Assembly (NCBI GenBank): GCA_040220235.1 | Contig: JAVJTO010000149.1 | Reading direction: 5' to 3' (one strand) | From: Coleofasciculus sp. B1-GNL1-01 | Lineage (GTDB): Bacteria; Cyanobacteriota; Cyanobacteriia; Cyanobacteriales; Coleofasciculaceae | DNA: 37,797 nt | Part shown: positions 1 to 37,797 of the stretch, piece by piece | Layout of the letters: every line of letters starts with the position of its first letter | Position numbering within the stretch: the stretch's first letter is position 1 | Notes under the pieces: generated by a model | Told to the model about the DNA's origin: nothing | Database searches by the model: none | What the model saw: only the letters and a program-made list of their open reading frames with translations | Position numbers and translations under genes: made by a program

Positions 1-137
1 CTGCAATGCCTGTATTGAAAAATAGCAGGTTTGAGCAAGTAGAGGCATCTTGATAATGCCCATTCGGAATTCGGACAAAGGTTTCTCTGCCGAATCTGAT
101 GCGAGAATCTGCGTCTCTTCAGAGCGCAGAATGTCAA
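1..137 (+). mobile_element. Right end of an IS200/IS605-family element (omegaRNA-like structured tail); the rest lies outside the window
   Basis: GAAT (105-108), subterminal hairpin CTGCG-T-CTC-TTCA-GAG-CGCAG (109-129) and terminal TCAA (134-137) match the IS608-type GR/CR arrangement. Further hairpins at about 9-29, 45-60 and 69-95. Confidence 0.7.
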
Positions 138-1467
138 AACCACCCCAACCGCTGAAGCTGAACTGACTCAACAAGAAGGCAATTTCACTAATGCGTATGA
201 AAGCTATCTAGGGATTAGTAATACCCAAACGGCTACGCCTGAACAAGTGCAAACGACGCTGAGTCAAATTGAACAACAAACGGGCATAAAACCTGCCCTA
301 ATTTACGCCTTCTTTAAATCCCAAACCCCCACTCCCGAAAAACCCAATCCTAAAGATAAAACCGAAATTCTCTGGCAGTTTAACCCGTCCACTCCTCAAC
401 GCCAACAACTGTCCAGTAACCCCAATCCTCAACCCAGTGACCAACTGGAACTTGTCCTGGTTACTGCCTCTGGAGACATCATTCGCCGTCCTGTTCCTGG
501 TGCAACACGGGACAAAGTGATGCAACAAGTACAACAATTACGTCGCGCTGTTACCGATGTTCGCATTCCGCGTCCTTATAAAGAGTCGGCACAACAACTC
601 TATGATTGGTTAGTTTCTCCCATTGAAACGGAATTACAAGCCCAACAAATTAATAATCTCAGTTTCGTCATGGATAGTGGCTTACGTTCTCTCCCTATTG
701 CTACACTCTATGACGGAAGCCAATTTATTATCGAGAACTATAGTGTTGGTTTAATGCCAAGTTTTAGCCTCACCGATACCCGTTATGTGGATATCCGAAA
801 TGCTACTATCTTAGCCATGGGTGCCTCTCAGTTTGAGGAACAAGCTCCTTTACCGGCTGTCCCAAAAGAGTTATCGATTATTACTAACCAATTGTGGTCA
901 GGTCAGTCTTTTCTGAATCAAACTTTTACTCTAGAAAATCTCAAACAAGCCCGTGCTGACCAACCCTTTGGTATCTTGCATTTAGCCACCCATGGGGAGT
1001 TTAAACCAGGAAAAGCCAGTAATTCCTATATTCAGTTTTGGAATACCCGATTAACTCTAGACAAATTACAGGAGTTACAGTTAGATAATCCTCCAGTCGA
1101 ACTGATGGTTTTAAGTGCCTGTCGTTCAGCGTTAGGGGATGAACAAGCGGAATTAGGATTTACTGGATTAGCGGTACAAGCTGGGGTAAAATCGGCGTTA
1201 GGCAGTCTTTGGTATGTGAGTGATACCGGGACATTAGGACTAATGACCACGTTTTACCAACAGTTAAAACAAGCCCCGATTAAAGCTGAAGCCTTGCGAC
1301 AAGCACAAGTCGCAATGATGCGGGGAGAGGTGGAATTAGAAGGAGATGAATTAGTTACGCCATCGGCGAGAGTAGACTTACCAGAGGAACTACGGAACCA
1401 AGGTGATATTAATTTAACTCATCCGTATTATTGGAGTGCGTTTACCCTAGTCGGCAATCCTTGGTAG
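138..1467 (+). CDS. CHAT-domain (caspase-HetF) protease, 3' part of a gene apparently interrupted by the IS end; the ORF track starts it at GTG 247
   Basis: HLATHG and LSAC catalytic motifs, SLWYVSD, and C-terminal HPYYWSAFTLVGNPW. The frame stays open and protein-like upstream of 247 (ELTQQEGNFTNAYESYLGI) back to the IS boundary. Confidence 0.85.
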
Positions 1468-1468
1468 T

Positions 1469-1551
1469 TAGGGACTGCTGAATAAGTCTTGTGGTGGGGA
1501 GAGGGAATAGGCAATAGGCAATGGGCAATGGGCAATGGGCAATGGGCAATA
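1469..1551 (+). repeat. MITE/IS terminal-repeat-like sequence followed by a GGCAAT(A/G) heptamer STRR
   Basis: TAGGGACTGCTGAATAAGTCTTGTGGTGGGGAGAGG plus about 7 heptamers; near-identical copy at 37629. Confidence 0.65.
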
Positions 1552-1617
1552 ACCTGTCAAGTGATTCAACTACCCGAAGATATGGACATTGATTTAGCGG
1601 CGGCTACCTTTGGATAA

Positions 1618-2796
1618 TCACCTGGAATCTTTCAACAATAAATAATACAGGTTTCCATTCCCACCAATGACGCCAGCGCGATCGCCTGCCAAAACGCCTG
1701 TCCCCATAAATATATCCACTCGTCCGGGTCCTTTAATCGCACTTCCCGTATCTTGATCCAGAACATAGCGACTCACCCAACGGGACTCAAGTTGCCCTTG
1801 GGTATTAGGATAGGGAATCCGAGTTTGAATCAACGCCAATGCGCCGGGAGGCATTAAGGATTTATCCGTAGCAATCGATCGTTCGGCTGTCACAGGCACT
1901 CCCAGACTTCCGGTAGCAGGTGCGCCATTGGTTTCCCGGAAGAAGACAAAACTTTGATTCCGAGGTAAATACTGATCCAGTTCACTGGGAAATTGACGGA
2001 AATAATCAATTAACACGGGTAAGGTTAACCCTTCCAGAGGCAACTTGCCATCTTTGACCAATTCTCGCCCCACACTGGTATAGGGGTAATCCGTCTTCCC
2101 CGCATACCCAACCGTCATCACACTCCCATCAGGCAATTGCAACCGGGCAGAACCCTGAACATGAATCAAAAATGCCTGGAGGCGATCGCGCAACCAGACG
2201 AGTTCTAACCCATACAGAGGACTATTTTCACCAAACCCATCAACACCTTCTAAATCAGCACGAGTCGGGTGAGGCGTTTTCCAGTTATTAAAGTTTGTCG
2301 GTAAACGGTAAAGGGGATAGCGATACTCAGCGCTAGGGGTACGACTCGCAGGATAAATCGGTTCAAAGTACCCCGTAAACAAAACCGATCCCTGATCATC
2401 ATGTCCCACCGACTGATAAACCTCAAACTCGCGATTCACCGCCGCTTGCAGTTCCGCCGGGGAATTGGAGGTGAGCAGAAGTTGACGAAATCGCACCAGG
2501 GAACGGCGCACTCGTTCCAGGGTTATCCCTGGGATGGGATAGTTTTGGTAGACGGCGGCGGCTGTCGGCGTCGCCAGATAGCGCAGGCTATGGTCAATTG
2601 ATTTGAGTAAAGCTTGGCGATCCCCAGGTTGTTCAGGAGTCCCCCAGAGTTGCTCATCGAAGCCGAGGGAATCCAGTGTCACCGCTTCCGTATCAGGGTT
2701 TATTGGCTCTAGAGGAACATCGGGAACAGCCAAACTGCTGCCACCAAACAACAATATCCCTAAACTCAGGGAGAGACTCGTGAGTTGTTTTCTCAT
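1618..2796 (-). CDS. mltA: Membrane-bound lytic murein transglycosylase A (MltA/3D domain)
   Basis: FTGYFEP, QGSARL, SIATD and DQDTGSAIKGPGRVDIFMG motifs; N-terminal signal peptide. Confidence 0.93.
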   Translation of the reverse strand: MRKQLTSLSLSLGILLFGGSSLAVPDVPLEPINPDTEAVTLDSLGFDEQLWGTPEQPGDRQALLKSIDHSLRYLATPTAAAVYQNYPIPGITLERVRRSLVRFRQLLLTSNSPAELQAAVNREFEVYQSVGHDDQGSVLFTGYFEPIYPASRTPSAEYRYPLYRLPTNFNNWKTPHPTRADLEGVDGFGENSPLYGLELVWLRDRLQAFLIHVQGSARLQLPDGSVMTVGYAGKTDYPYTSVGRELVKDGKLPLEGLTLPVLIDYFRQFPSELDQYLPRNQSFVFFRETNGAPATGSLGVPVTAERSIATDKSLMPPGALALIQTRIPYPNTQGQLESRWVSRYVLDQDTGSAIKGPGRVDIFMGTGVLAGDRAGVIGGNGNLYYLLLKDSR

Positions 2797-2876
2797 GCTT
2801 GTCCAAACTGTGACGTTCTATGATTAATCATTAGTCATTGGATGGTGTACCAATGACCAATGACAAAGACTTCATT

Positions 2877-3128
2877 CTAAAAGCGCTCGACGCTACCCCC
2901 GAAGATGGGTTCCACCCGAATCGCTAAAACGCTGGAGGGGCGTACCACCATATATTCGCCCTGAATATTTTTAATCGGGACGCTGATAAAGTCATTCGAG
3001 GTCGCTTTGGGCATAAGTTCGCTACTGTACCATTTCTGAAACTCTTGAATCGTGGTAAAACGCACCTCTTCCCGGTGACCACCAGCCATAAGAATGTGAA
3101 CGGCAAACTCGTCTGGAGTTCTAGGCAT
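2877..3128 (-). CDS. Conserved cyanobacterial hypothetical protein (83 aa)
   Basis: ATG with GAGGAG RBS upstream, protein-like composition, co-oriented with neighbours. Confidence 0.8.
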   Translation of the reverse strand: MPRTPDEFAVHILMAGGHREEVRFTTIQEFQKWYSSELMPKATSNDFISVPIKNIQGEYMVVRPSSVLAIRVEPIFGGSVERF

Positions 3129-3181
3129 GAAATTTTCTCCTCAGTCCATCCCAATCATTATCTGTGACGATGAGGGATAAA

Positions 3182-3952
3182 TCACATCAACAGATTAAAC
3201 CGTTGCAGTAATGTTTCCATTACCACAGGCAAGGTCTTTTGTAAATCCTCAGGTTGGCGAAATAATAACTGCTGATGCTGAGGAACCTCAAAGGGAAACT
3301 GTCCCGGTAAGTCTTGGCGTTCCATCTGTACCAGCAAAATTTGTTCTCGGCGCTTACTGGTGAGGGCGTAACCGATTTCGACACAAACTTGGGGATTGGG
3401 GATCACTAGAGGGGTCTGTTCTCGGTCTACTTTCGCGATCGCGGTACCATCAGCGACAAATAGCAAACTCTTGCGGATGCGACGCATCTGGGTACTGCTG
3501 AGGCGCATTGGTTCACCCGCAGGGCGACGAGACTGTTCTAAAGCGAGGGGGAGACGCGATCGCTGATTAAAGCTTTCTAGGGTGTCATTGAGACTATCCC
3601 GTAGCGCTTCACTGGCACGAGAGCATTCATTTTGATAACTCAAAAAGATAATTGGCTCAAGTTGCGCCATCACCTCTTGCTTGGTGAAGTAAATCTCGTG
3701 GGAGATCAAATCAATATTAGAAATGGCGTAGCCACCACTCCCTTCGATGTAAAACTCTACTGTTTCCCCATCCAGGTAGCGTCCAAACCATTCCGATTGT
3801 TTGACATCCTGACTATCGTCTAAGAAGTCAGCCCTTAACCCTGATTTGAGCAAGCTGTTTTTGCTTAACCGCAAATCGTGAGGGCGTTTCTCCAGTTCTC
3901 TAATTGGTTCGTAGTCCTGGAGATACCAGGCTTTCAGAGCAATGATTGCCAT
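3182..3952 (-). CDS. Conserved cyanobacterial hypothetical protein with a possible TIR/nucleoside-deoxyribosyltransferase-like C-terminal domain
   Basis: 256-aa ORF with the pattern IFLSYQ...LFVADGT...PNPQVCVEIGYAL. Confidence 0.75.
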   Translation of the reverse strand: MAIIALKAWYLQDYEPIRELEKRPHDLRLSKNSLLKSGLRADFLDDSQDVKQSEWFGRYLDGETVEFYIEGSGGYAISNIDLISHEIYFTKQEVMAQLEPIIFLSYQNECSRASEALRDSLNDTLESFNQRSRLPLALEQSRRPAGEPMRLSSTQMRRIRKSLLFVADGTAIAKVDREQTPLVIPNPQVCVEIGYALTSKRREQILLVQMERQDLPGQFPFEVPQHQQLLFRQPEDLQKTLPVVMETLLQRFNLLM

Positions 3953-4005
3953 GCTGTGTGATCAAGGATTCCGCAGCTAACATTAAAATTCCCAGTCTTG
4001 GAATT

Positions 4006-4374
4006 TTAGCAGTAAGCGGAAATATCTTCACCACATTCATCGGCTAAATAGCACAGCGCCCGGAAGCGTAACCCTACCACTTCGTCATAGAAGGGATTCA
4101 GCTTACACAGAGGCGGAATGTGAAACAGGGTATGCCCAAAGAGTTTAATATCGCGCTCGAAGGGACATTGGGCGGGGATCAGATGGCAGATCAAGTGTGC
4201 CAGTTGCGGATTATGGACTTCAATTCCATCAATCCACTGTTTAATCGGTTTGAGCAAATCAAACCGTTTTTTCGGTTGGGGAGGTTGGGTTGGGGTTGAG
4301 GACGGCTGCTTTGGCTCTATCCAAAACCATTTCGTAAGAATTGGGGTCTTTGTTGTAAAATCAGATACACTCAT
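4006..4374 (-). CDS. Mo-dependent nitrogenase C-terminal domain protein
   Basis: ICHLIPAQCPFERDIKLFG...IPPLCKLNPFYDEVVGLRFRALCYLADECGED signature; probable start at ATG 4374. Confidence 0.88.
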   Translation of the reverse strand: MSVSDFTTKTPILTKWFWIEPKQPSSTPTQPPQPKKRFDLLKPIKQWIDGIEVHNPQLAHLICHLIPAQCPFERDIKLFGHTLFHIPPLCKLNPFYDEVVGLRFRALCYLADECGEDISAYC

Positions 4375-4919
4375 AAATCGTTCCTGTGCTAGCAACAAAT
4401 CAACTAAACCACTTGTTATCCACCTACAACTACTCTGGCATTTATACCGGATGAATGTCCGTAAAGGTTTAGTGAAGTTTCAGCGTGAATTTTGCACGTT
4501 CTGTAAACTTCTCTACGAACAAAAGCGAGTGGATTCAAGGTGTCTCGGTTCTGTTGGTGATCCCCCAGATATTAAGAAAACTGGGTTCTATAGGCTACTC
4601 TAATCAATGAGCAGCGCATCTTAAAAGGAGTATTTATGAGGCGTGACTGGGTTGTCAGTCAATACGCCAGGACGATTGATAAAAAAGCTGATAATTGTCG
4701 ATTTATCTTCATTATTAAAGCTAGAGTACTGATTTTCATGTTGCCAGAGGCTGAACTTGGGGGCATCCGTAATCTAACTGAAGTTCAGTTCACTCGCAGT
4801 AGCGGTGTCCGTGACAGCACTTATAAGGATAACTCATTAAGGTGATTAAGTTAACTGATATATTAGGAAGCGATCGCAAAATCCTTGGGATGGCTCTGGT
4901 ATCGGCGATTCATCGGTAT

Positions 4920-5111
4920 CCGCTCCATGGGGTCAGGTCAGGTTACCTCTAGTCCTCGCAGGCAATGCAAGGCTCTTGCTTTTTCGTCAAATAGAAACAG
5001 TTGAATGTACGACTGGTTAACCAGTTTCCGGATTTTGCTTGAACAGAGCCAATCCATTGCTAAATAGAGTTCATCTTCATCGGCTCCCTCTACTCCCAAT
5101 TGATACAGTAA
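4920..5111 (-). pseudogene. Internally deleted IS1634-family transposase remnant
   Basis: Minus-strand translation LLYQLGVEGADEDELYLAMDWL-CSS-KIRKLVNQSYIQLFLFDEK...EVT*PDPMER joins two motifs that lie far apart in intact IS1634 transposases. Confidence 0.65.
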
Positions 5112-5131
5112 ACCTCAGATCGCACTCTCTC

Positions 5132-5425
5132 TCAATCGCAAACATCTGGGGGACTAACTGGGCAAGTTGGCTGTGTGATGGGATTACCTTCAAGGTTAAG
5201 CCACACCAAATTTGAAAGTCCTGCCAAAGAGCTGACATCTTTTATTTTGTTGTCGCTGAGGTTAAGCTCAGTCAGATTCGTTAGTCCTGTTAAAGAACTG
5301 ACATCTTTTATTTCGTTGTCGTTGAGGTAAAGCAAAGTTAGATTGGTAAGTCCGAATAGAGGACTCACATCCGTTATTTCGTTGTCGTCGAGCCAAAGCA
5401 AAGTTAGATTGGTAAGTCCAGAAAG
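5132..5425 (-). pseudogene. C-terminal fragment of an internalin-like leucine-rich repeat protein
   Basis: 22-aa LRRs (LTNLTLLYLNDNEIKDVSSLTG) and a CPVSPPDVC cap; the frame begins mid-repeat directly after a stop. Confidence 0.8.
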
Positions 5426-5709
5426 TTAATCCGTTTCATTCCTTCCAAAAGAGCTAACGTGCAAAATTGGGATGCTCCCGAAGTTAGCTTGAGTTTAGGC
5501 AATGTTTTAAATCAGCGAATTTACACGGATTCAGGTCAAGTCATCGTCCAGCCAGGAAGCTATGCGAGATTTACCTGGAACAACAGAAATGGAACAGGTA
5601 CTTATGTTTATCGTTTGATTGCTCTAAAAATAATAAGTTGGGTTTCATTGCGTTTTCCCAACCTACAAAATACCAACCCAATAAGATTTGATGGAATCCT
5701 ATTTACATT

Positions 5710-5737
5710 GTAGAGACGTAGCATGCTACGTAACTAC
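5710..5737. repeat. GTAG-type palindromic REP downstream of rnj (possible terminator role)
   Basis: GTAGAGACGTAGCATGCTACGTAACTAC near-perfect palindrome; a second inverted REP-like element at about 5637-5666. Confidence 0.65.
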
Positions 5738-5749
5738 AGCCGGAATAAT

Positions 5750-7543
5750 CTAAGAAGCCGCCTTAGCCGCTGTACGCTGGCGACGACGCCCTACCCGTTT
5801 CACAGGTGCTTCCTCTGGATTTTGTAGTAAGAATACCACTAGAGGACGGCTTTGCAGTTCGCGGCGCGTTAACCGTTCTAAATCCCCCTCAATTTTCTGT
5901 TGCAATCCTGTCCAGTCAACTTCTGGTTGTTTTTTGCCATCCAATGACTTGGCAAAGTCTGTCCACTGCTCACTCAATGTGCGCTCAATCCGCTTAATTA
6001 CTAACTGCTGGAGTAGGGATTTCTCCACACTAGCCACGACACCCCGCAGGTGAATTTCGGGTTGGGCGAGGAGTTTACCCTCCCAACTTACGGCGGCGGC
6101 GACAGTCACTACACCGTCTCCCGCTAACTGCTGACGTTCTTTGAGAACTTCATGATGCACGATACCGGAGCGATCCACTAACTCAATACCGGAGGGAACT
6201 TGACCGACAATACTAATGCTATCTTCGGTTAATTCCACCATATCCCCGTTATTGGTAATTACCATATTTTCCGCCGGGATACCCATCTTTTGCGCCATTT
6301 TGCCATGTTGGATCAGCATCCGATGTTCCCCGTGAACGGGCATGAAAAACTTAGGTCGGGTTAAGGCGAGCATTAATTTATGATCTTCTTGAGCGCCATG
6401 ACCGGAAACGTGAATTCCTTGATGGCGTCCATAGATAACGTTTGCTCCTTGCATCATCAGGCGATCGATGGTATTGACAACCGCGATCGTATTTCCGGGA
6501 ATGGGGTTCGCGGAGAAGACTACCGTGTCACCCTCTTGAATTTTCAGTTTCCGGTGTTCCCCTTTGGAAATCCGGGTGAGAGCCGCTAAAGGTTCACCTT
6601 GAGACCCAGTGGTAAGAATTAATACTTTTTCTGGGGGTAAACTATTGGCGGCGTGGAGTGGCTCGAATAAGCTATCGGGACATTTTATATACCCCAGATT
6701 ACGAGCTTGGGCAATCACATTCAGCATCGAACGCCCGACAACAGACACCACTCGGTTTTGTTTTTGTGCCAGATCTAAGATGAGTTGCACTCGATGAACT
6801 GATGAGGCGAATGTGGTGACCAGTATTCGTCCCGGTGCTTGGGAGAAAATACGATCCAGATTCGGATAAACGGACGCTTCAGAAGGGGTATGTCCGGGAA
6901 CTTCGGCGTTGGTGGAATCGCTGAGAAGACAAAGGACGCCTTTTTCGCCATGTTCGGCTAATCGTTGAAAATCAAAGTATTCACCATCGACCGGGGTATG
7001 ATCGACTTTGAAGTCTCCGGTGTGGACAACGACGCCAATGGGTGTGTGAATCGCGACGGTAAAACTATCGGCAATGGAGTGAGTGTTGCGAATATATTCG
7101 ACCATAAAGGACGAGCCAATCCGCACCATGTCGCGAGGACTCACGGAATTTAACTTAGTGCGATCGCTAACTCCAGCTTCCTCCAGTTTGCCTTTCAGCA
7201 GCGCCATTGCCAATCTAGGTCCGTGAATGACGGGAATATCAAATTGCTTCAGGTGATAGGGAATGCCACCAATATGATCTTCGTGACCATGGGTGACAAT
7301 CATACCCTTGATTTTATGGCGATTTTCCCGCAAATAGGTCATATCGGGTAGAACGATATTAACCCCGTGCATTTCATCATTAGGAAATCCTAATCCTGCA
7401 TCTAAGAGAATAATCTCGTCGTTGAACTCGAAAATGCAGGTATTTTTGCCGATTTCATGCAGCCCACCCAAGGGAATTATTTTTAGAGCGGGTGAAGATT
7501 TTTTGCTAGTCAATTTGCCTCCTTTGAGAGTTCTATTACTCAT
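5750..7543 (-). CDS. rnj: Ribonuclease J (beta-CASP)
   Basis: PLGGLHEIGKN, THGHEDHIG, HTGDFK, TGSQGEP, HVSGH and PVHGEHR motifs. Confidence 0.97.
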   Translation of the reverse strand: MSNRTLKGGKLTSKKSSPALKIIPLGGLHEIGKNTCIFEFNDEIILLDAGLGFPNDEMHGVNIVLPDMTYLRENRHKIKGMIVTHGHEDHIGGIPYHLKQFDIPVIHGPRLAMALLKGKLEEAGVSDRTKLNSVSPRDMVRIGSSFMVEYIRNTHSIADSFTVAIHTPIGVVVHTGDFKVDHTPVDGEYFDFQRLAEHGEKGVLCLLSDSTNAEVPGHTPSEASVYPNLDRIFSQAPGRILVTTFASSVHRVQLILDLAQKQNRVVSVVGRSMLNVIAQARNLGYIKCPDSLFEPLHAANSLPPEKVLILTTGSQGEPLAALTRISKGEHRKLKIQEGDTVVFSANPIPGNTIAVVNTIDRLMMQGANVIYGRHQGIHVSGHGAQEDHKLMLALTRPKFFMPVHGEHRMLIQHGKMAQKMGIPAENMVITNNGDMVELTEDSISIVGQVPSGIELVDRSGIVHHEVLKERQQLAGDGVVTVAAAVSWEGKLLAQPEIHLRGVVASVEKSLLQQLVIKRIERTLSEQWTDFAKSLDGKKQPEVDWTGLQQKIEGDLERLTRRELQSRPLVVFLLQNPEEAPVKRVGRRRQRTAAKAAS

Positions 7544-8041
7544 TAATTACAACCTTAAACTTGAGTTGAAAATTGCCAATTTCTTAGGAAATAAATTTTA
7601 GGCAATAAACTTATCTTATTTAATCTAGGCTAACTCAATTTTGTCAGAAATGGTAGCTTTTCTTATTTGAATTATAAGTGAACCTATCGGAAAGAAAAAA
7701 CATAAGATGTGATCCATCATTGAGAACGGCTATAAAAATCCAGACCAGAAAGAACAAGAGGGTACCATTCAACATGGTATCCTTGGCTCAATGCCTGCTG
7801 TCATTAATTCAACTTGACTCACAAGTTTTATTAAAAAACTGAGTTGGTGTCTAGAGTTTATCGATAAAAACTATGGAATTATCGGTAAATTATCTCTCTA
7901 GCACCTGAATGGGCAAGGAGCAGACAATAGGCTACTTTAGCCCAAAAATCAAGAGTAGTTCATAGATAAATGTTTCGTTGTATTCATTTTACGGGAAATT
8001 TAACTCTCCTATACATCTACATCAACAACATTGATGACCAT

Positions 8042-8926
8042 TTAAAGTAAAGAAAGGTCTTGGAGAACCGTCTTGACTTGTTGTTCCAATTCCATCGGCA
8101 GATCACTTAATGGTGGGCGGGGTGAACCAACGTCCCATCCTTGAAGTTTTAATGCGGCTTTGAGTGGAATAGGATTGGCAGTACAAAACAAGACTTTAAA
8201 TAACGGAAAAAGCTTTAAGTGAATGTCTCTGGCTAGGTCAGTTTGACCCGCTTGGAAAGCCTGGATCATCTGCCGAAGTTCTAGACCAACAAGATGGGAG
8301 GAAACACTGACGACTCCACTTGCCCCTAGTGCTAATAAGGCTAAGGTAAAGGAATCTTCTCCTGAGTAAATAGCAAAATCCGGTGGCGTCAGACGCCGTA
8401 CTTGACTGCCTTGCTCGAAGCTACCACTCGCCTCTTTAATCGCTACAATATTGGGAATTTCCGCTAAACGGGCAACGGTTTCCGGCTGGAGGTTTTGACC
8501 CGTGCGACCCGGTACATTGTAGAGCATTACAGGCAAGTCAGGACTAGATTTGGCAACTGCCTGGAAATGATTATAAAGTCCCTCTTGGGGAGGTTTATTG
8601 TAATAGGGAACCACCTGTAATGAACCATCTACCCCCAGTTTAGCGACTTTTTGGGTGGCTGCGATCGCTTCTTGGGTGGAATTTGACCCTGTGCCAGCGA
8701 TGACCTTGGCTTTCCCCGCCACCGCTTTTTGCACGACCTGAAATAACTGAGACTCTTCCTCCCATGTCAATGTCGGGGATTCACCCGTTGTACCACAGAC
8801 GACGACGGTATCGGTACCCTGTTCCACTAAATGAGCCGCTAATTTCTCAGCAACCTGATAATTCACACTGCCGTCTTCTTTAAACGGCGTAATCATTGCC
8901 GTTAATACACGTCCAAAATTGACCAC
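8042..8926 (-). CDS. dapA: 4-hydroxy-tetrahydrodipicolinate synthase
   Basis: [23 protein letters not shown] and AIKEASG motifs. Confidence 0.97.
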
Positions 8927-8945
8927 CCTTCTTTCACTCCTATTT

Positions 8946-8988
8946 GGTCGTTAGTCATTGGTCATTGGTCATTGGTTATTAGTCATTA
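8946..8988. repeat. STRR heptamer tandem repeat GTCATT(G/A)
   Basis: About 6 imperfect 7-bp units between asd and dapA. Confidence 0.8.
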
Positions 8989-9081
8989 GGAATAGAGCTA
9001 AAATCAACTCTGAACTAACGACAATAGACACACAACAGCTTTGCCACAGGATAGAACAAAGAACATCAGACCAATGACAAA

Positions 9082-10125
9082 TTAATGAGCCATCATTGCT
9101 GTTGCTGGCTTTAACCAATTTCGTTCCACCAACAACTCGGCAATTTGTACAGCATTCAACGCTGCCCCTTTGCGAATTTGGTCACCACTCAACCAAATCT
9201 CTAATCCACAGGGATGAGACACGTCTTGTCGAATTCGCCCCACCAGAACATCGTCCTTACCCGTAGCATCTATTGGCATCGGGAAATAGTTCGCCTGCCA
9301 ATCTTCCACCAGTCGCACTCCTGGTGCATTGGCAAGTAGTTCCTTAGCTGTGGCGACAGACATCGGTTGAGCAAACTCTAGGTTAATCGCTTCTGAATGA
9401 GCTCTCAGCACAGGAACTCGAACACAAGTGGCGCTGATACGAATCTGGGAATCATCGAAAATTTTACGAGTTTCGTTGACCATTTTCATCTCTTCCTCAC
9501 AATATCCCTGATCATTCAAGGGAGAATTGTGCGGGAATAGGTTAAACGCCAAGGGGTAGGGAAAGCTTTCCGTGGGTGGCGTTTGCTCCTGCAAAATGGC
9601 TTGAGCTTGGGCTTTAAGTTCTTCCATCGCCCGTCTACCTGCACCGCTAGCTGATTGATAGGTAGCGACGATAATCCGTTGGACAGGTTGCACCTGATGC
9701 AGGGGCCAAACGGCTACTGCCATTAATATTGTCGTGCAGTTGGGATTGGCGATAATTCCTTTATGCTTCGCCGCCGCTTCCGGATTAACCTCAGGAATAA
9801 CCAGGGGGACGTCAGGATTCATACGAAAAGCACTGGAATTGTCAACCACCACAGCTCCCTGCTCAACGGCTTTAGATGCCCAGGCTTTGGATGTTGACCC
9901 CCCAGCCGAGGCTAAAACCAAATCAACCTCTTTAAACGAGTCCTCCCCCACGGCTTCCACCAGTAGGGATTCGCCTCGAAACTGGAGAGTCCGTCCCGCC
10001 GAACGAGGTGAGGCTAAAAGCTTTAAATGGGTAAGGGGAAAGTTACGGCTTTCTAATAATTCCAGTAACTCGGCGCCGACTGCACCCGTTGCGCCCAGTA
10101 TAGCAACGCGAACTTGACTAGACAA
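9082..10125 (-). CDS. asd: Aspartate-semialdehyde dehydrogenase
   Basis: GATGAVG, DNSSAFR, IANPNCTT, TYQSASGAG and DQIRKGAALNAVQIAE; probable TTG start at 10125 (ORF track 10185). Confidence 0.96.
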   Translation of the reverse strand: MSSQVRVAILGATGAVGAELLELLESRNFPLTHLKLLASPRSAGRTLQFRGESLLVEAVGEDSFKEVDLVLASAGGSTSKAWASKAVEQGAVVVDNSSAFRMNPDVPLVIPEVNPEAAAKHKGIIANPNCTTILMAVAVWPLHQVQPVQRIIVATYQSASGAGRRAMEELKAQAQAILQEQTPPTESFPYPLAFNLFPHNSPLNDQGYCEEEMKMVNETRKIFDDSQIRISATCVRVPVLRAHSEAINLEFAQPMSVATAKELLANAPGVRLVEDWQANYFPMPIDATGKDDVLVGRIRQDVSHPCGLEIWLSGDQIRKGAALNAVQIAELLVERNWLKPATAMMAH

Positions 10126-10804
10126 ACGATCTACCTCCAATTTTTTAACACATCGATTCTGTGGACAGTGACTTAACGTAGCCAAAAAAACAATTAAATT
10201 TTCTTAAGGTTAAAACATTATTTAAGGGAAATATGTAATCTATATTTTGACAAAATCCATACGATTTGAATAAATGTGATTCTTGTCTTGTGATAACAGG
10301 ACAGACCTAGGTTTGCGCCAATTGACTGAGATATTACCGTTGGCTTGCCCTTAACGGGACAAATTAACGATAACAGTTCTCGTTCGGAGTTGATGAGTAG
10401 GCAGCTCAATTCATATCCCGACTTCAAGAGGTAGCTGGCTACGTCTGCTGGAACAGGCAGTCCAAGTTCTCCTGGCTTCGACAGTGGAAACCTTTTGCCT
10501 AGCCTAGCTGGTTTAGGGGTAGATTCGCTGCTGTAGACGCTCTGAATGTACTATCATCAGATACGGAAACCCCGCCCGACCGACTCAATCTATGTCTCTT
10601 TTATACCCTGAAACAATGACTAGAACTCAAAATAACTCGTTGTCAGACTAGCATATCATGAGGGGTTTGCATTACCCTCTAAAAGAACTCGATGATCACA
10701 AAGCTGTTGAATCATTCGTCATTCATCTCACGCTCTACTGTTGAGTGAGCGTGATGCATCCCCCCGAAAGAGCTAAAATTCAGTTGTCTCCAAAACAAGC
10801 GTCA

Positions 10805-12268
10805 ATGAAAGTTACTCAGGAAAAACTCCCCAAGAGCCAACTCGGTCTGGAAATTGAAATTCCTGCCGAAACGACCAAGAAGGTCTACGAGAAGGTCGTG
10901 CAAAATCTTGCCCGCTCTGCCAACATTCCTGGGTTTCGCAAGGGAAAGGTGCCGCGTCAAATTTTGCTCCAGCGTCTGGGTCCTGGACGGATCAAAGAAG
11001 CGGCGCTGGAAGATTTGGTACAAAACAGTTTACGGGACGCCCTAAGCCAAGAAACCATTGAGGCACTGGGCAACTACCAGCTAGTTTCCACCTTTGAAGA
11101 ACTACTGAGTCAGTTCCAGCCGGGACAACCGTTAACCTTCTCGGCATCGGTGGATGTACCACCAGACATCAATTTGGGAGACTACGGGAATCTCAGTGTT
11201 CAAGCTGAAGAAGTAAAACCCGATCCTGACGCGGTGGATAATTTCTTAGCAGAACGTCAGGTTCAGCACGCCACGCTGATTCCCGTTGAATCGCGCCCCG
11301 CTCAAATGGGTGATGTGACGGTTGTGGATTATAAAGGTCGTTTGACACCTGAGGGAGAGGAAGCCGTTGATATTTCTGGCGGTGAGGCGACTGACTTTCA
11401 GCTAGAACTCGAAGAAGGACGATTTCTGGCTGACATTGTTCAAGGAATTGTGGGGATGACACCGGGGGAAACCAAAGAGATTCCGGTGACATTTCCGGAG
11501 GATTATCCGCGAGAGGATTTAGCCAACCAGAGTGCTGTCTTTACCCTTACCCTCAAAGAACTCAAGGAAAAAGAGTTACCGGAACTCGATGACGACTTCG
11601 CCCAAGACATTAGCGAAGAGGAAACTATAACCGAGTTGCGCGAATCCTTAGCCAAACAATTTGCCGAAAAAGCCGAGCAAGAAACCAAAACGAATAAGGA
11701 AAACGCTCTGATCGAAGCGCTGGTGGCACAAGTTGAGATTGACCTACCCGAAACCATGATTGAGCGGGAAGTTCAGACGATCTTAACCCAGACGGCGATC
11801 CAGATGGAAAACTATGGGATGGATCTGCAGAAAGTATTCACAGCAGAAATGATGCCCCAACTGCGTCAGCGTTCCCGCCCTGATGCGATCGCCCGCCTGC
11901 GCCAATCCCTTGCCCTTGAGGAACTGGCGAAACGGGAATCCCTGACTGTGGATGATGAACAGATGGATGCCAAATGTCAGGAAGTGATGAAACAATTGGC
12001 AGGGCAAGATGTCGATCCACAACGCTTACGGGAGTTCGTCAAGTCGGATTTGCTCAAAGAGAAAGCGATTCAATGGTTGGAAGAACACGCTACCATTGAA
12101 CTGGTTCCGGAAGGCTCACTAGAGACCGAAGAAACAACGGATACACCGGAAACTGGCTCTGAGGCAAGTGAAGAGACCGCCGCTCAACCTGAAGCCACGG
12201 CTGATCAGGAAAGCGAGGAACCATCACCCACCCCTGATGCTTCTGAGCAAACGGCAGCGAGCGAATAA
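10805..12268 (+). CDS. tig: Trigger factor
   Basis: MKVTQEKL start, IPGFRKGKVP ribosome-binding motif, FKBP-like domain, acidic tail. Confidence 0.96.
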   Translation: MKVTQEKLPKSQLGLEIEIPAETTKKVYEKVVQNLARSANIPGFRKGKVPRQILLQRLGPGRIKEAALEDLVQNSLRDALSQETIEALGNYQLVSTFEELLSQFQPGQPLTFSASVDVPPDINLGDYGNLSVQAEEVKPDPDAVDNFLAERQVQHATLIPVESRPAQMGDVTVVDYKGRLTPEGEEAVDISGGEATDFQLELEEGRFLADIVQGIVGMTPGETKEIPVTFPEDYPREDLANQSAVFTLTLKELKEKELPELDDDFAQDISEEETITELRESLAKQFAEKAEQETKTNKENALIEALVAQVEIDLPETMIEREVQTILTQTAIQMENYGMDLQKVFTAEMMPQLRQRSRPDAIARLRQSLALEELAKRESLTVDDEQMDAKCQEVMKQLAGQDVDPQRLREFVKSDLLKEKAIQWLEEHATIELVPEGSLETEETTDTPETGSEASEETAAQPEATADQESEEPSPTPDASEQTAASE

Positions 12269-12487
12269 ACTTAGGGGTTGGGGAGTTAACCCAGAACAAG
12301 CAGGAGCGATCAGTCTTGGGCAAAAGATTTAATCGCCATCTTCAGCACTTATTGATGTTGCTAAGGCATAATGGTAACTAGAAGTTAACGTGGGTAACTC
12401 CCGCCCAAGGCTTCCGGAGAACATCTGTGTTCAAACCTGCCGGGAAAACCATTCACTTGTTGACACAAATACTTTAATCCTTGTTCT

Positions 12488-13213
12488 ATGCTGCAATCCC
12501 AGTTCCCTGACTACTCATTTACAAGCTGGAGTTCCCCGGAAATTTACTCTGTTAGTACAAATAGTCATTCAAATTCAAGCAACATCGTCCCGATGGTGGT
12601 TGAACAGTCTGGCGTAGGGGAACGGGCGTTTGATATCTACTCGCGGCTGCTGCGGGAGCGGATTGTTTTTCTGGGAACAAGAATCAATGATGTAGTGGCT
12701 GACTCGATCATTGCCCAGCTTTTGTATTTAGAAGCCGAAGATCCCACCAAGGATATCCAGCTTTACATTCACTCCCCCGGTGGACCGATTCTTGGACTTG
12801 GGGGAGTGATTGCGGGAATGGCGATCTACGACACGATGCAACAGATTCGCCCCGATATTGTCACCATCTGTTTTGGTGCGGCGACGGATATGGGCGTGAT
12901 TCTACTAACCGGGGGAACCCCTGGAAAACGCATGTCCCTGCCCAATGCCCGGATTATGATGAGTCAACCCCTAGGCGGTGCCCAAGGACAAGCCGTTGAC
13001 ATCGAAATCCAAGCCAAGGAAATTTTATATCATAAAAATCAGCTCAATGAGCTAATGGCGTATCATACGGGTCAACCTTATGAAAGAATCGCCACGGATA
13101 CTGAGCGCGACTTTTTTCTGTCAGCAGCGGAAGCCAAAGAGTATGGTTTAGTAGACCAAGTTATCTCGCGAGAAAATCTCAAGAGCGAAGCCACCGTCAC
13201 TTCTATTAAGTAA
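12488..13213 (+). CDS. clpP: ClpP-family proteolytic subunit at the ClpP2 position, with catalytic Ser and His substituted
   Basis: [30 protein letters not shown] and location between tig and clpX; AATDMG replaces canonical AASMG and MMSQP replaces MIHQP. Confidence 0.9.
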
Positions 13214-13223
13214 GAGGCTCCTT

Positions 13224-14564
13224 ATGTCTAAATACGACTCCCATCTAAAATGTTCATTTTGTGGCAAGTCTCAAGAGCAGGTTCGCAAGCTAATTGCGGG
13301 ACCGGGAGTCTACATTTGCGACGAATGTGTAGATTTATGTAACGAAATTTTAGATGAGGAGTTGCTTGATTCCAGCGCTCCGGCTCCCCAGCAAGTCCCC
13401 CGCTCGGAACCCCCACAAAAACGTCGCACTCGGGCATCCGGTTTGTCACTGAATCAGATTCCTAAACCTCGGGAACTGAAAAACTATCTTGACGAACATG
13501 TCATCGGTCAGGACGATGCGAAAAAAGTTCTGTCCGTGGCTGTTTATAACCACTATAAGCGCCTAAGTTTTCTTGAAGCCAAGGCAAAGGGCAAAGCTGG
13601 AGCAGATGATGCGGTGGAACTGCAAAAGTCGAATATTTTGCTCTTGGGACCCACAGGTTGTGGTAAAACCTTACTGGCGCAAACCTTAGCGGCTGTACTG
13701 GATGTCCCCTTTGCCGTTGCCGATGCGACAACGCTGACGGAAGCGGGTTATGTGGGTGAAGATGTTGAGAACATCTTACTGCGGCTGTTGCAGGTAGCAG
13801 ATTTGGATGTTGAAGAAGCGCAACGGGGAATTATTTATATCGATGAAATTGATAAAATTGCCCGTAAGAGCGAAAATCCTTCGATTACGCGGGATGTTTC
13901 TGGGGAAGGGGTTCAGCAAGCGTTACTGAAAATGCTTGAGGGAACCGTTGCCAATGTGCCACCTCAGGGCGGACGCAAGCATCCCTATCAAGACTGCATT
14001 CAGATTGATACAGGCAATATATTATTCATTTGTGGTGGTGCCTTTGTCGGTTTAGAGAAGGTGATTGAACAGCGTTTTGGTAAGCGCTCAATCGGCTTTA
14101 TTCAGCCGGGAGAAGGTCAATCTAAAGAAAAACGGGCGGCGGATTTACTGCGACATTTAGAACCCGATGACTTGGTGAAGTTCGGGATGATTCCGGAATT
14201 TATCGGTCGTATCCCCATCGCGGCGGTGGTTGATCCCTTGGATGAAGACGCTCTGATCGCGATTTTGACCCAGCCGCGCAATGCTTTGGTGAAGCAATAT
14301 CAGAAGTTGTTGAAGATGGACAATGTGCAGCTTGGGTTTACCGAAGACTCGCTGCGAGCTATTGCCCAGGAAGCTTATCGGCGGAAAACAGGAGCGCGAG
14401 CGCTGCGGGGTATTGTGGAAGAGTTGATGCTAGAGGTGATGTATGAATTACCCTCACGCAAGGATGTGACTCGCTGTACGATTACGCGGGAAATGGTAGA
14501 GAAACGTTCGACAGCCGAACTGCTGCTGCATCCGTCATCCCTACCGAAGCCAGAATCGGCATAA
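13224..14564 (+). CDS. clpX: ATP-dependent Clp protease ATP-binding subunit ClpX
   Basis: CSFCGK zinc finger, GPTGCGKT Walker A, IDEIDK Walker B, RKHP and IGF loops. Confidence 0.98.
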
Positions 14565-14599
14565 ACTTTTATTAGTGGTGGTATCAAAACGAATCAAGA

Positions 14600-15433
14600 A
14601 TGCCTCTAGTTAACGTTCGCGGCGTTGATCATTACTACGAGTGGATTGCTACGTCCCAGCCGTTGGATGATAAGCCTGTGATGGTGTTCATTCATGGTTG
14701 GGGCGGTTCGGCTCGATATTGGCAAAGTACGGCTGAAGCGCTGTCGGATCAGTTTAATTGTTTGCTTTACGATTTGCGCGGATTTGGGCGATCGCGTCTG
14801 CCTTCAGAATCGGTTGGGTTACTCTATGAAATGGAGGACTATGCCGAAGATTTGGCGATACTGTTAGAGATGCTCGCCCTCAAGCGCGTCTATATTAATG
14901 CTCATTCCCTGGGTGCGTCGGTGGCGACAATGTTCCTCAACCGCTATCCGGATCAAGTGGAACGGGCAATTTTAACTTGTAGCGGTATTTTTGAATATGA
15001 GGAAAAATCCTTTGCCGCGTTTCATAAGTTTGGCGGTTATGTGGTAAAGTACCGCCCCCGCTGGTTTCTGAACATTCCCTTTGCTGGGGCGTTGTTTATG
15101 GCGCGATTTTTACATCGTCCCCTACCGGGAACCATAAGTCGGGAATTTTTGGAAGATTTTATCATGGCGGATTATGATGCCGCCTTGGGGACGATGTTAA
15201 CGTCGGTGAGTAAGTATGCGGCGGAGGTAATGCCATCGGAATTTGCCCAGTTAACTGTACCGACGCTATTAGTGGCGGGGGAATATGATCAGATTATTCC
15301 ATCTGTTTTGGGACAACGGGCAGCCGCGTTGAGTGAGAAGGTGGAGTATTGGGAAATTCCCGATACGGCTCATTTCCCGATGTTGGAAGCCCCGGATGTT
15401 TATCTCCAAGGGGTGCGGCAATTTTTAACTTGA
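14600..15433 (+). CDS. Alpha/beta-fold hydrolase
   Basis: HGWGG, YDLRGFGRS, AHSLG nucleophile elbow, and AHFP catalytic His. Confidence 0.93.
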   Translation: MPLVNVRGVDHYYEWIATSQPLDDKPVMVFIHGWGGSARYWQSTAEALSDQFNCLLYDLRGFGRSRLPSESVGLLYEMEDYAEDLAILLEMLALKRVYINAHSLGASVATMFLNRYPDQVERAILTCSGIFEYEEKSFAAFHKFGGYVVKYRPRWFLNIPFAGALFMARFLHRPLPGTISREFLEDFIMADYDAALGTMLTSVSKYAAEVMPSEFAQLTVPTLLVAGEYDQIIPSVLGQRAAALSEKVEYWEIPDTAHFPMLEAPDVYLQGVRQFLT

Positions 15434-15527
15434 TATTTTATACAGGTTGCGCGATCGCGTAATTCACCAGGGCGATGAATTCTATCTCGATTGCATTTCA
15501 TCTTGTCTTTGACTCAATTCAATAAAT

Positions 15528-15552
15528 TGGGCGCATGTCGGTGCGCCCCTAC
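15528..15552 (-). repeat. GTAG-REP of a second class (GTAGGGGCGCACCGACATGCGCCC)
   Basis: GGGCGCA-TGTCGG-TGCGCCC followed by CTAC. Confidence 0.7.
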
Positions 15553-15587
15553 GGTTTCTGGATAGATGATTGTTGTCAGTAGAACCT

Positions 15588-15727
15588 GTAGGGTGCGTTA
15601 ACGAAGTAACGCACCGAACCAACCATCAGAACTCGTCGGGTACTTTAACGAAGTCAAGGCTTACCCAGACACACCAATGATAATGATGAGGTTAAAGGTG
15701 CGTTACGCTGTCGCTAACGCACCCTAC
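15588..15727. repeat. REPIN/BIME-like doublet of the RAYT-associated REP family
   Basis: Forward GTAGGGTGCGTTAACGAAGTAACGCACC, one degenerate GTCG unit, then inverted GGTGCGTTACGCTGTCGCTAACGCACCCTAC; same layout as the arrays flanking the RAYT. Confidence 0.9.
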
Positions 15728-15890
15728 GAACTGTCATGCATTTAAATTGGGTATTAGTAGCGAGCAAGATGCAAAGCCTGCGGCATGGCTTCGCTAAACG
15801 CACTACAAGGATTTCGTCATTATTGACATTAAGGTTTAAATGCCGAACAGCTTATCCCTGACTTCTTCAAGAAGTCGGGGATCTCATTAT

Positions 15891-16496
15891 TCAAGCCGAT
15901 GGCGATTTAAGGGCGTTGCGAAACTTTTTCGCTGCCTCCAACCGAGAAGTCTGAGCCATCAACACGCAACGGGTGAGCAGGTCAATACTCAGTGTTGCCA
16001 GTTCGGGAATTTCGCTGCGGATAATTTTGTCGTAATGATTATCTCGTAGGCGATAGAGGCTGAATAAACCGTCTTGCCAAAACCAGACTTCTGGCACTCC
16101 TAATGCCTGATATCGCTTCAGTTTGCTAGTGTCACCACTGGTGACTACAACTTCGATAACCAGATCAGGAATGGATTTGGATGAACCAAAACAGTAAGAT
16201 TCATCGGCTTGAGCAGAAACGACTCCCTCTCGCTCTTGAGTCATGGAACCCGTGGGTTCAAATTCAATGGCGTTTTCTAGGCAAAATAACCCAATTAAAA
16301 AGCCAATGAGCCGACTAAACATTTCATGTTCGCGTCCCGGCATAATAATTTCAATAGTGCTGTTATAGTAAGCCAGTCGAATACCCGGAGAGTTGGCAAA
16401 ACCAGCCTGAATTAGCTTAAATTGTTCCCAGGTAATGCTGGAATACACAATACGTTGATCGGTGGAAGGTGGAGTGAGAAGGGGAACTTGGGTCAT
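15891..16496 (-). CDS. Uma2 (DUF820) family PD-(D/E)XK endonuclease-like protein
   Basis: ITWEQF, IEIIMPGREHE, QADESYC, PDLVIEVVVTS and YQALGVPEVWFW; probable start MTQVPLL at 16496. Confidence 0.92.
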   Translation of the reverse strand: MTQVPLLTPPSTDQRIVYSSITWEQFKLIQAGFANSPGIRLAYYNSTIEIIMPGREHEMFSRLIGFLIGLFCLENAIEFEPTGSMTQEREGVVSAQADESYCFGSSKSIPDLVIEVVVTSGDTSKLKRYQALGVPEVWFWQDGLFSLYRLRDNHYDKIIRSEIPELATLSIDLLTRCVLMAQTSRLEAAKKFRNALKSPSA

Positions 16497-16595
16497 AGAC
16501 GTACTATCACCGGGCGAACATTGTATTATTTTATGATAACGAAGCAAGGGTGTTGGACTGGAATAGAAACGTGCGATCGCACTACAGCACAACTC

Positions 16596-16994
16596 GTAGA
16601 ACCTGTAGGGTGCGTTAACGAAGTAATGCACCGAACCAACCATCTGGGTGATTCCAGAGGTGGCTTTAGCGATGAGCGATCGCGTCACGTCTTTGCTCTC
16701 TACTCCTGACCAGAATACCTCTGGAACCTCTCCCGATCAACTGATTCCTGAAGATAGTAACCCCCTTTGATCACGGCGATTAAAATCGCGGAACCACACC
16801 AAACAAAGTCAGCCGACGCGGACTTTAGTCAGTAGAACCTGTAGGGTGCGTTAACGAAGTAACGCACCGAACCAACCATCTGGGTGATTCCAGAGGTGGC
16901 TTTAGCGATGAGCGATCGCGTCATGTCTTTTCACTCTACTCCTGACCAGAATACCTCTGGAACCTCTCCCGATCAACTGATTCCTGAAGATAGT
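16596..16994 (+). repeat. Two direct copies of a 163-bp REP-headed unit (16596-16758 and 16832-16994)
   Basis: Near-identical sequence beginning GTAGAACCTGTAGGGTGCGTTAACGAAG, period 236 bp. Confidence 0.9.
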
Positions 16995-17096
16995 CACACC
17001 GAGATTCATGATGAAATCCACAACACTCAGGATATCGAGATGAAAATGCTCAGATTTAGTTAACAATTGATGCACCTTCATACAGGTTAAGTCATC

Positions 17097-17395
17097 CCAT
17101 AACTCGCCCACCACACATAATCACTCGCTGACGACACATAGAAACTTATTGACCACACTCAAATACTCGTTAACCACACATAATCACTCGCTGACGACAC
17201 ATAGAAACTCTTTGACCACACATAATTACTTGTTAACCACACTCAAATACTCGCTAACAAATATCAAAGACTCATTGACGAGAATCAAAGACTCGCTACC
17301 CACACATAAAGACTCGTGGACGAGTATCCAAGCTTGGTTAATCAGGCTCAAAGCTTCGTTGATGAGTGTCAAAGCTTGGTTGATGAGTGTCAGAC
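17097..17395. repeat. Degenerate 21-bp tandem repeat array (heptad-coding ORF 17149-17466 of doubtful status)
   Basis: Units such as ACCACACATAATCACTCGCTG / ACGACACATAGAAACTTATTG / ACCACACTCAAATACTCGTTA, about 14 units. Confidence 0.75.
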
Positions 17396-17568
17396 TCAGC
17401 CAACCTGAGCAAAAACCCTGGAACGAGAGGGTTAGTTCACAGAATTTGGACTTCAGCGAGGAGTGAGAGAATTGATTAGCCTGTCAGAGGAGGTTAGGGA
17501 GGGAGTGCTTGAGTGATAAATCTTGAAACGCTTATCCTAGAATTTACGCAAAGCTTCTATCTGTAACT

Positions 17569-17598
17569 GTAGGGTGCGTTAGCGTAGCGTAACGCACC
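17569..17598 (+). repeat. Solo REP, left border of the NLR-caspase island
   Basis: GTAG-GGTGCGTTA-GCGTAGCG-TAACGCACC. Confidence 0.9.
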
Positions 17599-17655
17599 AT
17601 TGCCACCATATATGATGTACTGCGTAAGTCTTGCCAGTCACTCCTATCAACGCCA

Positions 17656-20600
17656 TCAGGGAGAATGGCGTAATCTATAATGCAGGAGTTGCAGATTATT
17701 ACGGTAAAGAATAGTATTGGGATGATTAGAGCCTAACGTGCGATCGGCAATGGCTAAAGCGTCTAGATAAAGCGGTTCAGCTTCCTGGTAGCGTCCTTGA
17801 AAAAAGTAGAGTCCTGCTAAATTATCTAGGCTTTGTGCGACATCGGCATGATTGTCTCCTAGCAGGTGTTTTCTCAGTGCTAAAGCCTCTAGATAAAGCG
17901 GTTCCGTTTCCTGGTAGCGTCCTTGAGATTTGTAGAGTAATGCTAAATTATTTAGGCTAGTAACAACATAGGGATGATTGTCTCCTAGCAAACGTTTGTA
18001 CAGTGCTAAGGCGTCTAGAAAAAGCGGTTCAGCTTCCTGGTAGCGTCCTTGAGATTTGTAGAGTAATGCTAAATTATTTAGGCTAGTAGCGACAGAGGGA
18101 TGACTTGCTCCCAGCAGGCGTTTGTACAGTGCTAAGGCTTCTAGATAAAAAGGTTCAGCTTCCTCGTAGCGTCCTTGAAAACGGTATAATTCTGCTAAAT
18201 TATTCAGGCTAGTAGCAACATCAGGATGATTTTCTCCCAGCAGGCGTTTTTTCAGTTTTAAGGTGTCTAGATAAAGAGGTTCAGCTTCCTGGTAGCGTCC
18301 TTGAGATTTGTAGAGTTCTGCTAAATTATTCAGGCTAGTCGCAACATCAGGATGACTTTCTCCTAGCAGGTGTTTTCTCAGTACTAAAGCATCTAGATAA
18401 AGAGGTTCAGCTTCTTCGTAGCGTCCTTGAGATTTGTAGAGTTGTGCTAAACAACTCAGGCTAGTAGCAACATAGAGATGATTGTCTCCCAGCAGGCGTT
18501 TGTACAGCGCTAAAGCGTCTAGATAAAGAGGTTCAGCTTCCTCGTAGCGTCCTTGAGAATCGTAGAGTAATGCTAAATTATGCAGGCTGGTAGCAACATC
18601 GGAATGACTTTCTCCCAGCAGGCGTTTTCTCAGTTTTAAGGTGTCTAGATAAAGAGGTTCAGCTTCCTGGTAGCGTCCTTGAGATTTGTAGAGTTCTGCT
18701 AAATTATTCAGGCTAGTAGCAACATCAGGATGACTTTCTCCTAGTAGGTGTTTTCTCAGTGCTAAAGCATCTAGATAAAGAGGTTCAGCTTCTTCGTAGC
18801 GTCCTTGAGATTTGTAGAGTTGTGCTAAACAACTCAGGCTAGTAGCAACATAGAGATGATTGTCTCCCAGCAGGCGTTTGTACCGCGCTAAAGCCTCTAG
18901 ATAAAGAGGTTCAGCTTCCTGGTAGCGTCCTTGAAAACGGTATAATTCTGCTAAATTATTCAGGCTAGTCGCAACATCGGAATGATTGTCTCCCAGCAGG
19001 CGTTTTCTCAGTTTTAAGGTGTCTAGATAAAGAGGTTCAGCTTCCTGGTAGCGTCCTTGAAATTTGTAGAGTTGTGCTAAATTATTCAGGCTAGTCGCAA
19101 CATCAGGATGACTTTCTCCTAGCAGGTGTTTTCTCAGTGCTAAAGCATCTAGATAAAGAGGTTCAGCTTCCTCGTAGCGTCCTTGAGATTTGTAGAGTTG
19201 TGCTAAACAACTCAGGCTAGTAGCAACATAGAGATGATTGTCTCCCAGCAGGCGTTTGTACCGCGCTAAAGCCTCTAGATAAAGAGGTTCAGCTTCCTCG
19301 TAGCGTCCTTGAGAAGAGTAGAGTTGTGCTAAATTATTCAAGCTAGCAGCAACATGGGGATGATTTTCTCCCAGCAGGCGTTTGCACAGGGCTAAAGTTT
19401 CTAGATAAAGCGGTTCAGCTTCCTCGTAGCGTCCTTGAGAAGAGTAGAGTCCTGCTAAATTATTCAGGCTAATAGCAACATGGGGATGATTTTCTCGCAG
19501 CAGACGTTTGTACAGCGCTAAAGCCTCTAGATAAACAGGTTCAGCTTCCTCGTAGCGTCCTTGAGAAGAGTAGAGTTTTGCTAAATTATTCAAGCTAGTA
19601 GCAACATTGGGATGATTGTCTCCCAGCAGGCGTTTGTACAGCGCTAAAGCCTCTAGATAAACAGGTTCAGCTTCCTCGTAGCGTCCTTGAGAACGGTAGA
19701 GTTCTGCTAAACCACTCAGGCTAGTAGCAACATCGGGATGATTTTCTCCCAGCAGGCGTTTTGTCAGTGCTAAAGCCTCTAGATAAAGAGGTTCTGCTTC
19801 CTGGTAACGTCCTTGATAATGGTAGAGTTTTGCTAAATTATTCAAGCTAGCAGCAACATTGGGATGATTGTCTCCCAGCAGACGTTTTCTCAGGGCTAAA
19901 GCGTCTAGATAAAGAGGTTCTGCTTCCTGGTAGCGTCCTTGATAATAGTAGAGTTCTGCTAAATCATTCAGACTAATAGCAACATGGGGATGATTGTCTC
20001 CCAGCAGTCGTTTTCTCAGCACTAAAGCCTCTAAATAAACAGGTTCAGCTTCCTGGTAGCGTCCTTGAGATTCGTAGAGTCCGGCTAAATTATTCAGGCT
20101 AGTAGCAACATAGGGATGATTTTCTCCCAGCAGGCGTTTGAATAGTGCTAAACTCTCTAGATAAAAAGGTTCAGCTTCCTCGTAGCGTCCTTGAAAAAGG
20201 TATAGTTGTGCTAAATCATTCAAGCTAGTAGCAACATTGGGATGACTTTCTCCCAGCAGACATTTTCTCAGTGCTAAAGCCTCTAGATAAAGAGGTTCAG
20301 CTTCCTGGTAGCGTCCTTGATCATTGTAGAGTCCTGCTAAATTATTCAGGCTAGTAGCAACATCGGGATGATTTTCTCCCAGCCGACGTTTGTACAGCGC
20401 TAAAGCCTTTAGATAAAGCGGTTCAGCTTCCTGGTAGCGTCCTTGAGATTTGTAGAGTCCGGCTAAATTATTCAGGCTATTAGCAACATAGGGATGATTG
20501 TCTCCCAGCCGACGTTTTCTCAGTGCTAAAGCATCTAGATAAAGAGGTTCAGCTTCCTCGTAGCATCCTTGAAAAAGGTAGAGTTGTGCTAAATCATTCA

Positions 20601-22290
20601 AGCTAGTAGCAACATTGGGATGATTTTCTCCCAAACGTTGGACAGTAACAGATAGACAATCCTTACACCAAGGTTCAGCTTGATTATAGAGTCCTTGACC
20701 TTTGTAAAAACGACCTAATCCAACAAAAGGCACAATTAAATCATCATCCGTCAACCAGTCTTGTTGACTCCTCGCTGCTTCTGCAATATGAGGAATCACC
20801 GGATTGACTGCTTTAATCTCTGCCAATGTCGGCGTCTCTGGAATTTTCCTGGCTTCCCCTACCATCACCCGACAAAAATCCCGCTTCAACTCCTCCGCTA
20901 TCCCTGACGCTTCCCGCTTACTAATCAAAAATTCCCGAATCAGGGGATGTAATTGATACAACTCCTTCCCTTGACGCTGCACTAAATGCAGATTCACCAA
21001 CCCATAATCCCTAATTTCCTCCAACTCCTCCTCATCCATCTCTGTAAAACACGCCTCCACCAATCGCCAGGGAATTGGCGTCGCCGCAAATAAACTTAAC
21101 CCTATCCCCAACTCCCGCGCTGACTCATCTAATTCTTGCCAACTCAACTCAAACGCATCTCTTACCCCCAATTGCGCCGTCATATCAGCCTCTGACTTCG
21201 GCTTTTTCAGCGCTAACTGTTCCAACCGTTTCGCCTGCAACCGAGATAACATTTCCTGTAACGATAAATCCGGTTTTCGCCGCAAATATCGCCCCACCAA
21301 CTCCAAACCCAAGGGCAGATATCCCAACCAGCGACAGAGTTTTCGCCCTTCCCAGGGTTCGGATTGCAGCCGTTCTCGTCCAATCAGCGATTCTAACAAC
21401 GCCAATGCTGCTCTGGGTTTCAGAACATCCAGGGGTAACTGGCGAATCGACGCCCCCAAGTCTAACCGTGTCGTGATGAGTACCTTAAACCGAGAAGCAT
21501 CCGGGGGCAGATACTGCCGCACTTGCTGATAATCGGTGACATCATCAATAATAATCAGCACCGGTCCCGGCGGTAGCCAATTTCGCCAGCAGTACGCCAC
21601 CTGAAGTGGTAACTCTAACCCCTCTGGAATGGATAAGGGTAAATACGCCCTGGCAAATTGGACTATCTGAATCCCCAAATCCACACCTCGCCCATTCAAC
21701 CAGCACACGCCACCCAGGTAAACGGAATCTGGAAAACCTCTCTCCAAACCTCTCTCCTGCTCTTGAGAAGGCTTTGAATTCTCCCCCTTCCCTTGCAGGG
21801 AAGGGGGCTGGGGGGTTAGGTTTGATACGGTCACGTCTGTACGATTATGGGAATAGCGCCTAGCATATTGCAGCGCCAACTCGGTTTTCCCCACACCTCC
21901 CATCCCCGCCACCGCAGAAATAGCAACTTGCTGATTATCCTGTAACTGTTGATGTAGCGTAGCCAGGGCGGATTCTCGTCCCACAAACTGAACCACCCCA
22001 CTGAGGGGCAGATTCTGGGGAATACCTGTGGGTTGAGGCTGACGCTCTGATACTATCTCTTGTAAGATTGCCTTAATCGTCTCGGCATCAGCACCGTAAT
22101 AGGTAGGATTAATTTGAATATCCCCAGCTTGACCAATGTGACCGATATTAATATTGTGATCCCCTTCTTGCGCCACAATCTGGTCACCGCGAACAATCAC
22201 CGCATCCCGCAGCGCGATAATATCGGCTTCAGTATGGGAATGGGTAGCGACTCGGTTAAGAATTGCCTGTAATTGCTCAAGCGTGGTCAT
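17656..22290 (-). CDS. NLR-like STAND protein: EAD10-like N-terminus with amyloid-like motif, NB-ARC ATPase, and 23 kinesin-light-chain-type 42-aa TPRs
   Basis: FVGRE, Walker A GMGGVGKT, Walker B LIIIDDV, LITTR, GYLPLGL and LHPLIR; repeats of the form HPxVATSLNNLAxLYxxQGRYxEAEPLY. Confidence 0.95.
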   Translation of the reverse strand: MTTLEQLQAILNRVATHSHTEADIIALRDAVIVRGDQIVAQEGDHNINIGHIGQAGDIQINPTYYGADAETIKAILQEIVSERQPQPTGIPQNLPLSGVVQFVGRESALATLHQQLQDNQQVAISAVAGMGGVGKTELALQYARRYSHNRTDVTVSNLTPQPPSLQGKGENSKPSQEQERGLERGFPDSVYLGGVCWLNGRGVDLGIQIVQFARAYLPLSIPEGLELPLQVAYCWRNWLPPGPVLIIIDDVTDYQQVRQYLPPDASRFKVLITTRLDLGASIRQLPLDVLKPRAALALLESLIGRERLQSEPWEGRKLCRWLGYLPLGLELVGRYLRRKPDLSLQEMLSRLQAKRLEQLALKKPKSEADMTAQLGVRDAFELSWQELDESARELGIGLSLFAATPIPWRLVEACFTEMDEEELEEIRDYGLVNLHLVQRQGKELYQLHPLIREFLISKREASGIAEELKRDFCRVMVGEARKIPETPTLAEIKAVNPVIPHIAEAARSQQDWLTDDDLIVPFVGLGRFYKGQGLYNQAEPWCKDCLSVTVQRLGENHPNVATSLNDLAQLYLFQGCYEEAEPLYLDALALRKRRLGDNHPYVANSLNNLAGLYKSQGRYQEAEPLYLKALALYKRRLGENHPDVATSLNNLAGLYNDQGRYQEAEPLYLEALALRKCLLGESHPNVATSLNDLAQLYLFQGRYEEAEPFYLESLALFKRLLGENHPYVATSLNNLAGLYESQGRYQEAEPVYLEALVLRKRLLGDNHPHVAISLNDLAELYYYQGRYQEAEPLYLDALALRKRLLGDNHPNVAASLNNLAKLYHYQGRYQEAEPLYLEALALTKRLLGENHPDVATSLSGLAELYRSQGRYEEAEPVYLEALALYKRLLGDNHPNVATSLNNLAKLYSSQGRYEEAEPVYLEALALYKRLLRENHPHVAISLNNLAGLYSSQGRYEEAEPLYLETLALCKRLLGENHPHVAASLNNLAQLYSSQGRYEEAEPLYLEALARYKRLLGDNHLYVATSLSCLAQLYKSQGRYEEAEPLYLDALALRKHLLGESHPDVATSLNNLAQLYKFQGRYQEAEPLYLDTLKLRKRLLGDNHSDVATSLNNLAELYRFQGRYQEAEPLYLEALARYKRLLGDNHLYVATSLSCLAQLYKSQGRYEEAEPLYLDALALRKHLLGESHPDVATSLNNLAELYKSQGRYQEAEPLYLDTLKLRKRLLGESHSDVATSLHNLALLYDSQGRYEEAEPLYLDALALYKRLLGDNHLYVATSLSCLAQLYKSQGRYEEAEPLYLDALVLRKHLLGESHPDVATSLNNLAELYKSQGRYQEAEPLYLDTLKLKKRLLGENHPDVATSLNNLAELYRFQGRYEEAEPFYLEALALYKRLLGASHPSVATSLNNLALLYKSQGRYQEAEPLFLDALALYKRLLGDNHPYVVTSLNNLALLYKSQGRYQETEPLYLEALALRKHLLGDNHADVAQSLDNLAGLYFFQGRYQEAEPLYLDALAIADRTLGSNHPNTILYRNNLQLLHYRLRHSP
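17720..20630 (-). repeat. 126-bp intragenic tandem repeat array encoding the TPRs
   Basis: 23 highly conserved units with a 378-bp higher-order period (HLYVATSLSCL units at about 19230, 18850 and 18470). Confidence 0.95.
21721..21843. mobile_element. Palindromic MITE-like repeat inserted in frame in the NB-ARC domain
   Basis: CCCCCTTCCCT-TGC-AGGGAAGGGGG hairpin (21783-21807); encodes LTPQPPSLQGKGENSKP...RGLERG between the Walker A helix and YxGGVCW. Confidence 0.75.
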
Positions 22291-22297
22291 AGTTTGT

Positions 22298-22720
22298 AGA
22301 ACCCGTAGGGTGCGTTAGCGACAGCGTAACGCACCGAACCAACTATCAAAACTCGTCGAGTACGTTAACAAAGTAACACACCAAATCAATTACCAGAATC
22401 CGTAGGGTGCGTTAACGAAGTAACGCACCAAACCAACCATGAGAACTCGTCGGGTACGTTAACAAAATAACGCACCAAACCAATTACCAGAACCCGTCGG
22501 GTATGTTAACAAAATAACGCACCAAACCAACCATCAGAACCCGTCGGGTACGTTAACAAAATAACGCACCGAACCAACCATCAGAACCCGTAGGGTGCGT
22601 TAACGAAGTAACGCACCAAACCAACCATGAGAACCCGTCGGGTACGTTAACAAAGCAGACACACCAATGATGGGGGTACAGGTGCGTTACGCTATCGCTA
22701 ACGCACCCTACAAACCCTAC
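22298..22720. repeat. REP array upstream of RAYT: 8 direct 47-bp units plus one inverted REP
   Basis: Unit AGAACCC-GT(A/C)G-GGT(G/A)CGTTA-AC(G/A)AA(G/A)-TAACGCACC-(A/G)AACCAACCATC; inverted REP at 22681-22711. Confidence 0.93.
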
Positions 22721-22773
22721 AAATAGATCTCATCGGTGGTATTTTAAAATAAACAACTCACCTCAGAATACCT

Positions 22774-23325
22774 ATGCCTAACTACCGCCGAACTAAACAT
22801 CCTGGTGGTACTTATTTTCTCACCCAAGTCACACATCATCGTCAACCTTGGCTAATCAGCGATATCGCACGACTTGCACTCCGCACGGCAATCACCCATG
22901 TTCGTCACAACTATCCCTTCACTATCAACGCCTTTGTACTTTTACCCAATCATTTCCATTGTTTATGGACATTACCAGAAGGAGATGGCGATTTATCAAC
23001 TCGACTGCGATTAATTAAAACCTTTGTTACGAAACGCTACGGCAATCAATTGGAAATTTATGCCGATATTTCTTCCTCTCGACAAAAACGACAAGAACGC
23101 AATCTATGGCAAAGACGATTTTGGGAACATCTAATTCGGGATGATAGAGATTTTGCTAATCATTGCGATTATATCCATTACAATCCGGTGCGACATCAAT
23201 TATGCCAGAGTCCGCAGGATTGGCAATTTTCAACGATTCATCGATTTATTAATCAAGGTATTTATCCGCCCAATTGGGGGATGAGTGAAATTCCAGAGAT
23301 GTTTAACAGTATTTGGGATATATAG
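22774..23325 (+). CDS. rayT: REP-associated tyrosine transposase (RAYT/TnpA-REP, Y1 HUH)
   Basis: MPNYRR...GGTYFLT, HUH motif LPNHFHCLW, LWQRRFWEHLIRD and DYIHYNPVRH; flanked by GTAG REPs. Confidence 0.95.
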   Translation: MPNYRRTKHPGGTYFLTQVTHHRQPWLISDIARLALRTAITHVRHNYPFTINAFVLLPNHFHCLWTLPEGDGDLSTRLRLIKTFVTKRYGNQLEIYADISSSRQKRQERNLWQRRFWEHLIRDDRDFANHCDYIHYNPVRHQLCQSPQDWQFSTIHRFINQGIYPPNWGMSEIPEMFNSIWDI

Positions 23326-23331
23326 TTAGTC

Positions 23332-23527
23332 GTAGGGTGCGTTAACGAAGTAACGCACCGAACCAACCATCAGAACCCGTCGAGTACGTTAACGAAGTAA
23401 CGCACCCAACCAATTATCAGAACTCGTCGGGTACGTTAACAAAGCAGATACACCGATGATGAGGGTAAAGGTTAAAGGTGTCTTACGCTGTCGAAAGGTG
23501 CGTTACGCTGTCGCTAACGCACCCTAC
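23332..23527. repeat. REP array downstream of RAYT: 3 direct units plus an inverted REP
   Basis: Same 47-bp unit; inverted REP at 23497-23527 preceded by a partial duplicate and followed by (G/A)AATGAC heptamers. Confidence 0.92.
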
Positions 23528-23551
23528 GAATGACGAATGACAAATGACGAA

Positions 23552-24553
23552 TTACGATTTCTTCTTTATCCTAATCTCTCCAGCACGGGCAATATTCCCG
23601 AAATTTACATTACCTGAACCTGAACTATCAACGGTTTGAGTTCCTGAGGCTATAGCCACATCTCTACCTGCAATAACTCTCCCCATTGTCTCAGCTACAT
23701 CTGCTTCTACTGCTTCCCATCCATTCTCCGGTAAACCCTTCCCTCCCCGCAATAATGACACCGCAAAATCCTCGGTGACTAAATCAAAGAAAGGGATTTG
23801 TTCTTGTTGATATTCGTGCTGCACTGTTTCGGGAACCGCTTTTCCCAGATAATTCATTAAATTCGACACCCGCACCACTGTATCTCCTGGTTGATTCCCC
23901 GCCCCTTGCAGCGCTTCGATTAAATGATAGGTGTAGACACTCATCGCCCCATCCCCACGAATCCAAGACGACTGTGTGCCTCTTGAGGAGGTAAAAACCA
24001 CCCGTCCTTCACCCTGTTTCAGTTCCTCAATAAACTGTTTCGGTAACGCCGTTTGTGCAAAATCTGTGGGTAGTTTAATCGGGACAATTTTATCCTTTGC
24101 TGTTGCCATCCCTTGAGCATGACAACTATCAATAATTACCAGCAATCGTTTCGCACAAATCTGGCGTATTGCCTCGGTAAAGGCTTGAGCCGAAACTGCC
24201 GAGTCGGGGATATCCACGGCTTCAATATCATGTTGAATCAAATAGTATTTACCCGTAGACTGATCTAGCCAGCCGTGACCAGAATAATAGATAATAATCG
24301 TCGCCTCAGTATCCGCCGCCGCTTGTGCTTTCAGCCAGGTTAATCCATCAACTATCGCCTGACGGGTTGCCCCAGCATCATACAATAAACGGATATGCTG
24401 TTCATCATTCAGATAACCACAAAGATTTGGATCAGTGAGAATTGACTGAATGGCGTGCATATCCTTTACCGTCACCGGAAGTGACCATTTCGGGTAAGCG
24501 GATTCACCCACACCAATGAGTAAAGCGTAACCATGAGAGAATGTAGTGGTCAA
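23552..24553 (-). CDS. Caspase-like peptidase C14 (metacaspase/orthocaspase type) with a short G/N/I-rich C-terminal tail
   Basis: YALLIGVG, YYSGHG (His), IDSCHA (Cys), SVYTYHLIEALQG and QIP; TTG start. Confidence 0.93.
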   Translation of the reverse strand: MTTTFSHGYALLIGVGESAYPKWSLPVTVKDMHAIQSILTDPNLCGYLNDEQHIRLLYDAGATRQAIVDGLTWLKAQAAADTEATIIIYYSGHGWLDQSTGKYYLIQHDIEAVDIPDSAVSAQAFTEAIRQICAKRLLVIIDSCHAQGMATAKDKIVPIKLPTDFAQTALPKQFIEELKQGEGRVVFTSSRGTQSSWIRGDGAMSVYTYHLIEALQGAGNQPGDTVVRVSNLMNYLGKAVPETVQHEYQQEQIPFFDLVTEDFAVSLLRGGKGLPENGWEAVEADVAETMGRVIAGRDVAIASGTQTVDSSGSGNVNFGNIARAGEIRIKKKS

Positions 24554-24623
24554 AGGCTTATTGAGCGTACCATTGATGTTAAGTATACACCCATACTGAT
24601 ATAGAGGCGAGGAGAGTGAACCA

Positions 24624-24750
24624 ATGAGTTTAGTGATTCCCGATGATTGTTGTCAGTAATACCTCGCCTATTTTTTATCTTTCTACTATTGGTCAGCTTG
24701 ATTTGCTGCGTCAACTCTACAATGAAGTCGTGATTTCTACGGCAGTTAAG
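24624..24750 (+). pseudogene. Collapsed UPF0175/DUF3368 (PIN-like) toxin-antitoxin-type pair
   Basis: AGGAG RBS, then MSLVIPDD (UPF0175-like start) running straight into MIVVSNTSPIFYLSTIGQLDLLRQLYNEVVISTAV (DUF3368-like start, ATG 24643), which is truncated. Confidence 0.7.
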
Positions 24751-24799
24751 CTTTCTAATCATTATACTGTCCCACAGAAAACCTTAAAAACGATGTGTT

Positions 24800-24829
24800 G
24801 GTGCGTTACGCTTCGCTAACGCACCCTAC
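24800..24829 (-). repeat. Solo inverted REP, right border of the island and downstream of metH
   Basis: Reverse complement reads GTAG-GGTGCGTTA-GCGAAGCG-TAACGCACC. Confidence 0.9.
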
Positions 24830-24852
24830 GATTAAGTGCGATTAAGGTAGAA

Positions 24853-27800
24853 TTAAGCGCTGAAATATTTGGCGACGGGATGATAGGTAACGATCGCGGT
24901 GGTGGATTGTTCTGGATATAGCTGTTCACTTTCATCCATGTACAGGTTGATGCGATCGCACGCCAACAACTCCAGTTGCTTGTACTGATCCTGGATATTC
25001 GGACAAGCGGGATAGCCGAAGCTGTAGCGCGAACCTTGATACCGTTGCGCTAAGACATCTCGAATGGTATCCGGTTCCTCTCCACCAAAGCCTAATTCCC
25101 GACGAATTCGGGCGTGTGTCCATTCGGCTAGGGCTTCTGCCATTTGGACGGCTAAACCGTGATAGTAGAGATAATCGGTATATTGATCTGATTCAAATAG
25201 CTGCTTGGCGTATCGGGTAGCAACTTCCCCCACGGTTACCGCCTGCATCGGGAAAACATCGATAATTCCGGAGTCTTTCGGTGCAAAGAAATCCGCAATA
25301 CACAGACGCCGTCCCGATTTTTGGCGCGGGAATTTAAATGTGGCAATCGGTTCCCATTTCTCTGGATTCTTCTCACCCCCTTGATTCATCAGATCCGGAT
25401 CAAACAGATGCAGCGAGTTTCCTTCCGATTGACAAGGAAAATAACCATAAATGATTTGCAGATGCAACAAGTTCTCCGCTACAACTCGCTTTTTCCAGTC
25501 GTCGAGAATCGGATAAACTGTCTCTTCTAGAAACTGATTATACTCCTCACGGGATTGGTCTTTCGGTTTGCGGAATTGCCATTGTCCAGCAATTAGCGCC
25601 TGCAAATCTAGATACCAAAATGCCTCATCGATGGGAATATCTTCGGGTTGCAGAATCCGAGTTCCCCAGAAGGGTGGAGTTGGGCGATTAAGGTCTAAGG
25701 TGATATGTTCAGAACGGCGGGTATCTTCTACCTCTGGAACTGCTTGTTTTGCCGATGACTGCGGCTTCTCTTTCTTCTGATCAGATTTACCGTTTTCTGA
25801 GGGCTGATTGCTGCCATTGGGACTGTCATCCACTTCATCTAAGAAGCCTTTTAAATCATCCCACTTTTCACCCGCTTTAGCGGGCATGAGTTTATCCATG
25901 AAGTGTAAGTCGGAAAACGCATCTTTGCCATACACGACTTTCCCGTTATAAGCCGACTGACAATCCTGATAGACGAACTTCGGCGTTAATGCTGCACCGC
26001 CTAAAATGACGGGAACGGTGATTCCCTGTTCATTAAAGGTTTCCAGGTTATCTTTCATAAATGCTGTGGATTTCACCAGCAGCCCACTCATGGCAATACA
26101 ATCGGCATTATGTTCTTTGTACGCATCAATGATGTTGTCTACGGGCTGCTTGATTCCCAGATTAATCACCTTATAGCCATTATTGGTGAGGATGATATCC
26201 ACCAGGTTTTTACCAATGTCGTGAACATCGCCTTTTACTGTGGCAATTACCATGATTCCCTTGGCGTTATTATCCCCGTCTTCTTTTTCCATATACGGTT
26301 CTAAATACGCCACCGCCGCTTTCATGGTTTCGGCGGATTGTAAGACAAAGGGAAGTTGCATTTGTCCAGAACCAAAAAGTTCCCCGACAACTTTCATTCC
26401 ATCTAAGAGGAAAGTATTGATAATGTCCAAAGGTTGATAGGTTTCTAAGGCTTTTGCCAGACTATCATCTAAGCCAATCCGTTCCCCATCGATGATGTGA
26501 CGCTTGAGGCGTTCCTCAATTGGCAGATTTTCATCCACCGTGCGATCGCGCTTGGTGGTTTTGCCTTCAAATAGCTGAGTAATCTCCCCTAACGGATCAT
26601 AGGTGCAGATATCGCCATCAAACTCCCGTTGATCATAAATCAGTTTCCGGCAAATCTCTTGATGTTCGGGTTCAATTTTGGCTACAGGTAAAATCTTACT
26701 GGCGCTAACAATCGCTGCATCTAACCCCACCGCCATGGCTTCGTGGAGGAACATGGAGTTTAATACTACCCTCGCGGCGGGATTGAGTCCGAAGGAGATA
26801 TTAGAAACACCGAGAATAATATGACATCCGGGTAATTCTTCCCGCATCCGGCGAATGGATTCAATTGTCGCTTTCCCATTGCTTCTGTCTTCTTCAATCC
26901 CCGTCGAAATCGGTAACGCCAGGGGGTCAAAAAAGATTTCATGGGCGGGAATTCCATAGTCTATAGCTTGGTGATACGCCCGTTGTGCGATCGCGAATTT
27001 TCGGTCAGCGGTTCGCGCCATCCCCTCTTCGTCAATTGTCCCGACAATTACACCCGCGCCATACATTTTGGCTAAGTCTAAGACTTTCAGAAACCGTTCT
27101 TCCCCATCCTCATAGTTGGTGGAATTGAGGATACATTTCCCCCCGGCGACTTTTAACCCCGCCTCCATCTTTTGCCATTCCGTGGAGTCCAGCACTAGGG
27201 GTAAGGTAACATTGGTGACTAAACGGGAAACCAATTCATGCATATCCTGTTCCCCATCTCGTCCCACATAGTCCACATTCACATCGAGGACATGGGCACC
27301 TTCGCGTACCTGCGCCCTGGCTAAGGCAACTAATCCATCCCAGTCTTCTTCATTCAATAAAGTACGGCATTTTTTCGACCCACTGGCATTTAAGCGTTCA
27401 CCGACAATTAGGAACGAGTTATCCTGCTCATAAGGTTGGGTGGAATAAATCGAAGCAGCGGCGGGTTCGTACTCTGGGTGACGTTCTTTTGGCGTCAGGG
27501 TTTGGGCAATTTCAGCTAATTGTTGAATATGTTCCGGGCGGGTTCCACAACAACCGCCAATCACCTGGACACCCAAGTCTTCGATAAAATGCATTAACGC
27601 CATTCTGAGTTCCATTGGCGTTAATTTATAATGGGCTTTCCCGCCCACATTTTCCGGTAATCCCGCATTGGGGATACAAGACACCACAAAGGGCGAATGC
27701 TGGGACAAATACTTGATATGATCCTTCATGCGATCGGGTCCCGTGGCGCAGTTGAGACCGAGAATATCGATGGGATAGCGTTCCAAAATTGCCAGGGCTG

Positions 27801-28431
27801 CGCCAATTTCGGTTCCCACCAGCATGGTTCCCTGAACTTCCACCGTTACCGATACCATAATCGGGCGGCGTTCCCCTTTCTTACGAAACACCTCCTCCAC
27901 CCCATTCAGTGCGGCTTTAATTTGCAGCACATCCTGACAGGTTTCAATAATCATTAAATCGACACCGCCATCATAGAGTCCTTCGGCTTGTTCGACAAAG
28001 GCGGCTTGCATCGTGTCAAAATCAATATGTCCCAATGTGGGGAGTTTCGTGGTGGGTCCAATGGAACCCGCGACAAATCGGGGTTTTTCGGGTGTGGAGA
28101 ATTCCGCTGCAACCTTTTTAGCGAGTTCTGCGGCGGCTTTATTCAGGGAATAGGCTTGATCAGCTAAATCATATTCTGCCAGAACAATCGACGCCCCCCC
28201 AAACGTATCCGTCTCAATCACATCCGCCCCGGCTTCCAGGAAACGACGATGTACCGTCGCCACGGCTTCCGGTTTGGTATGAACCAGATACTCATTACAT
28301 CCTTCATACTTCGCCCCACCAAAGTCTTCAGCGGTGAGGTTTTGGATTTGCAGGTTGGTTCCCATCGCGCCATCGAAGACGAGAACCGGGCGTTGGGGAC
28401 TATGAAGGCGAGTTAGGAAGGCACTGTTCAT
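24853..28431 (-). CDS. metH: B12-dependent methionine synthase
   Basis: [35 protein letters not shown] cobalamin motif and [10 protein letters not shown]. Confidence 0.98.
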
Positions 28432-28595
28432 AACTGTCTTGGCAATCTGGGTGTAGATAAATATTAGTGTAGGCGCAATGTATGACTACACACAACCTGA
28501 GGTGAGGGGATGACGGGGCGCGATCGCACGTTAGACCCCATCCATACTCTACCTTGCCTCTAAGGACTAAAAGCTCGTGAACGGGAATTCCATTG

Positions 28596-28779
28596 TCAAA
28601 CCCTTTCAATGTAAGCACTCAGAAATATCAGTTGATTAATCATCTCTTCGGATGAATTATTCGGTAGCCAATTTCAGCAAGCCTCGCAACTGCTGTCCAA
28701 TCGAGCATTGTTGCTGTGAGGCGAGAACGATTCCTGTATGATTTCTTTCTGGGGTTATAAAATCACGATGCAAATTGAC
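28596..28779 (-). pseudogene. C-terminal remnant of a DUF5615-like PIN protein
   Basis: NLHRDFITPERNHTGIVLASQQQCSIGQQLRGLLKLA, a frameshift, then SEEMINQLIFLSAYIERV*. Confidence 0.6.
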
Positions 28780-28814
28780 TTGGTGAATTTTTATTCTCAT
28801 CCTAACTCGTTATT

Positions 28815-28883
28815 GGTGGGTTACGGCGGACATCAAATTAAAGGGTAACCATTGAAATGGCATAACCGCCTAACCCACCCTAC
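28815..28883 (-). repeat. Long-loop REP (GTAG-GGTGGGTTA-GGCGG...CCGCCG-TAACCCACC), copy 1
   Basis: 69-bp element, near-identical to 29795-29863. Confidence 0.85.
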
Positions 28884-29014
28884 TAGCGTGGCACACCTTA
28901 TTTGGTCGATTAGCATTGGTTCGTAGTGAGGGCTTCAGCCCTCTCCAGATAGGCGTTAGAGAACTAAAGTTCTCACTACAAACAAAGTCCTATTTTAGTT
29001 GGATCACGCCACTA
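28884..29014. mobile_element. MITE-like element containing a REP doublet (28923-28979)
   Basis: Imperfect inverted ends TAGCGTGGC...CACGCCACTA; internal GTAGTGAGGGCTTCAGCCCTC...GAGAACTAAAGTTCTCACTAC. Confidence 0.6.
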
Positions 29015-29235
29015 CCTGTTTGAGAAAGAGGGCGGATGAGGAAGACAAAAGGACAAAAGATAAGGCAGAATGAACAGATAAGGTAAATTCTCCTCTCTCA
29101 AATCATCCAACATTAAACTATATGGGCAGACGGTCAACTCTTACACAATGGACTACATCGCATCAAGTCAACCTTGGGACGAGGTGCGTTCGACTGGACT
29201 AATATCCCAATCGTTAAATTTGAGTGTTTCAGAAC

Positions 29236-29365
29236 ATGAAGTTACCCAATGGATACAGAGCCAAACTGGGAGATAAACTGGAGCGGTATTCACTGAATAT
29301 GCAGCATCCGAAGGGTAAAGACAAAGCTAACCTATTTAGGATTGCTATATCCTGTAGATCAGTGA
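29236..29365 (+). pseudogene. Internally deleted DUF6883-like (putative toxin) gene
   Basis: MKLPNGYRAKLGDKLERYSLNMQHPKGKDKANLFR, then abrupt loss of similarity, directly upstream of the DUF4926 gene. Confidence 0.65.
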
Positions 29366-29375
29366 GGATACAACC

Positions 29376-29615
29376 ATGAATTTTAAAGAATATGATGTTG
29401 TGGCATTAACCGAAGAAATTCAGGCACTTCATAAAGAAACTCAACAGCCAATCCGACTAATACCTGGGCAAGTCGGCACTATTCTGATGGATTTTGAGGG
29501 TCGAGCCTATCTTGTTGATTTTGCTGATGCTCACGGCAAAACCTATGCTATGGAAACCGTCCCCGGTGAAAGGTTGATGCTCCTTGTCTATGAACCCCTT
29601 CTAGCTGTTGCCTAA
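29376..29615 (+). CDS. DUF4926 domain protein (putative antitoxin/immunity partner)
   Basis: KEYDVVALTE...GQVGTI...AYLVDFADAHGKTYAM pattern; GAGG RBS. Confidence 0.82.
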   Translation: MNFKEYDVVALTEEIQALHKETQQPIRLIPGQVGTILMDFEGRAYLVDFADAHGKTYAMETVPGERLMLLVYEPLLAVA

Positions 29616-29629
29616 CATTGAAATGAACC

Positions 29630-29760
29630 TAAGTAGGTGGACACAATTAAAGTTAACGGTTGAGATTAGGGAACTGGGAACTGGGAACTGGGAACGGTAA
29701 GGCTTTGAGGGCTATTTACAAAACTTAATACAGTGCCGTTTTCTTTTGTCTGACTACTTA
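29630..29760. mobile_element. TA-flanked MITE with an internal GGGAACT heptamer STRR
   Basis: Imperfect terminal inverted repeats TAAGTAGGTGGACA...TGTCTGACTACTTA. Confidence 0.7.
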
Positions 29761-29794
29761 ATACCTGGTTAATATTTACTCAAGCTTGGTTGTT

Positions 29795-29863
29795 GGTGGG
29801 TTACGGCGGATATTAAATTAAAGGGTAACAATTGAGATAGTATAACCGCCTAACCCACCCTAC
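29795..29863 (-). repeat. Long-loop REP, copy 2
   Basis: Direct repeat of 28815-28883. Confidence 0.85.
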
Positions 29864-29974
29864 TTACTGGTGATTTTTTTTGAGGAGTTTAGGTTGGGTT
29901 TGTTAGCGTTCGTGTGGCGTTTCCAACGGTAGCGTAATGTATTCTATCGTCAAACGTTAGACATCGGCAAGTTA

Positions 29975-30358
29975 TTACACCGATGCAAACTCAGCAAACA
30001 CTTGCTCAATTACCTTTTGTGCCTTAGTATCCAGAGAATGCCAATCTACTTCACCGTCTTCATCAATTAGGCTGGTATCAATGTCAACCTCTTGGCTTTC
30101 TATTTCCGCATGAACTGGGGCGTACTCGCGAAAACAAACTTGAAAGCATAACTCCCACAAGTTAATACAGACAGAATGATCGGGTTTTTCTAAACATACC
30201 TCATGACCCGGTATTGGTGTCTGTACATCCTTATACGTGGCTTTCCAGGTGGTTTTCTCAAGCTGTTGGCGAATATGATCAACGATACGGATTAATGCGG
30301 GTTGCATTAAGAGTCCCGCTTGTTCCCACGCCTGAGTTGTTTTAAATTTGGGTTTCAT
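29975..30358 (-). CDS. Conserved cyanobacterial hypothetical protein
   Basis: AWEQAGLLMQPALIRIVDHIR...LWELCFQVCF...GEVDWHSLDTK; probable ATG at 30358. Confidence 0.82.
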   Translation of the reverse strand: MKPKFKTTQAWEQAGLLMQPALIRIVDHIRQQLEKTTWKATYKDVQTPIPGHEVCLEKPDHSVCINLWELCFQVCFREYAPVHAEIESQEVDIDTSLIDEDGEVDWHSLDTKAQKVIEQVFAEFASV

Positions 30359-30394
30359 TCTAAATGTCGAGAGGGAGGAATTCAGCAAGCAACA

Positions 30395-31222
30395 ATGTTA
30401 AGACTACTGAGTGGATTTGGATTCGTGACGGGAGCCACTTACCCGTTGCGCGTGTTGGCAGTTTTCCGACGCACACCCCGTCTGTGGGGATATATGATTA
30501 CTCCGATTCTGGTGAATCTGTGCATCGGGATTGCTTTGTATGCCGGATTACTGCTGTTGGGTTGGCAACAGGTTGACCGGATTACGCTTAGTTTATCGCA
30601 ATGGTTGAATAATGCGATCGCGAGTCTTCCCCCTTGGCTGAGTTTCCTGGATGTCTTAGCGACGGGGATCAATTGGCTGCTGGATGTCGTCTTGGTGATT
30701 GGCTTACTGCTGATTACCGGATTTTTGCTCGTTCAGTTTGGCGTTTTACTGGGTGCGCCGTGGTATGGTCAACTCTCGGAACAGTTAGAAGAAATTCGCA
30801 CGGGTCAAATTCACACGGTAGAGGTGGGATTTATTCAGGATATTTGGCGGGCGATTGTATTTGAGTTGAAGAAGTTAGTCCTAGGAATCAGCGTGGGCAT
30901 TTTCTTATTAATGCTGAATATTCTACCCGGAATTGGCACTTTAGCCGCCGCCATCGGTGGGATTATCCTCACCGCCACAGTAACTTGTCTGGACTTTCTC
31001 GACGCGCCCTTAGAACGTCGCCGTTTACGATTTCGCTATAAGTTAGGAATTGTGTTTAAAAGTTTACCTGCCAGTGCGGGGTTTAGTTTAGTCTGTATGG
31101 TGTTGATTACGGTGCCATTAGTGAATCTTTTTACCATTCCTTTATGTGTCGCCTCTGGGACATTGTTTTTTTGCGATCGCGTGTTACCTAAGTTACCGCA
31201 ATCTTTGAGGTTCGAGCATTAG
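30395..31222 (+). CDS. EI24/CysZ-like membrane protein
   Basis: Multiple TM segments with GAPWYGQLSEQLE and LDFLDAPLERRR motifs; probable ATG at 30395. Confidence 0.88.
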   Translation: MLRLLSGFGFVTGATYPLRVLAVFRRTPRLWGYMITPILVNLCIGIALYAGLLLLGWQQVDRITLSLSQWLNNAIASLPPWLSFLDVLATGINWLLDVVLVIGLLLITGFLLVQFGVLLGAPWYGQLSEQLEEIRTGQIHTVEVGFIQDIWRAIVFELKKLVLGISVGIFLLMLNILPGIGTLAAAIGGIILTATVTCLDFLDAPLERRRLRFRYKLGIVFKSLPASAGFSLVCMVLITVPLVNLFTIPLCVASGTLFFCDRVLPKLPQSLRFEH

Positions 31223-31367
31223 TCTAAATCTAGATTTTCCTCCAGAGCCATGGCTGCGATGATAGCATCTGGTAATTTCAGAGTATACTGGCGACGGATA
31301 GTAATGGTGGTATTTTCAATTGCTGGAGTCATGGGTTGGTGTCAAGTAAAAATTTACTCCCACTCAC
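31219..31367 (-). pseudogene. Internally deleted VapC (PIN) toxin
   Basis: GTG start overlapping the antitoxin stop gives VSGSKFLLDTN, then a jump to IRRQYTLKLPDAIIAAMALEENL. Confidence 0.8.
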
Positions 31368-31575
31368 GGCGTAGTACCTCCTGAATTTCGACGGGATCTT
31401 CGTTGAAATTGGGGGAGTCTCTCAAAATGCCCAAGTAGTTAGAAAGCAATAGTGATGTATGGGATGGGCGCGACTGAACTTTTAGGCGCAAAAACTCAGC
31501 AAAAGCCAACACCATATTGGCTTGGTCTTCGGGCAAAGCTTTGACGAGTTGGTAAACAGCTTCCGCAGTGGTCAT
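31354..31575 (-). CDS. DUF2281-like antitoxin
   Basis: VKALPEDQANMVLAFAEFL...GILRDSPNFNEDPVEIQEVLRREWE; upstream of the PIN remnant. Confidence 0.8.
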   Translation of the reverse strand: MTTAEAVYQLVKALPEDQANMVLAFAEFLRLKVQSRPSHTSLLLSNYLGILRDSPNFNEDPVEIQEVLRREWE

Positions 31576-31777
31576 TGGCAGGTGAGTTGTGTCGGGTGTT
31601 GCTTAAATCAGGTTATGACTTCAGTGTAACGAAAAATCAGTCGTTTCTAGTCTTTATTTTCGATTCAGTGACTCGAATTCACATCCCTATAGTTTTTTGC
31701 GATCGCGTCTTACCCAAGTTACCTCAATCTCTGGCAAAACCCAAGTAGGTTTACAACTCATTTACAAATGCTATAAA

Positions 31778-32662
31778 TCAGTGACTGTTCAATACATGAG
31801 CTTTGTCAACCTTGAATCTATCCTCCATATAGCCGAGTATTTGCAATTCCCGACCTGCGATTTCATGAAACTGCTTTATCTCCGATTCAGTTAACTCTTT
31901 TTTCCACCGCCCTTGACTCGACTGATCAATGGATTTGGATAATTTGCGGAACTCTTGGCGAGTATCTTGAGTGATCGTGTTCTGGGAATAGTATTGAGGA
32001 TTGATTTGTCTGGAATCATACTCTTCCCCAATAAAATCCATGATTTGCCTAACTACCTGTTCCGGTTTAGTCGTTAAGTCTTCATACTTAACATCCAAAA
32101 TATTTTCATTATCTCCCTGTCTGAGTCTCGCGTTTACACATTTTTTCCAGTAGGACGCATAGCGGACAATACTCTTTCCTTGGGGAACATTTTGGTGATG
32201 GCGTGCGGAACAATAGCCGTCTCGACCATCGCGGAACATATTGATAAATTTGGCGTTGGGAAAGTGCTTTAATAAAAACTTCAACCTCAAAACATGCTGG
32301 GGAGTTTTTTCAATAAAACGCTGACCTCCTGTTTGTTGAGTGATCTGTTGAGTGAATTTATCGTAAAATTGCACAATATCTTGGGACTGCCCAATTAAAT
32401 ATGCTATATCTTTAGTGGTAAATCCTTCATAAGTAAACCCATAAATATCCCGGTACATAAACAAGCCCGTTTCATACCCAAAACTACTCAAATTAGGATG
32501 AGCGCCTAAAATTAATTTCATCAGGGTTGTGCCACTGCGAGGCGCACCAAACACGAAAATATGGGGTTCATGAGAACTCGTCTTCGGTAGGCGCAGAAAA
32601 ATGTTTTTAGGAATGGCTTGGGGATGTTTTAAAAAAGAGCGAAGGGCTGTAATAAGGGGCAT
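31778..32662 (-). CDS. Sulfotransferase family protein
   Basis: FVFGAPRSGTT PAPS loop, EKTPQH, RDGRD and VKYEDL motifs. Confidence 0.93.
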   Translation of the reverse strand: MPLITALRSFLKHPQAIPKNIFLRLPKTSSHEPHIFVFGAPRSGTTLMKLILGAHPNLSSFGYETGLFMYRDIYGFTYEGFTTKDIAYLIGQSQDIVQFYDKFTQQITQQTGGQRFIEKTPQHVLRLKFLLKHFPNAKFINMFRDGRDGYCSARHHQNVPQGKSIVRYASYWKKCVNARLRQGDNENILDVKYEDLTTKPEQVVRQIMDFIGEEYDSRQINPQYYSQNTITQDTRQEFRKLSKSIDQSSQGRWKKELTESEIKQFHEIAGRELQILGYMEDRFKVDKAHVLNSH

Positions 32663-32830
32663 AGGGCTAACCTTTGAGTATTTTTATATGATCTGATAAT
32701 AGTAAAATATTACTCGATGATAATTAAGATTTAACCTCGACTCAAAAAAAATTAATAATTCCTTGAGTTGAATAGTATCTTAATATTTTGTATTAATATA
32801 GACAGGATGACAATTATTTAATAATCAGGT

Positions 32831-33868
32831 ATGGAGTACAAACAACTGGGGGAAAGCGACCTACGGGTTTCAGAAATCTGCTTGGGAACCATGACCTATG
32901 GTCAGCAGAACACGATAGACGATGCGAGAGAGCAACTGGACTACGCGATTTCCCAAGGGGTTAACTTTATTGACACCGCAGAAATGTATCCTGTACCGGG
33001 ACGGGCGGAAACTCAGGGGAAGACAGAAGAGTATATAGGTGAGTGGTTAGTTAAGCAACAGCGCGATCAGCTCATTGTGGCGACTAAAATTGCGGGTCCC
33101 ACGTCTCGGATGAGTTGGATTCGGGGAGAAAACCACCGAATTGACCGCCCCAATATCGAGCAGGCACTCGAAGATAGTCTTAAGCGCCTGCGTACTGATT
33201 ATATTGACCTCTATCAAATCCATTGGCCCGATCGCTATGTTCCCTTGTTTGGCGCACCTGATTATGATCCCAAGCATGAACGGGACACCGTACCCATTGC
33301 GGAACAACTACAGGTATTCGCTGATTTCATCAAAGCCGGAAAAATTCGCTATTTGGGGTTGAGTAATGAAACCCCTTGGGGCGTGTGTGAGTTTTCCCAT
33401 GTTGCCAAGCAGCTAGGATTACCCAAAGTGGTGTCGATTCAAAATGCCTACAGCTTGGTTAATCGCATCTTTGATATTCACCTGGCGGAAGCCTGTCGAT
33501 TTAATCAGGTTGGGTTACTCGCCTATAGTCCCTTAGCTTTTGGCTTGCTGACGGGTAAATATCTCAACGGTATCCCAGAAAAGTCACGGCTAGCCCTATT
33601 TCAAGGATTTGGGGGGCGGTATGAGAAATTCAATCTCACTGAAGCGGTGAAGGAGTATGTGGACATTGCCCATAAGCATAACCTGACACCCGCCCAGTTA
33701 GCCTTGGCATTTGTGCGATCGCGTTGGTTTGTCACCAGTACGATTATCGGTGCAACAACAATAGAACAACTTAAGGAAAATCTGAGTGCGGCTGAGGTGA
33801 CATTGGATCAGGATATCTTGGCAGAAATTAATGCCGTTCACGCCCAGTATCCGAATCCGACGCCCTGA
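32831..33868 (+). CDS. NADP(H)-dependent aldo/keto reductase (Tas-like)
   Basis: ICLGTMTYGQQN, DTAEMYP, DLYQIHWPDR, GLSNETPWG and AYSPLAFG motifs. Confidence 0.94.
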   Translation: MEYKQLGESDLRVSEICLGTMTYGQQNTIDDAREQLDYAISQGVNFIDTAEMYPVPGRAETQGKTEEYIGEWLVKQQRDQLIVATKIAGPTSRMSWIRGENHRIDRPNIEQALEDSLKRLRTDYIDLYQIHWPDRYVPLFGAPDYDPKHERDTVPIAEQLQVFADFIKAGKIRYLGLSNETPWGVCEFSHVAKQLGLPKVVSIQNAYSLVNRIFDIHLAEACRFNQVGLLAYSPLAFGLLTGKYLNGIPEKSRLALFQGFGGRYEKFNLTEAVKEYVDIAHKHNLTPAQLALAFVRSRWFVTSTIIGATTIEQLKENLSAAEVTLDQDILAEINAVHAQYPNPTP

Positions 33869-33918
33869 GGGAGATGGGAACAGTAGGGGTTTGGTCTCCA
33901 AACCCCATTTCTTATGTA

Positions 33919-33994
33919 GGGGGAGCAGGGGGAGCAGGGGGAGCAGGGGGAGCAGGGGGAGTAAACAAATGACAAATGACAAATGACAAATGAC
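33919..33994 (+). repeat. GGGGGAGCAG decamer x4 followed by AAATGAC heptamer x4 overlapping the ureF start
   Basis: Directly visible tandem repeats. Confidence 0.88.
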
Positions 33995-34663
33995 CAAAGT
34001 TACCTTTTACGTTTGTTGCAACTAGCGAGTCCTGGCTTACCTGTCGGTGCTTACAGCTATTCAGAAGGATTAGAAATACTTGTAGAAAAGGGGATAATTA
34101 ATAACCCACAACAATTGAAAGCGTGGATTGACCAAGAATTGAGCTATGGGGCGATTCGCTTAGAAGCTGCGATTATGGTACGAGCCTATCAGAGTCTTCA
34201 GGCTGACGATTTAGAGGCGTTGTCGTATTGGAATGCTTGGGCGAGTGCGGCGAAGGAAACCTCGGAGTTGCGATCGCAAAGTTGGCAAATGGGGAATTCC
34301 CTGATCCGCTTACTCGTGGAGTTAGAACCGGAACTTCAGTCTGTGGCGGGGAGAGTGGGAACTCCCTGCAATTATGCGATCGCCTTTGGTACTGTAGCCG
34401 CGTACTGGCAAATTAACCTCATGGATGCTTTATTGGGCTATTTACACAGTTGGGCATCCAATCTGATTAATACAGGTGTGAAATTGATTCCTTTGGGTCA
34501 AACCGCCGGACAACAACTGCTGCTGGAACTTGCCCCTCAGCTATCCCTTGCTAGCCAAGAGGTTTTGACACTAGACGATGAACAGTTGCACAGTTGCTCG
34601 TGGGGGTTAGCCCTCTCTAGCATGGCTCACGAAATCCAATATACGCGATTATTTCGTAGTTAA
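33983..34663 (+). CDS. ureF: Urease accessory protein UreF
   Basis: [33 protein letters not shown] and C-terminal [11 protein letters not shown]. Confidence 0.96.
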
Positions 34664-34740
34664 AGATATTTTGTACTGGTGTCAGTTGTCTATCGGATAG
34701 TTCTATGCTACCTTAAAAGTTTTTCAAATTTGAGGAAGCT

Positions 34741-34986
34741 ATGAGTCAACGAACCCAGATCAATCTTCGCATAGACAACGAATTGCTCCAAGCGCTACGC
34801 GAAAAATGTGCGTCGGAAGGCTGCACGCAGACGGAGTTTATTACCAATGCCATCAAATCGTCATTAGGTATCCCGATTACCCAAGCTAATCTGATTGAGA
34901 TCGATGAAAGAATCGCTGCCCATATTCAACCCATTCGAGAAGAGTTAGATCAGTTGAGGGCAGCGTTGGGGGAATTCGCCGCCTGA
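34741..34986 (+). CDS. Ribbon-helix-helix (CopG-like) DNA-binding protein with a coiled-coil tail
   Basis: QINLRIDNELLQALREKCASEGCTQTEFITNAIKSSL; GAGG RBS; -10-like TATGCT upstream. Confidence 0.82.
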   Translation: MSQRTQINLRIDNELLQALREKCASEGCTQTEFITNAIKSSLGIPITQANLIEIDERIAAHIQPIREELDQLRAALGEFAA

Positions 34987-35150
34987 GGGTGGAAGATGAC
35001 ACTCTCAGGCAACAGGTTCCACCATTATCCAACTTGGAGGCAATTCGCGATCGCATCCTTGGCAACTTGAATCTCGGTAGGAATGCAGTTGCCTACAAAG
35101 CCGCCCATAAAGTCCTCGATGAGTTTATTGGCGAATTGTACAGCAAATAG
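34968..35150 (+). CDS. Overlapping -1 frame ORF lacking ATG; candidate frameshift extension of the RHH gene
   Basis: GGIRRLRVEDDTLRQQVPPLSNLEAIRDRILGNLNLGRNAVAYKAAHKVLDEFIGELYSK*; G5AA run plus a downstream 11-bp hairpin. Confidence 0.6.
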   Translation, partial: GGIRRLRVEDDTLRQQVPPLSNLEAIRDRILGNLNLGRNAVAYKAAHKVLDEFIGELYSK

Positions 35151-36196
35151 AGGATCACCAAAAGCGGTGACGACTATAGTGCCTTGGTTCATGGTTCATT
35201 AACTTTGAACCATGAACTTTGAACCATGAACTTGGTGCTTCGCGAGTATCATGTCTCTTGCGTCTGGTAAAGTCCCACGTTTTTTAGCGTGGGATATATT
35301 TTTTTTATTCTCTTTAATTTTATATAGTTTAGCTATACAAATGCTATATATTTAGCCAGAACCTGATAATCAAAAATACTTAATATCTAGGAAGAAAGAT
35401 TAATCATGTCAGGGAAATTACGGATGAATTGGGGAATAAATATCCCCATACCTAAGCCAAATGGCTTAGGGATATTCCCCTAAAATTTGGGCTGACTAAG
35501 CGCTGAAATGCCTATAGTTAAAAGATTAATAGCTTGCCTTCCTGCAATAGAGCTATACGTAGTAAACTTACGTCATTATGCTGAGGTAATTAGCAGCACG
35601 ATAAGCCGACAATAAGAAGACGTAATGACTTAAACCAGAAAAAGTGAACAAACCTTTACAAAAAATTTATGCTCACTTTACTGAATGGCTAGTGAAATCC
35701 TCTACCATAAAGACAGAGTAAGTCTGAATGAGTTGTGAAATAGCAATCCTTGCTGGGTAAACTTTCCAGCCTCATTTGTTAAAAATCAATTATTAAGACT
35801 GGCGATAGTGAGTGTAAGCAACTTTCTCAAAACGTCTACGTATAATTACTCCAGATACAACACAATCTGAACTATCACAGCAGTGCATCTCCACAACGCC
35901 TAAGTGAGGGGCTGGCTCGCGTCCATCGGTGACAGCGAAAACTCATCTAATCTGGGTAATTTACCAAATTCTGTAATATTAACGGCAAGCGCTGAATTTA
36001 AATGCCAACCCAATGAACCCAGTTGTTTATGCCGCTCTCCAAACAAGACTGTATGGAATTGTCCCAGTTGATTATCCCAGTCTGATGGTATTAGCACGAC
36101 TCAGTGCAGTCTGTTCCTCCGTTCTCAACTTGGCTAGTTGCTTTCATCATCCCTAATCACTTTCATGCTGTATTCCCAGGAGTTCAAGCTAAAATT

Positions 36197-37609
36197 ATGA
36201 CCAATCAATTCGAGCGAGCAATTGGATATTCACAAAACTGGACTGAATTTCTTAGCACTGGCGCATTTCCCTTCACCCCTTGTCCAATCGCCAATACTGA
36301 AAATCTAGCGACCCAACTTTTCTCCTGCGCGAGTGAGAAATTCACAGGTTGCTTAGATATTGAAGCTTCTCAACGCCAACACTGGAATTTATATTTTTCC
36401 CAAGGTTTAATCTGTGGTGGAAGTGGCATACATCCCCGTCGCAGTTGGTTGCGCCAGCTTTATCGCTACTGTCCCCAACTGATGAAGGATAGGACTGCCA
36501 ACCATTCCCAGCCGTTTCCTAGTGACAATTACGATGCCTTAGCGGAATTAGTAATACAGGGAAAGCTTCGGTCAGAGCAAATGACAGAAGTTGTCGAAAG
36601 CTATATTCTGGAAATCTTCTTTGATCTGATTCAACACCTAGAACAGCTATCTTCTTCCTCAAACTGGCAACTCAGTTATAGTCAAATTGCTCAAGACCAG
36701 ATGGATTCAGCTTTAGTCACCATTGATGTTGATGAAATGTGGAGGCAAGCGTTAAAACTGTGGCGAAGCTGGCAAAGCGCCAATTTAACCGACATTTCTC
36801 CTAATTTAGCGCCTCAGGCATTAAACCCTGAGAAATTGCAACAACAGTTTTCCCAGATGCTCTATGATAACCTCAGTGGTTTGGGAGGTATGAATCAGAT
36901 GTTTAAAGGGTTGCAAGAAGAAACCTCTCAATTCCCATCAGATAACCTGATTGCGGCGATGGATGGCAATCAAACATTACGGGACTTAGCTGTTCATTTG
37001 AATCGGAATCTTGTACTTCTGACTCAGCCTATCATGCCCTATATTCGTCAAGGGTTAGTGGAACTGAATCAGGTTGAGGATGTGAGTTTCAGCGCTGCAT
37101 TACCAACGCAGCGAGAATTTTCATCAGCCGAAACTCCTGCCACTCCAGTAAAATCGAAATCGAAAAGTCCCTTAATTGCCTGTATCGAGGATAGCTCATT
37201 TGATTTAGTGCTGATGAATCATATTCTCACTCAAGCCGGTTATCCGTTTATCAATATTGAGGATCAGGAAAAAGCATTATCGCTATTGATAGAACACAAA
37301 CCTGATCTGATTTTCTTAGATTTAGTCATGCCGATTGCGAATGGGTATGAAATCTGCTCCCAAATTCGTCGGGTTCCCTTTTTCAAATCCACCCCGGTGA
37401 TTATTGTAACGGGTAAGGATGGGATTATTGACCGGACACGGGCAAAAATTGTCGGCGCGTCAGATTTTATCACCAAGCCGATTAACAAAGATAAAATGTT
37501 CCAAGCATTACAAACCTATCTTCCCCAGTCTCCGGTTAACCAGTTTCAGGATAAATCAATGTTTGCTGATTGGTCTATCCAACCGCCGATTCAATACTCT
37601 CTGATGTAA
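36197..37609 (+). CDS. PatA-type response regulator (PATAN/DUF4388 N-terminus, C-terminal REC)
   Basis: FTGCLDI...WNLYFSQG, ISPNLAP, DGNQTLRDLA; REC motifs IACIEDS, LIFLDLVMP and FITKP; probable ATG at 36197. Confidence 0.9.
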   Translation: MTNQFERAIGYSQNWTEFLSTGAFPFTPCPIANTENLATQLFSCASEKFTGCLDIEASQRQHWNLYFSQGLICGGSGIHPRRSWLRQLYRYCPQLMKDRTANHSQPFPSDNYDALAELVIQGKLRSEQMTEVVESYILEIFFDLIQHLEQLSSSSNWQLSYSQIAQDQMDSALVTIDVDEMWRQALKLWRSWQSANLTDISPNLAPQALNPEKLQQQFSQMLYDNLSGLGGMNQMFKGLQEETSQFPSDNLIAAMDGNQTLRDLAVHLNRNLVLLTQPIMPYIRQGLVELNQVEDVSFSAALPTQREFSSAETPATPVKSKSKSPLIACIEDSSFDLVLMNHILTQAGYPFINIEDQEKALSLLIEHKPDLIFLDLVMPIANGYEICSQIRRVPFFKSTPVIIVTGKDGIIDRTRAKIVGASDFITKPINKDKMFQALQTYLPQSPVNQFQDKSMFADWSIQPPIQYSLM

Positions 37610-37628
37610 GTAAGGGTTACTGAATAAC

Positions 37629-37725
37629 TAGGGTCTGCTGAATAACTCTTGTGGTAGGGAGAGGCAATAGGCAATAGGCAACACCTCGGCTTACCTCGAC
37701 TCCGCTCGGTAACACGCTCGGTGTT
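37629..37725 (+). repeat. Second copy of the TAGGG(A/T)CTGCTGAATAA element with GGCAATA heptamers and nested small repeats
   Basis: Matches 1469-1520; followed by nested CCTCGGC-[TTACCTCGACTCCGCTCGGTAA]-CACGCTCGG. Confidence 0.65.
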
Positions 37726-37797
37726 TCATGGGCAATGGTTTCAACCCTCTGTCGAGGGAAAATTCGGCGCTGAGGTTGGCAAAAATTCCAGGATGCA

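Follow-up and report, generated by a model that had tools for sequence, protein, structure and literature searches.

A co-oriented EAD10/NB-ARC/TPR sensor and C14 caspase in a Coleofasciculus genome share a putative homotypic coupling motif

In the animal apoptosome and inflammasome a STAND sensor recruits its effector through a homotypic adaptor and proximity activates the caspase, and in the fungal NWD2/HET-S system a STAND sensor recruits its effector through an amyloid homotypic adaptor. Where amyloid signalling is proven, it acts on membrane-targeting effectors or kinases, and to our knowledge few activators of cyanobacterial caspases have been established. For bacteria, the available text of Dyrka et al. 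(10.1101/2020.01.06.895854) reports BASS3 motifs that formed fibrils and prions, all-in-one fusions of BASS effectors and, as non-Bell effectors, TIR2, CHAT, alpha/beta-hydrolase and guanylate cyclase; that of Ibarlosa et al. (10.1101/2024.11.07.622273) describes BASS11 as the relay of antiphage death in Bab/Agp. In the EAD10 passages of Kaur et al. 2020 (PMC7159879), EAD10 is predicted to be an alpha+beta homotypic adaptor. Published work already covers EAD coupling as well as the pairing of BASS with CHAT or TIR effectors. Hence, the first-pass annotation went too far in calling the present system unusual for employing a caspase rather than a pore-former, since CHAT proteases and TIR with BASS motifs are described in the available text of 10.1101/2020.01.06.895854.

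We analysed a stretch of 37,797 nucleotides from Coleofasciculus sp. B1-GNL1-01 (contig JAVJTO010000149.1), hereafter the window. Judged from its sequence, it holds a two-gene sensor-effector module in which an EAD10/NB-ARC/TPR sensor is accompanied by a catalytically intact C14 caspase with the EAD10 beta core repeated in its tail. The features are as follows.

17656..22290, minus strand: NLR-type sensor, 1544 aa, EAD10 + NB-ARC + TPR (Pfam); Walker A at aa 129-136, Walker B at aa 246-250
17683..20622, minus strand: TPR array, presumed ligand-binding part, about 23 near-identical 42-aa units
21724..21846, minus strand: dispersed repeat, in-frame insertion in the NB-ARC after Walker A, aa 149-189 (alignment of six copies)
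22054..22290, minus strand: EAD10 domain, aa 1-79 (PF19954, 80 bits against a cut-off of 24.1)
22111..22233, minus strand: sensor copy of the shared motif, aa 20-60
22307..22714, no strand: array of 47-bp REP-like repeats and palindromes between NLR start and transposase (repeat families D1 and D2)
22774..23325, plus strand: REP-associated tyrosine transposase, RAYT (NF047646, 185 bits)
23331..23530, no strand: REP-like repeats between transposase and caspase stop (repeat search)
23552..24553, minus strand: stand-alone C14 caspase-like protease, 333 aa, TTG start (Pfam PF00656, Peptidase_C14, E 1e-17)
23567..23689, minus strand: caspase tail motif, aa 289-329, EAD10 beta core without the helical hairpin, 18/41 identities to the NLR head
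24122-24124 and 24275-24277, minus strand: Cys144 and His93 of the caspase catalytic domain (about aa 8-256)

The intact His/Cys dyad noticed earlier in the protease is borne out by an alignment of 107 sequences, in which H93 and C144 are invariant. The AlphaFold2 model of the caspase (pTM 0.84) matches GSU0716, MALT1, caspases and metacaspases in Foldseek, so that the protein combines the caspase fold with the His-Cys dyad that defines Peptidase C14. By sequence, a search of solved structures returned metacaspase-4 alone at a non-significant E of 0.18, and the NCBIfam model for EACC1-type caspases scored 92 bits, below its cut-off of 140. Residues 298-333 have a pLDDT below 50 and adopt no predicted fold in the monomer. 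The tail is rich in Q, N, G, V and I, its composition ranking in the top 0.6% among the C-termini of 5,716 ORFs from the genome, and a Pfam profile search with it gave no PF19954 match. Its lack of structure in the monomer model and its BASS-like composition speak for an amyloid form.

The sensor possesses the NB-ARC with Walker A/B and the C-terminal repeats of a bacterial NLR (STAND) protein. Its start had been described as resembling EAD10, and the resemblance is in fact a full Pfam match; PF19954 matches once in the whole genome, and thus no second full copy resides on the effector. AlphaFold2 folds the EAD10 domain into a compact alpha+beta monomer that includes the shared motif (pLDDT 81, pTM 0.66), with helices at 4-15 and 21-30, strands at 31-34, 37-42, 45-52 and 58-60 and a helix at 69-83. 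This model had no Foldseek match at E 0.001 and reached a best Z of 4.5 in a fold search of 48,161 chains, and the EAD10 profile found nothing significant among the sequences of solved structures. The composition of the sensor motif is in the top 0.02% of genome N-termini. Among six Coleofasciculus copies only 1/41 motif positions varies and the head is nearly invariant, whereas the TPR array differs between strains in unit number and at a few positions, giving sensors of 839-1544 aa. The NB-ARC insertion is likewise polymorphic between strains, and its repeat has 44 blastn matches in the genome.

The first-pass annotation had drawn attention to two 18-residue segments, one in the caspase tail and one in the NLR head, which are indeed found where it placed them and by inspection agree at 9/18 residues. 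In full, the match spans 41 ungapped residues, 18 of them identical (23567-23689 against 22111-22233), more than was claimed, and the weaker match reported to precede it was out of register; in the correct register RVIAGRDVAIASG pairs with DIIALRDAVIVRG ahead of the 18-mers. Its local score is 86, whereas 20,000 shuffles of the tail that preserved its composition reached no more than 53. Tail and head are also each other's sole non-self phmmer match among 85,916 six-frame genome ORFs (E 0.002 and 0.0005). Codon positions 1, 2 and 3 are identical at 26, 23 and 10 of the 41 sites, and the low third-position agreement marks this as old protein-level conservation. For the same reason a recent DNA duplication was ruled out as the origin of the match.

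As in BASS pairs, an upstream effector with a C-terminal motif is followed by a collinear, adjacent NB-ARC/TPR gene whose product bears the same motif close to the N-terminus, and the motif has the length class (20-40 aa), the Q/N/G/V/I-rich and K/P/L-poor composition and, by the strands of the EAD10 model, the beta propensity expected of BASS; a multicellular cyanobacterial host and the existence of all-in-one fusions are further traits shared with the pairs in the available text of Dyrka et al. Unlike there, the effector is a C14 caspase, which is outside the four non-Bell effectors listed in that text, the motif of the sensor sits within EAD10 helices, and the caspase often occurs with several sensors and tails of two motif classes. 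The locus is similar to the EAD coupling of Kaur et al. (2020, PMC7159879; 2021, PMC8195603) in that the NLR head is EAD10, which their EAD10 passages place with VMAP and STAND components, and a second copy sits on the effector of the adjacent gene; here, in contrast, that copy comprises the beta core only. These passages name no caspase partner, and the word amyloid is absent from the main text of the 2020 paper. With Bab/Agp BASS11 (10.1101/2024.11.07.622273) the locus shares a TPR sensor with an N-terminal motif and an effector with a C-terminal one, but the amyloid relay, proven for Bab/Agp, is putative here, and in the available text the Bab/Agp effector is a membrane-targeting Bell, the sensor is non-STAND, the motif is another and "caspase" occurs 0 times. 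In animals the adaptor is a helical death fold on the N-terminal side of the caspase, and the motif here is a C-terminal beta element, which makes the relation an analogy and not membership. At the locus PADLOC matches only generic TPR and caspase models and no characterised system, and the Pfam gasdermin profile has no match in the genome, which says little on bacterial gasdermins. Our literature search found no paper that reads EAD10 as a BASS motif or names a C14 caspase as a BASS effector.

Both motif copies in the window are divergent: they read GDIQIN and GEIRIK and thus miss the G-phi-Q-phi-G core of BASS3 and the RHIM tetrad, while the relaxed tetrad phi-Q/H-phi-G occurs in 50/79 related sensor heads and 10/23 tails. 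A profile of canonical tails alone finds the NLR head at E 0.4-0.9 and misses the window's tail; once intermediates are added, the head is found at E 3e-5 and the tail at just 0.03-0.5. Compared by eye, the EAD10 consensus QLGKYNVNIGxGxDIxIGD is similar to C03 among the BASS sets (C03_s049, for example) and the class B motif to C09; C09_s051 joins B+A in tandem, a cassette of Bell proteins, as do the caspase tails P0011 and P0059. From their content and sizes, C03 is probably BASS3 and C09 BASS6. The earlier reading of the motif as BASS or RHIM consequently stands in part, as relatives closely resemble published BASS sets and the window's copies lack the core.

Caspases of this family occur in 25/36 EAD10-bearing cyanobacterial genomes and in 19/365 others, counts in which kin among the 401 genomes are not independent and the EAD10 match of one genome (G094) is the caspase tail itself. 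We examined pairing on 52 caspases picked by the protease domain, 42 of which have a tail and a downstream same-strand ORF. In 24/42 loci the tail scored at least 45 against its neighbour's head; 9% of the 310 other ORFs in those loci reached this threshold (permutation p 5e-5), and 18/42 caspases had no matching head downstream. Among 28 beta-motif loci, the 12 with A-only tails have 21 A and 0 B sensors, the five with B-only tails 1 A and 9 B, and the ten with double tails 16 A and 15 B; this scheme leaves the window's tail unclassified. Tail type generally tracks the neighbouring head, TIR going with TIR and likewise for a helical adaptor and for several beta motifs. A co-swap is seen in the L164 and L113 caspases, which are 91% identical over 293 aa but differ in their tails, and in either locus the tail matches the neighbouring NB-ARC/TPR sensor; the L164 sensor carries its motif naked at the N-terminus. 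On a fine scale covariation is weak, the own sensor ranking first of 79 in just 4/23 loci. Overall the motif is paired and covaries in homologous loci, so that the first refuting condition named by the first-pass annotation does not hold, and homotypic coupling of sensor and caspase, by whatever structure, is well supported by these comparisons. As a side aspect, several class A caspases have a 305-aa gene upstream, for which neither Pfam nor PADLOC gave a match; one query did not find it in the genome studied here, and it thus yielded no substrate.

Regarding the structure of this coupling, amyloid templating between EAD10 heads and caspase tails is likely, if by no wide measure. The simple BASS/RHIM reading is weakened because the window lacks the core, the motif lies inside a compact EAD10 and TIR or helical adaptors take the same position elsewhere; of the overall interpretation given earlier, the pairing across homologous loci and the BASS likeness of relatives hold. 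We consider it rather unlikely, though worth weighing, that EAD10 acts as a folded adaptor on which the caspase tail docks by strand exchange or in a short beta-solenoid stack, giving a stoichiometric apoptosome-like complex. The compact EAD10 model, its listing as an alpha+beta homotypic adaptor in the EAD10 passages of PMC7159879, the replacement of the motif by TIR or helical adaptors and the missing RHIM core are compatible with such docking, as are the weak, sub-threshold Pfam matches that tails show with beta-roll families (E 0.14 for the YadA head and 0.017 for TPS). Yet the effector copy has no helices and no fold on its own, unlike a domain-domain EAD pair (relatives' tails match PF19954 positions 32-62 only), relatives' motifs are closely similar to BASS sets up to the same tandem cassette on Bell proteins, and the L164 sensor bears its motif naked. 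Complex prediction with three EAD10 copies and one caspase tail scored 0.00, which counts neither for nor against either reading, and a structure-atlas search with a homologue's tail was uninformative (best score 0.77). The compact EAD10 monomer, motif included, the coreless window copies and the related caspases that work with non-amyloid-type adaptors stand as observations against an amyloid form. Our literature search found no experiment on any EAD10 motif.

The two genes lie 1,261 bp apart, and the opposite-strand transposase in the gap had been omitted by the first-pass annotation. The RAYT is missing between caspase and sensor in G402, G403 and L003, with a gap of about 0.1-0.2 kb in the former two, and is a polymorphic insertion outside the system; a 32-nt palindrome of the repeat array has 39 matches in the genome. 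A single fusion gene split by the transposase was rejected, as tail and head are homologous copies on genes with their own ends and the pair is separate even where the transposase is absent. It is improbable that the tail is a relic or self-assembly element from an old junction duplication or split fusion and has lost its role in coupling the caspase to this sensor. Such a relic would fit the transposase between the genes, the sensors without caspase in G401 (open-frame head, no caspase match in the genome) and G417 (head on a broken gene, no close caspase), and the all-in-one STAND-caspase fusions (29/55 loci), whose caspases keep partnerless G/N/I-rich tails; in six Coleofasciculus copies the tail also varies at 5/41 positions, about like the core with 27/276. 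However, these tail changes are 11 synonymous versus 5 replacement, residues are kept despite saturated third codon positions, and changes of the tail go along with changes of the head, between lineages as well as adaptor types. In eight metatranscriptome runs part of the stretch is contained, and cover was flat across genes and spacers in the four examined (contigs only). A promoter/terminator scan gave nothing decisive, its excess stemming from the TPR repeats, and a metagenome scan with the sensor head found two near-identical copies only.

In the amyloid reading, a ligand would bind the variable TPR array, upon which the NB-ARC would exchange its nucleotide and oligomerise. The clustered EAD10 heads would expose or align their beta cores, which would serve as a template for stacking the unfolded caspase tails in cross-beta form, as a BASS-type amyloid. 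Crowding of the caspase domains along this stack would activate them through proximity. Until the sensor is activated, the motif may be held folded and silent by the EAD10 helices. The outcome would most likely be defensive cell death or arrest in the filamentous cyanobacterium. That the coupling instead serves non-phage signalling (kin recognition, stress, filament development) through limited proteolysis is very improbable: the cassette has no substrate or pore gene and EAD10 also heads CHASE2, GUN4 and VMAP proteins, but the patchy presence (5/8 congeneric genomes), the two chromosomal sites and one plasmid copy, the variable repeats and the STAND/TIR/CHAT neighbours would be typical of defence loci.

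More generally, and tentatively, EAD10 may be a caged amyloid signalling motif whose helices hold a BASS3-/BASS6-like core on many sensors, with one C14 caspase per locus reading them by a naked copy and some doing so with tandem motifs for two sensor classes. This would offer a mechanism for EAD10, until now prediction only, and a concrete, testable activation route for cyanobacterial caspases. The family holds natural controls in its single- and double-motif tails, the recent co-swap, the TIR and helical replacements and the fused forms. If true, cyanobacteria would possess an amyloid-nucleated platform for caspase activation, the EAD and BASS schemes would be connected, and a single caspase family could exchange amyloid, TIR and helical adaptors for one another. 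Caspase activation through an amyloid stack would then be a bacterial equivalent of the inflammasome, built on another adaptor chemistry.

The caspase and sensor genes of the window lie in the same orientation, as follows:
23552–24553, minus strand: C14 caspase-like protease of 333 aa
17656–22290, minus strand: protein of 1544 aa with EAD10 (PF19954; aa 1–79, 80 bits), NB-ARC and about 23 TPR units
The catalytic dyad that the first-pass annotation had read as intact, His93/Cys144, shows no variation in an alignment of the window's protein with 106 of the 120 homologues among the matches listed (107 sequences in all, the 14 longer homologues being excluded), and AlphaFold2 predicts a caspase fold with residues 298–333 unfolded. 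The two genes are separated by a REP-associated transposase and repeat arrays, both absent from the earlier account. A dispersed repeat at 21724–21846 forms an in-frame insertion within the sensor NB-ARC and differs in form between strains. Downstream of the sensor, a low-complexity stretch of short tandem-like units (16902–17466), including an ORF rich in T, H, S and L repeats (17149–17466), probably represents non-coding repeats. The Uma2-family gene adjoining the sensor (15891–16688) scores E 1e-64 with the PADLOC candidate model PDC-S17, Uma2 genes being common in cyanobacteria, and a gene for a CHAT-domain protease occupies the left end of the window (247–1467).

The two 18-residue motifs previously aligned between the caspase C-terminus (tail) and the sensor N-terminus (head) proved correct, and their match extends ungapped over 41 residues with 18 identities. 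Its score of 86 compares with a maximum of 53 in 20,000 shuffles, and tail and head are each the single non-self match of the other among the 85,916 ORFs of the genome. Codon positions 1, 2 and 3 agree at 26, 23 and 10 of the 41 sites, respectively; hence, the amino acids have been conserved despite drift at silent sites. That the caspase tail is a relic appears very improbable. The part of EAD10 matched by the tail comprises the end of helix 2 and the beta region; the first and last helices have no counterpart on the caspase.

The closest named relatives are Coleofasciculus assemblies (95–97%). In five of eight congeneric genomes the caspase adjoins the sensor head, and two of these five lack the transposase; genome G401 possesses the sensor head with no caspase match in the genome, and no close caspase was found in G405 and G408. 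Two chromosomal sites carry the cassette, and a related pair is located on a Calothrix plasmid. Against a sensor length of 839–1544 aa, set by TPR copy number, the sensor motif differs at only 1 of 41 positions. Among stand-alone caspases of related loci, those of L001, L003–L006 and L008 match the head of the downstream gene, and no significant match was obtained for L013, L016 and L033. All-in-one STAND-repeat-caspase fusions with a C-terminal caspase, from Nostocales and Okeania, make up 29 of the 55 caspase-retrieved loci (L007–L055), and the tails of these fused caspases are drifted, G/N/I-rich and partnerless.

In a first, non-exhaustive look at 401 genomes of the class, in which related genomes are not independent, 36 contain EAD10, 44 the caspase family (E ≤ 1e-20) and 25 both. 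EAD10 forms the N-terminus of many kinds of sensor (NACHT, NB-ARC/TPR, WD40, VMAP, CHASE2, GUN4 and FGE), several of which often share a locus. Their commonest partner is one caspase, the tail of which consists of just the beta core; the core also occurs at the C-terminus of TIR proteins and at the N-terminus of CHAT proteins. In L106, a caspase is accompanied by a GUN4 protein in an arrangement resembling one in which the two share the EAD10 core. An unbiased comparison used 52 of 55 caspase matches (3 fragments were dropped), 42 of which carried a tail and were followed by an ORF on the same strand. A score of at least 45 to the neighbour's head was reached by 24 of the 42 tails (permutation p 5e-5); among 310 background ORFs the proportion was 9%. 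The pairing in homologous loci that the first-pass annotation had proposed to look for is present. Tail and head have a TIR domain in common in four loci and an unnamed helical segment in five; in most of the remaining loci, a beta motif is shared.

Two classes of beta motif, A and B, dominate. The 12 loci with A-only tails contain 21 A and 0 B sensors, the 5 with B-only tails 1 A and 9 B, and the 10 with double tails 16 A and 15 B; by the same rule the window's tail is too divergent for either class. Within a class, tails mostly show no finer preference: in 4 of 23 loci, including the window, the sensor of the locus itself ranked first among 79. Adaptor types are interleaved in a tree of 51 caspase domains: the caspase of locus L164, placed within a class A clade, is 91% identical to that of L113, yet differs in its tail, for which its own NB-ARC/TPR neighbour carries the matching motif naked at the N-terminus. 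Since tail and head are adjacent on the DNA, a single recombination could swap both.

Other arrangements were also observed. At L158:5794-6933, L160:6354-7376, L161:6033-7061, L162:6322-7374 and L165:6123-6773 with their downstream genes, the caspase ends and the sensor begins with the same unnamed helical adaptor, about 50 aa long; the L160 copy gave no Pfam match at E 10, and the adaptor is a candidate new effector-associated domain. In L171, L172, L175 and L180, a caspase-TIR gene precedes a TIR-headed TPR or WD40 sensor, TIR occupying the adaptor position. The caspases of L183, L184 and L124 have another beta-type tail; the matching element forms the N-terminus of a VMAP protein encoded a few genes away. 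Immediately 5′ of class A caspases, a gene of 305–312 aa recurs (L087:10079-10993, L088:12662-13591, L104:16062-16976, L209:7484-8401, L211:6524-7459, L213:1941-2858), the tested copies of which lack a Pfam or PADLOC match and which may encode a substrate or co-factor; other caspase clades are preceded by genes of different unnamed families, with products of about 360 aa (L112:3285) and 510 aa (L092:17654).

Pairs sharing bacterial amyloid signalling (BASS) motifs, with CHAT, TIR2, hydrolase and cyclase among the effectors, as well as all-in-one fusions have been described (10.1101/2020.01.06.895854), as have EAD coupling and the alpha+beta adaptor EAD10 (PMC7159879, PMC8195603), and for Bab/Agp, amyloid signalling against phage has been proven (10.1101/2024.11.07.622273). 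In the accessible parts of the literature, including PMC13506858, PMC7889193, PMC12261475, PMC10907252 and PMC13581612 and mostly outside subscription papers, neither EAD10 as a BASS motif nor a C14 caspase as a BASS effector was found; figures and supplements of bioRxiv preprints, outside this scope, may list such pairs. BASS effectors described in print include Bell, CHAT, TIR2, hydrolase and cyclase; the putative effector of the window is a C14 caspase.

By eye, the EAD10 core consensus is similar to set C03 of the available BASS training data (PMC8086366) over the first two-thirds of that set's motif, and the class B motif resembles set C09, in which C09_s051, a Bell-side tail with B and A in tandem, is similar to several caspase tails. 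Judged by content and set size, C03 would be BASS3 and C09 BASS6; BASS3 motifs are reported to form fibrils and prions (10.1101/2020.01.06.895854). The window's two copies are BASS-like in composition, but without the RHIM core (G-phi-Q-phi-G type), and connect to the canonical form through intermediates only. With a profile built up from related tails, the NLR head is the top match in the genome (E 3e-5) and the tail reaches E 0.03–0.5, and a related sensor in genome G417 combines a head of the window type with a canonical core. In AlphaFold2, EAD10 is predicted as a compact alpha+beta monomer, a model compatible with a folded adaptor for docking as well as with a motif silenced by helices. 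That EAD10 receives the caspase tail as a folded adaptor we consider rather unlikely; amyloid templating is somewhat favoured and is the leading, although unproven, form of coupling.

Of the first-pass interpretation, the coupling of sensor and caspase, held here with high confidence, stands as real, selected and family-wide, and its amyloid form is retained as likely. From the observed parts and their pairing we infer each dynamic step of what is most likely the whole sequence: the TPRs would bind a ligand, upon which NB-ARC would oligomerise and bring the EAD10 cores into alignment; the aligned cores would template the caspase tails, and the caspase, activated by proximity, would carry out defensive proteolysis.
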